This document shows positions 1-64,000 of a stretch of 64,000 bases of DNA, in pieces. The notes beneath the pieces are model-generated. The model was not told the origin of the DNA, did not search any database, and saw only the letters and a list, made by a program, of their open reading frames with translations. This stretch comes from a virus. The translations under genes and the position numbers were made by a program. Positions within the stretch are counted from its first letter, which is position 1. Each line of letters begins with the position of its first letter. The stretch lies in the IMG/VR virus record IMGVR_UViG_3300042868_010462, positions 64,001 to 128,000 of that record. One strand, written 5' to 3'.

Positions 1-306
1 TGAGGTCTTGTTTCAGGATTTTCGTATGGTGTAATTCTTTCAGGTTTTCTTCTTGGTTTTTCCTTTGGTTTTTCTGTTGGGGTTTTTGGTTTGGTCGCGG
101 GCTCTTTTACACCTGGTTCAGACATAAATTCAAAGTCCATCATATCCAAATCAAAATCTTCATCTTCCCCTTGAGGTCTTGTTTCAGGGTTTTCGTATGG
201 AGTTTCACGTGATGGTTTTCTTCTTGGTTTTTCCTTAGGTTTTTCAGTTGGAGTTTTAGGTTTTGTTGCTGGTTCTTTTACACCAGGTTCTGCCATAAAT
301 TCAAAA
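1..306 (-). repeat. Two copies of a ~135-bp coding repeat, period 171 bp
   Basis: FEFMAEPGVKEPATKPKTPTEKPKEKPRRKP..TPYENPETRPQ at ~172-306 and again at ~1-135, with mostly synonymous differences. Confidence 0.9.
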
Positions 307-1013
307 TCTTCTAACATTTCGGATTCACCAAAATAGAAATCCTCGTTAATTCTATTTTTTAATAAACCTAATAAATCCTTTTTAGTTATAGTTGGTTGTA
401 ATGATTCTTTAACCAATTTATCCAAATTCTTTTCTGTCATAAAATTTTCAAACGTTGGTCTCATCGACTTATTAACATTTTTTCCCATTTGAGATGCCGC
501 AACAGAACCTATTTTTTCCAAATAGTTTGCCATCGTGAAATTCTCCTTAGTTTCCTTCTTTTTGTATTTTACTGTTTTTTCAGGATGTTTTTTTTCTGGC
601 ATATTTTTATATTGTTTCTTTGATGTACTCTTAGAAAATTCTTTAGCCATTTTACACCATTTACAATCATCACTTTTACATTTGTTACAACGAGCCCAAA
701 ATAATCCTTGTTGTGCTTTTGACTCGAATTTTTCATCTAACTTATCATCCTCCATCATTTCAACAGTAGTTTTCCCATCCTTGTTTGATACTACAGCGTT
801 TTTTACGTCCATTGACCCACCAGGATTCAATGTGTAGATGTCAGTTGTCTTTGTTGATTTGGTCGCATTAACAGGTTGTGTTGTTTGTTCCTCAACCTTT
901 TTTTTGTTCATTCTTTCATACAATGCGTTTATTGTACTTTCATTTAATGATACAATAAAATCAGGAGTGAGACCACTATCCAATAAAAATCCAACTTTAT
1001 TATTAAGATTCAT
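1..1013 (-). CDS. Hypothetical protein (runs off window start) with internal Pro/Lys/Glu-rich duplication
   Basis: Manually read open frame from ATG at 1013 (MNLNNKVGFLLDSG...) to the window edge; not in the ORF track; overlaps the stop of 1003..1413. Confidence 0.8.
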   Translation of the reverse strand, partial: MNLNNKVGFLLDSGLTPDFIVSLNESTINALYERMNKKKVEEQTTQPVNATKSTKTTDIYTLNPGGSMDVKNAVVSNKDGKTTVEMMEDDKLDEKFESKAQQGLFWARCNKCKSDDCKWCKMAKEFSKSTSKKQYKNMPEKKHPEKTVKYKKKETKENFTMANYLEKIGSVAASQMGKNVNKSMRPTFENFMTEKNLDKLVKESLQPTITKKDLLGLLKNRINEDFYFGESEMLEDFEFMAEPGVKEPATKPKTPTEKPKEKPRRKPSRETPYENPETRPQGEDEDFDLDMMDFEFMSEPGVKEPATKPKTPTEKPKEKPRRKPERITPYENPETRP

Positions 1014-1413
1014 AAGAAAATTTTTTTTCAAATTCAAGGACTATATCCCTTTCATATAATTTATTTTTTACATTCTCCTCAGTTTCACCAAATCTGAAAA
1101 CTAATCTTTTAACTAAATCAAAATTAATTAACTCAGATTCATTTTCCCAACCTAAAGCTACAACATCATCTATTGTATCAATCATTGAAAAATAATCTGA
1201 TTTTTGTATGACTGATAGAGAAATTTTATCATTTTTTAAAACACCTACTTTTTTTATATGTTCTAAATCAGGTGGTAGTGGATAACCATTAGATGGTTTT
1301 GATTCCCACATTTCACCCCAAACATCAGTAATATTATCACTAAATATAAACTCGTAAATGTTATCACCTTTATAATTCGGACCTAATTCATTAACATATA
1401 TCAAATAGTTCAT
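1003..1413 (-). CDS. Hypothetical phage protein
   Basis: 136-aa ORF overlapping both neighbours (operon-like). Confidence 0.75.
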   Translation of the reverse strand: MNYLIYVNELGPNYKGDNIYEFIFSDNITDVWGEMWESKPSNGYPLPPDLEHIKKVGVLKNDKISLSVIQKSDYFSMIDTIDDVVALGWENESELINFDLVKRLVFRFGETEENVKNKLYERDIVLEFEKKFSYES

Positions 1414-2627
1414 ATCAATCTACCACTTGTTGTTACACCAAATTTTTCTCCTTCCATTTCAAAAACTAAAGTTCCCTTTTTGTTTTTACCAATAAGTTTA
1501 GCGGAGGGGTATTTGTTCAAAAATCTTTTTGAAGTTGATTCTTGTTTAAAGTTTTCGGATAACCTTTCCAACTTACTTTCATTAATATTTTTTGGAGTTT
1601 CATTGAAATACTTTTGTAATATTCTGTCAACTTTTGATTCAGATACACCATATCCCATTTCTTTCATCCTCATTTTGTGTTGACGTTCCTCAAAACTTTC
1701 TCTTCTTCCGTGTCTTGGGTACATTTCAGCCATTTCACCTTCTGGTGCAACTGGTATTTCAGGTTCAGGTAATTCTTCACCACCCATCTCAGGTTCAGGT
1801 AATTCCTCATCACTCATTTCAGGTTCTTCAATTTCTTCTCCCTCTTCAAATTTTGAAGTAATTTCTTCAATGTCGTCAGGTTCAAGTTTACTTAAGTCCA
1901 AAGCAGACAAAATTGAATTAATAACATATTTTACATCTTGGGATGACATATCATTATCTTCATCAGTACCAAATGTTCTAAGTTTTTGAGCTAATTTACC
2001 AGTAAGTTTTTGAATACTTTTGAAAGTAACAACATCTTCCTCTTGTGGAGTTTCACCCTCACCATCCATAGGAACTTCATCATCCATTGGCATCTCATCT
2101 GTCATAGGTTCTTCAGCAGGTAATGGTTCTTCGATAGGCATTTCAGTTTCAGGTGTTGCTGGTACAGCTGGTGGTGTCGCAGGTGCTGCTGGTGCTGGTG
2201 GAATTTGAGTTTCTTCTTGTTCATTGGTTTCACCACCTTTTACTAAAAAATATTTTTTGTCATCAATATTTTCTTGTTCGTTAAATAATGACAAGTTTCC
2301 TCTATAACCCTCATTTACATTTACCTCTTTCACAATAAGGTTTAAACGTTTCAATGCTTGTGAATAAGACGAATAATACTTTCTATTTTTCATCGGCTCA
2401 ATATATTCACTAACTGATTCGGTTAATCCTTTTTTAATAACATATCCATTTTTTTCTTTTGTGATATGATATGTATTTCCATCAGCTAAGGTTTTTGAAT
2501 ATTCTAAAGATTCACTCTCGTTAATTGACTGAGGTGTATTTAAATTATATTTAGAAATTTCCAAAATCCTTTGAATTTTTTCCATTCCTCCTAATTTTTC
2601 ACTACCAATAGGTTTTAATTTTCCCAT
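1410..2627 (-). CDS. Acidic Pro/Glu-rich protein, possible head/scaffold-associated
   Basis: 405 aa, low-complexity acidic middle, several I/L-x-E sites, TATTTAT motif upstream. Confidence 0.6.
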   Translation of the reverse strand: MGKLKPIGSEKLGGMEKIQRILEISKYNLNTPQSINESESLEYSKTLADGNTYHITKEKNGYVIKKGLTESVSEYIEPMKNRKYYSSYSQALKRLNLIVKEVNVNEGYRGNLSLFNEQENIDDKKYFLVKGGETNEQEETQIPPAPAAPATPPAVPATPETEMPIEEPLPAEEPMTDEMPMDDEVPMDGEGETPQEEDVVTFKSIQKLTGKLAQKLRTFGTDEDNDMSSQDVKYVINSILSALDLSKLEPDDIEEITSKFEEGEEIEEPEMSDEELPEPEMGGEELPEPEIPVAPEGEMAEMYPRHGRRESFEERQHKMRMKEMGYGVSESKVDRILQKYFNETPKNINESKLERLSENFKQESTSKRFLNKYPSAKLIGKNKKGTLVFEMEGEKFGVTTSGRLI

Positions 2628-2688
2628 ATTTCGATTTTTTTGTTATTATTTTTTATATATAAATATGTACAATTAATCAATTCTACAT

Positions 2689-3450
2689 TTACTCAATAGA
2701 AAGTTTATTATCTATAAGTTTTAAAGGTGTTTTATATAATTTGTCAATATACCCGTTTCTTCGTAATACTTTAAAAACCAAATTTTCCAAGCTCATTTCA
2801 CCACCCCCTTTTAAACCACTTAATCTAAACTTTTTAAGTTTATTTTTAAATTGATTTAGTGTTTTTTCGATTGTGTCAATATCTAGGTCTTCCATATTTT
2901 TTATCGAAGAATCAATAGTTCTCATCCATTGTTTAGATTTATTTTTTACATCTTTCAAATCCACTTTAAAATCAAACCTTTTGGGTGTTTTTAACCATTC
3001 ATCATTCAGTAACGAATAAACACCTCCACTGATACCTTGCATATCAGTATCCTCAATGAAAAACTCAACATCAAAACCAAACATTTTTACATCTCTTTTT
3101 TGATTGAAAATTACTTTTTTCAAATCAAAATATTCAACGTACATATCTTTAAGTTCATTGGAAAATTGTTTGTAATCAACTAATATGTGCACGTCAATGT
3201 CTGAGAACTTAGACCAATTATAGTTAGCTATTGAACCAACTACAATAATGTCATCAATAACAACGTCAATGTCCAAACTTTCAATAAATTGGTAAGTTAT
3301 CTCAAGTAAATTTTTTCTAACCTTTGGGTTTATTTTATATTTCTGACCTTCAGGGTCACCCATATGTTTTTCATTTGGTAGATACCATATTTTTGGATAC
3401 AACTGGTCTTGTATCTCGAAACTACTTAAAATATTTTCAATATTATCCAT
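2689..3450 (-). CDS. Nucleotidyltransferase, Pol-beta superfamily
   Basis: GS-x10-DxD motif (GSIANYNWSKFSDIDVH) plus a later acidic residue (DVEFF); likely start MDNIE at 3450. Confidence 0.75.
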   Translation of the reverse strand: MDNIENILSSFEIQDQLYPKIWYLPNEKHMGDPEGQKYKINPKVRKNLLEITYQFIESLDIDVVIDDIIVVGSIANYNWSKFSDIDVHILVDYKQFSNELKDMYVEYFDLKKVIFNQKRDVKMFGFDVEFFIEDTDMQGISGGVYSLLNDEWLKTPKRFDFKVDLKDVKNKSKQWMRTIDSSIKNMEDLDIDTIEKTLNQFKNKLKKFRLSGLKGGGEMSLENLVFKVLRRNGYIDKLYKTPLKLIDNKLSIE

Positions 3451-3485
3451 GTCTGATAAATATTCACATACATTGTAAATATACA

Positions 3486-3728
3486 TCAAACCTTTTTGTA
3501 CTTGTAATTTTTAGCGATGGTGGAACTAAAAAACTTACCTTGGGATTCCGATAACCTGAATCTAGTGTAAATTGTGTGCGGTACTTCATCATATTCATAT
3601 TTAGTTCCATTTTTGAATTCAACAATCATTTTTTTAGTTGCTGTATCATACTCACTTCTTACTAAATTACTTGATTGTACTTCATTTATAATTTTTGTAC
3701 CTACTATTTCTTCTTTTAATATTGCCAT
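3486..3728 (-). CDS. KTSC domain protein
   Basis: VQSSNL..EYD....MIVEFKNGTKYEYDEVP...Y..F..SESQGKFF matches the KTSC pattern. Confidence 0.85.
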   Translation of the reverse strand: MAILKEEIVGTKIINEVQSSNLVRSEYDTATKKMIVEFKNGTKYEYDEVPHTIYTRFRLSESQGKFFSSTIAKNYKYKKV

Positions 3729-3771
3729 TTTTTTAAATTTAAAAAACCCCCATTTATATCGGGGGTTAATG

Positions 3772-4209
3772 TTAATTAATTTTTTTTAATTCATCTCTAA
3801 TTTCTATAGCCCTTTCGAAATCTTGTTTTTCAATAGCTATTTCCATTTCCTTTTTGAGAGTTTCAATTTTCCCTTTGTTTTTCTGAAGTTCTTTTATTTC
3901 GTCTCTGATTTTAGCCGCTTGTTCAAAATCTTGGTTTTGGATACATTCGTTTAATTTAGTTTCCAAATCTCTCTTTGTATTTGAATTAGATGCTGACCAT
4001 TTTGTGTTAGGATTAATCACAAAATGAATTGAAGTGATAATACCATCCTTGGTCTTTCTAACTGAATTTCTCAATTTACTGAAATCAGTATTAAGTTCAT
4101 CGTACTTTAAGTTATCCAAGAAACTTTCCAGTGGAATTGATGGTTTATGTTTTCCACCGAAAATCTCGTCCAAAATTTTCTCAAATTTTTTATAAAAATC
4201 GTTATCCAT
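3772..4209 (-). CDS. Protein with two UVR (UvrB/UvrC) motifs, possible ClpC adaptor
   Basis: LNECIQNQDFEQAAKIRDEI and MEIAIEKQDFERAIEIRDEL; divergent from the clpC-like gene. Confidence 0.75.
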   Translation of the reverse strand: MDNDFYKKFEKILDEIFGGKHKPSIPLESFLDNLKYDELNTDFSKLRNSVRKTKDGIITSIHFVINPNTKWSASNSNTKRDLETKLNECIQNQDFEQAAKIRDEIKELQKNKGKIETLKKEMEIAIEKQDFERAIEIRDELKKIN

Positions 4210-4309
4210 AATAAATTGTTTGTTGTTAAGTTTATTTTACTTAGTATTGTACGAATTATATACCAATTAATTAAGATAATCAATAATGTCACTTTGTAAT
4301 TAAAAATAC

Positions 4310-4322
4310 TGACATTTTGTCA
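4310..4322. promoter_or_regulatory. Palindromic TGACA-N3-TGTCA operator upstream of clpC-like gene
   Basis: tgacattttgtca; the same palindrome lies upstream of dnaK (45621-45635). Confidence 0.6.
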
Positions 4323-4375
4323 TTACAAGATTGTTGAAAATACCAAATAAAACATTATTATTAAATAAAAAAGTT

Positions 4376-6406
4376 ATGATAGAATCTAAAGATGGAGATT
4401 ACTCAAGTAAAGGTAAGGGTGACACACCAGTATTAAACAACTTTGCAAAAGATTTGGTTAAACTTGCTGAAGAGGGAAAATTAGACCCTGTTGTAGGTAG
4501 AGATAGAGAAATAACAAGAATAGCCCAAATATTATCAAGAAGAAAGAAAAATAATCCAATTATAATCGGTGAACCAGGTTGTGGAAAAACCGCTATAGTA
4601 GAAGGTTTGGCCTTGAAAATATTGAATGGAGATTGTCCAAGAAATCTAATGGATAAAAGAATTATGTCCTTAGATATGACCTCAATTGTTGCGGGCACAA
4701 AATATAGAGGACAATTTGAGGAAAGAATGAAGGTGATTATAGAAGAACTACAAGCCGCCCCAAATATCATTTTGTTTATCGATGAAATCCATCAAATTGT
4801 TGGTGCGGGTAATTCATCAGGTTCGTTGGATGCCTCAAATATATTTAAACCAGCCTTAGCAAGAGGGGAAATCCAATGTATTGGTGCGACCACTTTGGAT
4901 GAATATAGAAAGAATTTTGAAAAAGATGGTGCATTAGAAAGACGATTCCAAAAAGTAATTGTTGACCCATCAACTAAAGATGAAACATTACAAATTTTAT
5001 TAAATGTCAAAGACAAATATGAAAATTACCATAAAGTAAATTATAGTGATGATGTACTTAAACTTTGTGTTGATTTAGCTGAAAGATATATTACAGATAG
5101 AGAATTTCCAGATAAGGCATTTGACATTATTGATGAAGTCGGAGCAAGAAGTCAGGTTGAAATTAAAATGCCTCAAATTGTGGAGGATTTGAAAACACAA
5201 GCACAAGAAATAAAAAAACAAAAAATAGATGTTGTAAAAAGTCAAAACTATGAACTGGCTGCAGATTTAAGAGATAAGGAAACAAAAATATTAGATAAGT
5301 TAGAAGAGGAAAAAAAGAAATTCGAATTTGATTTATTAAACAAAAAGAAAGAAGTTAGTGTAGAACTAGTTTATGAAGTTGTATCTAATATGACTAAGAT
5401 TCCAGTCTCAAAAATGGATTCTGATGAAACTAACAAACTTTCATCTCTTGATAACAATTTGGCTTCGAAAGTTATTGGACAATCAGAAGCTGTTCTTAAA
5501 ATCGCAAAAGCAATAAGGAGAAATAGATTGGGGATTAAAGACCCTAATAAACCAATTGGTTCATTTATTTTCTTAGGCTCAACAGGTGTGGGTAAAACTT
5601 ATTTAGCTAAACAATTAGCTAAGGAAATATTTGGTAGTGAAGAAAATCTAATCCGTGTTGATATGTCAGAATTCCAAGAAAAACATTCAATATCAAGATT
5701 AATTGGTTCACCTCCAGGTTACGTTGGTTACGATGAAGGGGGACAACTTACCGAACAAGTGAAAAATAAACCATATTCAGTTATTTTATTCGATGAAATT
5801 GAGAAAGCAAATAAAGACGTGTTTGCAACGTTACTCCAAGTTTTAGACGATGGACATCTTACTGATGGTCTTGGAAGAAAAATTAATTTCAAGAATTGTA
5901 TCATTATTATGACCTCAAACCTTGGTGTCAAAAAACTACAAGATTTTGGTACTGGTGTTGGATTCAAAACAAACGCGAATGTTTACATTGAAGAGGAACA
6001 TAAAAGGGATATGTTAAAAAAGGAATTGCAGAAATTCTTTGCCCCTGAATTCCTTAATCGTATTGATGAAATTATTGTTTTTAATACATTGAAGGAAGAC
6101 GAAGTAAAACAAATTGTTAAATTAGAGGTCGATAAACTAATTAAAAGATTAGAAGGTTTGAATTATAATATTTCTTGTGATGATTCAGTTTTAGAATTAA
6201 TTTCTAAAGTTGGTTTTGATGAAACATATGGTGCCAGACCAATCAAAAGAGCAATTCAAGATAAAATTGAAGATTTTGTATCAGAAGAGGTGTTAAATGG
6301 TAAAATTATAGAAAATGAACAATACATTCTAACCGTAGATAATGAAAGTATAATTTTCAAAGAAAAGGAAACCAAAAAAACCAAAAAGAAAAAAGGGACT
6401 GAATAG
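4376..6406 (+). CDS. clpC: ClpC/ClpB-family AAA+ chaperone lacking the N-terminal Clp repeat domain
   Basis: Two Walker A motifs (GEPGCGKT, GSTGVGKT), GTKYRGQFEER, PPGYVGY, UVR-type M domain (QNYELAADLRD), YGARP; likely start MIESK at 4376. Confidence 0.9.
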   Translation: MIESKDGDYSSKGKGDTPVLNNFAKDLVKLAEEGKLDPVVGRDREITRIAQILSRRKKNNPIIIGEPGCGKTAIVEGLALKILNGDCPRNLMDKRIMSLDMTSIVAGTKYRGQFEERMKVIIEELQAAPNIILFIDEIHQIVGAGNSSGSLDASNIFKPALARGEIQCIGATTLDEYRKNFEKDGALERRFQKVIVDPSTKDETLQILLNVKDKYENYHKVNYSDDVLKLCVDLAERYITDREFPDKAFDIIDEVGARSQVEIKMPQIVEDLKTQAQEIKKQKIDVVKSQNYELAADLRDKETKILDKLEEEKKKFEFDLLNKKKEVSVELVYEVVSNMTKIPVSKMDSDETNKLSSLDNNLASKVIGQSEAVLKIAKAIRRNRLGIKDPNKPIGSFIFLGSTGVGKTYLAKQLAKEIFGSEENLIRVDMSEFQEKHSISRLIGSPPGYVGYDEGGQLTEQVKNKPYSVILFDEIEKANKDVFATLLQVLDDGHLTDGLGRKINFKNCIIIMTSNLGVKKLQDFGTGVGFKTNANVYIEEEHKRDMLKKELQKFFAPEFLNRIDEIIVFNTLKEDEVKQIVKLEVDKLIKRLEGLNYNISCDDSVLELISKVGFDETYGARPIKRAIQDKIEDFVSEEVLNGKIIENEQYILTVDNESIIFKEKETKKTKKKKGTE

Positions 6407-6418
6407 TCCCTTTTTTTA

Positions 6419-7090
6419 TTATTTTATTAATTGTTTGAATCTATCAATTTCCTCTTTTAAATTTTCTTCTTTTTTCTTTTCCTCTGTACCCTTTGTTTCA
6501 CCTGTACTTGTTAAAGGACTTGTTGACTTCTTAGTTGTTGTAGTTGTTGTAGTATCAAAATCAACCACTTCAGGTTTACTCAAATCTTCTTCAGGACTCA
6601 TTTCATCCTTTGACATCATCAAATCTTTACCTATTTGCGCTCTCTTTGAACCAGGAACAACATCTAATCGTTGTCCGCTCAATTTTTCAGTAGATAAAAG
6701 ATTTATTTCACCTAAAGCTTTTTTGTAACCAGGAAAAAATGGTTCCCACTTTGTAATAACAAAATCCAAAAGTTTTAACAATCTCATTTTTTTCTCAGGT
6801 GCGATTGATAACTTATCAACTCTTGGTTTTAACTCCTTGAGTTCTTCCATAAATTTTTCAATGTCATCAAGTTCTTTAATTACTTTTTGACTTCTATTTT
6901 TAATTTTACTCAAAAATTTAAAATAACCAAAACTTTCACCTTTCATAAAACCTCTTACACCTTGGAAAAAGTCACTAGCTTTAGTACCACTTAGAATTTC
7001 GTCTAATTCTTCTGTTTGAGATTCAGTTTCTAAAATTATATTAGATAATCTTTCGATGTCACTTTCATTAATATTTCTATACTTACTCAT
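6419..7090 (-). CDS. Hypothetical protein with INESD leader and EEIDRFKQLIK C-terminus
   Basis: 223-aa ORF; TATTTAT at 7104-7110. Confidence 0.7.
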   Translation of the reverse strand: MSKYRNINESDIERLSNIILETESQTEELDEILSGTKASDFFQGVRGFMKGESFGYFKFLSKIKNRSQKVIKELDDIEKFMEELKELKPRVDKLSIAPEKKMRLLKLLDFVITKWEPFFPGYKKALGEINLLSTEKLSGQRLDVVPGSKRAQIGKDLMMSKDEMSPEEDLSKPEVVDFDTTTTTTTKKSTSPLTSTGETKGTEEKKKEENLKEEIDRFKQLIK

Positions 7091-7131
7091 AATTTTTTTA
7101 TTTATAAATATAGTAATATATGAAAAAAAAA

Positions 7132-7923
7132 TTATTTTTTAGTGTATTTTTTTGTACCCAACTCAGATATCATTTTCTTAGCAATATCCAAAGTATTATA
7201 TACATCATCAACAATTACATATTCGTGTTCTGTGTGATAGTTGTAATAACCAACAGCAAAGTTTATACAAGAAAAATCAAATAGTTGTTTAAGTGCGTAA
7301 ACATCAGTATAAGGGTGGGATTGGTATTTGTTTCGACTATTAAAACCCTCCGTTAATACTTTGTCACATTTATCGAAGAAATCACTACCCTTATCAAATA
7401 GTTTGACACCCATACAATACTCACTGACCATCCAATTACCAGGAGCATCAAATTGCATAACATAACCAACATTTGAGAAGAAATCTTTATCGGCTTTTTT
7501 TGACCCATGACATCCTGTTTCTTCTGATACAAAGAAAGCTGCTTTGACATTTGGTAATTGTTTTAATAACTCCAAACAAACATAAACACCACATTTATCA
7601 TCACCCCCAATTCCAGTTGGTAATCCTTGGTCATTAAACGCCTTCAAGGCCATCTTTAATTCGTTTTGGTCATTGGGTAACATCATCTCACGAATATTGA
7701 TTGTATCAAGCTCGTGAACGGTATCTGTGTGGGCAACAACACAAGGAAAATACTCAACCTCATCAGTTTGTTTGGTTGCATAAACATTCCCCATCTTATC
7801 AACAAAATAAGGGATATTATTTTCAACCATCCATTCGGTTAAAAATTGAATCATTAAATCCTCTTTATATGTTTTGGTGGGGACAGATAAAACCCTTTTT
7901 AAAAAACTAATATTTTGTTCCAT
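7132..7923 (-). CDS. M20/M28/M42-type metallopeptidase
   Basis: AHTDTV, GGDDKCG, SEETG and YHT zinc-ligand motifs. Confidence 0.85.
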   Translation of the reverse strand: MEQNISFLKRVLSVPTKTYKEDLMIQFLTEWMVENNIPYFVDKMGNVYATKQTDEVEYFPCVVAHTDTVHELDTINIREMMLPNDQNELKMALKAFNDQGLPTGIGGDDKCGVYVCLELLKQLPNVKAAFFVSEETGCHGSKKADKDFFSNVGYVMQFDAPGNWMVSEYCMGVKLFDKGSDFFDKCDKVLTEGFNSRNKYQSHPYTDVYALKQLFDFSCINFAVGYYNYHTEHEYVIVDDVYNTLDIAKKMISELGTKKYTKK

Positions 7924-7932
7924 AGAACAATA

Positions 7933-9327
7933 TTACACAATTCTTTTCAATCTTTTTACTAAACTTTCAAAAAGTTCTGGTGAATGTAAATAATTAGCAA
8001 ACTCTTCTATTGTGTAACTTCTTCTTTCACCTCTACCTGATGATTTATTCCAATGAACTATTACTACTTTTGAGTCGTCTTTTCTAATTTCCTCAACCCT
8101 AAATGAGTTATCTGTATTTGGTACTTTATATTGACCACCTATTTCATAACCCATATTGTTAAGTTTTTTCAATACATCAGCGTAGTTTTTGAAGGCTTCA
8201 AACTTCTCAGGTTCATCTTCTATTTCTTCTAATATTGTATCCAATTGGTCACCAACAACATCATTAAATTGTTCAAAATCAAAATCCCAACTATCCATAG
8301 CCACTTCATTATAATAACCAATATCTAAGTCCATTTCTTCACCCAATTCCTTAAATAGTTCAACAATTGTTGCTTGTTTACTTTGAGTTTTTTTATATAA
8401 ACTTAATAGGATATTTACGGTTGTCACATAATTTGTAAAAACACCTGATTTTCTGAAAACCCCATATTGTTGGAATACATCCGCAATATCTTTTATACCA
8501 ATTTCTTTGATTTTTTCTACTGCGGATTCGTTTCTTAATGAATTGTACTCATCAGCAATCCTTTCACCAACCACCGGAAAATTGGTATCTAAGAACTGAA
8601 CAACACTCTTATTATATTTATCCTCATCTTTGTCTTTTAAATCTTTTACACCAGGAATTAGAAATGAAACAATATCATCCAACTTTTTTTTGTTTTTATC
8701 ATCAAATGAACCAAACATATAACCTTCTTTCCAATCGTCCCAAGTCATATCACTAGGTATCAAATCAAAAGAACTACCATAATAACTATTTCCAAATATA
8801 GACCCCAATATCCTTGCATCCCATTCACCTTCTTTATAGTCAAAAAAAGATATATATTCATCAGCATCAAACATAAGTTGAATCATACTCTTACCAGGAT
8901 TCTTTTCGTTAAGTGTCATCCCATTTAAAGATTCATCAATGCTTCTCATATCCCATTTATCATATTTTTTACCCGCCTTAATTAATAACAACATTTCATA
9001 AGGGTTCTCAGGTTTAATGAACTCAACAAGTTTCGATTCTAATTGTGGATAATCCTCAATTACATCCATAAAGTTATTTACCATCCCATCAAAATCCAAC
9101 ACATCAGTATAGCCATTTCTTACTTGATTCAATACATAACTATTCTCACCATCTTTATCAACGATTAAATAGACATCACCATATCTATTGAACTTATTAT
9201 ATTCTCTCTTCAATTTTTCAGAAGCGTAGTAGTCCATAGCGTCATACCCTTTCACTTTGATAAATAAAACCTTATCATCCTCAAATTTAATCTCTGATTC
9301 TTCATCAGCTAATTCCTTCGGTGTCAT
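7933..9327 (-). CDS. Hypothetical protein
   Basis: 464-aa ORF with TATTTAT upstream. Confidence 0.75.
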   Translation of the reverse strand: MTPKELADEESEIKFEDDKVLFIKVKGYDAMDYYASEKLKREYNKFNRYGDVYLIVDKDGENSYVLNQVRNGYTDVLDFDGMVNNFMDVIEDYPQLESKLVEFIKPENPYEMLLLIKAGKKYDKWDMRSIDESLNGMTLNEKNPGKSMIQLMFDADEYISFFDYKEGEWDARILGSIFGNSYYGSSFDLIPSDMTWDDWKEGYMFGSFDDKNKKKLDDIVSFLIPGVKDLKDKDEDKYNKSVVQFLDTNFPVVGERIADEYNSLRNESAVEKIKEIGIKDIADVFQQYGVFRKSGVFTNYVTTVNILLSLYKKTQSKQATIVELFKELGEEMDLDIGYYNEVAMDSWDFDFEQFNDVVGDQLDTILEEIEDEPEKFEAFKNYADVLKKLNNMGYEIGGQYKVPNTDNSFRVEEIRKDDSKVVIVHWNKSSGRGERRSYTIEEFANYLHSPELFESLVKRLKRIV

Positions 9328-9405
9328 AAAAAATATTTTTCTTTATAAATACCTTGGTTTATTCATTATTTATATTTATCCTTGTATAAAGTTAATTGAA
9401 AATAT

Positions 9406-9784
9406 GGGGGTAATCTGGAATCGACTGACGTTGTTAGTTATTCGGGGCATGCCGGACCTGAACTAAGTCCGTTAAACTGGTTTGAAACGATACACGGCAA
9501 CGTTATCAACAAACTTTCTGCAGTAGGTTTAATCCGTGCTGAAGAAGCAGTAGTAGCCTAGTCAATAGGTTATCACTTTCGAGTCGGGGTGCATTAACTC
9601 AGGAACAGGAGCACTATAGGGTTGTCTAACTAATTCTCATCCCTAAAAATGAATTGGCTGATTTTTTTGGTTTTGGTAGTAATTAAAATCAAATAGCTCG
9701 GAACACTGCGAATAATGTTGTCCTAAGCATGTAGTCCTTAATAGTTAAGATGGACAGGAAGGAGTTCGAATCTCCGTGCCTCCA
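9406..9784 (+). ncRNA. ssrA: tmRNA; tag peptide (A)GNVINKLSAVGLIRAEEAVVA at 9496-9561
   Basis: 5' GGGGGTA...ATCGAC, 3' GGAGTTCGAATCTCC T-arm, TGCCTCC-A acceptor with G3:U70 pair, internal tag ORF ending VVA-TAG, followed by a terminator. Confidence 0.93.
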
Positions 9785-9792
9785 CCGTAGAC

Positions 9793-9823
9793 AAAAAAAC
9801 CCCTCTTTTTAGGAGGGGTTTGT
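9793..9823. terminator. Bidirectional intrinsic terminator
   Basis: aaaacccctc-tttt-aggaggggtttt hairpin between tmRNA and the converging ORF. Confidence 0.8.
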
Positions 9824-9825
9824 TG

Positions 9826-10194
9826 TTATAATACTTCTTTTTGATTTAATGACTTATCAATTCTTTTGTCTGTGTAACGAATTGAATCATCATATCTATC
9901 ATTCATCATTCTCACTAAGTTATCGGTATTCAACCTTGAATTCTCCTCGATTGTTTCAAACCTACGAAACACGGATTCAAATTCGTGTCTGTAATCATCC
10001 CTTTGACTATCGATACCACGATAAACATTTTCAAATTGTCGTTGAACGTTGTCAAACTCGAATCTATCGTTTTGTTTTATGACAGCAATTTGTCTTTCAA
10101 TTTTACTGACCCTGAACAAACCCCAAACAACAACTCCAACAAATGTTAAAGCAACCATCGAAAGCATACCCAAAGCAAAATAAGTAATTTCCAT
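9826..10194 (-). CDS. Membrane-anchored coiled-coil protein
   Basis: N-terminal TM helix followed by repeated helical segments. Confidence 0.65.
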   Translation of the reverse strand: MEITYFALGMLSMVALTFVGVVVWGLFRVSKIERQIAVIKQNDRFEFDNVQRQFENVYRGIDSQRDDYRHEFESVFRRFETIEENSRLNTDNLVRMMNDRYDDSIRYTDKRIDKSLNQKEVL

Positions 10195-10246
10195 AATAAT
10201 AAATTATTTAATCTTTATGTCCTAAGACATAAAAAATATAATATGA

Positions 10247-10741
10247 TTACTTAAGAAGTAAAAGGATAATTGAAGTGAATCCTACTGTAACCCCACCAAT
10301 ACTTAATCCTGTTAACCACTTGTTTCTGTTCTTAGCTTTCTTAAATTCAGTATTCAGTTCTTTGTACATAGCTTGTTGAGATTCATCAATCTTTTTGTAA
10401 CTACCAATAATTTTGTCCTTCTTTTCAATTTCTTTTCTCAACATATCACTCACACCTTGGGATTGGTCTAATGCAGTTTTGTACTGATTTTTAACCTCAA
10501 GACAATAATCTAATACACCATTACATTCTTTCAATTTACTTGTTACGATTTCTAAGGAATCATGTTCAATTGCTATTTGTATTGCAACCTTTCTATTGAT
10601 TGTAAAAAGTGTATCTCCATCTATAACAACTAAATCTATTTTAGGACTTACGGAATCTTTGTTACTTTTTGCCAAATCTTGTGCGTAAACCATCGAGCAG
10701 CTCATCATTAGTACTATTAGTAATAGCTTCAATCTTAACAT
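10247..10741 (-). CDS. Exported coiled-coil protein, spanin-like (outer component?)
   Basis: Signal peptide containing Cys, coiled coil, C-terminal TM; overlaps the upstream gene by 80 bp in another frame. Confidence 0.5.
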   Translation of the reverse strand: MLRLKLLLIVLMMSCSMVYAQDLAKSNKDSVSPKIDLVVIDGDTLFTINRKVAIQIAIEHDSLEIVTSKLKECNGVLDYCLEVKNQYKTALDQSQGVSDMLRKEIEKKDKIIGSYKKIDESQQAMYKELNTEFKKAKNRNKWLTGLSIGGVTVGFTSIILLLLK

Positions 10742-11018
10742 TGTTTTGAATTTTTAGTTGGTTTATTTTTGTTGATAAGTTTGACTCACTAATTCTAATA
10801 CCAGTAGTAAGTGCATTTAGTTGGGATTCCATAGTTTCCCTTTCAGTTTTCATAACTTCCAATTCTTTATATAAAGAATCAATAGCTTTTCTTTCAGCAT
10901 CTATTAGTTGTTGGTGGAGATTTCTAGTTTCCTTTGCGTTATAACTTATCAAATAACCCAAACCCATTCCAATAAACAAAATAGACGCCACAATAATTAA
11001 GGTGTGTTTCCAATTCAT
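10662..11018 (-). CDS. TM plus coiled-coil protein, i-spanin-like
   Basis: N-terminal TM, heptad-rich body, overlapping downstream gene. Confidence 0.5.
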   Translation of the reverse strand: MNWKHTLIIVASILFIGMGLGYLISYNAKETRNLHQQLIDAERKAIDSLYKELEVMKTERETMESQLNALTTGIRISESNLSTKINQLKIQNNVKIEAITNSTNDELLDGLRTRFGKK

Positions 11019-11151
11019 ATTATTTAGTTTTTTTATAATTATAATTTTAACAAAAAATTTTTCAACACCATTTGACTTCTTAAAGTTTAATGCGTATTTA
11101 TTAAGTGTTTAATAACTAAATCAAATTAAAATCTTAAATTTTTTAGACAAA

Positions 11152-11316
11152 ATGAGAAAATTACTTTTTGGAACAATCGTTGTTCTTAGCACTGTTCTTG
11201 CTTCTTGTGGAACTACTGCAGCTACTGAAGAAAAAACTACAACTACAGATTCTACAGCCGTTGAAACTACTACAGTTACAACTCCATCTGTTGATTCAGC
11301 TAAAGTTGAGAAATAG
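11152..11316 (+). CDS. Small Thr-rich lipoprotein (54 aa)
   Basis: Manually translated MRKLLFGTIVVLSTVLASCGTTAATEEKTTTTDSTAVETTTVTTPSVDSAKVEK; LASC lipobox; followed by a terminator. Confidence 0.8.
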   Translation: MRKLLFGTIVVLSTVLASCGTTAATEEKTTTTDSTAVETTTVTTPSVDSAKVEK

Positions 11317-11367
11317 TTATAATTTCTTACAAAAAATAAATCCCCACTTTTTAAGATGGGGATTTTT

Positions 11368-12012
11368 TTATTTTATAAGTTGTTTAATTCTTTGCACTTC
11401 CTCTTCTAAATTTTCTTTTTCTGCTTTTTTCCTTTTCATTCTATTTTGAAGATAAGTACCAGCCATTCCTAATAAATGAAAGGGGACTAAACCAACATCT
11501 AGTAAAGAAAGTTTACCAGGTTCATAAGTTTTTAAACCAGGTACATATTTTTCTTTCTTATTTTTTTCTTTTTGTTTTTCGAATTTATCTGAAGTTTCTT
11601 TGTCTTTAATTTGGATTTCCTTTTCTTTTGATACATTTTTTTCTTGTTTAGGTTCTGTTCTAAGATTTACACTACCAGTGAAGAATGGTGTTATCAATTG
11701 TTCCAAATTACCTGAATCTACAATTTCCATACTGAAAGGACTTGAACTTGTTTTACCTATAATTTCCCCCATTCTTACAGTATCCCCATTAGATTTATAT
11801 ATGTCACCTAATTCATAAAATTTAGTAGTATAAGTGTCTTTTGAAAAAAAGTGTTTAATTTTAACTAGTCCCTTCTTCTTATCAACACCATAAATCTTTC
11901 CATCAAAAGGGGCGTAAACATCAACACCATTTCTATAAGGGGTATAAGTCCATCTTTTGAATTTACTTGTATCTAAATTAGCATCTGTTGTTGGGGGATA
12001 AAATTTTACCAT
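11368..12012 (-). CDS. Degenerate M23-like peptidase domain protein with EEVQRIKQLIK tail
   Basis: VYAPFDGKI...VKIKH...GDTVRMGEIIGKT pattern; zinc ligands not evident. Confidence 0.55.
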   Translation of the reverse strand: MVKFYPPTTDANLDTSKFKRWTYTPYRNGVDVYAPFDGKIYGVDKKKGLVKIKHFFSKDTYTTKFYELGDIYKSNGDTVRMGEIIGKTSSSPFSMEIVDSGNLEQLITPFFTGSVNLRTEPKQEKNVSKEKEIQIKDKETSDKFEKQKEKNKKEKYVPGLKTYEPGKLSLLDVGLVPFHLLGMAGTYLQNRMKRKKAEKENLEEEVQRIKQLIK

Positions 12013-12016
12013 AAAT

Positions 12017-12622
12017 TTATTGTTTTAAATGATTCATCAAAACCCCACCTAAAGAACTTGCATGAACTGCGAGGTGATTTATGGTTTCCATATCCAATTT
12101 TGTTTTTCTCTTGGTAAAATCAATTCCTAGTGTACCAATGAATTTATTATCAATTGTTTTGATTGCGAAAATATATTGAGATTTACAAGCCGTTTCTTCG
12201 GCAATATACTTCAACCCATAAGTTGCAATTGTTTCATCCTTAAAATCAACAATTTCAATAACATCATTTTCGAATAACTGATTGATTGATTTGGTGAAGA
12301 GGTTTACAGGTAGGTTTTTGAAGGTATTTTGTTTTGAGGTGGCGTTAGGACCGACAGCTTCATAAATCATACTGAATTTGGCCATAGATTTGCCCGTAGG
12401 ATAAAAATTACCACCATTATGAAACTGAGTAACCCAAACTCTATCACAATTGATTTCTTCCCTGATGTGTTCGATTTTTGACATTACCAACTCCCCAACT
12501 TTAAGGGCATCGTGTAACATATCAGGTTTTTTCTTTTTCTTATCTAATAGATTTTTAACATATAACAATGTCACAGGTCCCATCACCCCTGTTATAAACG
12601 CTACAATAATATCTGATGACAT
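12017..12622 (-). CDS. TM plus GAF domain protein, T4 gpT-like holin candidate
   Basis: N-terminal TM, CDRVWVTQFHNGG and FIGTLGIDF GAF-like elements; near spanin-like genes. Confidence 0.55.
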   Translation of the reverse strand: MSSDIIVAFITGVMGPVTLLYVKNLLDKKKKKPDMLHDALKVGELVMSKIEHIREEINCDRVWVTQFHNGGNFYPTGKSMAKFSMIYEAVGPNATSKQNTFKNLPVNLFTKSINQLFENDVIEIVDFKDETIATYGLKYIAEETACKSQYIFAIKTIDNKFIGTLGIDFTKRKTKLDMETINHLAVHASSLGGVLMNHLKQ

Positions 12623-12699
12623 AAGGTTAAATATTTTTAGTTATTATAAACAATAAATATTAACCTTAAATAAAAAAAGTACAACACTAAGTTGTACTT

Positions 12700-13113
12700 C
12701 TATAATTTTGCTTGGAAATCACTTAATAATTCTTTTGTGAACTCAATTCCGTGTCGTTCTTGGAATGTACTTGTTAATCTATCTGTTGACAATCCTTGTT
12801 TTTTTAGTAGAAGATAAGCCATTAAGTCAGCATCAATTTCATCCTCATCATATCTGTTACCACCAGTGTGGCCTAAGATTAAGTGGGAGACTTCGTGTGC
12901 CTCAACGAATCGTAAATCATCAAAAGTCAAATCGGTATCAACAAAAAGTTCACCATCAATCATAATAGTTTTTGTCTTTGGGTAATAAAAACCAAAACCA
13001 TATTTGTCAAATAATCTTGTCATCATATCGTAATTCTCATTTTCTTTGAAAATTACAGAGATGGTAACATCATCAACAAAAACACTCGGATATGATATGA
13101 TATCTTGATTCAT
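12700..13113 (-). CDS. HExxH zinc metallopeptidase-like protein
   Basis: AHEVSHLILGH...EIDAD. Confidence 0.6.
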   Translation of the reverse strand: MNQDIISYPSVFVDDVTISVIFKENENYDMMTRLFDKYGFGFYYPKTKTIMIDGELFVDTDLTFDDLRFVEAHEVSHLILGHTGGNRYDEDEIDADLMAYLLLKKQGLSTDRLTSTFQERHGIEFTKELLSDFQAKL

Positions 13114-13189
13114 TTCTATTTTAATTTACACCACCCAAAACAAACTTTACCGAATGTTATTTTGGAAATGAAATTACAGATAAATTTTT

Positions 13190-13495
13190 TCATAATTCTT
13201 TTTCTTGATAAATATTACGGTCTGCGAATTTCAAACCATAATTCAAACCAATCATTGCCATTTGTCTCTTAGCAAAATCTTCGGTCATCTTCATCTTTTT
13301 CTTAACTTCTTTCACACCCCACTTTTGCCATTGGTCATATTGGTCTTCAGTTATTGTCCATTGAGCATACCAATCATCTTTTCTATCTTTGATATCTTCG
13401 AATGTAACATTATGACCTGCAAATTCGAACATCTTGTTAATGATGTCTATTAGTAATTGTTCTTTTTTTTGTTCGTATGATAATCTCTTAGCCAT
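13190..13495 (-). CDS. Hypothetical protein
   Basis: ORF co-directional with neighbours. Confidence 0.65.
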   Translation of the reverse strand: MAKRLSYEQKKEQLLIDIINKMFEFAGHNVTFEDIKDRKDDWYAQWTITEDQYDQWQKWGVKEVKKKMKMTEDFAKRQMAMIGLNYGLKFADRNIYQEKEL

Positions 13496-13515
13496 AGTAA
13501 TAATTATTTTAATTG

Positions 13516-13995
13516 TTATGAAAAATCAGTATAAGGTGCAACTCTTAAACCATCAATATATTGTTCTTTTTTTTCAAAATCGTGGGAGTATTGACGAGGA
13601 TGTTGTCTACGATATGTTTCCCCATCCAATCCATCAGGTTGTCCCCATTCTAAGGCCATTTTGATGAACTCCTCAACATCCATTTCTTTACCATATTCAT
13701 CAACTATTCTACCAGTTCGTATGAAGTTAAATAATTCCTCTTTGTTTGAATAATATTTGTTATCATTAAAATTCCATAAGAATTTCCATCCACTACTTCT
13801 TTTACCCAAGTGAATTGATGTGTCTTCAACAAACTTATCCCAATAAGAAATTTGTTCAGATTTATCATCAATTATTTTAAATTTATATATAATTGAGGAT
13901 GAAGATATATCTATATTTTTAATATCCTCAATAAGTTTAGATTTCTTTTCACCCATTTCTCGGACACTTGGTATTCTGTAGTAATTTGTTCCCAT
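13516..13995 (-). CDS. Hypothetical phage protein (MGTNYY...HLGKRSSGWKF)
   Basis: 159-aa ORF; TAnnTTTG at 14019-14026. Confidence 0.7.
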   Translation of the reverse strand: MGTNYYRIPSVREMGEKKSKLIEDIKNIDISSSSIIYKFKIIDDKSEQISYWDKFVEDTSIHLGKRSSGWKFLWNFNDNKYYSNKEELFNFIRTGRIVDEYGKEMDVEEFIKMALEWGQPDGLDGETYRRQHPRQYSHDFEKKEQYIDGLRVAPYTDFS

Positions 13996-14075
13996 TGTGA
14001 TATTGTTTTATTGTCTTACAAAAATAAAAAAACCCATTCTAATTTCAAAATCAAAATGGGTTTTTTTTAAAAATT

Positions 14076-14381
14076 TTATTGGGAAACTCTGAAAGACCAA
14101 TCTATTTCCCACTCTCTTTGACCACCACCATAACCTGTGTCGAAATAGATACCAACCATACTACATAAATGTTCAATTTCACGAACTTTACCTAAGTCAC
14201 CTTCACACTGAAGACCTAAACAAATAGTTTTCCATTCTGTTGAGGGTAATCTATCTGGTCTGTTATATTTTTCTTTTGTTTCAGGTGTTACTATAGAATC
14301 TTTGATTAATACTTCTATTCCTTGTTCTTTTAGTTCATCAACTTTCTTCATTAGAAAGTCATATGCTTCATTGATATTCAT
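14076..14381 (-). CDS. Hypothetical protein
   Basis: ORF ending at a terminator. Confidence 0.65.
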   Translation of the reverse strand: MNINEAYDFLMKKVDELKEQGIEVLIKDSIVTPETKEKYNRPDRLPSTEWKTICLGLQCEGDLGKVREIEHLCSMVGIYFDTGYGGGQREWEIDWSFRVSQ

Positions 14382-14637
14382 TTTTCTTTAAAATTTCTAT
14401 TAAACTATCTAAATTACTGCTATTAAAAAAATGTTTTTCAAACCCCTCATTTTCGAAATGTATAAATAACAATACTTCATCTTGTGGAAAAACATCTAAT
14501 ACAATCTTTCCGTTTCCAAAACTGAAGTTTATCTGTAGTTCATCATCGAAATTGATTTGAGTACCATATTCCTCTTTGAGGTGTGGTTTAATTTTATTCC
14601 AAACTTCGAGCTGAAACTTTGTTAAGTTGTGTATCAT
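14368..14637 (-). CDS. Hypothetical protein
   Basis: ORF overlapping neighbour. Confidence 0.6.
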   Translation of the reverse strand: MIHNLTKFQLEVWNKIKPHLKEEYGTQINFDDELQINFSFGNGKIVLDVFPQDEVLLFIHFENEGFEKHFFNSSNLDSLIEILKKNEYQ

Positions 14638-14728
14638 GCTTTTCTGTTATTTCTAATTCGTAAAGCTAAAATTATAAAAAGGGATGTAAGAATGCTTGCC
14701 ATAATAATGTTGTAGGTATCCATAAATA

Positions 14729-14989
14729 TTATAATTTATTGAAATCTTCCCTCATTTTTGAGAGTTGGTATTCCGTTGTTTTTCTTTCACTATCTAAGAT
14801 TGATTTGATAAAATCATCACCACCTAACTTGATAAAACGATTGATTTTAAAGTTACAAGTTGATGTCCCCTTTATCTCCATTTCCAATTTTTTTGACTCA
14901 ATTAAGTTATTGATTGTTGATAACTTGAACTCCAAATTAACTATTGTTTCTTTGAGTTTTTTTATCTCATTGTATTTTTCTTCTGTCAT
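14729..14989 (-). CDS. Hypothetical protein
   Basis: ORF in operon context. Confidence 0.6.
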   Translation of the reverse strand: MTEEKYNEIKKLKETIVNLEFKLSTINNLIESKKLEMEIKGTSTCNFKINRFIKLGGDDFIKSILDSERKTTEYQLSKMREDFNKL

Positions 14990-14995
14990 AATATT

Positions 14996-15487
14996 TTATA
15001 CTAATTGTAAGTTATTTTCTTCACAAAACCAATAGGGAACATCACGATTTTTCCAAGAAACAAAATCTTTTTTTGCACCAATATAATAGTTTCTATATGA
15101 TTGAATTACATCTTTAACCTTATATTCATCAGGCATTGCTTTGGGTGGTTCAGTGAAATCCTTATCCTTTACATTAATTGGATTCATTACACACCATTCA
15201 ATAACATCTTGTGATTTATGTCTTTTACCATAACGATAAGTGTATTCTTTACACAACTCCAACCCCAATTCACATAGGTAATAATAGTTAGATAATGACT
15301 CTCTAACCCATATTGAACAGGGGTGGTTTTTGTGTGATAATTTATATGGAATATCTAAACCTGAGTTTGTAACATGGTGAGCACCACACAAAAGTTGAGC
15401 CGCCTCCAATAGTTGTTTAACACAATGTTTATCACAATGATATCTTGCACACTTGATGACATCATAATCCAATAAAAAAATATTCAT
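14996..15487 (-). CDS. Pyrimidine-dimer glycosylase (DenV/endonuclease V)-related protein
   Basis: MNIFLLD...CARYHCDKH..KQLLEAAQLL...HKNHPCSIW...YRNYY...W..RDVPYW family pattern. Confidence 0.7.
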   Translation of the reverse strand: MNIFLLDYDVIKCARYHCDKHCVKQLLEAAQLLCGAHHVTNSGLDIPYKLSHKNHPCSIWVRESLSNYYYLCELGLELCKEYTYRYGKRHKSQDVIEWCVMNPINVKDKDFTEPPKAMPDEYKVKDVIQSYRNYYIGAKKDFVSWKNRDVPYWFCEENNLQLV

Positions 15488-15508
15488 AAATTGAGTGAAA
15501 ATAATTAA

Positions 15509-16477
15509 TTAATAGCTATACCTTTCAAAACTTTTCAACCCTGATTGACTCAAAACAATATCACCACATTTTATTAAATCCTCAATTATTTTTTTTGGAA
15601 TATATGGCGACTCCTTTTCAGTTATCACAACAAAGTTACTACCATATTTTTTAATTCCCAAACTTAACTTCAAAGAATTATCTTTATAATTCAATAAACT
15701 TGTGGGTTTTATCTCATAGATGGTTTTACCATCCGTAAAATCAGGATAATACATTTTACATCGGTTACCAATATTGTACTCAATACCATATTGATTATTC
15801 TCACAACTTTCATAAACTATACTACAATTATTAATTAAGAATGAAAGTTCCAAAGAACTTCTAAAATATAACCCTTTAAACCAACCATTTAAGTGTTTGG
15901 TGTTCATAGGATAACTTATAAATCTATCTTTATCTTTATTATTGGTATGAAATTGAATTAAAGAATCTTTAATTTTTCTTTTGGTTGTTTCATTATGATA
16001 TATCGTACCATTTCTTTTTTTTGAATCAATTATGTTTTTTTGCCATCCTTCTGTTCTAGGGCTTTTTTTCCCTTTATTACTTTCACTAATTCTAACAGAT
16101 ACCTCAATCATTTTTGATGGATTATCAACTCCAAACTTCTCCATCATTGTTTTTTTTCGTTGTAATTCCTTCTTTTTTTGGTCAGTACTTTCAATTCTTT
16201 TTTTAATAGTTGAATCACTTTGTTTTTTACCTTTCCAAAATCCTCGTTCAATTGATTTGTTTTTATCTCTACACTCCATTGAACAATTTTCCAAATAACC
16301 AACACTAAGATTTCTAAATGATGTCAAATTACCACATACAAAACATTTATCCCCATCAGCTTCCAATATATACTTGTCATAGTAATCTTTTGATGATATA
16401 TTATGTTTTGAGTTAAAGTGTGATGATAGAGCTTTTGGATTTTTGAACTCACAATCACATATTTTACATTTTTCCAT
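15509..16477 (-). CDS. Putative homing endonuclease (Zn finger, NUMOD3-like repeats, PD-(D/E)XK domain)
   Basis: CxxC..H..H, WKGKKQS and NKGKK repeats, FRSSLE...YYPDF...YEIKP. Confidence 0.7.
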   Translation of the reverse strand: MEKCKICDCEFKNPKALSSHFNSKHNISSKDYYDKYILEADGDKCFVCGNLTSFRNLSVGYLENCSMECRDKNKSIERGFWKGKKQSDSTIKKRIESTDQKKKELQRKKTMMEKFGVDNPSKMIEVSVRISESNKGKKSPRTEGWQKNIIDSKKRNGTIYHNETTKRKIKDSLIQFHTNNKDKDRFISYPMNTKHLNGWFKGLYFRSSLELSFLINNCSIVYESCENNQYGIEYNIGNRCKMYYPDFTDGKTIYEIKPTSLLNYKDNSLKLSLGIKKYGSNFVVITEKESPYIPKKIIEDLIKCGDIVLSQSGLKSFERYSY

Positions 16478-16560
16478 ATACTTTTTATTATAAATATATA
16501 GATGTTAAGAAAGGTTTCTAAAATCTTTCTGTTAATATGTCTATCAAAAAATATTCATTA

Positions 16561-16983
16561 TTATTTTTCTTGAATGGTGAACGGATGAACTTTCAATTTT
16601 GCGGTTTGTTCCTTATCCAAATGTTTTAAGAAACCATTAATATAATTAACAATATTAGCAGCTCCAACAGGATTGGCGGAGTGAACATATATTTGAGGGA
16701 AAGGACTTGTAAAGTTGTCCATATAGTGACCAACCAACCATTTTGCGGCATCATATCCAGTTTTTTCTTCGATGTTATCATAATCCAATATTCCTTTTTT
16801 AATTACATTTCTAAAATATTCCTCAACCGCAGTATCACCCAAATCGTGGTCAAATGAAATAACATCAACATTGTCCAAACCAAGTTCGTTAATCTTCTTG
16901 ATAAAAGCACCATAGTTTCTAACAACAATCCAATCTTTGTCATCAGGAGTTCTTTCATCATCCAAATAGATTTTATATTTCAT
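16561..16983 (-). CDS. Cyclic-phosphate-processing receiver-like domain protein
   Basis: IYLDDERTP, ISFDHDLG, TGYD, VHSANPVG motifs. Confidence 0.75.
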   Translation of the reverse strand: MKYKIYLDDERTPDDKDWIVVRNYGAFIKKINELGLDNVDVISFDHDLGDTAVEEYFRNVIKKGILDYDNIEEKTGYDAAKWLVGHYMDNFTSPFPQIYVHSANPVGAANIVNYINGFLKHLDKEQTAKLKVHPFTIQEK

Positions 16984-17137
16984 AGACCAGTTTTTTGTTT
17001 TTACGAGAATATTGTTTTGAACTTTTATGAACCTTGGTTATAGCAGAATAGCCATGGGGGTTCTTCTCTAAATATACCAATCGTGCACCATTTCCTATTG
17101 CATTGATTGTTATTTGGACTTTATTTTTCGTTTTCAT
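16973..17137 (-). CDS. Small basic protein (54 aa) with KVHKSSKQYSRK motif
   Basis: Manually translated; TAnnTTTG at 17158-17165; overlaps the next gene's start. Confidence 0.65.
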   Translation of the reverse strand: MKTKNKVQITINAIGNGARLVYLEKNPHGYSAITKVHKSSKQYSRKNKKLVYEI

Positions 17138-17176
17138 AATATTCTATGTTTGTCCAACAAATATAAAAACAATTTT

Positions 17177-17491
17177 CTATTCGTACAATTTTTTTCTAAC
17201 AAATTCTCCCAAATCAGCATCATTTGGATGATTCAATATTTCTTCCCTCTTTACACAATAAATCTGTTTTGATGGTAAATCATTTGCATCCATTTGATAA
17301 AAATCAACTAACTCAATAACTCTCATCAATTTGTGTGTGGTCTCACCAGTATCCCCCCATTCACTTATAACATGATATTTTTGTTCCCAACCTGAGGGGA
17401 GTATTTTAACTGAGAAAGGTTCAGCTTCACCATGCGGAAATATGGTGGTAATATTTGGTCTTTTTTTAACTACGAGATTCTTATTTTTCAT
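17177..17491 (-). CDS. Hypothetical protein
   Basis: 104-aa ORF. Confidence 0.6.
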   Translation of the reverse strand: MKNKNLVVKKRPNITTIFPHGEAEPFSVKILPSGWEQKYHVISEWGDTGETTHKLMRVIELVDFYQMDANDLPSKQIYCVKREEILNHPNDADLGEFVRKKLYE

Positions 17492-17696
17492 TGAAAAAAT
17501 GTTTTGATATTAGATAAGAAAATATAAGAATTATAATCTCACAGGTCAACAAGAAACAAATGGAAGTGTCCGCATACGAGTGATTCATAATTATACTTTT
17601 TACTTCCTCAAATTCGAATATATTGAATGTACTAAAATGATAAGCACCTAACATATAAAACATTAGGTTTAATACTAAAACAACACCGATTTTCAT
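17481..17696 (-). CDS. Small two-TM membrane protein
   Basis: Two hydrophobic segments. Confidence 0.55.
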   Translation of the reverse strand: MKIGVVLVLNLMFYMLGAYHFSTFNIFEFEEVKSIIMNHSYADTSICFLLTCEIIILIFSYLISKHFFNEK

Positions 17697-17724
17697 TTGA
17701 AATATAATTTTTAAGGTAAGTGAA

Positions 17725-17904
17725 TCAATCTCTGTTTCTCATATGAATTGGTAACATCCTATGCGTAGCAACCTTTTTTTTGAGATTTGGACTTTTCATT
17801 TTGTGTCTCAAACTTGCTTGTGGATATGAATGACAGGTAGGTCTTTGAAAGACAACACAAGAGGAAAGTGTTAAAAATAAAAATAGTATTAATATCTTTT
17901 TCAT
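17725..17904 (-). CDS. Small basic lipoprotein (59 aa)
   Basis: Manually translated MKKILILFLFLTLSSC...; LSSC lipobox. Confidence 0.6.
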   Translation of the reverse strand: MKKILILFLFLTLSSCVVFQRPTCHSYPQASLRHKMKSPNLKKKVATHRMLPIHMRNRD

Positions 17905-17998
17905 TATAATAAATATCCTACAAATCAGTATCTAAAAATCCAAACAAATAAAAAATTAACAGAACTAATAACATTATGTATAACATATAAATTTTTTG

Positions 17999-18075
17999 TA
18001 CCCCCTGAGAGAATCGAACTCTCAATCAAAACATCATCCTAAATGATGCGCGTCTACCTATTCCGCCAAGGGGGT
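17999..18075 (-). tRNA. tRNA-Leu(TAG), short variable region
   Basis: ACCCCCT/AGGGGGT acceptor; CATCA-TTTAGGA-TGATG anticodon arm; TTCGATT T-loop. Confidence 0.85.
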
Positions 18076-18082
18076 ATTTTTG

Positions 18083-18167
18083 TAGTCGGAGCGGGACTCG
18101 AACCCGCACGAACCTTTCGATTCAAAGGATTTTAAGTCCTTCGTGTCTGCCATTTCACCACCCAACC
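18083..18167 (-). tRNA. tRNA-Leu(TAA)
   Basis: AAGGA-CTTAAAA-TCCTT anticodon arm; long variable arm; GGTTCGAGTCC. Confidence 0.92.
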
Positions 18168-18171
18168 AACA

Positions 18172-18300
18172 TTACAATCCAAATCCCACCTTAATGAGAT
18201 AAACCAAACCTAGTACAATTATAGCCAACATCGTACCCGCAAACATCTGTGAAGAAAATTTAATTTGTTCTTCAGTTTTTCCTTGATTTTTGTTTTCCAT
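18172..18300 (-). CDS. Small membrane protein (42 aa)
   Basis: Manually translated MENKNQGK...GTMLAIIVLGLVYLIKVGFGL. Confidence 0.5.
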   Translation of the reverse strand: MENKNQGKTEEQIKFSSQMFAGTMLAIIVLGLVYLIKVGFGL

Positions 18301-18542
18301 CATAAAAATTTTTGAAAGTCCATAAAATGTTTATCAACCCACATTTTTCCTGTTACTTGTGTTGGATGTTCCGTTTTACTTTTATCGAATAATTCAGCCA
18401 TCGTTTTTCTTTCATTATCTAACTCATCCCAAAGATAAGATATCGCCAAGTTTAATTTCCGTTTTTCCTCAGTACCAACCTCGGACTCTCTGACAAGTTT
18501 TTCTAACTTTGCTATAACATTTTGAATGGGGGTGTTTTTCAT
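18300..18542 (-). CDS. Hypothetical protein (likely start MKNTP at 18542)
   Basis: ORF-track frame; its upstream extension overlaps another gene. Confidence 0.6.
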   Translation of the reverse strand: MKNTPIQNVIAKLEKLVRESEVGTEEKRKLNLAISYLWDELDNERKTMAELFDKSKTEHPTQVTGKMWVDKHFMDFQKFL

Positions 18543-18558
18543 CACAACTTTAATTTTT

Positions 18559-18735
18559 TTAATTGTTAATGTCAAGTTCCAACTGACTCTCACTAAATAT
18601 GTGCAACATTCCATTGTCGATTAATTCAGCAACAATTCTTGTGTCACCTGATGTTGTTTGAAATACCGCTACTACGATACCAGGGAACTTATACCCTTTT
18701 GGTTTGTAAACCTTGTCTCCTACTTTGAACTTCAT
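18559..18735 (-). CDS. Small SH3-like protein resembling DfrB/R67 dihydrofolate reductase
   Basis: Manually translated MKFKVGDKVYKPKGYKFPGIVVAVFQTTSGDTRIVAELIDNGMLHIFSESQLELDINN. Confidence 0.5.
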   Translation of the reverse strand: MKFKVGDKVYKPKGYKFPGIVVAVFQTTSGDTRIVAELIDNGMLHIFSESQLELDINN

Positions 18736-18741
18736 TTTTTT

Positions 18742-19146
18742 CTATTTTAAATAATTAACATGTATTGAATGAAAACCCTCACTCCTATTTATTTTCAATT
18801 CCATCCTTGAACCAGTAACATAATCAACCCAAACATTTTCACCAACTTTCACATATGGCTCCAAATCTTTATAAGATTTGTTTAACATCTTGATTGGTCT
18901 GTAAACACTCCAATTTGCACAATATTCTACCCCATTACTTTCAACAAAAATGAACCCATAACTTTCCAATTGTTTCTCGTCCATATACACAATATCATAA
19001 TAATAAGTAAAAATCTTTAACCCATCAATGAATTCTGTTTTGTGATTTGTACCTAGATTTTTTTCAATTTGTTGGGAAGATAAACCCAGTTGTGCAAATG
19101 TTAAAAATGGTAAAAATAATAATAGAAATAAAATCGTTTTTTTCAT
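18742..19146 (-). CDS. Exported hypothetical protein
   Basis: Signal peptide MKKTILFLLLFLPFLTFAQ. Confidence 0.65.
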   Translation of the reverse strand: MKKTILFLLLFLPFLTFAQLGLSSQQIEKNLGTNHKTEFIDGLKIFTYYYDIVYMDEKQLESYGFIFVESNGVEYCANWSVYRPIKMLNKSYKDLEPYVKVGENVWVDYVTGSRMELKINRSEGFHSIHVNYLK

Positions 19147-19160
19147 AATTTTTGTTTTAG

Positions 19161-19247
19161 TACACCCAGTAGGACTCGAACCTACAACGACCTTTCGGTA
19201 CCACTCCGCTTAGAAGGCGGGCATTCTTCCAATTGAATTATGGGTGC
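19161..19247 (-). tRNA. tRNA-Arg(TCT) with unusually long variable arm
   Basis: GCACCCA/TGGGTGT acceptor; CCGC-CTTCTAA-GCGG arm; extra GTGGTACCGAAAGGTC segment. Confidence 0.8.
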
Positions 19248-19350
19248 TAATCGATTGTCTTTCCAATCTGTCAGGTACTTCTATACCAATGAGACGAATT
19301 GTTTTTTTTTCAGTCGCATTACTTTCTGGAACTTCGTCAAAACCAAGTTG

Positions 19351-19431
19351 TAGTCAGTATAGGAATCGAACCCATATAATTTCATCTCAAGTCTAAGACT
19401 CGGAATTACTGTAACCACCCAGTGACTGACT
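19351..19431 (-). ncRNA. tRNA-like element 1 (AGTCAG acceptor family)
   Basis: AGTCAGT/ACTGACT-A acceptor and GGTTCGATTCC T-arm; no canonical D or anticodon arm. Confidence 0.6.
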
Positions 19432-19647
19432 TTCCCCCACCTTGAGATTACTGGTGAGTAGTTATTTCGGTTTTTATGCTATTCAAAAAACCTGTTGGGC
19501 ATCCCCACTGAAAAAAGTCACACATACGAAGGAGGGGGTGTGCTGCCGCCTTTAACCCTAAGAATCGGCATTCCGTTGTCCGATTTGAACGAGTTCATTG
19601 TTAAATGAGTCTTGAACCAAAGACTGCTGAGTATCTCTTACTCATTG
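19432..19647 (-). ncRNA. Candidate structured ncRNA (~215 nt)
   Basis: GC-enriched and non-coding, with several hairpins (GAGTA/TACTC, GTCTT/AAGAC, AATCGG/CCGATT, CACAC/GTGTG, GGTTTTT/AAAAACC, CACC/GGTG). Confidence 0.55.
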
Positions 19648-19754
19648 TAGTCAGGACAGGATTCGAACCTGTAAAATCTTTTATCTGGTTTAGGGTAGGT
19701 TCTATTCCTATCTCCTTCCAAAACATATAGCGTCTACCATTCCGCCACCTGACT
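19648..19754 (-). ncRNA. tRNA-like element 2 (AGTCAG acceptor family)
   Basis: AGTCAGG/CCTGACT-A acceptor, Leu-type D arm GCGGAATGGTAGACGC, ACAGGTTCGAATCCTGT T-arm, ~55-nt non-canonical insert. Confidence 0.7.
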
Positions 19755-19759
19755 AAATT

Positions 19760-20020
19760 TTAATTCAGTGCATCTATTTCCATACAATACAAACCGAACT
19801 CTTGTATTTCATCACCATATCTATACTTGTAAGTTCCCTCATAAATGTCGGGATAACTACTATCATAAGGAAAATAACCCAAGTATTCAACATCCTTATC
19901 TTCAAAGTAGGGTGGTAATCCCATATACTCATCCAAGAGTTGTTTGACCTTTTCAACTGTCGTTGCAGTTAGTACTGGGATTTTATCTTCCCTATCTACT
20001 ATAAGATATATTAGTGCCAT
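19760..20020 (-). CDS. Hypothetical protein
   Basis: 86-aa ORF between tRNA-like elements. Confidence 0.6.
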   Translation of the reverse strand: MALIYLIVDREDKIPVLTATTVEKVKQLLDEYMGLPPYFEDKDVEYLGYFPYDSSYPDIYEGTYKYRYGDEIQEFGLYCMEIDALN

Positions 20021-20391
20021 TGTTGTAAACTTTTATTTATATTAATTTTTGTCAATTTTTTTTTTCTTTTTTTTTTATTTTTTTCTTTTCCTTTTTTTTC
20101 TTTTATTTTTTTTTCTTTTGTTTTTACGACTTCCACCAAATCCATTTCTGGGTCAGATAATTCTTGATAACCAAACATTGAAAAGTCAGAAATATAAGAC
20201 CACCACTTTCCATCAAAAACATATCTTTCATGGTCTATTTTTGGTTTTTTATTGTCAATGCTTTTACCAAAATAAATTCCATCCCATCCATCTCTTTTCC
20301 CTTCTATTGGTGGATTACCCTTGATAATTTTTACTAATCTACCATCTCTACTCTTGTAAGTTTTACCTACTTCTAAAATTATATTTTCCAT
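20011..20391 (-). CDS. Hypothetical protein with Lys-rich tail (likely start MENIIL)
   Basis: LEVGKTYKSRDG N-terminus; the ORF-track extension runs through a tRNA-like element. Confidence 0.6.
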   Translation of the reverse strand: MENIILEVGKTYKSRDGRLVKIIKGNPPIEGKRDGWDGIYFGKSIDNKKPKIDHERYVFDGKWWSYISDFSMFGYQELSDPEMDLVEVVKTKEKKIKEKKGKEKNKKKRKKKLTKININKSLQQWH

Positions 20392-20423
20392 ATTTATAAT
20401 TTTTATTTTTTTAAATAAGTTAG

Positions 20424-20504
20424 TAGTCAGGACAGGATTCGAACTTGTGACGATAAACGCAGATGTGTACCTCATCTTGGCAGCTCCAATTCTGCCACCT
20501 GACT
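20424..20504 (-). ncRNA. tRNA-like element 3 (AGTCAG acceptor family)
   Basis: AGTCAGG/CCTGACT-A acceptor; GTTCGAAT T-loop; AGATG-AGGTACA-CATCT arm lacking U33. Confidence 0.7.
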
Positions 20505-20604
20505 TTGTTTGTTTAAACTTTTCGGTTTTCCTATTCAAAACCTTAACGTCAGGCAACAATCTAAGTGTCAGCCACTACTTGTGAATTATTAGGTGTCACA
20601 ACCA

Positions 20605-20835
20605 TTAGAAATATTTTCTTGTAAGATATTCATCAGTTCCTAAACTTGGTGCGTTGTTATTTTCATCTAAATGAAGAAACATAAATCCTTTGTAAGCGTT
20701 GGCTTCTAATAGAATCTTTTCAATCATTGTGATGATTCCAAGTTTTTCTTCCATCATAATGTTTGGATGGGCTAATTGTTCGTTAGCGAAGTTTTTAATC
20801 ATCTCAACTTGGATTGTTTTTTTCTCTTTAGCCAT
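20605..20835 (-). CDS. Hypothetical protein
   Basis: ORF with TAnnTTTG at 20858-20865. Confidence 0.65.
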   Translation of the reverse strand: MAKEKKTIQVEMIKNFANEQLAHPNIMMEEKLGIITMIEKILLEANAYKGFMFLHLDENNNAPSLGTDEYLTRKYF

Positions 20836-20920
20836 TGTGTTATTGTTTAAGTGTTCACAAATATAGAAATAGATTTTTAATTACACAACCTTTGATGAAT
20901 AATTTTGAGAAAAATATTTG

Positions 20921-20991
20921 AGCGGATAGTTGGTACTGCCCCAACTTATCTAGTTTGGAAGACTAGAACATTACTTTTATGCTATGCCCGC
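20921..20991 (-). tRNA. tRNA-Gly(TCC), non-canonical D and T loops
   Basis: GCGGGCA/TATCCGC-T acceptor; CTAGT-CTTCCAA-ACTAG; T-loop GGCAGTA. Confidence 0.8.
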
Positions 20992-20995
20992 TAAT

Positions 20996-21226
20996 TTACC
21001 TGAGATTCCAAATACCACCAGCAAAACACTTGAAGTCATTGTAACTTGTAACTCTTATAGGATTTTCTTCATATTTCCACCTATTACAAGTTATATAGAT
21101 TTCTCCTGTCCATTTATCCTTCTTGAGAAAGGTATAAATACCATTACGAGATTTGATATGGATTTTATCCCCATTTTTGAGGTTCTTAAACTGAGACAAT
21201 CTTATTTGTTCCATAAGTGATTCCAT
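20996..21226 (-). CDS. Hypothetical protein
   Basis: ORF between tRNAs. Confidence 0.6.
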   Translation of the reverse strand: MESLMEQIRLSQFKNLKNGDKIHIKSRNGIYTFLKKDKWTGEIYITCNRWKYEENPIRVTSYNDFKCFAGGIWNLR

Positions 21227-21243
21227 AGTATTTGAATAAAAAG

Positions 21244-21318
21244 TGGAGCCGGTATGAGGAATCGAACCCCATTATCTTGATTACAAGTCAAGCACATCAC
21301 CACTTATGCTTTACCGGC
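21244..21318 (-). tRNA. tRNA-Thr(TGT)
   Basis: GCCGGTA/TACCGGC-T-CCA; CTTGA-CTTGTAA-TCAAG. Confidence 0.92.
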
Positions 21319-21325
21319 ATTTATA

Positions 21326-21598
21326 TTATCTTCTTTTATAAACATAAGTTATTGTATCACCAATCTTATAAACATCATTTCTCTTGGTTATAACAAACTC
21401 GTCACAATCAGTTGAATAATGATATCTTTTCCCATATTCAATGGTGGATGGTGATTCTGTAACATAAAATGTATCTATTACACATCTTTTAACAATATCC
21501 CCATCTTCAATTTCATTATAGTTTGTTCTATTTAGAATTGAAGCTAATAAAACAAATGAAACAAAAAATAAAAACAAACAAGGAATTAAATATTTCAT
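21326..21598 (-). CDS. Hypothetical membrane-anchored protein
   Basis: N-terminal hydrophobic helix. Confidence 0.55.
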   Translation of the reverse strand: MKYLIPCLFLFFVSFVLLASILNRTNYNEIEDGDIVKRCVIDTFYVTESPSTIEYGKRYHYSTDCDEFVITKRNDVYKIGDTITYVYKRR

Positions 21599-21600
21599 CT

Positions 21601-21849
21601 TTAAACTTTTAACAAATAAATTAATAATGAACCCAAAGTATAACCAATACTGGAAGCCAAGGCCATCTTGATTCTTTCATTCCAATTCTTTGATTCAACC
21701 ATATAACCAACAAATGGTAATCCCAAAAATGGCCCGATACAAGCCCAAAAAATCATCATAAAATCTCTATCAGCAACCGTTGCAATATACATAGTTGCGG
21801 CCAACTCAATAACAAATGATGCGATACCAATTATAATATATTTTTTCAT
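21601..21849 (-). CDS. Small three-TM membrane protein
   Basis: Hydrophobic segments. Confidence 0.6.
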   Translation of the reverse strand: MKKYIIIGIASFVIELAATMYIATVADRDFMMIFWACIGPFLGLPFVGYMVESKNWNERIKMALASSIGYTLGSLLIYLLKV

Positions 21850-22442
21850 AAATGTTTAATTACCCAATCCGCAAACTTCTTTTGTCCTGATAAACTTACA
21901 TGAACCCCATCACCAGCATCTTTGAATGTTACAGATGTATCCTTTGGAATTATAAGACAATTTTTCAAACCTGTCTTTGGGTCAACCATCAATTTTTGAA
22001 ATTCAACATACCTTGCTCTACATCTATCAGTGGTCTCAGTACCATATACAGTTCTAACCATAACTTTGATGGGGTCATATCCAACAATAACAATCGGTTT
22101 AATCCCCCTCCTATTACAAGAATCAACCATCATCTGTATATTATTAACGGCACCCTGTAAGTTCACATAAGAAAAAGCATCATTACAACCCCCATAAATA
22201 AACACACTGGTAAACATTGAATCTCTCTTCAAATGGTCGTTAAGTGTTAATCTCATCCAATCCGTTCTCTTTCCACCACTTGATTTATTTAAACTCTGAT
22301 AACCGAATTCCTTGGCTACCATATCTTGCCAACCACCAGTATAACAAGTCAAACTATCACCGATGAATAATACCCTCAAAGGTGGGGTTGAAAAGGAAGT
22401 TAATAAAATAACACATAACAATAATAAACTAATTTTCTTCAT
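21846..22442 (-). CDS. Exported SGNH/GDSL hydrolase
   Basis: FIGDSLT, GGCND and DGVH motifs; signal peptide. Confidence 0.85.
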   Translation of the reverse strand: MKKISLLLLCVILLTSFSTPPLRVLFIGDSLTCYTGGWQDMVAKEFGYQSLNKSSGGKRTDWMRLTLNDHLKRDSMFTSVFIYGGCNDAFSYVNLQGAVNNIQMMVDSCNRRGIKPIVIVGYDPIKVMVRTVYGTETTDRCRARYVEFQKLMVDPKTGLKNCLIIPKDTSVTFKDAGDGVHVSLSGQKKFADWVIKHL

Positions 22443-22455
22443 AAAACAATTTTTT

Positions 22456-22533
22456 TGGTGGAGACAGTGAGAATCAAACTCACCTCACAGATATTGCAAA
22501 TATCCATCGCCAAGTCTTGGTACATGTGCCCCC
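22456..22533 (-). tRNA. tRNA-Ala(TGC), atypical D arm
   Basis: GGGGGCA/TGTCTCC-A-CCA with G3:U70; GGATA-TTTGCAA-TATCT. Confidence 0.82.
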
Positions 22534-22541
22534 ATTTTTAT

Positions 22542-23063
22542 TTATAACCCAATTTCCTCCAAAGGTAAAACCTCAAAGAAATATTTACAACCAACATCTG
22601 TTATATATTCAAAAACATCCTTATAACAATCTTTATTGAAAAAATTACTTAAGACATAATAGTACTCAACTTGGATACCGATTGGACTAAACAATTTTTT
22701 ATATTGTCTTTTTTTGAAATTACAAGTTTGTAATTTCTCATCAACAGAACCGGCACCATTTTGGTATTTCTTTTCAATTATGTAGATGGTATTCCCCACT
22801 AATATTGCAGCATCAGGTAAAAGTTTTTTACTGATAATCGTATTGTGGTCAATATTATATCTACTTAACAATTTTTTGTACAGACCATATTTCTCAAAAT
22901 ATTCACCGACAATTATACCATTTTTTACAATTTGGTCTTGATTATCCATCACATAATCACTTTGTTCCACTAACAATTTTTTTAGGTGTGTTGTAGCTTC
23001 AAAATGTAATCCGTTAACATTTGTGTTTGCACCCCCACCACTTTTGTTTGGCGTTCTATTCAT
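22542..23063 (-). CDS. PD-(D/E)XK nuclease-like protein
   Basis: LLPD...IIEKKYQ...GSVDEKLQT. Confidence 0.7.
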   Translation of the reverse strand: MNRTPNKSGGGANTNVNGLHFEATTHLKKLLVEQSDYVMDNQDQIVKNGIIVGEYFEKYGLYKKLLSRYNIDHNTIISKKLLPDAAILVGNTIYIIEKKYQNGAGSVDEKLQTCNFKKRQYKKLFSPIGIQVEYYYVLSNFFNKDCYKDVFEYITDVGCKYFFEVLPLEEIGL

Positions 23064-23079
23064 AGTTTTTCTTTTTTTG

Positions 23080-23164
23080 TGGTGGGAATGGAGGGATTCG
23101 AACCCCCTCAGCTAATACAAATGATTTACAGTCATCCCCGACTCTCCAGCTTCGGCGCACTCCC
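23080..23164 (-). tRNA. tRNA-Tyr(GTA)
   Basis: GATGA-CTGTAAA-TCATT; GGTTCGAATCC; encoded CCA. Confidence 0.9.
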
Positions 23165-23175
23165 ATTATAAATTG

Positions 23176-23250
23176 ATGCAGGAACGGGAGTCGAACCCGT
23201 ATGGTACGGCTTATGAGACCGAGCTGGAACCACTTCCAGTCCATCCTGCA
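23176..23250 (-). tRNA. tRNA-Met(CAT), atypical D arm
   Basis: TGCAGGA/TCCTGCA acceptor; CGGT-CTCATAA-GCCG. Confidence 0.8.
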
Positions 23251-23259
23251 TTGTGTTTG

Positions 23260-23331
23260 ACGCAAAGAAAGGAATCGAACCTTTTACCTTTGGGTTATGA
23301 GCCCAATGTGCAACCACTACACTTCTTTGCA
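23260..23331 (-). tRNA. tRNA-fMet(CAT)
   Basis: Three G:C pairs in the anticodon stem (TTGGG-CTCATAA-CCCAA); weak 1:72 pair. Confidence 0.85.
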
Positions 23332-23339
23332 TATATTTG

Positions 23340-23411
23340 TAGCCCGTAGGGGAGTCGAACCCCTCTTGCAAGAATGAAAATCTTGAGTCCTAGCCGATAG
23401 ACGAACGGGCC
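23340..23411 (-). tRNA. tRNA-Glu(TTC)
   Basis: GGCCCGT/ACGGGCT; CAAGA-TTTTCAT-TCTTG. Confidence 0.92.
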
Positions 23412-23422
23412 ATATTTGTTTG

Positions 23423-23496
23423 CGAGCTATAGGGGATTCGAACCCCTGGTCTTCAGCGTGACAAGCTGAAATGTTAAACCCCTACACCAATAGCTC
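23423..23496 (-). tRNA. tRNA-Asp(GTC)
   Basis: GAGCTAT/ATAGCTC-G; TCAGC-TTGTCAC-GCTGA. Confidence 0.92.
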
Positions 23497-23518
23497 TTTT
23501 GTATTAATTCTTCCCTCT

Positions 23519-23542
23519 ATGTCAATGAACTTTACAAAGTTA
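23519..23542 (-). promoter_or_regulatory. TAnnTTTG promoter plus boxA-like GTTCATTGACAT ahead of tRNA-Asp
   Basis: TAACTTTG at 23535-23542; GTTCATTGACAT at 23519-23530, identical to 29354-29365. Confidence 0.65.
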
Positions 23543-23549
23543 AACAATC

Positions 23550-24029
23550 TTATCCAATTTTCCAAGCACCATAGATAACTTTTTTTCTCTGTAGTGCATC
23601 TTCTGTGTTTCCAATTACAACTCCATCTTTGATTGTGAAAGCATGACCCTTGATTGTAACAATGTAAGTTCCTTTTGAATACTTTTCCAAGAACTTAGCT
23701 GTTGTCATATTTCTCAAAACATTTCTTCCTTTCACCTCAACCCAATATGCCATTTGAATATCTTCTCTAATTGGTGTAACACCTTTACGATTGAACTTTA
23801 TCTGTTTTGACGCAAGTGTATTCATAGTTAAACCAAAGAGTGCAGTCCCTTGTCTATTTTTTCTACCAAAAACCTCTGCCACTTTTTTGTGAGCATAGTC
23901 GTAAGTAACTCCAAACGCTGAAGCAAAGGCTCTGACGACACAATCGTCTTTCTCACTTTGAGCTAACTTCGATTCTGCAATCCCTTTGATGGCGACTGAT
24001 GATGATATGTATGGTGTTTTCGTTTTCAT
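23550..24029 (-). CDS. Hypothetical phage protein (DCVVRA...H motif)
   Basis: 159-aa ORF; TAnnTTTG at 24034-24041. Confidence 0.7.
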   Translation of the reverse strand: MKTKTPYISSSVAIKGIAESKLAQSEKDDCVVRAFASAFGVTYDYAHKKVAEVFGRKNRQGTALFGLTMNTLASKQIKFNRKGVTPIREDIQMAYWVEVKGRNVLRNMTTAKFLEKYSKGTYIVTIKGHAFTIKDGVVIGNTEDALQRKKVIYGAWKIG

Positions 24030-24073
24030 ATTACAAAGTTACAAAACCATTTTTAATTTCCAAACTTTGTGAT

Positions 24074-24109
24074 AAAAAAAAATCCATCTTTTTTTACGAA
24101 GATGGATTT
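24074..24109 (-). terminator. Attenuator-type intrinsic terminator after leader A
   Basis: AAATCCATCTT-loop-AAGATGGATTT-T-run; the 5' arm is complementary to GGAGATGG in the leader. Confidence 0.8.
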
Positions 24110-24136
24110 GACATTATTAACACTCAAAACTTAAGT

Positions 24137-24208
24137 TCATACCATCTCCATCCGAGGATTTCTACCCTCAGCTCCAGTCGTTAAGTCCATATAGAGATTG
24201 CGTTTCAT
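24137..24208 (-). CDS. Leader peptide A, MKRNLYMDLTTGAEGRNPRMEMV
   Basis: 23-aa ORF 27 nt upstream of the terminator; composition matches the downstream tRNA array. Confidence 0.75.
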   Translation of the reverse strand: MKRNLYMDLTTGAEGRNPRMEMV

Positions 24209-24267
24209 TGAATTTCTTACTATTTTTTTATTAAATATAATGATATAACGGAAAAGTGTCAAGTATG

Positions 24268-24579
24268 TTACAAAAAAGATGAAATAATTTGTGCTACTTT
24301 ATATCCTGTGAAGGCTCCCAATGCCGCAGAACCTGGTAAAACAAAGAACTTACCGAATAAACTTTCATATTTTGACCTATTAACGATGTATGAAATTAGG
24401 ATATAATAAAGAAAGAAGTTAATCAGTACAGCAATATCGATTTCCTTGGCCATAAAGACAACAATCGAGTTTCCAAAGAACCCCCAACTGAAGTTTATTA
24501 ATGTCTCCCTGATTAATTCCCAAACTGATGTATTGGCATCAGCAACCTTAATTTCCCTTGTAAATAAATTATTTTTCAT
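24268..24579 (-). CDS. Membrane protein
   Basis: Three hydrophobic segments. Confidence 0.65.
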   Translation of the reverse strand: MKNNLFTREIKVADANTSVWELIRETLINFSWGFFGNSIVVFMAKEIDIAVLINFFLYYILISYIVNRSKYESLFGKFFVLPGSAALGAFTGYKVAQIISSFL

Positions 24580-25085
24580 CCTATAAAATCGTCAAATCCG
24601 TTGTTACTTAAAAAATCGTTATCTTCATCTATTTCTCTTATCTCGAACTCAAAACTTGATACATTACAAACTACATCTTTAGTGAATGTTTCGTGTATAT
24701 AATCAAAGTCATCTGGAGATATTTGAACTTGTTCATCTTTAAATAATTTGAAAAGTTCCTTTGTATTTCTGTAAAGATTTGGGTATTGATAAGTTTTCAA
24801 AATACCATCCATTTCGAATACTTCAAATCTTTTGTAAAAATTATCGTTGTACATTAGAATATGTTCCTGAGCCCACTCATTAACAACTTGAAGAATGAAT
24901 GTCTTTAAACCCTGCATACAAGCTACCCTATAGTCCTCATATTGTTGTTCAACAGTTAAACTACCAATCTCAACATCATCAACCTCTTCTTCATATTTGG
25001 CAATTGTATCCAAGGCCAACATCTGTAATTCATCCCAATTTGTTTGATGTATTTTATAAAAGTTTACAACTACCATTTCTTTCAT
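24576..25085 (-). CDS. Hypothetical protein
   Basis: 169-aa ORF. Confidence 0.65.
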   Translation of the reverse strand: MKEMVVVNFYKIHQTNWDELQMLALDTIAKYEEEVDDVEIGSLTVEQQYEDYRVACMQGLKTFILQVVNEWAQEHILMYNDNFYKRFEVFEMDGILKTYQYPNLYRNTKELFKLFKDEQVQISPDDFDYIHETFTKDVVCNVSSFEFEIREIDEDNDFLSNNGFDDFIG

Positions 25086-25105
25086 TATTAAAGTGTTATT
25101 TAATT

Positions 25106-25747
25106 TTATTCCTTCGAATCTGTATCGTAAAACATTAAGTCAGAGTCTTCGGTTGCCCATTTATTATGTCCTTCACAATTATAATAATCTAAATTAACTA
25201 GATAATCAGGTTTCTCAGGAAAATCTTTTGTGACAAAAGAAGGTTCATTCCATCTTATTCTATTGTTGGGTTGTAAGGCAATTTGTCCATTATCTAATAA
25301 GATGATGTGATGACACTTGTGTTCCATAGGGTCTTCTGACAATGTTAAATCAGTATTCATATCACTTGAACCCCAGTTAATTGTGCCAAAATAATTTCCA
25401 TCATACCATTTCTTATCTTTCATAAAAACTGAAACCCGCATCCCATATACAAAACTAAGTTGAATGAGGGAAAAGTTATATGAAAAACAATTCCATAATT
25501 GCAGAAAATGAAAAGACAAATCAGGATTTGGTGTCTCAGGTTTTGTCAATAGTGCATGAGATGGTAATTTGTCTCTCATTACACCATTGTTCAATAAAAC
25601 CTGAAACAAAACCGCCTGGTTTGGCATACACCGAATCGAAGTAACAATTCCTTCTGTAAACTCACCAAATCCTTTTTGGTGCTGATACATATATTCATTT
25701 CGAACATAAACTTTAAGTGGGAAAAAATTACTTTCGATATAAGCCAT
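25106..25747 (-). CDS. Hypothetical phage protein
   Basis: 213-aa ORF (VYVRNEY, LQLWNCFS, HKCHH, QPNNRIRW). Confidence 0.7.
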   Translation of the reverse strand: MAYIESNFFPLKVYVRNEYMYQHQKGFGEFTEGIVTSIRCMPNQAVLFQVLLNNGVMRDKLPSHALLTKPETPNPDLSFHFLQLWNCFSYNFSLIQLSFVYGMRVSVFMKDKKWYDGNYFGTINWGSSDMNTDLTLSEDPMEHKCHHIILLDNGQIALQPNNRIRWNEPSFVTKDFPEKPDYLVNLDYYNCEGHNKWATEDSDLMFYDTDSKE

Positions 25748-25749
25748 AA

Positions 25750-26070
25750 TTAACTTGTTGGTATGTCATTTGAGCCATACTCTCTTATTAAATAGTCGGT
25801 AAAATCTTCTACACTTTCAACATTGAACTCAACTTCTTCGTGCCAGATTTTTTTATCAACATCATCATATAACCACCAGCCAACTAAGTCCTGAATCCAT
25901 CCGAATTGTTCGTCTTGTTTTTTTCTGAGGAGGGTCGGAATACTTTTTTCAAGTTGAGGAGTGGTGTTGTTAAGCTCAAGTAAATCAACTCCCAAACCAT
26001 AGAGCCTATGTATCTTTTCATCGTATTCTTTAATTTTTAACAAAGTTTCGATTATGTATTCTCGTACCAT
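25750..26070 (-). CDS. Hypothetical protein
   Basis: 106-aa ORF. Confidence 0.65.
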   Translation of the reverse strand: MVREYIIETLLKIKEYDEKIHRLYGLGVDLLELNNTTPQLEKSIPTLLRKKQDEQFGWIQDLVGWWLYDDVDKKIWHEEVEFNVESVEDFTDYLIREYGSNDIPTS

Positions 26071-26078
26071 TATAAGTA

Positions 26079-26267
26079 TTATTTAAGTTGTTTGAAATAT
26101 TTTGGAATTATTATCATACTACTGATGTAAAATGCAATAAACATTACACCATAAACTAATCCCTCGTTGAAATAGATACCCAAAACATATTTACTAATCA
26201 ATAGCTGGGGTATCATAATCAAAAAGAAAACTAAAAAAGAAAAGAACACAGTTACAAATGTTTTCAT
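26079..26267 (-). CDS. Small two-TM protein
   Basis: Hydrophobic 62-aa ORF. Confidence 0.55.
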   Translation of the reverse strand: MKTFVTVFFSFLVFFLIMIPQLLISKYVLGIYFNEGLVYGVMFIAFYISSMIIIPKYFKQLK

Positions 26268-26296
26268 CTCATTTTATTTTGTGGTTAAATAATTTG

Positions 26297-26369
26297 CAGG
26301 TCCCCAAGGATTCGAACCCTGACCGGATAGGTTGGAGCTATCAATGCTAAGCCATTACACTAGAGACCC
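26297..26369 (-). tRNA. tRNA-Trp(CCA)
   Basis: GATAG-CTCCAAC-CTATC; GGTTCGAATCC. Confidence 0.9.
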
Positions 26370-26404
26370 ATATATTTGCTTACTATTACAAAGATAAGAA
26401 AAAA

Positions 26405-27139
26405 TTAAAACTTTTTATATTTTTTATCCCAATTTTCAATCCTTTTTAAAAGTTCTTCCATTGTTATTGACGAATTATCCTTTTTTATTGAATTATCTGA
26501 GAATAATAATAGATTACAATTCGCAGGATGGGATATAATCTTTGGGTTAATCTTATTTCGAAAACCATCCATCACAGAATACATATGGTCTTTACTTACC
26601 CCTTTCAAATTATTCCGTTTGTTTGTTGGTGAATACCATCCATATTGTTCAACTAAAGATAAATCAAATTCATCTTTAAAATCTTGGATGTCAAACTTAA
26701 AAAAACAAGATGGTCTATAATACTCGTAATATGTTAATTTACAATCATTACATATTATTTTCAACTTTTCAGTTACCTCATTAATTGAACAAATCTTACA
26801 AATCTTTTTAGTTTTAATCTTTTCCTTTCTGGGCTTGTTTTTTAAGGTCTCTGAAATCTTTTTTTTAGTTTCTTCAGTCAGTTTTCTATTTCTATTATTA
26901 TACTGTATAGCACAAGAAGATGAACAAAAGGTATTAGGTTTACTAAAATATTTTTCAAATTCCTTTTTACAATTTTTACAAACTTGATTTTCCTTGTATA
27001 TAACTTTTAAATTCAATCTACCCATTTTACAATTGATAGATTTGTAAGTCGTTCCCATAATTTCAGCAATATCACCAGGTCTATAACCCTTCTCGACAAG
27101 TGAAACTAATTGTTTTATATTTTCATCATTCCATTTCAT
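26405..27139 (-). CDS. Putative HNH-type homing endonuclease
   Basis: HTH-like N-terminus, CxxC..FCSSSC, LTEETKKKISE (NUMOD3-like), SKDH...HPANC...N..K. Confidence 0.7.
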   Translation of the reverse strand: MKWNDENIKQLVSLVEKGYRPGDIAEIMGTTYKSINCKMGRLNLKVIYKENQVCKNCKKEFEKYFSKPNTFCSSSCAIQYNNRNRKLTEETKKKISETLKNKPRKEKIKTKKICKICSINEVTEKLKIICNDCKLTYYEYYRPSCFFKFDIQDFKDEFDLSLVEQYGWYSPTNKRNNLKGVSKDHMYSVMDGFRNKINPKIISHPANCNLLLFSDNSIKKDNSSITMEELLKRIENWDKKYKKF

Positions 27140-27191
27140 ATATATAAATATCTAAGAAATGAGGAAAAGTAAAGAATCGAACTTTTTTTTG

Positions 27192-27265
27192 AGGTCGGGG
27201 AGGGAATCGAACCCCCCTAAAAATGATTTTGCAGGTCATTGCCTAAACCACTCGGCCACCCGACC
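27192..27265 (-). tRNA. tRNA-Cys(GCA)
   Basis: GGTCGGG/CCCGACC-T; CTGCAAA loop. Confidence 0.88.
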
Positions 27266-27283
27266 TTAATATTTCTTTTTTAT

Positions 27284-27410
27284 CCCCCAACTTCACCCCA
27301 CTCGTCAGTGGGGGAGTGGTTAGGTTGAGTCCGAACTTATACCTTGGGCTATTCGTTGGACAAAAAGACCACAGCAAGTGAGCAGTTCTAATGGGATGCT
27401 TCGTGGTACA
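27284..27410 (-). ncRNA. Candidate structured ncRNA between tRNA-Lys and tRNA-Cys
   Basis: GC-enriched and non-coding; ACCAC/GTGGT, AGCA/TGCT and CCCCACT-GACG-AGTGGGG stems. Confidence 0.45.
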
Positions 27411-27417
27411 TTGAATG

Positions 27418-27492
27418 TGACCCTGGTGAGACTCGAACTCACGCTCCCTAAATTAAAAGTTTAGTGCTTTAAACCAACTAAGCCACAGGGTC
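27418..27492 (-). tRNA. tRNA-Lys(TTT)
   Basis: GACCCTG/CAGGGTC-A; CTAAA-CTTTTAA-TTTAG. Confidence 0.9.
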
Positions 27493-27493
27493 A

Positions 27494-27799
27494 TTAATCA
27501 AATTTTCTATTAGGATTCATTCCTCTCTTATAGTTCACACACAATCTATCTTTATCATCAAAGAAAGTATTGACCATTGGTGTGCCCAATTTTATACCAC
27601 AACCATCAGGTGCGAAACTACATAAACTTCTTGCACGACCATCCAAGTTTACATCTTCCAATAATCTCCACTCAATTCCTGTCTCCACATCATAAACATA
27701 ATCACCATCTCTCAATACATAAAGTTGGTTGTATCTGTTTCTCATTGATTCATAAAACTTCGCTGACATAGTGTTCATTAAAATTAAAACTTTCAACAT
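27494..27799 (-). CDS. Hypothetical protein
   Basis: ORF between tRNAs; start uncertain. Confidence 0.55.
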   Translation of the reverse strand: MLKVLILMNTMSAKFYESMRNRYNQLYVLRDGDYVYDVETGIEWRLLEDVNLDGRARSLCSFAPDGCGIKLGTPMVNTFFDDKDRLCVNYKRGMNPNRKFD

Positions 27800-27822
27800 A
27801 ATTCGGTTGATTGAATGGTTAA

Positions 27823-28035
27823 CTAATCCTGTCTAATTACATTCCCAAATCTACACAAAAGATTCATATATTTTACTGTTTCCATCAAATAATTTTGATT
27901 TTTATCCATTAAAATAACAACCTCCATATCAATAATTGCTCTTACCTGAACCTCCTTGTTGTTGGGATTGTCATCACCAAAATCAATAATTAAGTTGTCA
28001 CCAACTTTAAACTCACCAATTTTTACCTTTTCCAT
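27823..28035 (-). CDS. Hypothetical protein
   Basis: 70-aa ORF. Confidence 0.55.
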   Translation of the reverse strand: MEKVKIGEFKVGDNLIIDFGDDNPNNKEVQVRAIIDMEVVILMDKNQNYLMETVKYMNLLCRFGNVIRQD

Positions 28036-28050
28036 AATAAATATTTTTTG

Positions 28051-28125
28051 TTGTTCCGGTGAGGCTCGAACTCACGACTTCTACGGTATCAGCATAGTAC
28101 TCTAAACCAACTGAGTTACGGAACA
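28051..28125 (-). tRNA. tRNA-Ile(GAT)
   Basis: TGTTCCG/CGGAACA; CTATG-CTGATAC-CGTAG. Confidence 0.9.
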
Positions 28126-28132
28126 ATGTTTG

Positions 28133-28206
28133 TGGTTCCATCAGGATTTGAACCTGAAACCCCTCCGTTATGAGCGGAAAGCTCTAACCACTTGAGCTAT
28201 AGAACC
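28133..28206 (-). tRNA. tRNA with CAT anticodon, probably Ile2 (lysidine, reads ATA)
   Basis: GGTTCTA/TGGAACC-A; TCCG-CTCATAA-CGGA; Ile2-like body (TAGCTCAAGTGGTTAGAGC), adjacent to tRNA-Ile; identity inferred. Confidence 0.75.
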
Positions 28207-28220
28207 TTAAAAAAAATTTG

Positions 28221-28292
28221 TATGGGTGACCGGATTTGAACCGATGACCACTAATTCCCAAAATTAGCATTCTACCTCTGAACTACACCCAT
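28221..28292 (-). tRNA. tRNA-Pro(TGG)
   Basis: CTAAT-TTTGGGA-ATTAG; GGTTCAAATCC. Confidence 0.88.
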
Positions 28293-28295
28293 ATA

Positions 28296-28445
28296 TTAAA
28301 CAATTAAACCATATATAATTCCACATAGAAGAACAATTAGAAAAATAAGTCCTACTAAGAATAGGTCTGAGTTTCGTTTGAAGTGAGACAAAACTAAGAA
28401 TAATATTCCAATTATCAAAAACAAAAGACCAATTAATAATAACAT
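28296..28445 (-). CDS. Small two-TM protein (49 aa)
   Basis: Manually translated MLLLIGLLFLIIGILFLVLSHFKRNSDLFLVGLIFLIVLLCGIIYGLIV; fits between two tRNAs. Confidence 0.5.
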   Translation of the reverse strand: MLLLIGLLFLIIGILFLVLSHFKRNSDLFLVGLIFLIVLLCGIIYGLIV

Positions 28446-28462
28446 AATTTAATTTTTTTTTG

Positions 28463-28556
28463 CGGAGAACAGAGGTCTCGAACCCACACACCAGCTCATC
28501 ACCGATGACATCTGATTTTCAAGACCAGGCCGATACCAATTTCGGTTGACTTTTCC
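28463..28556 (-). tRNA. tRNA-Ser(TGA), imperfect acceptor and T stems
   Basis: CTGGT-CTTGAAA-ATCAG; long variable arm; G73. Confidence 0.7.
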
Positions 28557-28564
28557 GTATTGTT

Positions 28565-28641
28565 TGGTGGTATGATGGGACTCGAACCCACACATACATC
28601 ATCCACAATGATGTCCCTCTACCAATTGGGGTACATACCAC
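28565..28641 (-). tRNA. tRNA-His(GTG)
   Basis: G-1:C73 pair; CATCA-TTGTGGA-TGATG. Confidence 0.92.
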
Positions 28642-28649
28642 ATATAGTT

Positions 28650-28725
28650 TGGTGGTGATGATTGGAATCGAACCAATATTAAACGATTTTCAGTCGTTCG
28701 CCTTGACCAACTTGGCAACATCACC
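28650..28725 (-). tRNA. tRNA-Phe(GAA)
   Basis: GGTGATG/CATCACC-A-CCA; AACGA-CTGAAAA-TCGTT. Confidence 0.92.
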
Positions 28726-28735
28726 ATAAAGTTTT

Positions 28736-28799
28736 GAGTAAGTATCCACCACGTTTAAGGCTGGCTGTGGACAGTGCTACCTACGACCTTTCCTTACTC
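28736..28799 (-). ncRNA. Candidate 64-nt structured RNA at the start of a tRNA transcript
   Basis: GAGTAAG/CTTACTC closing stem; inner TCCAC/GTGGA; begins just after TAACTTTG (28805-28812). Confidence 0.45.
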
Positions 28800-29034
28800 T
28801 TCTACAAAGTTACCATTTTTTTTTAATTTCCAAATATCTTTGTAAGTTTTTTTTAAAGTGGTCAAAATCCACCACTTTAAGTTATTACTACACAATCCAT
28901 AAAATGGTAAAAACCAATTAATGTAAAACTTGAACAATAAATTATTTTAAAAAAAATTTTGAATTTTACTTGGATGTATGGTATTTGTTTTGTTTCTTTG
29001 TTAAACATTATTTCACTACTAAAAATTTAAAATT

Positions 29035-29157
29035 ATGAACACACAATTGAGCACAACTTCAAAAATTATTGTTGGAATTATTTCTGTTGTATTATTATAC
29101 AACGCTACTTACCTACTAGGAATTGTTGTAGGTTTTTTACAAGGTATTTTGGGTTAA
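29035..29157 (+). CDS. Small hydrophobic protein (40 aa), opposite strand to the tRNA array
   Basis: MNTQLSTTSKIIVGIISVVLLYNATYLLGIVVGFLQGILG, followed by a long hairpin. Confidence 0.45.
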   Translation: MNTQLSTTSKIIVGIISVVLLYNATYLLGIVVGFLQGILG

Positions 29158-29264
29158 AATTATTCTTTTAAAAGTAGAATTCGGATTTTATTTAAAAGTT
29201 CGAATTCTACTTTTATTATCTCTATTTCATTATACCAGGTAATAAAATCCCTCACTTTAGAATG

Positions 29265-29337
29265 TTCCCCCTGATGGAATCGAACCACCATCCTCAGAAT
29301 CAAAATCTGATGTAATCAACCATTATACCAAGAGGGA
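29265..29337 (-). tRNA. tRNA-Gln(TTG)
   Basis: TCCCTCT/AGGGGGA; TCAGA-TTTTGAT-TCTGA. Confidence 0.9.
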
Positions 29338-29353
29338 GTATTATTTTACCACG

Positions 29354-29365
29354 ATGTCAATGAAC
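29354..29365 (-). promoter_or_regulatory. boxA-like element GTTCATTGACAT
   Basis: Directly after the attenuator T-run and before tRNA-Gln; exact copy at 23519-23530. Confidence 0.6.
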
Positions 29366-29397
29366 AAAAAAAACCCTGAACTTTATGGTTCAGGGTT
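29366..29397 (-). terminator. Attenuator-type intrinsic terminator after leader B
   Basis: AACCCTGAAC-loop-GTTCAGGGTT-T-run; the 5' arm is complementary to ATGGTTGGGG...TTCTA in the leader. Confidence 0.82.
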
Positions 29398-29421
29398 CTA
29401 CTATCAAAAAATTATTAACAA

Positions 29422-29529
29422 TTATAATTCTATAGAATTTCCCCAACCATTACAAACACTCGGCTTTGACCAACAATTGCTAAATTGTGGCTGAACCGAT
29501 ATGTTAATATGTTTGAAGAAATTTTTCAT
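29422..29529 (-). CDS. Leader peptide B, MKNFFKHINISVQPQFSNCWSKPSVCNGWGNSIEL
   Basis: 35-aa ORF 24 nt upstream of the terminator; composition matches the downstream tRNA array. Confidence 0.78.
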   Translation of the reverse strand: MKNFFKHINISVQPQFSNCWSKPSVCNGWGNSIEL

Positions 29530-29576
29530 TTTTTTAGTTTGTTTATAAGTATTGCGAAATTAATAAAAAGTTTGGC

Positions 29577-29890
29577 TCAGAATGATTTTTTTCCAAAGTT
29601 GCAATTTTGTTTAGTTTGCTGAACTCATTCTTTATAACCTAAATTGACAGGATAGTGTTTGGTCAAATTTACAAGTTTTGATGTTTAAAGATTGCTGAAT
29701 CTATCCCTCGTTCTATATAACGTAAATATAATTAAAAAGTTTCAAAAAGAAAAGAAAATTGGAAAAATTGGTTTCAGTATGGGTTTTTTGTTGAAGTTTA
29801 TTTCCGTGCGATTGGAAAAATGAGTCAACAACTCAGCCTTGTGTTCGAATGATTCAATATTTGTATCTTAGTTTGCTGGAATCATACTTT
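29577..29890 (-). ncRNA. Three related stem-closed RNA-like elements with a CAGCAA motif (29577-29633, 29648-29708, 29774-29890)
   Basis: AGAATGA/TCATTCT, GGATAG/CTATCC and AGTATG/CATACT closing stems, each followed by TT(C)CAGCAA and ending in CTG. Confidence 0.6.
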
Positions 29891-29913
29891 ATAAACCAAT
29901 TTTTCCTTTTCTC

Positions 29914-31311
29914 TTAGATTTCGATGATTGAGTATCTCTCTGAATTGATTGTCTCATTCATAATAGATACTGGTGTCATCTGTTTTCCACCCAATACTGA
30001 CTTTACAATACTTGGTGAAAGACCTGAGATTAATGCAGTCCCCGATTCATCACATCTAACAGGAAAGTTTTTATTCCTTGATTGAATATTCCAAAATATG
30101 ATTTGTGGTAATGAATAGCCACTTTCATCATACATTCTTCTTATCATCTGAATCGCACTTTCAGAGTGACGTGAAGCTTGGTTAAATTCCATATCAGACA
30201 TAATCAATATCTTAGAAGGCATATCTTCAGGTGATACACTATGTTTGATAGCTTGATTAAGAATAAGTTCGAATACTTTTTCTAAGTTAGTACTCATACC
30301 CCAATCCGCAACTAACATTTGGTCGTAGCGTTCTTTAAGTGTCCCCGAAACCTTTTCAAGTTGGGGCTTTTCAGAGAAAGTAATGAAAGAATCTTTGAAA
30401 ACTCCTTCATTTCTTTCTGAGATATATAAACCTAAAGAAACTGCTACATCCAAACAACTAATACTACCAGAAACTATTGAACTCATTGAACCTGACACAT
30501 CAACTACAGGTAAAATTCTTTCAGTTGTACCTTCCATAAAGTTTGGTAAAGCTTTCCATTGCTCGTTTGCCAATTCCCAACTACCTTGTTTCATTGTTTG
30601 AACAATGTTATAAGGATATATAGCACCAGCATTCACTTTGGTTTCACCTTTCTTTAGTTTTTCTAAATACTCAGTGAATCCAGTTGTGTCGTGTTTAGCA
30701 AAAGCCTTTGTGTATCTACCCATAGCCAAAGATGGAGTTTTTGAGTACTCAATCTCAGTCCATTGGTTTGCACACATCTTTTGTTCGACAGTGTTGGAAA
30801 CTCCTACCAATAATTTACGGAGGTTTTTAGGGGTGGTATTCAATGCTTTTCTAATTGCGTTGAAAATAACACCCTTTCTTGGTATCCACTTTGCACATAG
30901 TCCATTTTCTACAATAAGACCACTTACAAACATTCTGGTCGCCTCAGCTTCCAACTCGGTACCAAAAAGAACTGAAAGGTCATCCCATCTACCAAAGTAT
31001 GGTATTGCTTGGATGTTCTTTTGAACAACATTTGGATGATTCTCCACAAGATACTTGATGATATCTCGGAAGATTTGTCTTTCACCTGCTCCACCTCTTA
31101 CATCTCTAACCCAAAATAGGATTTTCAATGCTGACAACGGATTCTCATTGAAAGCTTTTGAGAATGTTGAGATAAGTCTTTCCTTATCTTGTTTTCTCAT
31201 AGCACCAATAGTAAAGAATAGGTTTACACATTCGTTCAAAGTTGAAGAATTAGTTACCATTCCATTTTCCGTGTAAGTGTCCTCTGATTGTAAGGCATCA
31301 ATGAAGTTCAT
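29914..31311 (-). CDS. DUF2828-type (TROVE/Ro60-like) protein with C-terminal vWA domain
   Basis: TENG, RDVRGGAGER, GRWDDL, AKWIPR, DVSGSM MIDAS motif, SDMEF, IFWN. Confidence 0.8.
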   Translation of the reverse strand: MNFIDALQSEDTYTENGMVTNSSTLNECVNLFFTIGAMRKQDKERLISTFSKAFNENPLSALKILFWVRDVRGGAGERQIFRDIIKYLVENHPNVVQKNIQAIPYFGRWDDLSVLFGTELEAEATRMFVSGLIVENGLCAKWIPRKGVIFNAIRKALNTTPKNLRKLLVGVSNTVEQKMCANQWTEIEYSKTPSLAMGRYTKAFAKHDTTGFTEYLEKLKKGETKVNAGAIYPYNIVQTMKQGSWELANEQWKALPNFMEGTTERILPVVDVSGSMSSIVSGSISCLDVAVSLGLYISERNEGVFKDSFITFSEKPQLEKVSGTLKERYDQMLVADWGMSTNLEKVFELILNQAIKHSVSPEDMPSKILIMSDMEFNQASRHSESAIQMIRRMYDESGYSLPQIIFWNIQSRNKNFPVRCDESGTALISGLSPSIVKSVLGGKQMTPVSIMNETINSERYSIIEI

Positions 31312-31371
31312 ATCGTTTCGTTTAATTGTGTTTTAAAACTTAAGTAATCGTTTTTGATTTGTCAAGGACTT

Positions 31372-31548
31372 TTAAATCTTTTTTACTTCGTATTTGTAAC
31401 CTGAGTCGGAATTAGTTTCGAAAAGATTCTTCATATTTTCAGCCTCCTCAATAGTTTCAAATTCTAATACTTCACATTGTGTATCAACTAATACAACAGG
31501 TAAAGTCGTATTGTGGTCTGTTTTGATGTGTTTTACAATAATATACAT
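31372..31548 (-). CDS. Hypothetical protein (58 aa)
   Basis: Manually translated MYIIVKHIK...YEVKKI. Confidence 0.55.
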   Translation of the reverse strand: MYIIVKHIKTDHNTTLPVVLVDTQCEVLEFETIEEAENMKNLFETNSDSGYKYEVKKI

Positions 31549-31550
31549 AA

Positions 31551-31823
31551 TTAAAATCGTTTTGCAATATTCTCAATTATATCAATTTCCTCATCTGTTA
31601 GAGTTAACCGATTACTTCTAATTTTTTCTATGGTTTCGTACCATAAGGTGTCATTAAGTGATAAATTTTGTGTTTGGGTATAAGTAGTAAGTGTTTTTGG
31701 TAAACTACCATCTTCAACCAAATAACGAATTAGTTTTTCGATTTCTCTACCTGAACATGAGTCAACAAATTCTTCAACATCAATATCTACTTCAGCTTCT
31801 ACATCTTGATAAAAGGTTGGCAT
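31551..31823 (-). CDS. Hypothetical protein
   Basis: ORF in operon. Confidence 0.65.
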   Translation of the reverse strand: MPTFYQDVEAEVDIDVEEFVDSCSGREIEKLIRYLVEDGSLPKTLTTYTQTQNLSLNDTLWYETIEKIRSNRLTLTDEEIDIIENIAKRF

Positions 31824-31827
31824 AATT

Positions 31828-32205
31828 TTAATTTTTTAAATCTTGTATTTGAATTAATTTTTCTGTCACTTGTTCAGGTGTGAGGTAACCTATGACATCA
31901 TCAGTTATTGGTGTAGTATAGGTTAATTCACCATTTTTGTCAAGTACAGCCATTTCATATAAACCCATCTTTCCACCATAGGACATTGGATGGGAAACCA
32001 CTGAAGCACCATAACCATTTTCGAACATAGTTACACTTCTTACACCACTCATAGGATGGGGTGTGAATTGGATATCTTCAAATTTTTTGTACTTCAAGTC
32101 AAGTTCATCAATTAATCGTTGATAGGATAAACCTGTTACTTTGGATGTTTCTACTATACCATTTTCAGTATAGAATTGTTTCATTTTTTCTTTTGGATTA
32201 CTCAT
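31828..32205 (-). CDS. Hypothetical phage protein
   Basis: FENGYGASVV...SYGG..GLYEMAVL...YTTPITDDVIGYL. Confidence 0.7.
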   Translation of the reverse strand: MSNPKEKMKQFYTENGIVETSKVTGLSYQRLIDELDLKYKKFEDIQFTPHPMSGVRSVTMFENGYGASVVSHPMSYGGKMGLYEMAVLDKNGELTYTTPITDDVIGYLTPEQVTEKLIQIQDLKN

Positions 32206-32839
32206 ATATGTTCAAAGTGTTTTTACATTTTTTACAAAAAAGACCAGTATCATAATCATCATTATTTATAGCCATTACACAAGATAAATCGTCACAATGT
32301 TTCAAACCAAGAATGTGACCTAACTCGTGTACCATAGTTTCTTTTATAAACCCATTACCCACTCTTACCGATATATTAAAACCTGTGGAATATCCTCTAA
32401 CATAATCTCTTATATTACTATCAAACAATCTTTTATCTGTCAAGAAAACAACTGAGGTATATTCTGAATATGTTTGTAATAACTTTTGATTATCCATAAT
32501 TTCAGTCAAATTACCAAAATCATCTGTAATCATAAATTCACTGATTGATTCTATTTGTGAGTGATATTCAAAATCAACTTTAATACCTTGGGAACTAAAA
32601 ATATTGATAACCTCATTTATTGTATCTTGTAACTCATCAATATTTACATCACCCAAACAAATTATCTTGAATGACCGATTTATTTTAATATTATCGAATA
32701 CCCTTACATTATGTGATGAAGAATCAAATTGTGTAGGATTTGGTTGTTCGGTAACATCCTTAGCTAAATTATCAAAGTTAACATCCTTCAAAATGTAGAT
32801 GAAAAATACAACAACAGCAAGATTCAATAATGTTTTCAT
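32198..32839 (-). CDS. Archaemetzincin-like zinc metallopeptidase, membrane-anchored
   Basis: HELGHILGLKHC...CVM...FCKKC. Confidence 0.8.
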   Translation of the reverse strand: MKTLLNLAVVVFFIYILKDVNFDNLAKDVTEQPNPTQFDSSSHNVRVFDNIKINRSFKIICLGDVNIDELQDTINEVINIFSSQGIKVDFEYHSQIESISEFMITDDFGNLTEIMDNQKLLQTYSEYTSVVFLTDKRLFDSNIRDYVRGYSTGFNISVRVGNGFIKETMVHELGHILGLKHCDDLSCVMAINNDDYDTGLFCKKCKNTLNIYE

Positions 32840-32941
32840 ATGATTTATTTCTTTTGATTATACAAATGTAGTAAAAGTTTTTGATAACTAGTTATTCTTT
32901 CAAAAAAAAATATTTATAATTGAAAGAAAAAAAATATTCAT

Positions 32942-33433
32942 ATGGAAAAGGTACTAGTATTGAATGCGGATTTTACACCTATTAATGTAACTAGTGTTTA
33001 TAAAGGATTTACTTTAGTAAGTAAAGGAAAAGCTGAAGTGTTAAAAGCGAGTGACAAACCCTTATTATCAGGTATGGGTGAATTTATACGTCCATTAATT
33101 ATCAGATTATTAAACTTTGTCAAGTTCAGAGTTCATAAATTGAAAATCAATAGACATAGATTATATAAACGTGATGGTCACGAATGTACTTATTGTGGAA
33201 GTAAAAGAAACCTTACAATAGACCATATTATACCAAAATCTAAAGGTGGACAAAATACTTGGATGAACTTAGTAACTTGTTGTTCATCTTGTAATAGATT
33301 GAAGGGTGATAGAACACCAGACGAGGCAAATATGAAAATGAATATTAAACCTTATGAACCAACTATATTTTCAGATATAATCAATTCATCAGTTGGGGAT
33401 ATTTGGGAAGAATTCAAAACAACATTCTATTAA
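32942..33433 (+). CDS. HNH endonuclease (McrA-like)
   Basis: VLVLNAD, RDGHECTYCG, TIDHIIPKSKGG..W.NLVTCC..CN..K. Confidence 0.88.
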   Translation: MEKVLVLNADFTPINVTSVYKGFTLVSKGKAEVLKASDKPLLSGMGEFIRPLIIRLLNFVKFRVHKLKINRHRLYKRDGHECTYCGSKRNLTIDHIIPKSKGGQNTWMNLVTCCSSCNRLKGDRTPDEANMKMNIKPYEPTIFSDIINSSVGDIWEEFKTTFY

Positions 33434-33536
33434 ACACAAAAGGACGTGTAAACGTCCTTTTGGTAGATGTTGGATACCTCCCTTTCTTTAGTCGAGTTTA
33501 TCCCATGTGAGTCCTACCTCACAGGTTTCTTTAAAA

Positions 33537-35252
33537 TTATTTTTTTCCAAAAATACTTGATAAAACATTTCCACCTTTACCTTCTAGGTATGGACAAACA
33601 ATTTTATCACCAATAAAGTTCTTAATTGATTGGAATATTTCACTTTCTTCACCTAATTCGAATAGAGTGTTTTCGATAAAACTTCCAACCATAGTTTTTC
33701 CACCAATACTTTTTGTCGCTTCAGCCGCAATAGTTTCCATTACACTTTTTGTGATTAAACCTGAAACAAATCTACAATCACTTAATTTAGGGAAGTCAGC
33801 TGGTGTTAGGTTTGTAATTGTTTTTAAAATTAAAGTACCCAAAGTTCCTTTAGGGTCGATACCCATTGTTTTTAGGATACCACCTGCTATAGTTTCAATA
33901 ACGGTTGACATTAAACCTCCACCTGCAGCACCCTTTAGACCTGATAAAAAGTCACCACCTTTTCCACTTGTAAAAAAATTAGTGAGGTTTGATAATAAAC
34001 CCATCTGTTCACTGATTATCATTTCATCAAACCCCTCGTTTCTCAATCTTACCATTTCACCCAATAAACAATCAGCTAATAGTTCAATATCCTTTCTATT
34101 CTTTACCTCAATACTTTCGAAAATGAATTCAATTCTTTTTCTTACTTCTCTTCCTTCAGTAATAAACTTCTTTGTTTTTTGAATTTTCAATCTTGTTAAA
34201 CTTTCTGATACTAGTGTAGAAAGTTCATCATTCTTTGATTCTTTAAGGCTATAATTTAATATATTACCTTGTCCACCTCTAATTTTTATTCGTTGCATAT
34301 ATTGTATTTTATCTTTAAGACCAGGAAAATTTATTGCAGTTGAACAATTTCTTACAATTGGTTTTATTTTGTCAATAGTGTTTTGGTTAATTGGAATTTC
34401 TTTTTGAATCAATTCGTAATAGGACAAAATTAGGTTTCTACAATCTTTTTTGTTAGCCCCTTTACCTAGTTTTTCTACCAATGATAAGGTTTTACTATAA
34501 ATCTGTTTAGGGGAAAAATCAGACATAGGCTTACAAAGTTTAGTACCTTTTTCAAAGTAATCAGGATACTTAATGTCGATGTCGATAATGTCGTCAGGTC
34601 CCTTTTCAGGTTCAGGTACTGAACAAATCTCGTACCCCGAAAACTCAGGAAGTGCTAAAATTCTTATTTGTTCATCTTCCATTTTTTTAATTCCAACCCC
34701 CTTCTTTTTAGTTTTCCACATATAGAATGGTCTATTAGAACTAACTAAATCATCCATATATTGTTGTAATCCTTTTACAACATTATAATACATACCACCA
34801 GGTTTTAAGTCTGGGTCTTTCGCAACATCAGTTATATCATAATTTAATATGCCATTACCTTGTACACTTGCAAATTGTTTCCAACCTAAACTATTTTCTA
34901 AAGCTGATAACAATTCTTGTTGAACTTTTGATGTCTCAGGATTTGTTCGTTCTAACAAAGCATAACAACTCCATTTTGAAGTTCTAGCTACTTTACCTGT
35001 TTTATCATTTGTTGTACGATATTCTAAAGTGTAATCTGGTTTGTAATAAACAAACTTGTTGTTCGCGTTTTCAGGTTTTTTACTCAAAGCCGAAATAACT
35101 AATTCATTTGTTTCTGGATGTTGAGTAATTACATATCCTTCAGGGAAACAATTCGCCGCGGCAGCTGCTCTCAAAACTGGGTTTTCTATAGCTTTGAACT
35201 TTTCTAAAGGTTCATCTTGTTTATATTGTTCGAAAATTTTATACTTATTCAT
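33537..35252 (-). CDS. Hypothetical protein, possible virion/ejected protein
   Basis: 571-aa ORF; TATTTAT upstream. Confidence 0.7.
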   Translation of the reverse strand: MNKYKIFEQYKQDEPLEKFKAIENPVLRAAAAANCFPEGYVITQHPETNELVISALSKKPENANNKFVYYKPDYTLEYRTTNDKTGKVARTSKWSCYALLERTNPETSKVQQELLSALENSLGWKQFASVQGNGILNYDITDVAKDPDLKPGGMYYNVVKGLQQYMDDLVSSNRPFYMWKTKKKGVGIKKMEDEQIRILALPEFSGYEICSVPEPEKGPDDIIDIDIKYPDYFEKGTKLCKPMSDFSPKQIYSKTLSLVEKLGKGANKKDCRNLILSYYELIQKEIPINQNTIDKIKPIVRNCSTAINFPGLKDKIQYMQRIKIRGGQGNILNYSLKESKNDELSTLVSESLTRLKIQKTKKFITEGREVRKRIEFIFESIEVKNRKDIELLADCLLGEMVRLRNEGFDEMIISEQMGLLSNLTNFFTSGKGGDFLSGLKGAAGGGLMSTVIETIAGGILKTMGIDPKGTLGTLILKTITNLTPADFPKLSDCRFVSGLITKSVMETIAAEATKSIGGKTMVGSFIENTLFELGEESEIFQSIKNFIGDKIVCPYLEGKGGNVLSSIFGKK

Positions 35253-35273
35253 ATCCTAATTTAACTATAAATA

Positions 35274-36812
35274 TTATATGTCTTTTGCAAATCCTGCTGT
35301 AGGTAATGCAGAACCTTCAGGTGCAGCACCACAATCTTTCATAATTTTATCATATACTGATGTTGTAAGGATTTCACCATAACCCTTTTCCACCATTTTT
35401 TCTTTTAATGTTGGTGTAAACTTACCATCAATTGTGACTTCCAAACAACTTTGGACTCTCTTTATTTTATCATTAATACAACCAACTTCAAATGGGAAAT
35501 CATCACATTTATTATACATAATTTGTTTTTTCAGTCCATCAGGTCCTAACAGAGCACCAAATAAACCTAATGATTTTTTTTCAGATTCACCAGATTTAAC
35601 TTTTCCATCTGGTGTACAAGAATATGATGAAACCTCCTCAGTTTTGGGGTCAATTTTTTTACCATTATCAAACCACACAAAACCACCACCTTCATAAACT
35701 ATAGTACCATCACTTGTTTTCTTTTGTTTTACATTCTTAGACAACGCAACACAAGGATATTTTTTCCAACTTTCAGGCACGTCTTTAAGTAATTCAGTAG
35801 CTGACTTAGATTTTTCAGATTTCTTAGTTTCTTTATTAGCGGCCTTTTGTCCCGCTGAAATATCTGAACTTATTTTAGTAAGACCATTATACGCATATTT
35901 TGCCATATCACCTAACCATTTTATACCTAACTTACTTGAAAAGTAAGCTACACTTTCACCAATATAAGTTGCTAATTTTCCAATACCTTTAGAAATTGTT
36001 TGGATTACTTTTCCAAATGTGCCCTTCCCGGCCAACGTTCCTAATCCATAAAAGTTAGTCAAACCTTTTGTATATGCTCCTAAACCTTTAGCTAAAGCTG
36101 GTGCCAATAATGATACAATATCAACTATGATATCTGAAATACTCCATTTTTTTCCAGACATCATTTTATAGATATCATAAATTAATAACGCTCCAAAAAT
36201 TATTACGTTAGGGATTGTTCCTATTACAGGGATGAATGATACACCAGTCAAAACAGCTACCCCCAAAAATGAGGTTGCGATTGTTCTTAAACCTTCCATA
36301 AAACAATCAATATATCCACTACCTTTAGCACAAGTAAATGCTTTTGAAATCGTAGATTTTATATTATCCCAACCCCATTGTAACCAAGTTCTTTCTAATA
36401 TTAGTGAGTCAATCAACCTTTCAGCATATAAAGTATTTAAACCTTTCCAACTATTTTCAAAAACTTTTCTTAAATCAGTTCTATCTGAACTTTCATTGAT
36501 AAACAAAAGATTTTTTCCATATTTATTTTCCCACTCATTAATCACAGAAATTTGATTTTTGATACTCCCAATATTCATTGATTCATATAGGAACTTTCTT
36601 GCGGAATAAATATAATCATTCTCATTTATCAATCCCATATCAAATTTAACTTGGAGATTTTCCTTTAAAATATCGAGACCTAATTTTAGATTCTGAGAGT
36701 TATATTCGAGGATATTTTCATTTTCATCTAATGAAATTTTTACAATACCTTTATCAGTGAAAAAATATTGTAAATCATATGTTATACTTTGTATTTTTAA
36801 TTCCGTATTCAT
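35274..36812 (-). CDS. Hypothetical protein with hydrophobic helices and C-terminal PG-binding-like segment
   Basis: IKRVQSCLEVTIDGKFTP near the C-terminus. Confidence 0.65.
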   Translation of the reverse strand: MNTELKIQSITYDLQYFFTDKGIVKISLDENENILEYNSQNLKLGLDILKENLQVKFDMGLINENDYIYSARKFLYESMNIGSIKNQISVINEWENKYGKNLLFINESSDRTDLRKVFENSWKGLNTLYAERLIDSLILERTWLQWGWDNIKSTISKAFTCAKGSGYIDCFMEGLRTIATSFLGVAVLTGVSFIPVIGTIPNVIIFGALLIYDIYKMMSGKKWSISDIIVDIVSLLAPALAKGLGAYTKGLTNFYGLGTLAGKGTFGKVIQTISKGIGKLATYIGESVAYFSSKLGIKWLGDMAKYAYNGLTKISSDISAGQKAANKETKKSEKSKSATELLKDVPESWKKYPCVALSKNVKQKKTSDGTIVYEGGGFVWFDNGKKIDPKTEEVSSYSCTPDGKVKSGESEKKSLGLFGALLGPDGLKKQIMYNKCDDFPFEVGCINDKIKRVQSCLEVTIDGKFTPTLKEKMVEKGYGEILTTSVYDKIMKDCGAAPEGSALPTAGFAKDI

Positions 36813-36815
36813 TGT

Positions 36816-37061
36816 CTAAAGTAGTGTATTTGCTTTACCTCTCGTTATTTTATAGACATCTCTCCATTTAGTTAAACCAATGGGATTTGCTAAACCCCTT
36901 GTTGCGCCTGATTCCCACTTAGTAACGGTTGGGTATTTTGTACCTCCACCAGTACCACCTCCACCTGCTGGTGCGTCTTGTTCATCAATTTCACCATCAT
37001 TTTTTTTGGTTGTGTATCTTTTCATCAAAGAAATAAGAGTATCTATTTCGTATTGTCCCAT
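36816..37061 (-). CDS. Hypothetical protein
   Basis: Two TKW...TRG.AN repeats. Confidence 0.65.
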   Translation of the reverse strand: MGQYEIDTLISLMKRYTTKKNDGEIDEQDAPAGGGGTGGGTKYPTVTKWESGATRGLANPIGLTKWRDVYKITRGKANTLL

Positions 37062-37369
37062 TAAAAAATTTCAGGTTTAGGTAATTTATCTATAAATAGA
37101 ACGAAATATTCATTTAGGAATGAAAGGATTTCATTTTCATCAACAAATAAGTCATCATCCTCAAAATCTTCATAATATTCATCATTATCTTCTTCAAATA
37201 ATTCATCAGGTATATCATTATGAAATTTATAACCAAAATCAGAAATGTCGATAAATGGTATTTTTGTCTCTCTACACATTTCTTCAGAATCAGTGTTAGT
37301 TCTAAAAGTAACTTCTAATACTTCTTCCAAATTATTCAGATGAAATGTTATTACTTCTACAATTTCCAT
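37061..37369 (-). CDS. Acidic hypothetical protein
   Basis: ORF in operon. Confidence 0.65.
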   Translation of the reverse strand: MEIVEVITFHLNNLEEVLEVTFRTNTDSEEMCRETKIPFIDISDFGYKFHNDIPDELFEEDNDEYYEDFEDDDLFVDENEILSFLNEYFVLFIDKLPKPEIF

Positions 37370-37370
37370 T

Positions 37371-37907
37371 TTAGTAATTTTTAAATTTTTTAAACATTTC
37401 TAATGTTTTGTTGACTTGCTCTTGTAATGGTTCAACCATCTCCTCATCTAAATTTTCGTCAAAACCCAATACTGAAATTTTACTGAATGATGGTTCATCA
37501 TCTTCATCATCAAAATGTAATTCATATGTAACCTCGTCATCTTCATCATCAAATGTTCCGTGTTCCATATCAGAACTACTATCACCAATCATATCTCTAC
37601 CATCAAAACCAACATATTCTGACTCAAATTCATCATCAGGGCCACCAAAATCAAATGAAATATCAGGTAAGTATTTTGCACCTGTCATTGCATCAGATTC
37701 GTTGATATTCATATTTGTATATGTTTTGACAACACCCTTGTTACTTACAGTAAGACCTTGTTTGTCATTTGCAAAATCTTGGACATATAATGGTTGTTGA
37801 TTTATTTGTTGTCCATATGTGGTCACGAAACCATCATAAACCTTTCTGTGTTGGTCTAAAATATCATTTCGTTCTGCTTGGTTCATTTTGAAAAAATAAG
37901 CGTTCAT
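37371..37907 (-). CDS. Acidic hypothetical protein
   Basis: ORF in operon. Confidence 0.7.
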   Translation of the reverse strand: MNAYFFKMNQAERNDILDQHRKVYDGFVTTYGQQINQQPLYVQDFANDKQGLTVSNKGVVKTYTNMNINESDAMTGAKYLPDISFDFGGPDDEFESEYVGFDGRDMIGDSSSDMEHGTFDDEDDEVTYELHFDDEDDEPSFSKISVLGFDENLDEEMVEPLQEQVNKTLEMFKKFKNY

Positions 37908-37910
37908 ATT

Positions 37911-39377
37911 TTAAATTTTATTAAGTTGATTTTGTATTTCCTGAGAATTAGGAATATTTTTTGTTTTTAGTAATTCAGCTATTTTTTTCGCTGTCAATCT
38001 ATCCATTTTACCAATTGAGGTTGTTAATCCATTATCTGTTTGGAATTTTTTTAATTGTTCTTGTGTTTCAGCACCAAATTTTCCATCCGCACCAAATCTA
38101 GCTAACTTATATCCTAACAATTGTAACCCATCTTGGAATGTTTTTACATTCCCTTGAATAGTGTAAGCACCAGTATCACCTTCAAATTCAGCAACCTCTT
38201 CACCCATAAATGCTAATGATTCTGCAGATGTTTGGTCAGGGTTAGCATCAGGTATACTATTTAGTATATCATAATTTATATCACTACCATCACTATTTAA
38301 CAAATCAGCAGTTCTTTTGACAAAAAATGGAACTGCAACAGAATACCCTCTTCTACTCCAAGGTGCTCCAATGGCATCTTTCGTAAATTTCTCGATAGAC
38401 ATTTCTGCGGGTATTTTTTCACCATTTTTTGAAATATAAGTAACAAGTACTTTAGAATCGGTGACATTATCAATCATTATTTTGTCCGTTTTGAAGGCAG
38501 CACCTTTTAAACGATAAGTTTTACCAGGAACAAACCCCAACTTCCTCAAAAAAAGAGGACCACTTTTTATTTTTGGTAATTTTTTAAAGAAGTTTTGCAA
38601 CCTAACTTTAAGTTGTTTACTTAATGTTAGTTGTCCTAGTTCTTTTGCTGTTGTTTTCAACAAACCAGGTTTTTTAACAACATCATCGGCAGTGGCTTTA
38701 ACTCCAGGTGTTTTTGTACCTTTAGCTTTTGCCAAAACACCATCAAAAATAGTTTTTACTCTATCGTAAAATTTTTGAATATACTTGGATATATTATCTC
38801 CATGTTTACCTAAAATATTTCTAGCTAACTTTGATTGTAATGCTTTTTGAAGTAAATTTTTTATACCACCAAGAATTGTTCCTAAATTTTTTCCAATAAT
38901 TTCTAACGCGCCCAAAACAGCCTTTGAAGCAAATCCTCTACCTGTTTTTATTGCATTTTTTAAAACTGGGGCAACAGCTTGTAGTGGACCGGGTAATATT
39001 ACAAAAGCAAAAGTTATTGCTGCCATAGTGTATAGTGAATCTCTCTCCTCAGCAGGTTTAAATTGAGCTTCTATAATGTAACTGAGGGCATTCAAAGCAT
39101 CTACGATAGCTCCTGAACCGGGAATTACGAAGTCCATTCCAGCAGACAATAAATCAGCCCCTGTATGAAGAATATCACTGATACTCCAACCTTCCATAAT
39201 TGGAACTTCTTCACCTGTTTGACAAGAATATATTTTGTTTTCATACATAATATATTTTCCATCAGGTGTGTACTTACACTCTAACAATTTTTGTAAAGGT
39301 CTTACCTCATCCTTTACGATACCATATAAATTTAAAATATGACTTCTATCTGATTCAGAAATTATAAACTTTTGCAT
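37911..39377 (-). CDS. IISES-leader protein with C-terminal peptidoglycan-binding domain
   Basis: VKTFQDGLQLLGY....GADGKFGAETQEQLKKFQTDNGL. Confidence 0.75.
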   Translation of the reverse strand: MQKFIISESDRSHILNLYGIVKDEVRPLQKLLECKYTPDGKYIMYENKIYSCQTGEEVPIMEGWSISDILHTGADLLSAGMDFVIPGSGAIVDALNALSYIIEAQFKPAEERDSLYTMAAITFAFVILPGPLQAVAPVLKNAIKTGRGFASKAVLGALEIIGKNLGTILGGIKNLLQKALQSKLARNILGKHGDNISKYIQKFYDRVKTIFDGVLAKAKGTKTPGVKATADDVVKKPGLLKTTAKELGQLTLSKQLKVRLQNFFKKLPKIKSGPLFLRKLGFVPGKTYRLKGAAFKTDKIMIDNVTDSKVLVTYISKNGEKIPAEMSIEKFTKDAIGAPWSRRGYSVAVPFFVKRTADLLNSDGSDINYDILNSIPDANPDQTSAESLAFMGEEVAEFEGDTGAYTIQGNVKTFQDGLQLLGYKLARFGADGKFGAETQEQLKKFQTDNGLTTSIGKMDRLTAKKIAELLKTKNIPNSQEIQNQLNKI

Positions 39378-39418
39378 ATTGTTTTTTTTTAATAAATACT
39401 ATAAACTATTTTGTTTAA

Positions 39419-39715
39419 TCAAATGTTATCCAATAATTGTTTTTTTGTTATGGTATAACTTTCTTCTATTTTTTTCTTTTTCTTTTTTTTGTTAAAATCT
39501 TTTTCATACATCCACTTATCAGCATCTTCTAATAAATTATAAGTTCTGCCATTATCCCATTTGACATTATATTGTTTGTGTCCAAACACAACTACATATG
39601 GATTATTAAACTTATCTATAGGAACAACAACACCTCCTTCGTAAGTCATATTTGGTTCACCTTCCATAGTTAGTAGAATAACTCTATCACCAACCTTTAA
39701 TTCTGGATTAATCAT
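39419..39715 (-). CDS. Hypothetical SH3-like protein
   Basis: LKVGDRVIL...VKWDNGR. Confidence 0.6.
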   Translation of the reverse strand: MINPELKVGDRVILLTMEGEPNMTYEGGVVVPIDKFNNPYVVVFGHKQYNVKWDNGRTYNLLEDADKWMYEKDFNKKKKKKKIEESYTITKKQLLDNI

Positions 39716-39758
39716 AATTTTAGTTTTGTATATAAATATTTATACAATATTTATTATT

Positions 39759-40382
39759 ATGAAAATTATAATCACCGAACAACAAAAAAGAATAATTATC
39801 ACTGAAAGTACTGGTGAGGAACTTGGTAATTTAATCAAACAAAATACTGAAAGGGTAAAAAAAATTGTAAATGAAGCTCAAGACCAAATTGGTATGAACT
39901 TACAATTTTTATTAACTTGGGGTGCTGGTATTGGTGGTTTTATGGGTCCTGTTGAAGATTTCGTAAGAGGAAAATATCCTGAGATTGATGAGAACGAGTT
40001 AGTTTTAATTTTGATTGGTATAATTGCAACATATTTTATAGACAACAAAAAAATTGTTACAAAAATCTATACAAAAATACAAGAGGATGGTTTGAGTGGG
40101 ATTTTTGATAGAATATTGAAAAAAACTGATACATTCACAAATACATTTATCAATTTTATTGATAGCTTGGGTTTAACTTTCCACAAAATAACAAATATGT
40201 TAAGCTATACTTTTATTATCCCAATATTACCTATGATATATCAAATGGTTGAAGATGGAAGTACTGAAAATGTGGATTTGAAACAATTAGCTATCAGAAT
40301 TATTAGTTTTACAGGTTTAACACTTTCAGGTATCATCTTCAAAGAATTATTATCCAAATTAGTTAAAAGATTCAAATCATAA
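39759..40382 (+). CDS. IIITEQQ-leader membrane protein
   Basis: Likely start MKIIITEQQ at 39759; several TM helices. Confidence 0.7.
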   Translation: MKIIITEQQKRIIITESTGEELGNLIKQNTERVKKIVNEAQDQIGMNLQFLLTWGAGIGGFMGPVEDFVRGKYPEIDENELVLILIGIIATYFIDNKKIVTKIYTKIQEDGLSGIFDRILKKTDTFTNTFINFIDSLGLTFHKITNMLSYTFIIPILPMIYQMVEDGSTENVDLKQLAIRIISFTGLTLSGIIFKELLSKLVKRFKS

Positions 40383-40434
40383 TATTTGAGTTTTCAAGAT
40401 TTATATTTTATCCTTAAATCAAAAAGGATAAATT

Positions 40435-41460
40435 ATGCAAAAATTCGACTTTAAGGACATTACACTAGTTCCTGAAACAATTTCCACAATATCATCAAGA
40501 AGTGAAATTAATATTTTCACACCAGAGGGGTCTCTCCCAATCATAGTTAGTCCAATGGACACTGTAGTTAACAAAGAAAATTACGAAATATTCCTAGATG
40601 AAAACCTTGAGGTATGTTTACCTAGAGGTGAAAGGCCATACTACGACAATACATTTTGGTCAATTTCTTTATCAGACTTTGAATTAATGATACATAAACA
40701 TAAAACTTATGGTACTATGGTTCATCAAAAAAGGATATTGGTTGATATTGCAAATGGTCATATGTCAAAACTATATGACTTGTGTAAGTATTTCACTGAA
40801 AATATGAAAAGTACAAACCAATTAATGATTGGAAATATTGCAAATCCTAATACATACGAGTTATTTGCCGAACTTGGTGTCGATTATATTAGAGTTGGTA
40901 TTGGTGGTGGTTCAGGATGTTTAACTTCAGCAAATACTGGTGTGCATTATCCAATGGCTTCTTTAATATCAGAGTGTTATAACATCAAAAAGAAAAGAGG
41001 TTATACAACAAATATTGTTGCTGATGGTGGATTTAGAAACTATGATGATATTATCAAAGCATTAGCCCTTGGTGCCGATTATGTGATGTTAGGTGGAGTA
41101 TTAAACAAAACATTGGAATCTTGTTCTCCTGTTTATTTAGGTAAACTCATTCCATTAAATGAAAATACCTCCAAATATGTTTGGAATAATTTCAAATTCC
41201 TTAGAAAGTTTATGTATAAGAAATTTAGAGGAATGAGTACAAAAGAAGTACAAAGAAAGTGGGGTAAAAATAAGTTGATTACATCTGAGGGTATTACGAA
41301 ATACAATAAGGTAGAATATACATTAGATAAATGGATTGAAAATCTTGTAGACTATCTAAAATCAGCAATGTCTTATACTAATTCAAAAACACTTGAGGAG
41401 CTCAAAGAAACCGAATATGTGTTTATAACAGAAAATGCTTTGAAAAGATTTAATAAGTAA
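40435..41460 (+). CDS. guaC: GMP reductase / IMPDH family
   Basis: SPMDTV, DIANGH, RVGIGGGSGCLT, ADGG, ALALGADYVMLG, FRGMS; no CBS domains. Confidence 0.8.
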   Translation: MQKFDFKDITLVPETISTISSRSEINIFTPEGSLPIIVSPMDTVVNKENYEIFLDENLEVCLPRGERPYYDNTFWSISLSDFELMIHKHKTYGTMVHQKRILVDIANGHMSKLYDLCKYFTENMKSTNQLMIGNIANPNTYELFAELGVDYIRVGIGGGSGCLTSANTGVHYPMASLISECYNIKKKRGYTTNIVADGGFRNYDDIIKALALGADYVMLGGVLNKTLESCSPVYLGKLIPLNENTSKYVWNNFKFLRKFMYKKFRGMSTKEVQRKWGKNKLITSEGITKYNKVEYTLDKWIENLVDYLKSAMSYTNSKTLEELKETEYVFITENALKRFNK

Positions 41461-41462
41461 TA

Positions 41463-41738
41463 TCAAACAAAGGTAATCAGGACTTTTAATTCTTGATTAC
41501 CTTTTATTACTCTATGATATACACCTTCAGGTATATAATACTTTTCACCAATAACTAATTTTTTAGGGAATTCGTTGTCCATTTGTAAAAACCAATCATC
41601 CCCATCCAATATTTCAACTAATCTATTTTCCCTATCACGATGCCATTTTAATTCCTCATCGTCAACATCAGGTGAAAATGTTCTTAATCGTTTATTACCA
41701 ATTATTTCTTGTTCGAAAGGTAGTTTTTCCATTACCAA
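41463..41738 (-). CDS. Cupin-like phage protein
   Basis: WHRD.ENR.VE...YHRVIKG. Confidence 0.6.
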   Translation of the reverse strand: MVMEKLPFEQEIIGNKRLRTFSPDVDDEELKWHRDRENRLVEILDGDDWFLQMDNEFPKKLVIGEKYYIPEGVYHRVIKGNQELKVLITFV

Positions 41739-42358
41739 CTAGCACTTGACTTTAAACCCAATTTTTTTGCGTGTCGACCAACATTACAACTCCAATAACC
41801 AGCAGTTGTTCTATCTTTCTTTTGGTCACACTTATGTCTTGCTCTAAATGATTTTGCTGCTTTTGGATTTCTATTTCTCACCTTTAGGTTGGGGTCACCA
41901 AATGTTACTTTCTTGATTGTTCCTTTTGGTGTTTTAACATATACCGCAAACTTTTTAGGTCCTCCTGGTGTTCTAAATGGTGAATTAAGTTTAACATTTT
42001 TTCCGTGATGTTTTGCTTCAAACAATAATTCTTCAACTTCCTCTTCATACATTGGAGCATCTAACCATACCTCATCCCCATTTTCTAATAAAACTTTTTT
42101 ACCTAAATCTGACTCAACCAACCAAGTGTCCTCTTCATTCAATTCTATTTTACCATCATAATATAAGTTTCTTACCTCATTAATTAACTTAAAATATTTC
42201 TCAGAGTATATTCTAAAAATATTTTCATTCAATGGAATCTTATTTTCCAAATGATATTTTAAATCCTCAGAAATCATACAATGTTCAGTCAATTTCATTA
42301 CCGGATTTAGTGATTCTCTTAGAACTTTCTTTATTAAGTTATCTAACTTGGTACTCAT
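41732..42358 (-). CDS. Phage protein with KKFAVYV...FGDP...SFRARHKC domain
   Basis: Basic C-terminal domain ending TAGYWSC. Confidence 0.7.
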   Translation of the reverse strand: MSTKLDNLIKKVLRESLNPVMKLTEHCMISEDLKYHLENKIPLNENIFRIYSEKYFKLINEVRNLYYDGKIELNEEDTWLVESDLGKKVLLENGDEVWLDAPMYEEEVEELLFEAKHHGKNVKLNSPFRTPGGPKKFAVYVKTPKGTIKKVTFGDPNLKVRNRNPKAAKSFRARHKCDQKKDRTTAGYWSCNVGRHAKKLGLKSSASW

Positions 42359-42422
42359 ATATTTTGTTTTTAAAATAAATATCCTTATATTAGTAATGAT
42401 ATTTTATAATCACAATTAATAA

Positions 42423-42653
42423 ATGACTATGTTACTAATTTTATTTTTAATCGTTCATACCTTTATAAGAATATACATTTTTGCTAAAGTATTTTATCTA
42501 ATGTGTATGACTTATTATTATCCCGAAACATATCCTATTTCATTATTAACTTGGTGGATTTATTTTTTAATTTTTGATATATGGATTGACCATTTATTGA
42601 ATAACAAAAAAATAGAAAAAGTAATAGAAAAAAAAGATGAGTCCATCGATTGA
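42423..42653 (+). CDS. Small membrane protein
   Basis: Two hydrophobic segments. Confidence 0.55.
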   Translation: MTMLLILFLIVHTFIRIYIFAKVFYLMCMTYYYPETYPISLLTWWIYFLIFDIWIDHLLNNKKIEKVIEKKDESID

Positions 42654-42703
42654 GGGATTTTTTTATTTTGTTAATCTTGTTATATTTATAAAGAAAAAAG
42701 TTT

Positions 42704-43231
42704 ATGAAAGGTTACAATATAAAAGAATCTAATATACGTAAAGTTATCCGACAAAAATTAATGGAACAAATGGAAACGTCTGAACCAAAGGAAGAAAAAA
42801 AAGTTAGATGTGTTCCTGAAAATATTATGCCATTGGAGGAAATTGTAGGAAATGCTGGAGAGTATGTAACATACGCACCTGGTGTTACAAAAAGAAAAAT
42901 GGGAGTTAATTCTATGGTAGATACTTTAGGTATTTTGAATAATTTAAGATTATTCAAAGACATCAAAGATGGTGGTTCTCACTTAGCTTACGATATGATG
43001 CACCATTTAAATAAGTTCAGAAACAAAAATTATTACGATGAAACAACAGGTGGTTGTAATAAAGCTATGGACAAAATTATTGAATTATACAAAGAAAACG
43101 AACACGGAACTGAACTTGTTAAAGATATTGAGAGAGTTTTAAATCTTCAAACTAAAGATGATGAATTAACTCCATCACCAAGAGCGAAAGAATACCTGAA
43201 AAGAGCTTTGGCTTTAGTTAAAGGTGAATAA
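42704..43231 (+). CDS. Hypothetical protein with IKES..LMEQ leader
   Basis: TATTTAT at 42683-42689. Confidence 0.7.
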   Translation: MKGYNIKESNIRKVIRQKLMEQMETSEPKEEKKVRCVPENIMPLEEIVGNAGEYVTYAPGVTKRKMGVNSMVDTLGILNNLRLFKDIKDGGSHLAYDMMHHLNKFRNKNYYDETTGGCNKAMDKIIELYKENEHGTELVKDIERVLNLQTKDDELTPSPRAKEYLKRALALVKGE

Positions 43232-43342
43232 TCTAACCTCTTAGGAGGACTATTAGGACCGTTTGCTGTTACGGCAACAAAAAAAGAGGACATCGCTACG
43301 TCCTCTTTTTCTTTTATATCCTATTTATTAAGAAAATTTACT

Positions 43343-43639
43343 ATGAAAAACAAACTATTTTTCGGATGGGAAAATATTAAATGGTTAATTAGAGAAGTTA
43401 CTAATATGTATTCATCTAAAGAATCATTTTTTTCCAAAAAAAGGATTGAGTCCGGAATCGCTTTCATCATTGCACAATGGGGAATGATTTTCTTTTTATT
43501 AGAAAAACATTCAGTTCTAACAATGACTGATTTGATTATGTGGGCAGGTGTTGAGTTTGCAATCTCAGGTTATATTATTCACCAAATCCAAAAAGAAAAG
43601 AAAACTGAAGAACAAAAAGAAGAAACCCCCAACGAATAG
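43343..43639 (+). CDS. Two-TM protein, holin-like candidate
   Basis: SKKR followed by two TM helices and a charged tail. Confidence 0.5.
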   Translation: MKNKLFFGWENIKWLIREVTNMYSSKESFFSKKRIESGIAFIIAQWGMIFFLLEKHSVLTMTDLIMWAGVEFAISGYIIHQIQKEKKTEEQKEETPNE

Positions 43640-43655
43640 TCAGGGGTTTTTTGTT

Positions 43656-45521
43656 TTACTTTACTTCTTCAAACTCTACATCTGAACCTGTAAAACCATC
43701 AGTGTTTTCAGTTTGTTCACTCACATTACTATAAAGTTCTTGGGTAATTTTTTGCATAATTGAATTAACATTATCTAACGCAGGGTCAATTTTTTCAATT
43801 TCACCAGTGTTTTTAGCCTCTTTTAATTCCTCCAAACCTTTTTTAACTTCTTCTTTGTGTTCATCAGAGATTTTTTCATCCAAATCCTTCAAAGTTTTCT
43901 CAATATTAAAGATTGTACTATCAGCCTCATTGATTTTTTCAGCTTTTTCTTTAGCTAATTTATCACTTTCAGCATTTTCCTCAGCTTCTCTCTTCATTCT
44001 GTCGATTTCTTCTTGTGAAAGTCCAGATGATGACTCAATTCTAATCGTTTGTTGTTTGTTTGTTCCCTTGTCTAAGGCCGAAACATTGATAATACCATTT
44101 GCATCGATGTCAAAAGTAACTTCGATTTGAGGAATACCTCTCATTGATGGTGGAATACCATCTAAATGGAATCTACCAATAGTTCTGTTGTCTTTTGCCA
44201 TTGGTCTTTCACCTTGTATTACGTGAATTTCAACAGAAGGTTGATTATCTACCGCAGTTGAGAAGATTTGTGACTTTTTGGTTGGAATTGTTGTATTTGC
44301 TTCGATTAATCTTGTCATTACACCACCCATTGTCTCAATTCCTAATGAAAGTGGGGTAACATCCAATAAAAGAACATCTTTTACATCACCAGCTAATACA
44401 CCACCTTGAATCGCAGCACCCAAAGCAACAACTTCGTCAGGATTTACACCTTTTGACGCTTCTTTTCCGAAAAACTTCTTAACTGCTTCTTGAATTGCAG
44501 GGATTCTAGTAGAACCACCAACCAAAATAACCTCATCAATGTCATTAATTGTCAATCCAGCGTTTTTAAGAGCTGATTTACAAGGTGCAATCGTTCTTTC
44601 AACCAATTTATCAATAATTTGTTCAAACTTTGCTCTTGTAAGTGTTTTTACAAGGTGTTTTGGTTGATTATCAATTACCATAAAGTAAGGTAAGTTAATT
44701 TCAGTACTTTGAGATGAAGATAATTCAATTTTTGCCTTCTCAGCTGCCTCTCTTAACCTTTGGATTGCCATAGAATCATCATTCCAAGCACCATTGTTCT
44801 CATTTTTGAACTCGTTTTTTAACCAATCAGAAATAGCATTGTCAAAGTCATCACCACCTAAGTGTGTATCACCATCGGTTGATAATACTTCAAATACACC
44901 ACCACCTAATTCTAGTACAGATACATCGTGTGTACCCCCACCACAGTCAAAAACAACGATTTTAGAGTCCTTGTTTTTCTTATCAAGACCATAAGCAAGA
45001 GCAGCTGCAGTTGGTTCATTGATAATTCTCTTAACTTTCAGACCCGCAATCTCACCAGCTTCTTTTGTTGCTTGTCTTTGAGCATCATTGAAGTAAGCAG
45101 GAACTGTGATAACGGCTTCAGTTACTTCTTGACCCAAATAATCTTCAGCAGTTTGTTTCATTTTCTGTAACACCATTGCTGAGATTTCTTGAGGTGAGAA
45201 TTGTTTATCATCAATCTCTACTCTTGGGGTGTTGTTTTTCCCTTTTACGACCTTATAAGGAACTCTCTTAACCTCTGACTTGGTTTCGTCATAATTTGAG
45301 CCCATAAAGCGTTTGATTGAATAAATTGTTTTGTCAGGATTGGTTACAGCTTGTCTTTTTGCTGGGTCTCCAATCTTTCTTTCACCATTGTCAACAAATC
45401 CAATGATTGAAGGGGTTGTTCTTTTACCTTCATTGTTTGTTATTACAATTGGTTCTCCATTTTCCATTACGGCTACACACGAGTTTGTAGTCCCTAAATC
45501 GATTCCAATAATTTTACTCAT
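43656..45521 (-). CDS. dnaK: DnaK/Hsp70 chaperone
   Basis: [42 protein letters not shown]; likely start MSKII at 45521. Confidence 0.97.
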
Positions 45522-45620
45522 ATTTTGTTCGTTTTTGTTTGAATTATATTGTTTATTTTTTATGTAGTCAATTCTACTCACAAACATTTGTTATAAAAAA
45601 TTAATCCAAACCTTTTTAAC

Positions 45621-45635
45621 CTGACAAATTGTCAG
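45621..45635. promoter_or_regulatory. Palindromic CTGACA-N3-TGTCAG operator upstream of dnaK
   Basis: ctgacaaattgtcag; shared with the clpC-like upstream region. Confidence 0.6.
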
Positions 45636-45726
45636 TTTTAATGACAAAACATAATTTTTTTTATTATTTTTATAAAAAAATTGATTTTTCTAAAATCTTA
45701 TCGTATTTATTCCTAAAAGAAAAAAA

Positions 45727-45762
45727 ATGGACATCAATCTAAACAACATATACAATTTTTAA
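45727..45762 (+). CDS. Asn-rich leader peptide MDINLNNIYNF
   Basis: 11 codons, 4 of them Asn, immediately before a terminator and the AsnRS-like gene. Confidence 0.65.
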   Translation: MDINLNNIYNF

Positions 45763-45767
45763 TTCAT

Positions 45768-45797
45768 AACCCCCTTATTATTAGGGGGCTTTTTTTT
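45768..45797 (+). terminator. Intrinsic terminator in the 5' leader of the AsnRS-like gene
   Basis: CCCCCT-tattatt-AGGGGG-c-TTTTTTTT. Confidence 0.75.
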
Positions 45798-45827
45798 ATA
45801 AACCAATAAACAAAATTAATAACAAAA

Positions 45828-46661
45828 ATGAAAAACACACAAATCTACAACGAGTTAGTACAAAAGATGAGAAACTTTTTCCAAGCCAAAGGTTTCTTGG
45901 AGGTTCCAACACAATCTAGACTTTCAATCCTTGCCGCTTGTGAAAATCCACATAGCATCACAAAATTTGAATATTCAGGTGAAATTTGGCCTTTACCACA
46001 AACAGGTCAAATGTGGTTGGAATATGAATTACTTCTAAATCCTGAATTTCCTGGTGTATATTGTATCTCCACATCATACAGACAAGAAGCAAACCCAATC
46101 CCTGGTCGTCACGACTTAATCTTCCCTATGTTCGAAGTTGAAACAAAAGGAACTAAAGAAGATATGGTTAAACTTCAAGCGGAAATGTTAGAATATTTGG
46201 GATTTGATATTCCAATAGTTGTAGATTATAATGAACTTTGTGAAAAATACGGAACTGAAATCCTTGAAGCTGAACACGAAACAAAAATGTGGAATGAAAT
46301 CGGTGATTCTATCTCACTTCAAAACTTCCCATTGAGAACAAATCCTTTTTGGAATATGCAAAAGGGTGAAGGTGACAAATTCCAAAAGGTTGATGTTATC
46401 CTTTTCGGTCAAGAAACAATCGGTTCTGCTGAAAGAAGTTGTGATAAAGAAAGTATGAAAGAAATGTTCTACACAATCGAAGGTGGGAACTACTCAGCAA
46501 AACTTTTTGAATTATTTGGTAAGGAAAGAGTAGAAAAAGAATTGGAACATTTCTTATCTTTGGATTTCTTCCCAAGATTTGGATGGGGTTGTGGCCTTAC
46601 AAGATTGGCAAGAGCTTATGAATTGAATCTTACAAAAAAACTTACTGAAGCAATCATTTAA
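45828..46661 (+). CDS. Class II aaRS catalytic-core protein (AsnRS-derived, archaeal-type asparagine synthetase-like)
   Basis: GFLEVPT (motif 1), SYRQE...RH...FPMFE (motif 2), ETIGSAER, GWGCGLTRL (motif 3); no anticodon-binding domain. Confidence 0.75.
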   Translation: MKNTQIYNELVQKMRNFFQAKGFLEVPTQSRLSILAACENPHSITKFEYSGEIWPLPQTGQMWLEYELLLNPEFPGVYCISTSYRQEANPIPGRHDLIFPMFEVETKGTKEDMVKLQAEMLEYLGFDIPIVVDYNELCEKYGTEILEAEHETKMWNEIGDSISLQNFPLRTNPFWNMQKGEGDKFQKVDVILFGQETIGSAERSCDKESMKEMFYTIEGGNYSAKLFELFGKERVEKELEHFLSLDFFPRFGWGCGLTRLARAYELNLTKKLTEAII

Positions 46662-46663
46662 TT

Positions 46664-46849
46664 ATGGCGAAAAAACTAAACCCTGAACCTCAAATGACAC
46701 AAGATACCAAATCAGAAGTTGTTATAGACCACGGAGATATCATCCAAATATGGAAATATGACAAAAAATTGGGTAGAAATGCCTATGAAGTGGAAAATGT
46801 TTATAAAGGGGAAGCTAAGTTTAGTAAATTAAAAAAGGGGTCGAAATAG
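46664..46849 (+). CDS. Hypothetical protein
   Basis: 61-aa ORF ending in a terminator. Confidence 0.55.
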   Translation: MAKKLNPEPQMTQDTKSEVVIDHGDIIQIWKYDKKLGRNAYEVENVYKGEAKFSKLKKGSK

Positions 46850-46861
46850 ACCCCCTTTTTT

Positions 46862-47539
46862 TTATTCTTTTTCCTCTTTTCCTGAGTATTTAACCCCCAT
46901 TATTGTACCGATTATACTAAATGCGTTAGTTAATAATATACCTAACATATTTGACCAAGTAGAACCAATCATTTGTGTATCTTTGTTTATTACTAAAGCC
47001 AAAATATACATAAATGTGGTTATAATACCGATAGATATAATAACACCTAATGCAATTCTCACGATGTTACCAATTAATTCGGTTTGTTTTTTCTTTTGTA
47101 GAACATCCAAATCATTAACCGCTGCAGTTTTGGCTTCTTCTGCTTGGATTCTTGCTAATTCTGACTTGGCCATCTCTTGTTGAAGTTCCACACTCATTCT
47201 TTGGTTGTCTTGTTGCCAAGCAAGTAACTCTCTATTTTGAACTTCGAAAGTCATTTTTGCCTCCTCAACCTCTTTCAAAGAAACTTGGAGTTCATCCATT
47301 ATTCTTTGATTTTCAGTATTGAGTTCAATTAGTTCTTTGTTCTTTTCCTGAACTTGTTTTGTTATTTCTAACCTTTTTTTTCTTGTTTCTTTATCTTTAT
47401 CCTTACAATTCTCAACATATTTAGCAAAATCAGGGTCATCTGAAGAGTCAATAATCTTCAAAATATTACCTTCTAAACCAATATTTTTCTTTTCGAGTAA
47501 TTCTATTAACTCTTGTTTTGTTTCCTTATTAAATTTCAT
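46862..47539 (-). CDS. Coiled-coil protein with two C-terminal TM helices
   Basis: Stop/start overlap with the response regulator gene. Confidence 0.7.
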   Translation of the reverse strand: MKFNKETKQELIELLEKKNIGLEGNILKIIDSSDDPDFAKYVENCKDKDKETRKKRLEITKQVQEKNKELIELNTENQRIMDELQVSLKEVEEAKMTFEVQNRELLAWQQDNQRMSVELQQEMAKSELARIQAEEAKTAAVNDLDVLQKKKQTELIGNIVRIALGVIISIGIITTFMYILALVINKDTQMIGSTWSNMLGILLTNAFSIIGTIMGVKYSGKEEKE

Positions 47540-47973
47540 TATTTATACACCTTAAATGAGGCAGTTCTTTTTTTATAGCCTTCATAATCTTTTTTGAATT
47601 CTTCTAATCTAGGTTCGATATCATCAGATTTTATAATCCAAAATTGTGCGCCAGCTTGAACAGCTTTAGCTTGTTCTTCAGGTTCATTAGATGAGGATAT
47701 AATCCCTATAACCACATTATTACCATACTCAAAGTTAATCTTTCTAATCAATTCTATACCATCAAAGGAAGAACCAATTATATTTAAATCAACAAATACA
47801 CACTCAGGTCTATCTGAATAATCACCACCCAACCATTTTTGAAAAAGTTTAGCGGCTTCATCAGAACTATTCAATGATTTTAGTGATAAACTAATATCTA
47901 ATAAAGAACAAGCGTCTTCAAAAACTAAATGGAACAAGTCCTCATCATCTACCAACATTAACGAATCAATCAT
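47539..47973 (-). CDS. Single-domain response regulator (receiver)
   Basis: LMLVDDED, PECVFVDLN, DGIELI, ISSS, AGAQFWIIK. Confidence 0.88.
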   Translation of the reverse strand: MIDSLMLVDDEDLFHLVFEDACSLLDISLSLKSLNSSDEAAKLFQKWLGGDYSDRPECVFVDLNIIGSSFDGIELIRKINFEYGNNVVIGIISSSNEPEEQAKAVQAGAQFWIIKSDDIEPRLEEFKKDYEGYKKRTASFKVYK

Positions 47974-47987
47974 TTTTTGTTTTTTTT

Positions 47988-50111
47988 TTATTTTATGTTT
48001 ATTTTCATTTTAGTACCAATATCATTTTTTTCACATGTAATTTCAAATCCGTGTTCTTCTAAAATTGCAACACAAATATTTAACCCTAATCCTGTACCAC
48101 TCTCTTTTTGTCCTTCTTTTCTTGTATATGGTTTTGATAAATGGTCGAAATCTTGTTGAGTGATTCCTCTACCATTATCTTGTATTATTAACAAATCCCC
48201 CTCCATAAATATTTTAACAAATTTCGTATCAGAATCGTTATATTTCAAACCATTTCTTATCAGATTATCAATTGATGTACAAAACAATGACTCATTCACA
48301 TCTTTAGTTATTAATTCCTCGATATGAACCTGACTTTTGTATGAGGTTGTTGTTAAGTAACTTTCTAAAATACTTTTTAGATTACATTCTGTTTTATTTA
48401 ATACAACATCTTTTTTTACTAAGTTTGTAAATTCATAAACACCTTTATAAACTTTTTGAGCATGGCTCAACCCATCTTTAATCATTTTAAATGGTGCTGT
48501 TATTTTTAACTCCTCTATTTGTTCAATAGTTAATCTTCGTTCTAATGAACTAACTCCCCTAGGTATGTATGTGTTAATACCTGAGTGCATATCGTGTCTT
48601 AGAATCTTTGCTGCGTGTTCTAAATAAGTGTTCTTTTTCTCAATTTCTATTGATTGTGTAATTCTATCAGTTATATCTGTTGCAATTTTCATTACTCTTT
48701 GTACTTTACCATCTATATCAAATACAGGATTATATGAAGCTTGAATCCAAACTTTGTTTTTATCTTTAGTAAACCTTAAAAACTCATCAGTAACATATTC
48801 TCCACTTTTTAACAATTTCCAAAACTCTTTATATTCAGGAGATTTTGAATATTCCTTTGAAACAAAAATCTTATGATGTTTACCTTTTAATTCTTTTTCT
48901 TCATAACCCATTTTTTCACAGAATAAACTATTAGCAAACATAATTTTACCATCCAAATCAAACTCAATAACCATATTCGATGTATTAATAGCATTCATCC
49001 TATTTTTTATATCAATTTCTTTTTTCTTGACTTCTGTTACATCATATCTGATTGACATATACCCCAAAAACTTACCATTTTCATCAAAATCACCTTTTAT
49101 ATATGAATCAACCCAATATAAGTTACCATTTTTATCCCTATTTGTAACAATCTCATTCCAAATCTTTTTCTCAACGACAACATCTTTGTACATATTAGCC
49201 CAAAACTCCTTGGGATGTTTACCCGAATTAACAATACTATGGTCTTTTCCTCTTACTTCATCTAAAGACCATCCAGATACTTCCTCAAACTTTTTATTTA
49301 CATATGTTATTCTACCTTTATTGTCCGCTTTAGAAACCAAAACAGATGTATCAACAAACTTTTCGAACTCTTGTAAATTACCTCTCAAAATATTACTTTC
49401 TTTAACCGAATAAGCAAAAGAATATAGTGATGATAACATTTGAGCAAAGTTAACTTCTAATCCAATCCATTCCCTTAATGTTTTACTCTCAATACACACA
49501 ACACCAATTACATCGCCTCTGTACATAATTGGAACATCCAACATAGATTTAATACCAAGGGGTTTCAAATACCCTTCAACAAAACAATATGTTGCGGTAT
49601 GAGTTTCAGCATTGTTTGCAATAATAATCGGATTGATTTCTAAGTGTTCAAAATAGGCGATAAAATCTTTTTTATACATTTCCGCCCCACTATACCATTC
49701 ATCTTCTTTTTTAATATAAAGTTGTTGACAGATAATTGAGGTTTTATCTGAATTATATAACCAAATTGAACATCTATCAGCATCAATTGATTCTGTTACT
49801 TCCTTTGTTAAAGTTTTTGCCCCATCCTTTACATTTCCTTGATAAAATAATGAATTGTGTGATTGTGATATAAGAACTTTGTTAAGTTTTTTGGAGTATT
49901 GTGTTAATTTTATATTATGTTTTAATTTATTAGTATATTCTTTTACCAAGATTGAAAAGAATGGTAAAAAAACAATAAAACAAGATAATTCAATTATTTT
50001 GATTAATTGTAGTGCGTCATTTATAAAAAATAATGAAATCATCTTCATTATAAAGAAAATTGACATAATTAAAACTGAAAAGTAAATAGAAATTTTAACC
50101 TTGATTGACAT
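47988..50111 (-). CDS. Membrane sensor histidine kinase (2TM-GAF-PAS-PAS-HisKA-HATPase)
   Basis: ADRCSIW GAF, two PAS/PAC repeats, LRHDMHSG, NLIRNGLKY, DNGRGI, GTGLGL. Confidence 0.9.
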   Translation of the reverse strand: MSIKVKISIYFSVLIMSIFFIMKMISLFFINDALQLIKIIELSCFIVFLPFFSILVKEYTNKLKHNIKLTQYSKKLNKVLISQSHNSLFYQGNVKDGAKTLTKEVTESIDADRCSIWLYNSDKTSIICQQLYIKKEDEWYSGAEMYKKDFIAYFEHLEINPIIIANNAETHTATYCFVEGYLKPLGIKSMLDVPIMYRGDVIGVVCIESKTLREWIGLEVNFAQMLSSLYSFAYSVKESNILRGNLQEFEKFVDTSVLVSKADNKGRITYVNKKFEEVSGWSLDEVRGKDHSIVNSGKHPKEFWANMYKDVVVEKKIWNEIVTNRDKNGNLYWVDSYIKGDFDENGKFLGYMSIRYDVTEVKKKEIDIKNRMNAINTSNMVIEFDLDGKIMFANSLFCEKMGYEEKELKGKHHKIFVSKEYSKSPEYKEFWKLLKSGEYVTDEFLRFTKDKNKVWIQASYNPVFDIDGKVQRVMKIATDITDRITQSIEIEKKNTYLEHAAKILRHDMHSGINTYIPRGVSSLERRLTIEQIEELKITAPFKMIKDGLSHAQKVYKGVYEFTNLVKKDVVLNKTECNLKSILESYLTTTSYKSQVHIEELITKDVNESLFCTSIDNLIRNGLKYNDSDTKFVKIFMEGDLLIIQDNGRGITQQDFDHLSKPYTRKEGQKESGTGLGLNICVAILEEHGFEITCEKNDIGTKMKINIK

Positions 50112-50185
50112 AATTGATAACTTTTTTTTATATAAATACTAACTGAACCTAGTTAATTGGTATTTATAAAAAAAACTATAAAACT

Positions 50186-50989
50186 ATGTTAAAAATCGGT
50201 TCACAAGGAGAATTAGTTAAACAACTCCAAACAAAATTAGGCGTTACTGCCGATGGTGCATTCGGTCCTGGTACTGACAAAGCACTTAAAGAATGGCAAA
50301 CTAAAAATGGTTTAGTTGCTGATGGTATTGCAGGTCCTGCAACACTTGAGAAAATGGGGGTATCTCTTCCAAAAGTCGAAAAAGAGACATTAAAATTGGA
50401 CAAACTTAAAGGACAAATTCCTGATTCAGTAATCAATGAAATTAATGCCAATGGTGAAAAGTTCGGTATTATCACGAATTTGAGATTGACACACTTTTTA
50501 GCACAATGTTCAACAGAATCAGGTAACTTCAAAGCTGTTAATGAGAATCTTAATTACTCAAAGGATGGTTTGATGAAAATTTTTCCAAAGTATTTTCCTG
50601 GTAACTTAGCTGAATCTTACGCTTATAAACCTGAGAAAATTGCATCTCGTGTTTATGGAAGTAGATTGGGTAATGGTGATGAAACAACTAAAGAAGGTTG
50701 GAAATATCGTGGAGCAGGTTTTATACAGTTGACAGGAAAAGACAACTTCAAAAAATTTGGTGAGTTTTTAGGTGAAGATTTAGTAACAAATCCAGACTTA
50801 GTTGCAACGAAATACCCTTTAACTTCCGCAGCATTCTTTTTCAATAGTAACAATCTTTGGTCTGTTTGCGACCGTGGTACTGGTGAAGATGTTGTAACAG
50901 AAGTAAGTAGAAGAGTAAATGGTGGATTCAATGGTTTAGACCACAGAAAACACGAGTTCAAAAGATTCGAAAAATTACTTTTAGCTTAA
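50186..50989 (+). CDS. Endolysin: PG-binding domain plus GH19 domain
   Basis: LKIGSQGELVKQLQ...ADGIAGPAT; HFLAQCSTESG, ENLNYS, YRGAGFIQLTGKDN, VNGGFNGL. Confidence 0.9.
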   Translation: MLKIGSQGELVKQLQTKLGVTADGAFGPGTDKALKEWQTKNGLVADGIAGPATLEKMGVSLPKVEKETLKLDKLKGQIPDSVINEINANGEKFGIITNLRLTHFLAQCSTESGNFKAVNENLNYSKDGLMKIFPKYFPGNLAESYAYKPEKIASRVYGSRLGNGDETTKEGWKYRGAGFIQLTGKDNFKKFGEFLGEDLVTNPDLVATKYPLTSAAFFFNSNNLWSVCDRGTGEDVVTEVSRRVNGGFNGLDHRKHEFKRFEKLLLA

Positions 50990-51025
50990 AAAAATTAAAC
51001 CCCACTTTTTAGGTGGGGTTTTTTA

Positions 51026-51706
51026 TTATAAGAACTCAATTTCGTTTGTCTCAGGATTCCATTCGATTGTAAGTGGTTTGTGATGGTAATTATAACTTTC
51101 ATTTAATACTGCGGCATTAATGTAGTGAGTGTCACCATCAAATGTGTAACCATATCCTGTGTGAATGTGTCCACACACATGAATCTTTGGTTTAATTTCT
51201 TTGATTCTATCAGTCAATAATTCACAACCAAGATTTTCAGGTCTACCAATTACTTTATCAACATAACCATAAGCAGGTCCGTGAGTAATTAATATGTCTG
51301 TATTATTTGGAATGTTACCCCACTTTTCTTTTAACTCATAACCATTCCTTGGAAGATTGAATGCCCAATTATAAAACTCAGGTTGCCAAGGACTACCATA
51401 AACACTTACAAGTTTTTCACCCACCAATACTTCATTATCTTCTATATATGTTATGTCACTATAGAAGTCCAAGATTTCTTTTACTTTCTCAGTATTGATT
51501 TGGAATCCCCAATCGTGGTTACCCGCAATGAATACTTTGTGAGTGTAATTGTCCAAACTATTGTACCATTTACAGAACTCACGAATTTCGTGTTCATAAC
51601 CCATAGAAGATATATCACCAGCATGGATTAACAAATCACCACCAGGTAAATCATCAGTAACAAACTTGTGTTTGTTGTGTGTGTCAGATATAAATGTTAT
51701 TTTCAT
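51026..51706 (-). CDS. Calcineurin-like metallophosphoesterase
   Basis: SDTH, HAGD, AGNHD, THGP, GHIH. Confidence 0.9.
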   Translation of the reverse strand: MKITFISDTHNKHKFVTDDLPGGDLLIHAGDISSMGYEHEIREFCKWYNSLDNYTHKVFIAGNHDWGFQINTEKVKEILDFYSDITYIEDNEVLVGEKLVSVYGSPWQPEFYNWAFNLPRNGYELKEKWGNIPNNTDILITHGPAYGYVDKVIGRPENLGCELLTDRIKEIKPKIHVCGHIHTGYGYTFDGDTHYINAAVLNESYNYHHKPLTIEWNPETNEIEFL

Positions 51707-51769
51707 AATTGTTGTATTGTCTTTATTTTAATACAAATATAAAGATATTTATGAATAAAAAATACAAAA

Positions 51770-52750
51770 ATGAAAACAATTATTAGATTAACAGAAAATG
51801 ATTTATACAAAATTGTTAAGAGAGTAATCTCAGAACAAGTAAGTGATGAAAACAAAGCAGGAAATTACCTTAAAAATAGTGTCCCATATTCTTTCAAAGG
51901 TCTATTTCCAATAAGACCAGATGTACAAAGTGCAACAATAACCTTCGATAGAACCCTTGGTAACATACCATCACCTCAAATTACCAAACAACCTATCAAT
52001 GTTGCAGGTATTGAAAATGGTGTTCATTTTTTTATTAAAGATGAATCAGAAAGTCTGAAGTCTTATTTGAACTCCGTTTTGACTATGAACCTAAATAGTC
52101 TTGCAGGAAAACTAACAATAAATGGACAACCTTTAGACCAAGGGAGACCAGTTGACGAACCAAATGTAGGACCTACTTTTTACACAATTAGTAATGAGTT
52201 TAATAAATTGATTGGTGACCTTTCTTCAGGATTAGGTTTGTCAGGAAATCTGAACCCAAACAACGTTATGACATTTGTTAATTCAGTACCATCTATGACT
52301 AGAGATGAATTAAATAATATTATGAGAGCTGTAGAAAGTTTCAGAAAAGCATTCGGAAACTTCAAGACTGAGTTTGAAAAAAAGGGTGTTCAAGGACTTG
52401 ATTTAGGTAAATTTTCTAACGTTGAAAAATATGGTCAAGCTTACTTTGGTGATAAAATGCAAGTGTATCTAACATTACAAGTTGATGATACAGGTGATGA
52501 CCAATTGGATTCTAAATATGAAACATTCCGTGATATGATTGGACAACAATATTTGGAATTTGTAAAAAATGGAATAAAACAGAATAACATTTTTATACCT
52601 TCTTTAGAATCATTGTTTAAGGCGAGTCCAAGAATTAAAAACGAAATTGATAAAGGCGGTATTGGGGGAATGAACAAACTAAATCCTAAAATAAGTAAAC
52701 TTGTTGTTGTGGTTTATTCACCAAATCCTGGAGGTGTAGAACTTGCTTAA
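51770..52750 (+). CDS. LTENDL-leader hypothetical protein
   Basis: MKTIIRLTENDLYKIVKRVISEQ; TATTTAT at 51746-51752. Confidence 0.75.
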   Translation: MKTIIRLTENDLYKIVKRVISEQVSDENKAGNYLKNSVPYSFKGLFPIRPDVQSATITFDRTLGNIPSPQITKQPINVAGIENGVHFFIKDESESLKSYLNSVLTMNLNSLAGKLTINGQPLDQGRPVDEPNVGPTFYTISNEFNKLIGDLSSGLGLSGNLNPNNVMTFVNSVPSMTRDELNNIMRAVESFRKAFGNFKTEFEKKGVQGLDLGKFSNVEKYGQAYFGDKMQVYLTLQVDDTGDDQLDSKYETFRDMIGQQYLEFVKNGIKQNNIFIPSLESLFKASPRIKNEIDKGGIGGMNKLNPKISKLVVVVYSPNPGGVELA

Positions 52751-52783
52751 AATATAAAAACACTACTTACGTAGTGTTTTTTT

Positions 52784-53506
52784 TTACCATTCCTTGTCTT
52801 GGAAGTCTGTGTAGTAAACCTTATTAGTGTAGTTAAATGAAAACTTTTCATTCTTGATTAGAGTTTTACAATAGTCTTTGTTTGGAAGTGATTTAGATAA
52901 GTAACTCATAAATGTTCTATCAATCCAAGCGGCTAATACATCATCCTTGTCATTACTATTGATATTCATCTTTTCTTCTGAGGATAGTGAATTGAACCAA
53001 GTCATAGCTAATGTGTAACTTTTATCAGTTATTCTATCAAAGTGAACTTCAACAGACTCAACTAATCTACCATTGTAAATCAACTCCACTCTAAAATCAT
53101 ACTTTGTTTTGTACTCAACAATACTATCAACGTAGAAAATAGAAAAAGGAATGTAATTCAAAGAATAATTTACCTTTTGATTCAAGTCAATTTTTAATCT
53201 TGTGGTATTGAAAGAAATGAAACTAGGTTTTGAATGATTGTCAATTGAAAAAACAGAATTAACCTCAGTTACATATTTTTGGGCATCAACAAACATAATA
53301 TCATCACCATCGAAGTAATGTTTGTTTTTATTAACATCATTACCTTCAGCAATGTACAATTTGTTAGTTCTTATGATACCATTAGTAACATCAGAAATTG
53401 TGTCAATTGATTTAGATGGTAATGTTAAATCACCTACCATCATTGTAACTTGACAAAAAATAGATGTGGAAACCAAAAATGAAAGGAATAAAATACTTGT
53501 TCTCAT
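52784..53506 (-). CDS. Exported hypothetical protein
   Basis: Signal peptide. Confidence 0.65.
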   Translation of the reverse strand: MRTSILFLSFLVSTSIFCQVTMMVGDLTLPSKSIDTISDVTNGIIRTNKLYIAEGNDVNKNKHYFDGDDIMFVDAQKYVTEVNSVFSIDNHSKPSFISFNTTRLKIDLNQKVNYSLNYIPFSIFYVDSIVEYKTKYDFRVELIYNGRLVESVEVHFDRITDKSYTLAMTWFNSLSSEEKMNINSNDKDDVLAAWIDRTFMSYLSKSLPNKDYCKTLIKNEKFSFNYTNKVYYTDFQDKEW

Positions 53507-53584
53507 AATCTCATCGTTTTTTTTTACAAGATAAACATATTTATTATAAAATAATAGAAAATAAAAAAAATTAAAAAATAAATT

Positions 53585-53962
53585 ATGAGAAGAACTGTAA
53601 GATTAACTGAAAGTGATTTAGTTAAATTAGTAAAAAGAGTAATCAGTGAACAAGCAACAAGTTGTATGGAACCATTACAATCTCATTTAGAGGGTATGAT
53701 GAACTTAGGTCCTAATTTCAAAGAAGGCCAAAAGAAACCATATAGAGATTTGCTTATTCAAAATTGTAGTGCTCTTGAAAGTTACATAAAAAGTAACCCT
53801 AATGTACAATTTGGTACAGAAACATTAAAAGCAAATAAGACAGCATTTGCATGTGTAACTTCTGTTAATTTTGGCAACAAAGAAGAGGATAAAGATATGG
53901 CTGTTGCTTTAGCTAAAGTTGGGGCTTTTGTAAATTGTGTAAAAGGTTCTGGTGGTAAATAA
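53585..53962 (+). CDS. LTESDL-leader hypothetical protein
   Basis: MRRTVRLTESDLVKLVKRVISEQ; TATTTAT at 53538-53544. Confidence 0.75.
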   Translation: MRRTVRLTESDLVKLVKRVISEQATSCMEPLQSHLEGMMNLGPNFKEGQKKPYRDLLIQNCSALESYIKSNPNVQFGTETLKANKTAFACVTSVNFGNKEEDKDMAVALAKVGAFVNCVKGSGGK

Positions 53963-54020
53963 AAAAAAAGGATAATTATTATAAAAAAAACGAACTTAAA
54001 CTAAGTTCGTTTTTTTTTAT

Positions 54021-54509
54021 TTAATCGAAGTGTGTTACTAAATAATCATTCTTTTGACTATAATATATAGACACAAAAAACATCTTTTTTTCTGATGAGT
54101 TCTTTGATTTATATTCTATTACGATTCTTTCACCTTTATCCGATAAAAAATGTCTTGAGCTATGATAAGGAGTTCCCTCTTCATACAAAAAGGTTAAAAA
54201 TAAAAATTTTTTTTCGATATCAGAATTACTATTAAGCACCAATAGATTTTCATATTCATAAAAAGTAATTAAATTATTTTGTTCCTCAATTATTCTATCA
54301 TCATCGAGTGTACGTATTTGTTTTATGTTAGAATCCAAAGTGTCTATTCTACTATCAATTAAATCAGTTTTATTAAAATAAAAACCAATTTCTTTGAGTC
54401 CTTCTAATTCTAATGAATCCCATGTTGGTTCAGAATTAGGTATTCTTGATTGAGAATTAATATTTTGGGATGTAAAAACGAACAAGAAAAATAAAATTAA
54501 ATTTTTCAT
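54021..54509 (-). CDS. Exported hypothetical protein
   Basis: Signal-peptide-like N-terminus. Confidence 0.6.
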   Translation of the reverse strand: MKNLILFFLFVFTSQNINSQSRIPNSEPTWDSLELEGLKEIGFYFNKTDLIDSRIDTLDSNIKQIRTLDDDRIIEEQNNLITFYEYENLLVLNSNSDIEKKFLFLTFLYEEGTPYHSSRHFLSDKGERIVIEYKSKNSSEKKMFFVSIYYSQKNDYLVTHFD

Positions 54510-54572
54510 ACTTACTAATATTATATGTTTATAAATAAATTATATATACTCAAAAAAAAAGTTTTAGAAAAT

Positions 54573-55130
54573 TTAATCCCACCAACCTCTCATACCAGAA
54601 CCATCAAATTGGTCATCCCAATCTTTTTCCTTGTCGAACTTATCGTAGTCTTGTCCCTTCAATATTTCCCACAATTCATTCCATTCTTCATTTTCAAGCT
54701 CAGTAACCCTATTGAAATATTTGTTGTTGAATTCTTTTTCTTCATCAGAATCATAGTCAACTAGTTCAAAATAATCAGGTTTATCCTCACAAGGAACAAA
54801 TTCGATTTTACTGGTATTGTAACCTCTACCCAATTCTTTTTCAACGATGTCAAAGTATCTGTCCTCACGGATATTCTTTAGGATTTCAACAACTCTGTTC
54901 ATTTTATCAACTTTCTTGAATCGTGGTTTTTCTACCTCATTTCCTTTCACCTTGAGGTTTTTAGCCATATGTTCAGTAGATATCTCAATGAACCTCAAAG
55001 TCCCATTATAATCCCACCAGTGATGATTCCATAGGGCTTTTCTAAATCTCCAAATGTTTTTTAAAAAGTTAGGTAAATCTTTGAATAGGAATATTCGCAA
55101 TTCATCATACCAAGTATATCCGTAAGCCAT
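54573..55130 (-). CDS. Hypothetical phage protein
   Basis: 185 aa, ends MRGWWD. Confidence 0.7.
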   Translation of the reverse strand: MAYGYTWYDELRIFLFKDLPNFLKNIWRFRKALWNHHWWDYNGTLRFIEISTEHMAKNLKVKGNEVEKPRFKKVDKMNRVVEILKNIREDRYFDIVEKELGRGYNTSKIEFVPCEDKPDYFELVDYDSDEEKEFNNKYFNRVTELENEEWNELWEILKGQDYDKFDKEKDWDDQFDGSGMRGWWD

Positions 55131-55145
55131 AAATTTTTGTTTTGA

Positions 55146-55400
55146 TTAAAATAAGAAAAATTGTGAAATGTTTGAAAGAAAGTTCCCTTTCTTTTTTCGT
55201 GTTTTAGAAAGTTTACCTTTTTTTTCTTTTTCGAAATTGGAACTAAGTTGCCCCATCTGTTTGTCAGTTAATTCTTTGTTCCATTTTTTGACATACAACT
55301 CGAACAATCTTTCAGTTGTTCTCACTTGTTCTTCGTTCTGACAAGAATCAAGAACTTTCATAACCCAAGTGTATTGATTTAGTAACTCGTGCTTTGTCAT
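55146..55400 (-). CDS. Hypothetical protein
   Basis: 84-aa ORF. Confidence 0.6.
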   Translation of the reverse strand: MTKHELLNQYTWVMKVLDSCQNEEQVRTTERLFELYVKKWNKELTDKQMGQLSSNFEKEKKGKLSKTRKKKGNFLSNISQFFLF

Positions 55401-55457
55401 TTCGATTTATTTTATTGGGTGAACAAATATTTCTCAGACAAAGATAAGTTTTATAAT

Positions 55458-55760
55458 CTAATCCTCAAAATATTTTACATATTTTTTTATTGTTTGTCTT
55501 CTTTTTTTGTCGTCCACATCCGCAAATACATCAACAAGTAAATTATCAATTTTATCAATCAACTTTTTAAAGTTACCTCTTACAGGAACTGACTTGTCAT
55601 CAACTAAAATCCTATATTTACCAAAGTATTCCTGAAATTCTGTTGGAACTTCATTGACTGGAAAATTTCTCCTCAAATAAACTAAAACTTTATCGTCAGC
55701 TTCTGTGTATTTGGCAAGTATATCCTCTTTTTCTTCTTCTGTAAGTACTATTCTTTTCAT
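55458..55760 (-). CDS. LTEEE-leader hypothetical protein
   Basis: Likely start MKRIVLTEEEK at 55760. Confidence 0.65.
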   Translation of the reverse strand: MKRIVLTEEEKEDILAKYTEADDKVLVYLRRNFPVNEVPTEFQEYFGKYRILVDDKSVPVRGNFKKLIDKIDNLLVDVFADVDDKKRRQTIKKYVKYFED

Positions 55761-55808
55761 ATTTATATAAATATTGATGATTATAACAAATTTACTTATT
55801 TTAATCAA

Positions 55809-56084
55809 ATGAAGAAAGGATTATGGATTTTATTGAATAAAGTTTTCAAAAAGGATTTAGAGCTTCTTTATGGTATAGGTAGTGATGTAGAAATAACTAA
55901 CATTATATTCAGTACAAATAATAAAATTCACGTGATTAGTTGTAAGTTAAAAATCGGAGATGTTAAGTTGTATGAAGACATAGGTGAAACAGGTTTAAAT
56001 TATCTATTTGAAGAATCTTGGAAGTATTTGGGATTTTATGATAAAAATTTTATGCTACAAATATCTTTTGATTTGACATTTTAA
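55809..56084 (+). CDS. Hypothetical protein
   Basis: 91-aa ORF. Confidence 0.6.
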   Translation: MKKGLWILLNKVFKKDLELLYGIGSDVEITNIIFSTNNKIHVISCKLKIGDVKLYEDIGETGLNYLFEESWKYLGFYDKNFMLQISFDLTF

Positions 56085-56128
56085 ATTAATGTGATTATTA
56101 TTCATTCAATAAAACATTACAATTTAAA

Positions 56129-56554
56129 ATGAAAAAAATTCAAGTAGGTGACACCGTTATAGTCAATTATACAGGAAGATTGGAAGATGGGACAATCTTT
56201 GATTCTTCACTTAATGAGGGACGTGAACCATTAACATCAACATTAGGTCAAGGTCAACTCATTTCAGGTTTTGAGGATGGTTTAATTGATATGGTAGTTG
56301 GTGAGACAAAAACAATCGAAATTGAACCTGAGAATGCCTATGGCAATTATCAATCAGAAATGATTACAATAGTATCCAAGAGTCAAGTACCTGAAACAAT
56401 ACAAGTTGGTGAAACCCTCCAAGGAAACACACCTAATGGACCGATTATTGTAAAAGTAATTGAAGTGACTGATGATTCAGTAACTTTGGATGCTAACCAT
56501 CCTCTTGCAGGAAAAAAATTAATCTTTGATTTGGAAGTTATGGGTATTTCTTAG
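56129..56554 (+). CDS. FKBP-type peptidyl-prolyl isomerase (SlyD/SlpA-like)
   Basis: VNYTGRLEDGTIFDSS...GQLISGFE...PENAYG...DANHPLAGKKLIF. Confidence 0.92.
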   Translation: MKKIQVGDTVIVNYTGRLEDGTIFDSSLNEGREPLTSTLGQGQLISGFEDGLIDMVVGETKTIEIEPENAYGNYQSEMITIVSKSQVPETIQVGETLQGNTPNGPIIVKVIEVTDDSVTLDANHPLAGKKLIFDLEVMGIS

Positions 56555-56568
56555 GAAATACCTTTTTT

Positions 56569-56955
56569 TTATTCATACATATACTTTTCATCATTTGGGA
56601 ACTCTTTCTCAAACAACTTTATTAATCTTGCTGAATATGCGTTAGCCTCATCCTCATTAATTCCACCAATGTCAGGTCCTCTTTCTCTTCCCAAAATTGT
56701 CATTTGATATTCATGAATCCATTCATGAGCTAATGTTCTCAATATATCTCGATTCATCCTACCTGATGTTAATACTTTCAAGGTATGATTGGTGTTCCTA
56801 GACCCAGTAGTCATTACACCTTCCCTTTCACCAAGTAATTCAATAGTCAAGTCGTATTTTAAAGGGTAATTCTTTTGAATGAATTTAATAAACTCCAAAT
56901 ACAACTTATGTGTGGTCTTTTTTTTATCGTCTTTAAATACAATTTTGACTTTCAT
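56569..56955 (-). CDS. HExxH metallopeptidase-like protein
   Basis: RTLAHEWIHEYQ...EDEANA. Confidence 0.65.
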   Translation of the reverse strand: MKVKIVFKDDKKKTTHKLYLEFIKFIQKNYPLKYDLTIELLGEREGVMTTGSRNTNHTLKVLTSGRMNRDILRTLAHEWIHEYQMTILGRERGPDIGGINEDEANAYSARLIKLFEKEFPNDEKYMYE

Positions 56956-57023
56956 ATCTATAAATATCATTTATTATAATTAAAATAAACAATGAATTAT
57001 TGATATTTATTTAAAAAAGTGTT

Positions 57024-58319
57024 GTGAAAAAAATTGTCATTTCTGAAGAAGAAAAAAAACATATAAAAGGTCTATACAAAATTAATGAACAAGGAAAATC
57101 TCCTTTAGACATTATTTTTAGTACAGCATTAGATAAATTAGAAAAATTTAGAAGAGGTGAAATTGACCCTGAAGATATGACAACATCTGATTCAACATCC
57201 GATAGTAGTGAATATGATTCTTCATTAGTATCAAGTTTCGAACCTGGAGAATTTTTTGTACATCCAAATGCTGAATCTTTTAAAATTACTTACGGACCAT
57301 CAGCAATAAAATTAAATTCACCCTCTGAATTGTTACTTAAAAGTATTTTTGCTCAAGCAAATACATCAAATTTGAAAGTTACAAGTACTTTAAGAACGTA
57401 TGAAGACCAAGCGAGAGTTAATAAACAAAATAGTAGGTCAAATATAGCATCTTGGTATGGACAAGATGTGGTAAATGTTTGGGATAAATATATGTCAGGT
57501 GAATTAACACAAAAACAATATGCTGATTTTTTAGAAGATAGAGATAAAAAAAGAGGTAAAGTTTTAAGTAACCATATACCTGGATTTGCTATCGATGTTG
57601 CACCATATAGTGAACAATTTGCAAGTGCCGCAGAAAAATTAATGAAAACCCCAAACTCTGGGATAAGAAAGGTTCTAAGAGAAAAGAATAATAACGCTGT
57701 TCACATAGAATTCAATTTTCCTGTGACAGATAAAGGTGGTATTGGCACGATTCCAAAAATGCCATCAAAAAAAGAAGAAAAAAGATTTGATAAACAAATG
57801 TCTAAGGGGGGTATCATTGTTGATAAAAATAATAATACATCAAATTATGCAATTGTTTTCGGTGGTTCACCAAGTAGTTCATATGGTGCTCAGTTTATGT
57901 TTGATAAAGGTTCAAAAATACTTTCAGACAAAAATGTAGTTTATAGTAATTTTGAAAATTCATTGGACAATGTTTTGAATCAGATTAAATTACAAGACCC
58001 TAAGGCTAAAATAACTTCAGTAAGTGGATTTTCAGCTGGTGGTAAAAATGCTTGGGAGGCAGCAACTAAAGGTTATAAGGTGGGTTTAATTGACCCAGTT
58101 GTACCTGATTTTGCAACTCAATTTGTTGGTTCTAATTTTAATGGTGAATTACCCTCAAACATCAAAATGATATCAAGACAAGAAAATTGGTCGGGGCAAT
58201 TTAGAAAACATGGTGAAAGATTAAAAAACTTAGAGTCGACTCAACCTGAGGTACGAAGAAATGTTAAACATGCCGATATGCCAAGTCAATTTTTTAGTGA
58301 CTTTAAAAACTTTGTGTAA
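57024..58319 (+). CDS. ISEEE-leader protein with M15-like peptidase and alpha/beta-hydrolase-like domains
   Basis: TSTLRT..DQ, SNH...AIDV, VHIEF; GFSAG nucleophile elbow. Confidence 0.65.
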   Translation: MKKIVISEEEKKHIKGLYKINEQGKSPLDIIFSTALDKLEKFRRGEIDPEDMTTSDSTSDSSEYDSSLVSSFEPGEFFVHPNAESFKITYGPSAIKLNSPSELLLKSIFAQANTSNLKVTSTLRTYEDQARVNKQNSRSNIASWYGQDVVNVWDKYMSGELTQKQYADFLEDRDKKRGKVLSNHIPGFAIDVAPYSEQFASAAEKLMKTPNSGIRKVLREKNNNAVHIEFNFPVTDKGGIGTIPKMPSKKEEKRFDKQMSKGGIIVDKNNNTSNYAIVFGGSPSSSYGAQFMFDKGSKILSDKNVVYSNFENSLDNVLNQIKLQDPKAKITSVSGFSAGGKNAWEAATKGYKVGLIDPVVPDFATQFVGSNFNGELPSNIKMISRQENWSGQFRKHGERLKNLESTQPEVRRNVKHADMPSQFFSDFKNFV

Positions 58320-58331
58320 AAATATTAAATT

Positions 58332-59168
58332 ATGTCAAGAAGAATGATAATCTCAGAAAATGAGAAAAATAGAATCAAAAGTTTGTATAAAATAATTGAA
58401 CAAGAAATAAATCCTTTAGATATTATTTTTAAAACCGCAATGAAAAAACTAGATGATTATAGAAGTGGTAAAATTTCACCTGATGCCGATAATAAAGATA
58501 CCGAATCAGATACTGAAATCGATGATAAAACTACTCCGTATAAATCAAGTGGTAAAGGCGATTTTTATGACATAACAAAAAAGGTTATTGAAAATTTTGA
58601 AGGCGGTTATTGGAATCCTGAATGTGCTGGTTATCCAGGTTCAAAACATCCTCGTAAAACAGGAATGTATAGTAGGTCAGGTGAAACAATGTTCGGATTG
58701 GATAGAGAAGCAGGTAAGATTGAAGATATATCCTCAGATGGAAAAAAATTCTTTCAGTTGATTGATGACCAAAAAGAAAAGATGGGTATGGATAATTTTT
58801 GTAAAAAATGGACTTGGAATTATAGGGGTGGTGAAATTAAAAATCAATTACTTGATTTAGCAGTAAAAACTATGAAAAGTTTGTTTGATAAAAATTCAAA
58901 AAATTATTTATCTGAAAAAGCAAGAAATATTGTAAATAATAGTAATCCATTATTATTACACTTCTCATACGCCACGTGGAATGGTCCTGGTTTCTTCAAA
59001 GATTTTGCAAAAAGTATTAATAAAGGTGTTGATGAAGGCAAATCAGAGAAGGAATTAGTCAAAATCGCTAAAAACGATAGAGACAGAAGATTAGGTGGTG
59101 GTGCATGGGCTAAAGCAAACGAAAAGGTAAAAGCTCTCATTGATAAAGAAGCCTCAGGTATAGTATAA
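58332..59168 (+). CDS. ISENE-leader protein with lysozyme-like (GH108-like) domain
   Basis: FEGGY...SGETMFGLDR; N-terminus paralogous to the preceding gene. Confidence 0.6.
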   Translation: MSRRMIISENEKNRIKSLYKIIEQEINPLDIIFKTAMKKLDDYRSGKISPDADNKDTESDTEIDDKTTPYKSSGKGDFYDITKKVIENFEGGYWNPECAGYPGSKHPRKTGMYSRSGETMFGLDREAGKIEDISSDGKKFFQLIDDQKEKMGMDNFCKKWTWNYRGGEIKNQLLDLAVKTMKSLFDKNSKNYLSEKARNIVNNSNPLLLHFSYATWNGPGFFKDFAKSINKGVDEGKSEKELVKIAKNDRDRRLGGGAWAKANEKVKALIDKEASGIV

Positions 59169-59170
59169 AA

Positions 59171-59410
59171 TTATTCTTTTCGACAATAAGGTACTTTACC
59201 TGAAGGGTCTTGTAGTACAACTCCGAATTCTGTTTTAATTTCAGTAGGATTAGGTGGATTTTTAACACTCGAACATAACGATAAGTTCTCATATGTTTTT
59301 TTATCCAACTTTTTAGTGGTTGTTGTTGTTACAACACCTTGTTCCATTAATCTATTTTTTTCAATTAAAACATTTCTTTCTTGTATGAGTTTTGTTTTTC
59401 TGTATGACAT
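59171..59410 (-). CDS. Hypothetical protein
   Basis: ORF with TATTTAT upstream. Confidence 0.6.
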   Translation of the reverse strand: MSYRKTKLIQERNVLIEKNRLMEQGVVTTTTTKKLDKKTYENLSLCSSVKNPPNPTEIKTEFGVVLQDPSGKVPYCRKE

Positions 59411-59435
59411 ATTGTTTTTAAATATAAATATATAT

Positions 59436-59621
59436 CTAACTCAATAATCTTTTAACCTGTTCCATAATTTGTACTTGTCTTCGTTCCAAATCATTAATTC
59501 TTTGTTTTTGTTGATTAGACAACTCCAAACTTTCACCTTTTATTCTATTTATTTCATTAAATAATTTGGTATGTTCATTTAGTAAACTACCATAAATTTG
59601 AGCTTTTTGTTCTTCAGTCAT
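59436..59621 (-). CDS. Small coiled-coil protein
   Basis: 61-aa ORF. Confidence 0.55.
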   Translation of the reverse strand: MTEEQKAQIYGSLLNEHTKLFNEINRIKGESLELSNQQKQRINDLERRQVQIMEQVKRLLS

Positions 59622-59623
59622 TT

Positions 59624-60124
59624 TTGTATTTTATGTTTTTTATCAAAAAATATGAGTTTTATATAAAACTTAGTGTTATTATACTATCAATAATACAACC
59701 ATTTATTCTTTTGTCAATATGTGGTGAATTATGGTCTTTATCAAGTTATTGGAGAACACCACTTCAACCAATGTTCATAATAATAAACGCAGCCACAAGT
59801 TACTTCTTCTTTAGTACAGACAAATGGTTGGTACCTTCGATTCTGTTATTACTTCTGACTGCGTTTTCTTTAGACCTATACCCAACAACACATAATATTA
59901 TTGCAGGTCTTTTCTTTCTCTCTTGTTCCTATCCTCTTATGACATTAAAAAGATTCCAATTTTTTGGTATTCTTTATTATATGTCAATATTTGTATTGTT
60001 GTATTCAGGTATGTTGTGGTTCGAGATTTATTGTGTTTTAATACTGGGGTCATACCATCTTACAATACTTTTATATAAACATCATTTAGATAAATTAAGA
60101 GAAGAATCACATAACAAATCATAA
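59624..60124 (+). CDS. Multi-pass membrane protein
   Basis: About six hydrophobic helices; SLSSYW motif. Confidence 0.65.
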   Translation: MYFMFFIKKYEFYIKLSVIILSIIQPFILLSICGELWSLSSYWRTPLQPMFIIINAATSYFFFSTDKWLVPSILLLLLTAFSLDLYPTTHNIIAGLFFLSCSYPLMTLKRFQFFGILYYMSIFVLLYSGMLWFEIYCVLILGSYHLTILLYKHHLDKLREESHNKS

Positions 60125-60714
60125 CTTTGATTAATTTGATGTTTAATAATCAATTCATCATAACGCCATAACTCGTATTTTTCTATAACCATACCAATGT
60201 GTTTCCAATATTCACCAAATCCATAACCTTTACAATGATTTGTCCAATATTTCCAATTTTTACCAACAGCGTGTTTGTAATATTTCTTAAGAAATAAAGC
60301 ATGGTCTTCAAATGATTCAGAGAAACTTTCATACTTTCTCCATTTTGTTCCACCCAAAGATACATAATAATCACCATCGTACAATTCTTTATAATACTTC
60401 ATACCGAATAGATTATTTGCATTCTTTGCAATTGGTGAATACCCACCCCCACTTTCAGCTATCGCTTGTGCTAATTGAACACTTGTAGGTATACCATGTT
60501 CTAAGTGATAGTACATTGCAATTTCGTGGTAATTATCACAAAATTTACTATACGGGTGTTTTCGATTTATTTTCACCTTGTTTGATAATTGTATTGCTAC
60601 AACATCATTGTGAACTTTCTTTTCAACCTCCGAAGAAACTGAAATTTTTTGTGGACTATTAGAATCCAAGGAAACCAACAAGAACCACAAAATGATTGCA
60701 ATTATCTTTTTCAT
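60082..60714 (-). CDS. GH73 glucosaminidase (FlgJ-like), exported
   Basis: GIPTSVQLAQAIAESGGG...NNLFGMK...WRKYESFSESFEDH. Confidence 0.85.
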   Translation of the reverse strand: MKKIIAIILWFLLVSLDSNSPQKISVSSEVEKKVHNDVVAIQLSNKVKINRKHPYSKFCDNYHEIAMYYHLEHGIPTSVQLAQAIAESGGGYSPIAKNANNLFGMKYYKELYDGDYYVSLGGTKWRKYESFSESFEDHALFLKKYYKHAVGKNWKYWTNHCKGYGFGEYWKHIGMVIEKYELWRYDELIIKHQINQSYDLLCDSSLNLSK

Positions 60715-60800
60715 TTTGTTTTTTGTTTTTGTAAAACCACAATTCGTTTTACCCCATTACATTATAAATATAATAGTTAAGTAAGTAAAGCCACAAAGTG

Positions 60801-61259
60801 TTAAACTGGATAAACTGCGTTGATTTGGAGTTGGTAAGTTTTTTCAAACCAAGCTTTCAACATTTTTTCGAAAAGTTCTTTACCAAAAGCACCTGAAACA
60901 TTCTTAAGTTCCCAAGCATGATATTCTAAATTGTAATCGTCTGAATTGTCTACTGGTAATACTTTAAACACATATTCATCGTCTTCCCAATCTATTTCAG
61001 GGTCAACATAATAAACATATGCTTGGTATATATCATAAGTCTTAAAATCTTCATACTCCCTCTGAACTTCAATTAGATTTTCATACTTCTCCATCATAGA
61101 ATCAAACAAGTTTTTTAATCTTTCTTCCTTGTTTTCATTAACAAACTTTAACTTATTTGTAATTCTAAATTCATTTTTATTAAGTTGATGATGAAGTTCC
61201 CAGTTATGAATTGAGTTATTGTATTCTTCCAATAATATTTTTTTAATTATCTTTTTCAT
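60801..61259 (-). CDS. Hypothetical protein with IKKILLEE leader
   Basis: 152-aa ORF. Confidence 0.65.
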   Translation of the reverse strand: MKKIIKKILLEEYNNSIHNWELHHQLNKNEFRITNKLKFVNENKEERLKNLFDSMMEKYENLIEVQREYEDFKTYDIYQAYVYYVDPEIDWEDDEYVFKVLPVDNSDDYNLEYHAWELKNVSGAFGKELFEKMLKAWFEKTYQLQINAVYPV

Positions 61260-61262
61260 CTA

Positions 61263-61949
61263 TTAGGATATAAATAAATTGTATTCTTGTTCTCTTCTAT
61301 TTGCTAATCCCTCTGTTGTACCAATATAAAAAGTTTTCACAAGTTCAGCAGCTTTTTTTGTATTACCTTTTTTTAGTTCTTGTATAAATCTAGATTTTCT
61401 CATACTTGTACATCCAGCATTGAATGTCATTGAAACCATAGCATCAAATTGTCCTTGAGTTAATTTATAAGTTTTTAAATCATTTTTTTTCCATTCATCC
61501 ATTATTCGTCTGATACAACCAATAGCATCGCCAGAATCTTGAACCAAAAAATCTTCAGCTTGTTTTTTGGTTATTTTCATACCAACCCTAACACCATCGG
61601 TATGACCATATCCAATCGTTGGTATTCCCCTTGAGTCAAGATATCCTACCAACTTAGGTTGTTTTACCCCACCAATTCTATTTGCTGCGTCACCCTCCCA
61701 TTCTCTAACTATTTTTTTGTAATCATTTGTTATATTCATAACAGAACCATCCATCAATTGTTTCCCACTAATTTTCTGTGGTTCAGGATTGGCAATACCT
61801 TTTGGTTTTACCTTTTTTGTTGTTTCTATTTTTTTCTGAGAAGGTCTTTGAATCCCCACCATTTTATATGGGTCAGTTATATTTCCAATCGTTTTATTTA
61901 CTTGTTGTAAAATATTATCGTATTGTTGTTCAGTAATTATAATTTTCAT
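61263..61949 (-). CDS. IIITEQQ-leader GH24 phage lysozyme
   Basis: WEG...YLDSRGIPTIGYGHT, QFDAMVSMTFNAG, GLANRREQE. Confidence 0.88.
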   Translation of the reverse strand: MKIIITEQQYDNILQQVNKTIGNITDPYKMVGIQRPSQKKIETTKKVKPKGIANPEPQKISGKQLMDGSVMNITNDYKKIVREWEGDAANRIGGVKQPKLVGYLDSRGIPTIGYGHTDGVRVGMKITKKQAEDFLVQDSGDAIGCIRRIMDEWKKNDLKTYKLTQGQFDAMVSMTFNAGCTSMRKSRFIQELKKGNTKKAAELVKTFYIGTTEGLANRREQEYNLFIS

Positions 61950-62034
61950 AAATGAATTTTACAATAAATATCACAAATAAAAATCCCCACCTTATTGATG
62001 GGGATGTGTCTGATAAATAGTTTAAAATTTATAA

Positions 62035-62946
62035 TTATAAAAGTATTGATTTTCCGTTGAATCTTCTTGCTTCAAAAAGTATATCTAATGTTGTCTCACC
62101 TTCGAAACTGAAATACCTTTCAAACATTTCACTCATTAAACCACCCAAGAATCCAGTAACATTACCTGCAGCCTTAGAAATACCACTACCAATATCACTT
62201 GCGGTTTTCGAAATTTGTGAACCAACATTTTGGGCTGTTTTTTTTGCTGTCTGATAAGCACCTGAAGCTAAAGATTTAGCTTGTTCCCAAGTTTTACCAA
62301 CCTGTGCTTGAACTGTTGACCATTGTTGTTTAAGATAATCTCCGACCAAATTAGCAATTGTACCTATTTTAGATGCTCCACTTAATACTGCAGCATAAAT
62401 CTTGGAACCAAATTGTTTTGCTTGACCAATAATCCATTTACCTAAGGTTACTGATGAATCTTTAAGGTTAGAAAGTTGTTGTCCTACATATTGAGCACCC
62501 TTATCAATTAATATACCACCAGCTTTTAAAGTATCTACTGATTTCTTACCTAATTCAGTTGCCCCCCCAATAACTAATTTACCTGTTGATGATAATAATT
62601 TTAATAAAGCATCGGATGTGGCTTTAGCTATTCTATAAACACCTTTACCAATCAACCAAATAACTGCAGCACCATATATTACAATTGTAAAGGTAATGTT
62701 ACCCAAAGTCACAATAGTTTGTTTACCAGCTTTCATTACTTGTTGTGCTCCACTAGATATAGCTTGACCGGCTACCTGAGCACCTTGTTTTACCGCAGTT
62801 ACCGCCTGACCTACAGCTTGTTTTGTTGCTTGAGCGGCCTTTTGACCTTGTTGTTGTCCTGCTTGATAAGATGTTGTTTGTTCGTCTATTATTTTTTTTA
62901 TTAATCTTGTCAAATCAGATTCAGTTAGAGTTATAATCCTTTTCAT
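62035..62946 (-). CDS. LTESDL-leader Ala/Gln/Gly-rich helical protein
   Basis: Amphipathic repeats and one TM segment. Confidence 0.7.
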   Translation of the reverse strand: MKRIITLTESDLTRLIKKIIDEQTTSYQAGQQQGQKAAQATKQAVGQAVTAVKQGAQVAGQAISSGAQQVMKAGKQTIVTLGNITFTIVIYGAAVIWLIGKGVYRIAKATSDALLKLLSSTGKLVIGGATELGKKSVDTLKAGGILIDKGAQYVGQQLSNLKDSSVTLGKWIIGQAKQFGSKIYAAVLSGASKIGTIANLVGDYLKQQWSTVQAQVGKTWEQAKSLASGAYQTAKKTAQNVGSQISKTASDIGSGISKAAGNVTGFLGGLMSEMFERYFSFEGETTLDILFEARRFNGKSILL

Positions 62947-63010
62947 TTTTATACTTTTTATAATTTTATTATTGTCTATAAATATATCATAAAAATAAAA
63001 AAATTACCCA

Positions 63011-63403
63011 TTATAAATTCAATATACCATCCTTGACTATTGTTTCATTTGGTAACCAAATCTTTATCTCAAAATTTTCAACCAGTTCCAATTCACCAAT
63101 TTTTATTTTATCCTTTAGGTTTGGTAAAGTTATAATCAATGTTTGATTATTAATCTGACTTTCAAAATTATATCGACCATTTTTTGCCAAAACATCCAAA
63201 ATTTCATACCTAAGATTTGTTTTAACCATCAATTCCACCCTAACATATGTCTTGTCCCAAGTTAAAACAGATTTTTTACACTCCAAAGGGAATACAACCT
63301 CATTCACATTTACATTAAAAGACCTAATTAATGTTTTCTCGGATTGTCCAAAAGAGATATAACTACCAAGTAAAAAAACTAACAACAGAATTAAATTTTT
63401 CAT
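63011..63403 (-). CDS. Exported hypothetical protein
   Basis: Signal peptide; TAnnTTTG at 63433-63440. Confidence 0.65.
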   Translation of the reverse strand: MKNLILLLVFLLGSYISFGQSEKTLIRSFNVNVNEVVFPLECKKSVLTWDKTYVRVELMVKTNLRYEILDVLAKNGRYNFESQINNQTLIITLPNLKDKIKIGELELVENFEIKIWLPNETIVKDGILNL

Positions 63404-63529
63404 AATAAGATTTTTTTTAATCGTTTATAGTTCAAATATAACTATAAATATCAAAAAAACAAATAAAATTCTGTGGATTACTTCAAAAATTGTAATTAAA
63501 AACCCACTCTTACTCAGGTGGGGTTTAAT

Positions 63530-63979
63530 TTACCTATAATAAAATTTATTTTGTATGAATTGTTCAATTATATCCCAATTATCTGAGTAATAATCTTCGT
63601 TGGAAATATACGATGGCTCAAACTCATAATCATAATCTCTACCATCGTGAAATTCTTGCATACTTCCTGTCAATTCAAACATTTCACCATTATCTAATTC
63701 CTTTGTGAATGTGACATCATCACCATCAAATTCAACATTACCATAAAACTTTTGTTCAAAATGAACTTGGATTGGGAAACTCTTACTGAAAATATTTTTT
63801 AATTCATTATGTAATTGAACTTTGATAGCATTTTCTCTTTTGAAACTTTCCTCACCAGGAAGAATAATCTCAAGCATCTTGCCTGTGAAGTAAACATCAA
63901 CAATTTCATTCTTAAATGATTTCTTGACATATCTTATTACAGCATCTTCAAATTGACTTTCAGTTATTATAATTTTCAT
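63530..63979 (-). CDS. IIITESQ-leader hypothetical protein
   Basis: Likely start MKIIITESQ at 63979. Confidence 0.7.
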   Translation of the reverse strand: MKIIITESQFEDAVIRYVKKSFKNEIVDVYFTGKMLEIILPGEESFKRENAIKVQLHNELKNIFSKSFPIQVHFEQKFYGNVEFDGDDVTFTKELDNGEMFELTGSMQEFHDGRDYDYEFEPSYISNEDYYSDNWDIIEQFIQNKFYYR

Positions 63980-64000
63980 TCCCCACAATTTTTAATAAAT

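Follow-up and report, generated by a model that had tools for sequence, protein, structure and literature searches.

An asparagine-rich leader frame and a single terminator ahead of an AsnRS-like gene in large phages, with a probable link to pyrimidine synthesis

In the window (the whole 64,000-nucleotide stretch of phage DNA analysed here), a promoter-like box, an 11-codon reading frame rich in Asn codons, a single intrinsic terminator and a gene for a truncated class II aminoacyl-tRNA synthetase (gene X) form one unit. The unit is kept in many related large phages with Bacteroidota-type hosts, including phages in which the upstream neighbour is a different gene. Our best explanation, to which we give slightly less than an even chance, is that the short frame acts as an Asn-gated read-through leader and that X feeds pyrimidine synthesis, with asparagine as the best-guess substrate. 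It is drawn from comparisons of sequences, predicted structures and gene neighbourhoods.

Layout of the locus

The unit and its immediate surroundings consist of the following features, numbered by position in the window:

45681..45711, + strand: promoter-like element (TTG at 45681-45683, a 20-nt spacer, and the box TATTTATT at 45704-45711)
45727..45762, + strand: leader short frame, ATG to TAA, 11 sense codons plus TAA
45770..45797, + strand: intrinsic terminator (6-bp G+C stem, 7-nt loop, one C, T8)
45828..46661, + strand: gene X, a 277-aa class IIb aminoacyl-tRNA-synthetase catalytic core with no anticodon-binding domain
46664..46849, + strand: 61-aa frame, beginning 3 nt past the X stop codon
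46837..46862, no strand assigned: closing terminator of the X transcription unit, between convergent genes, with T-runs on both strands

The box TATTTATT is a putative promoter element. It is followed after 15 nt by the ATG of the short frame, other ordinary genes in the window have the same TAYTTA-type box at comparable distances upstream, and in homologous loci the distance from the box to the short-frame ATG is either 6-7 or 16-18 nt. There is no Shine-Dalgarno sequence at the short frame; the window phage uses none. Four codons of the frame are Asn codons (at 45736, 45742, 45745 and 45754), and its stop codon begins 10 nt 5' of the hairpin. A terminator scan placed the hairpin on the + strand, with a folding energy of about -12 kcal/mol; it spans 45770-45788 (5' arm 45770-45775, loop 45776-45782, 3' arm 45783-45788), and the T8 run lies at 45790-45797. 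Only 30 nt separate this run from the ATG of X, and no promoter box occurs between them. The 61-aa frame downstream is probably co-transcribed with X. It is found in the closest phage clade only, at 67-87% identity, and Pfam and NCBIfam searches with it gave no match.

A palindrome at 45621-45635 was considered as a further part of the switch and rejected: it sits upstream of dnaK and also occurs before a ClpB-like gene. We also rejected the idea that the unit is a generic promoter and stem-loop cassette of the window phage. The box is indeed generic, but the only other units with a leader and a terminator precede tRNA arrays and differ in composition and design.

Conservation of the leader

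The initial annotation of this locus had pointed out the Asn-rich frame, the hairpin with its T8 run and the class II core in the window, and had proposed looking for Asn-rich leaders before homologues in other phages. All three parts are present, and 78 distinct leaders of related IMG/VR phages share the layout (box, ATG, short frame, hairpin with T run, gene). These encode 55 distinct peptides and fall into 28 families, and all 78 have a hairpin followed by T7-T9 at the equivalent place. In 27 of the 28 families the first ATG past the box starts a frame that is open to within 18 nt of the hairpin, whereas shuffled sequences give an expectation of 10.0.

Asn codons are concentrated in this frame. 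When the leaders are pooled, 64 of 298 codons (21.5%) are Asn codons in frame 0, compared with 19/281 (6.8%) and 12/279 (4.3%) in the other two frames. As background, Asn makes up 6.2% of the residues in the proteins of the window and 6.5% in their first 14 codons. AAY is therefore 3-5 times as frequent in frame 0 as in the other frames of the same leaders, and 3.4 times as frequent as at the gene starts of the window phage. The pooled binomial probability of the Asn excess is 9e-18, although the leader families may share ancestry and the counts are thus not fully independent. For the window leader alone, with 4 Asn in ten codons, the binomial probability is 0.003 against the 6.5% of gene starts. 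The Asn count of one AT-rich window is weak evidence on its own; it is the comparative data that decide, and they bear out the Asn-rich leaders that the initial annotation had proposed looking for.

The enriched codons might have been the queuosine-read NAY set as a whole. We rejected this, since Tyr, Asp and His do not exceed background in the leader frames and the signal is thus one of Asn rather than of NAY codons in general.

We found no Asn leader upstream of the cellular X genes of Bacteroidota. None was found before the X homologues of cyanophages and megaphages either, where the upstream regions differ. An Rfam search of 45400-46000 at a relaxed threshold gave only sub-threshold chance matches, with no Asn leader among them, the best being Phe_leader with 21.8 bits against a gathering threshold of 55.

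Leader geometry and the sign of control

The Asn codons occupy a particular part of the leader. Across the families, Asn accounts for 30-40% of the codons from -36 to -13 nt relative to the hairpin base and for 3 of 28 codons from -12 to -7 nt. Counted back from the stop codon, it accounts for 39/95 of the codons at positions 5-9 and for 9/80 of the last four. In the window leader, the Asn codons lie 16-34 nt 5' of the hairpin. The positions of the stop codons range from -16 to +13 nt relative to the hairpin base. In three families the frame runs through the hairpin altogether and ends 0-8 nt 5' of the X ATG or overlaps it. As it is the stop codon, and not the Asn codons, that lies on or near the hairpin, full translation of the frame would probably give read-through, and stalling would probably give termination.

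The steps suggested by this geometry are as follows. The short frame would be translated from a very short 5' leader, and a ribosome that reached its stop codon would cover the 5' arm of the hairpin, block the terminator and let RNA polymerase read into X. If the ribosome were instead delayed on the Asn codons, the hairpin would be left free to form, and transcription would end. X would then be made only when tRNA(Asn) is well charged, and the leader would keep X from draining the asparagine needed for translation. A gene that is switched on by a plentiful amino acid is unusual among those controlled by leader peptides.

The edges of the ribosome are uncertain by 2-3 nt or so, and many Asn clusters end at -12 to -16, exactly where that boundary falls. 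In three families there are also Asn codons at -5 and -2, where a stalled ribosome would mask the hairpin too. No RNA-polymerase pause site that would let a ribosome catch up is evident in the leader, which is 45-80 nt long and A-rich, not U-rich. We agree with the initial annotation that there is no antiterminator: folding of 45715-45830 gave the terminator only, none could be seen by eye in any of the leaders, and the leaders have almost no G able to pair with the C-rich arm.

The alternative that survives best is the one given in the initial annotation, in which X is an ammonia-dependent asparagine synthetase derived from AsnRS. An Asn-stalled ribosome would block the terminator, so that X would be induced by Asn shortage in a homeostatic feedback loop. 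This has the classical biological logic on its side, together with the conservation of Asn-rich leaders, the Asn hunger of AT-rich phage proteomes (the 6.2% given above) and the Asn codons located 2-5 nt 5' of the hairpin in some families. However, most Asn codons lie 13-36 nt upstream, so that a ribosome stalled there would stop short of the stem, while one at the stop codon reaches it. The proposed steric occlusion is thus at odds with the positions of the codons, and induction on Asn limitation has the opposite sign to the one predicted from the geometry. The leaders that run through the hairpin also point to a hairpin opened by translation, and the same phage has a true antiterminator where induction by starvation is needed, in a leader ahead of a tRNA array (leader A).

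Identity of gene X

In Pfam, residues 4-261 of X match tRNA-synt_2, the class II D/K/N core, with an E-value of 1e-15, and an anticodon-binding domain is absent. The AlphaFold2 model of X has a pLDDT of 97, and its best Foldseek matches are the cores of AsnRS and AspRS. A profile of the X family matches AsnRS at 3e-15, AspRS at 3e-13 and AS-AR at 3e-7. The motif 2 Arg, the motif 3 Arg and the acidic Mg ligands are conserved, and the ATP-, Mg- and amino-acid-binding motifs are all intact. The pocket is that of AsnRS and not AspRS, with Gly in the QxGQ loop, the AspRS Lys absent and Glu at the position of the AspRS Asp. The initial annotation was thus right in describing an AsnRS-like class II core without the anticodon domain, and we infer that X forms adenylates and has a side-chain pocket of the AsnRS type.

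X scores far below the cut-offs of the existing models. It reaches 36 and 28 bits on the AsnRS models TIGR00457 and NF003037 (cut-offs 414 and 343), and 18 bits on the model of the EF-P lysine ligase EpmA/PoxA, TIGR00462 (cut-off 287). On archaeal AS-A, the window protein has 19.6 bits against a cut-off of 389, and cellular members of the family have 22-26 bits on NF005055/NF005053 (cut-offs 322-389). X did not match bacterial AsnA, and a search of the phage record for the AS-A family gave no match. By these scores X is outside the archaeal asparagine synthetase family. It is true that AsnRS is its nearest relative and that truncated AsnRS paralogues are known as asparagine synthetases (PDB 3P8T, 'archaeal asparagine synthetase A'), but 20-26 bits on models with cut-offs of 322-389 count against such a function here.

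The X family is very large. A single search returned more than 8000 proteins, and members are found in phages, giant-virus bins, CPR, DPANN and free-living Bacteroidota. A search of the ESM Atlas with X returned generic names only, and we found no paper on the family in the literature. Downstream of X, cyanophages and marine T4-like phages carry an unusual long-arm tRNA (anticodon GUU), which points to a tRNA-related role.

Association with pyrimidine synthesis

In cellular genomes, X adjoins pyrD, pyrE or pyrF in 13 of 79 loci, spread over several phyla, and there are fusion proteins of the types PyrD-X and X-PyrF. The two fusion proteins are P0125 and P0154, and a viral search with P0154 gave no match. 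PyrB scored above its cut-off in 0 of 50 X-bearing genomes and in 14 of 14 control genomes, while PyrF was present in 32 of the 50 X-bearing genomes and absent from 18. The same exclusion is seen within lineages. In a Chitinophagales sample, PyrB was absent from 3/3 genomes with X and present in 51/58 others; in a sample of a second family the figures were 2/2 and 48/59. Summed over both, PyrB is lacking in 5/5 genomes with X and present in 99/117 without it. X was present in a single genome of a third sample, which comprised 101 Flavobacteriales. In 15 larger X-bearing genomes, PyrC was above its cut-off in none, and CarB was present in 4 and PyrD in 11. The family also occurs in tiny CPR and DPANN genomes in which PyrD or PyrF was undetected (G009, for instance), and neither pyrD nor pyrF was found in the phages carrying X.

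The shared operons, the fusions and the mutual exclusion with PyrB suggest that X most likely feeds pyrimidine synthesis, perhaps from asparagine, which is our best guess for its substrate. In cells, the X family would take over from aspartate carbamoyltransferase and dihydroorotase and supply the substrate of PyrD, in most cases with carbamoyl-phosphate synthetase missing as well. In the phage, X would be an auxiliary gene that pushes the PyrD/E/F pathway of the host for DNA synthesis. An asparagine synthetase would leave these associations unexplained, and together with the model scores they make that function unlikely. The interpretation in the initial annotation is thus partly supported: what it described of the leader and the core stands, and what it proposed for the enzyme and its induction is not supported.

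A more specific proposal can be made, but only tentatively. With asparagine, ATP and a source of one carbon (such as CO2 or bicarbonate), X may be an undescribed producer of dihydroorotate or of some other substrate for PyrD. It would then stand in for carbamoyl-phosphate synthetase, aspartate carbamoyltransferase and dihydroorotase in scattered members of the Bacteroidota, CPR and DPANN and in predatory and parasitic bacteria. Its uptake by large phages, cyanophages and giant viruses may have served to boost their nucleotide supply. The phage leader would be the first attenuator to read asparagine, and it would be ON when Asn is abundant, which would spare translation. The group activated at an AsnRS-type site is the alpha-carboxylate, whereas closure of the dihydroorotate ring needs another group to react, which counts against a dihydroorotate-forming role. 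We found no paper on a route to dihydroorotate that is independent of carbamoyl phosphate.

Other explanations

The remaining alternatives are taken in declining order of probability. The short frame may be a coupling device only, with its Asn richness a by-product; any short A-rich frame would then provide read-through and an unstructured 5' end, and no amino acid would be sensed. This would suit the leader families with few Asn codons (0-1 in L076, L059, L021, L045 and L078) and the read-through variants without Asn clusters. Lys and Ile are also frequent in the leader frames, as expected of A-rich RNA. However, an A-rich RNA alone does not explain why AAY is raised in frame 0 over the other frames and over the gene starts of the phage, nor why Asn is confined to a defined zone relative to the hairpin. 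Leader A of the same window, which has antiterminator pairing, is not Asn-rich. We find this explanation improbable.

X may instead be directed at tRNA, as a minimal AsnRS whose task is to charge or process tRNA(Asn) or the long-arm GUU tRNA; the leader would then read Asn-tRNA, the pool of X's own product or substrate. The intact motifs and AsnRS-like pocket of X would fit this, as would the long-variable-arm tRNA(GUU) of 85-96 nt that follows X after 7 nt to about 1 kb in P-SSM7, P-SSM2 and P-SSM5 and in 9/15 marine viral loci. In the clade of the window phage, however, the first 80 phage loci have no tRNA closer than 3 kb to X, and its relatives have only ordinary tRNA(Asn) of 72-73 nt, in distant arrays. 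Nor is tRNA(Asn) near X in 80 cellular loci, and one genome (G076) has a full AsnRS alongside X. The phyletic pattern with respect to pyrimidine synthesis would also go unexplained, and we give a tRNA-directed X little credence.

It is very improbable that the short frame is untranslated, with the locus making a small RNA of about 80-100 nt, or with the hairpin insulating an X that has its own start signals from transcription on the dnaK side: the missing Shine-Dalgarno sequence would fit (though the phage uses none), as would L053 and L058, where the hairpin merely follows the end of the upstream gene and a dedicated short frame is absent, but the 30-nt gap before X lacks a promoter box, the distance from box to ATG is fixed, the frame is open far more often than in shuffled sequences, its codon bias is frame-specific and there is no Rfam family match.

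Comparison with known systems

Leader-peptide attenuation is a textbook mechanism. The Asn-gated leader that we favour resembles the trpL, hisL, pheL and thrL attenuators in having an intrinsic terminator before the gene and, ahead of the terminator, a short frame in which the codons for one amino acid are enriched. Unlike them, it has neither an antiterminator nor a 1:2 pause hairpin, its predicted sign is inverted and it is carried by a phage.

In geometry it is closer to enterobacterial pyrE (rph-pyrE) and pyrBI, where there is likewise just one intrinsic terminator and where pausing of the polymerase at U-runs serves to sense UTP. There, too, no antiterminator is present, the upstream frame ends near or runs through the hairpin, and a close ribosome prevents the hairpin from forming and so causes read-through. 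The difference is that here the variable element would be the Asn codon cluster, with the speed of the ribosome carrying the signal; the type of host and the controlled gene differ as well. X itself, though, appears to be part of pyrimidine synthesis.

The predicted sign recalls the tna leader, where a ribosome that stays on the stop codon switches on an enzyme consuming an amino acid when that amino acid is abundant. The leader peptide there, TnaC, causes a specific arrest, senses free Trp and blocks Rho. In the phages the terminator is an intrinsic one, and the leader peptides vary too much to act by arrest. As for the enzyme, archaeal asparagine synthetase A (AS-AR, PDB 3P8T/3REX) shares with X a class IIb core of about 270-290 aa without the anticodon-binding domain and the same fold (Foldseek rank 41, E 1e-15). 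X differs in being far under the cut-offs of that family and nearer to AsnRS, and in its context of pyrD, pyrE and pyrF and of PyrB exclusion.

Our literature searches found no Asn leader and no example of asparagine-specific leader-peptide attenuation. They likewise found no phage leader-peptide attenuator ahead of an enzyme gene, and no amino-acid leader with a single hairpin whose gate is opened by translation.

Implications

The conservation of the leader is broad enough for a test with a simple reporter. The phyletic pattern of X is one of replacement of the first committed steps of pyrimidine synthesis. If this role holds, X would fill a pathway hole in many genomes that are scored as pyrimidine auxotrophs, and it would represent a new reaction for the aminoacyl-tRNA-synthetase fold. 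The phage gene, if this is true, would be a new type of auxiliary metabolic gene, one that bypasses the feedback-controlled entry of the host into pyrimidine synthesis and has a safeguard for the amino-acid pool built in.

Layout of the locus

Gene X, which encodes a class IIb aminoacyl-tRNA-synthetase-like core without an anticodon domain, lies in a viral record of 148 kb that CheckV estimates to be about half complete. The window is AT-rich, contains 19 tRNA genes (none for Asn) and does not use Shine-Dalgarno sequences. The features around X are as follows.

Features of the X locus
start at 45524, minus strand: dnaK, divergent from X
45681-45711, plus strand: TTG and TATTTATT box, promoter-like
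45727-45762, plus strand: short frame of 11 sense codons, four of them Asn
45770-45797, plus strand: terminator, with a 6-bp G+C hairpin (45770-45788), one C and T8 (45790-45797)
between T8 and the start of X, plus strand: A-rich spacer, 30 nt
45828-46661, plus strand: X frame, 277 aa

The TATTTATT box is the phage's general promoter-like motif, and its distance to the start codon is as usual for this phage. The initial annotation had described an Asn-rich short frame followed by a terminator upstream of X, and both are read directly at 45727-45797. It had also noted the absence of an antiterminator, in agreement with the predicted leader fold, which consists of the terminator hairpin alone (about -12 kcal/mol) with no competing structure. 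An Rfam search of the leader region matched no family, and no RNA polymerase pause site is visible in the leader.

Two further features of the window were noted. A 61-aa frame (46664-46849) begins 3 nt past the X stop codon and ends within a bidirectional terminator (46837-46862); it is found only in the closest phage clade, at 67-87% identity, and matches no family. A palindrome, CTGACA-N3-TGTCAG, has two copies in the window (4309-4323 and 45621-45635, vs 0.15 expected), in both cases just 5' of a phage chaperone gene: a ClpB-like AAA+ gene (4331-6406) and dnaK. It is possibly the operator of a phage chaperone regulon, and in other phage clades the pre-X terminator has this palindrome as its stem.

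Conservation of the Asn-rich leader

A single Asn-rich mini-frame in AT-rich DNA is little proof, and we therefore applied the homologue test suggested with the initial annotation, namely whether relatives also carry Asn-rich leaders. Protein searches return thousands of relatives of X; the leader survey covered IMG/VR phage contigs with X-type proteins at least 68% identical. A recurring unit was found in 186 of the 227 records retrieved, which include some contigs more than once: the box, an ATG 6-7 or 16-18 nt on, the short frame, a hairpin with T7-T9, 10-50 nt, and then X. This unit persists on contigs where the upstream gene differs. With duplicates collapsed, the 186 records comprise 78 different leader sequences, which encode 55 different peptides in 28 families. 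In 27 of the 28 families, the frame that begins at the first ATG past the box is uninterrupted until 18 nt or less from the hairpin (10.0 expected from shuffles).

The relatives do carry Asn-rich leaders, and the enrichment is frame-specific. Taking one representative per peptide family and the same DNA in all frames, Asn accounts for 64/298 codons in the short-ORF frame vs 19/281 and 12/279 in the other two. Averaged over families, 22% of leader codons are Asn; the figure is 6.2% for the proteins of the window and 6.5% for the first 14 codons of these proteins (pooled binomial 9e-18, which overstates independence, as families may share ancestry). Lys and Ile show only a mild excess and Tyr, Asp and His none, ruling out the queuosine-read codon set as the enriched signal; nor are Asn-rich leaders a general habit of this phage, since leader A, which precedes the tRNA array of this window, has no such enrichment. 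That Asn is kept while the remaining peptide varies indicates selection on the codons themselves.

Probable sign of the switch

The initial annotation proposed that an Asn-stalled ribosome occludes the hairpin, so that X would be induced on Asn limitation. The geometry argues against such occlusion: the Asn codons lie mostly too far 5', and it is the stop codon that overlaps the stem. In the window, the Asn codons begin 34, 28, 25 and 16 nt 5' of the hairpin base. Toeprinting and ribosome profiling place the protected region at roughly 12-14 nt past the first base of the A-site codon, and hence even the last Asn stall should end short of the stem. Across families, Asn makes up 30-40% of codons at -36 to -13 nt and 3/28 at -12 to -7, while Asn is scarce in the four codons nearest the stop (9/80 vs 39/95 for codons 5-9 ahead of it). 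Stop codons fall between -16 and +13 nt relative to the hairpin base, often in the 5' arm, loop or 3' arm. In three families the short frame crosses both the hairpin and the T-run, ending 0-8 nt before the X ATG or overlapping it, and here translation of the frame must melt the hairpin.

The same design is seen in the pyrE and pyrBI attenuators, where one hairpin and a closely following ribosome give read-through. In our reading, a ribosome running to the short-frame stop would allow read-through into X, a ribosome delayed at Asn codons would permit termination, and X would be ON when Asn-tRNA is plentiful. We infer this sign from leader geometry, with footprint edges good to +/- 2-3 nt, many Asn clusters ending right at the boundary and a few families having Asn codons at -5 and -2; on this reading, induction on Asn limitation probably has the sign reversed. 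Leader A, where starvation should induce, has a true antiterminator, so the different, single-hairpin design before X is probably deliberate.

The X protein

The structure model of X (pLDDT 97) is a class IIb catalytic core, as the initial annotation of a class II synthetase core had anticipated. Foldseek ranks AsnRS and AspRS cores as its top matches. Archaeal asparagine synthetase A is further from X than AsnRS, both in Foldseek (rank 41) and by profile E-value (AsnRS 3e-15, AspRS 3e-13, AS-AR 3e-7, EpmA 4e-4). Bacterial AsnA was not among the Pfam matches. With every curated NCBIfam model X scores 15-36 bits, far under the cut-offs of 264-428, which rules out membership of AsnRS, AS-A or EpmA.

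The class residues binding ATP, Mg and amino acid are nearly invariant across the family, and the active site is intact. We aligned X with one real AsnRS and two AspRS from genomes. In the QxGQ loop, X carries Gly. The Lys-Gln by which AspRS holds the side chain of aspartate is Leu-Glu in X, and the Asp found in AspRS at the end of motif 2 is Glu. We take these positions, from the structural literature, to discriminate Asn from Asp, and by its residues the pocket looks AsnRS-like.

Distribution of X and its probable link to pyrimidine synthesis

The family is common in CPR bacteria, DPANN archaea, Dependentiae, and Rickettsiales-like and Bdellovibrio-like organisms, and is scattered through Chitinophagales, Weeksellaceae and other Bacteroidota at 54-61% identity. 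Giant-virus bins also contain homologues (GVMAG contigs L132, L135-L137, L140-L144, L146 and L150; 50-59% identity to the X part of fusion P0125), which extends the viral range of the family beyond phages to viruses of eukaryotes.

Of 79 cellular loci, 13, spread over several phyla, have X co-directional with pyrD, pyrE and pyrF. Two protein cluster representatives are natural fusions of X to pyrimidine enzymes: P0125 is a PyrD-X protein with an N-terminal dihydroorotate dehydrogenase (661 aa, on 7 contigs), and P0154 an X-PyrF protein with a C-terminal OMP decarboxylase (588 aa). In four of the five pyr-linked X genomes searched, carbamoyl-phosphate synthetase, aspartate carbamoyltransferase and both dihydroorotase types were not found, while all were found in the 14 control genomes. 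PyrB was found in 0/50 X-bearing genomes, including free-living ones of 6-8 Mb, and PyrF in 32/50. Among 15 larger X-bearing genomes, none had PyrC over the cut-off (the sub-threshold matches, with a second DHO_dh-like gene alongside, resemble a dihydropyrimidinase pair), four had CarB and 11 had PyrD, often next to X.

This exclusion recurs among close relatives. All three X-bearing genomes in a Chitinophagales sample (n=61) are without PyrB, which is present in 51 of the other 58, with four more carrying PyrB fragments at contig ends; in a second family (n=61), both X-bearing genomes are without PyrB vs 48/59 others with it. By our own arithmetic, the hypergeometric probabilities are about 0.0006-0.003 and 0.04, respectively. 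Such a pattern reads as the signature of non-orthologous replacement, and judging from gene content X most likely supplies the PyrD substrate without carbamoyl phosphate. Asparagine synthesis, the function initially assigned to X, would leave the pyr operon linkage, the fusions and the PyrB exclusion unexplained and, with the curated AS-A cut-offs missed and pyrimidine genes as the context, is probably wrong. A literature search found no paper on the Asn leader, the X family or a carbamoyl-phosphate-independent dihydroorotate route.

The leader itself is an addition made in phages. X genes of cellular Bacteroidota are preceded by ordinary promoters, with no short frame or terminator found, and cyanophage and megaphage homologues have other upstream regions instead. 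Other large phages (L190, L185, L219, L192, L217, L203, also L085, L087 and L088) have a second type of region ahead of X, with no short frame and a G+C hairpin followed by A10 and TTTCT immediately 5' of the ATG; in some, a T-run lies on the 5' side. Seven cellular loci (L330, L333, L356, L368, L375, L325 and L327) share a short GC-rich motif, TTTGCGC(C/G), that lies about 30-40 nt 5' of the start and overlaps the -7 promoter box of Bacteroidota; this motif may be the operator of a pyrimidine regulator.

Some observations do not agree with this picture. X is also present in very small genomes that yielded no PyrD or no PyrF. The constant neighbour of X in Saccharibacteria, directly upstream at L316:1203-2297 and 15 other loci, encodes a flavoenzyme of the Dus (dihydrouridine synthase) family. 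Dus and dihydroorotate dehydrogenase are related FMN barrels acting on the same C5-C6 bond, and this neighbour might stand in for PyrD; the adjacency could equally be plain lineage synteny. An unusual tRNA lies 7 nt to about 1 kb 3' of X in P-SSM7, P-SSM2, P-SSM5 and most members of a marine T4-like set. This tRNA has the anticodon GUU, measures 85-96 nt and combines a long variable arm with an 8-bp acceptor stem and a Leu-like D arm.

Positions of the tRNA(GUU) after X
L081: 3278-3364
L082: 3286-3373
L084: 2765-2852
also present in L091, L092, L093, L094, L095, L096, L097, L098 and L101

Neither the window's clade nor the cellular genomes have a long-arm tRNA(GUU) close to X, and complete relatives of the window's phage have an ordinary tRNA(Asn) only. 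The long-arm tRNA is a further pointer to asparagine, toward tRNA rather than pyrimidines.

A combined model

Asparagine is our best guess at the substrate of X, and the chemistry too is a guess. Asparagine fits the AsnRS-like pocket and is chemically attractive because it holds all atoms of dihydroorotate except C2. Against this chemistry, it is the alpha-carboxylate that a site of the AsnRS type activates, and that ring closure needs a different group to react. Genes pyrD and pyrF were not found in the phages themselves, and X would consume asparagine to push the host PyrD/E/F pathway during phage DNA synthesis.

We prefer this combined model mainly because the leader sign and the function suggested by cellular context were obtained independently and agree. 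The whole chain, from an Asn-ON leader to an X that feeds pyrimidine synthesis from asparagine, seems to us a serious possibility that falls a little short of probable. It retains the Asn-reading leader with a lone terminator from the initial annotation and departs from it on sign and enzyme role, both of which were probably wrong there. With a gate open only when Asn-tRNA is well charged, an Asn-hungry, AT-rich phage would be spared from starving its own translation.
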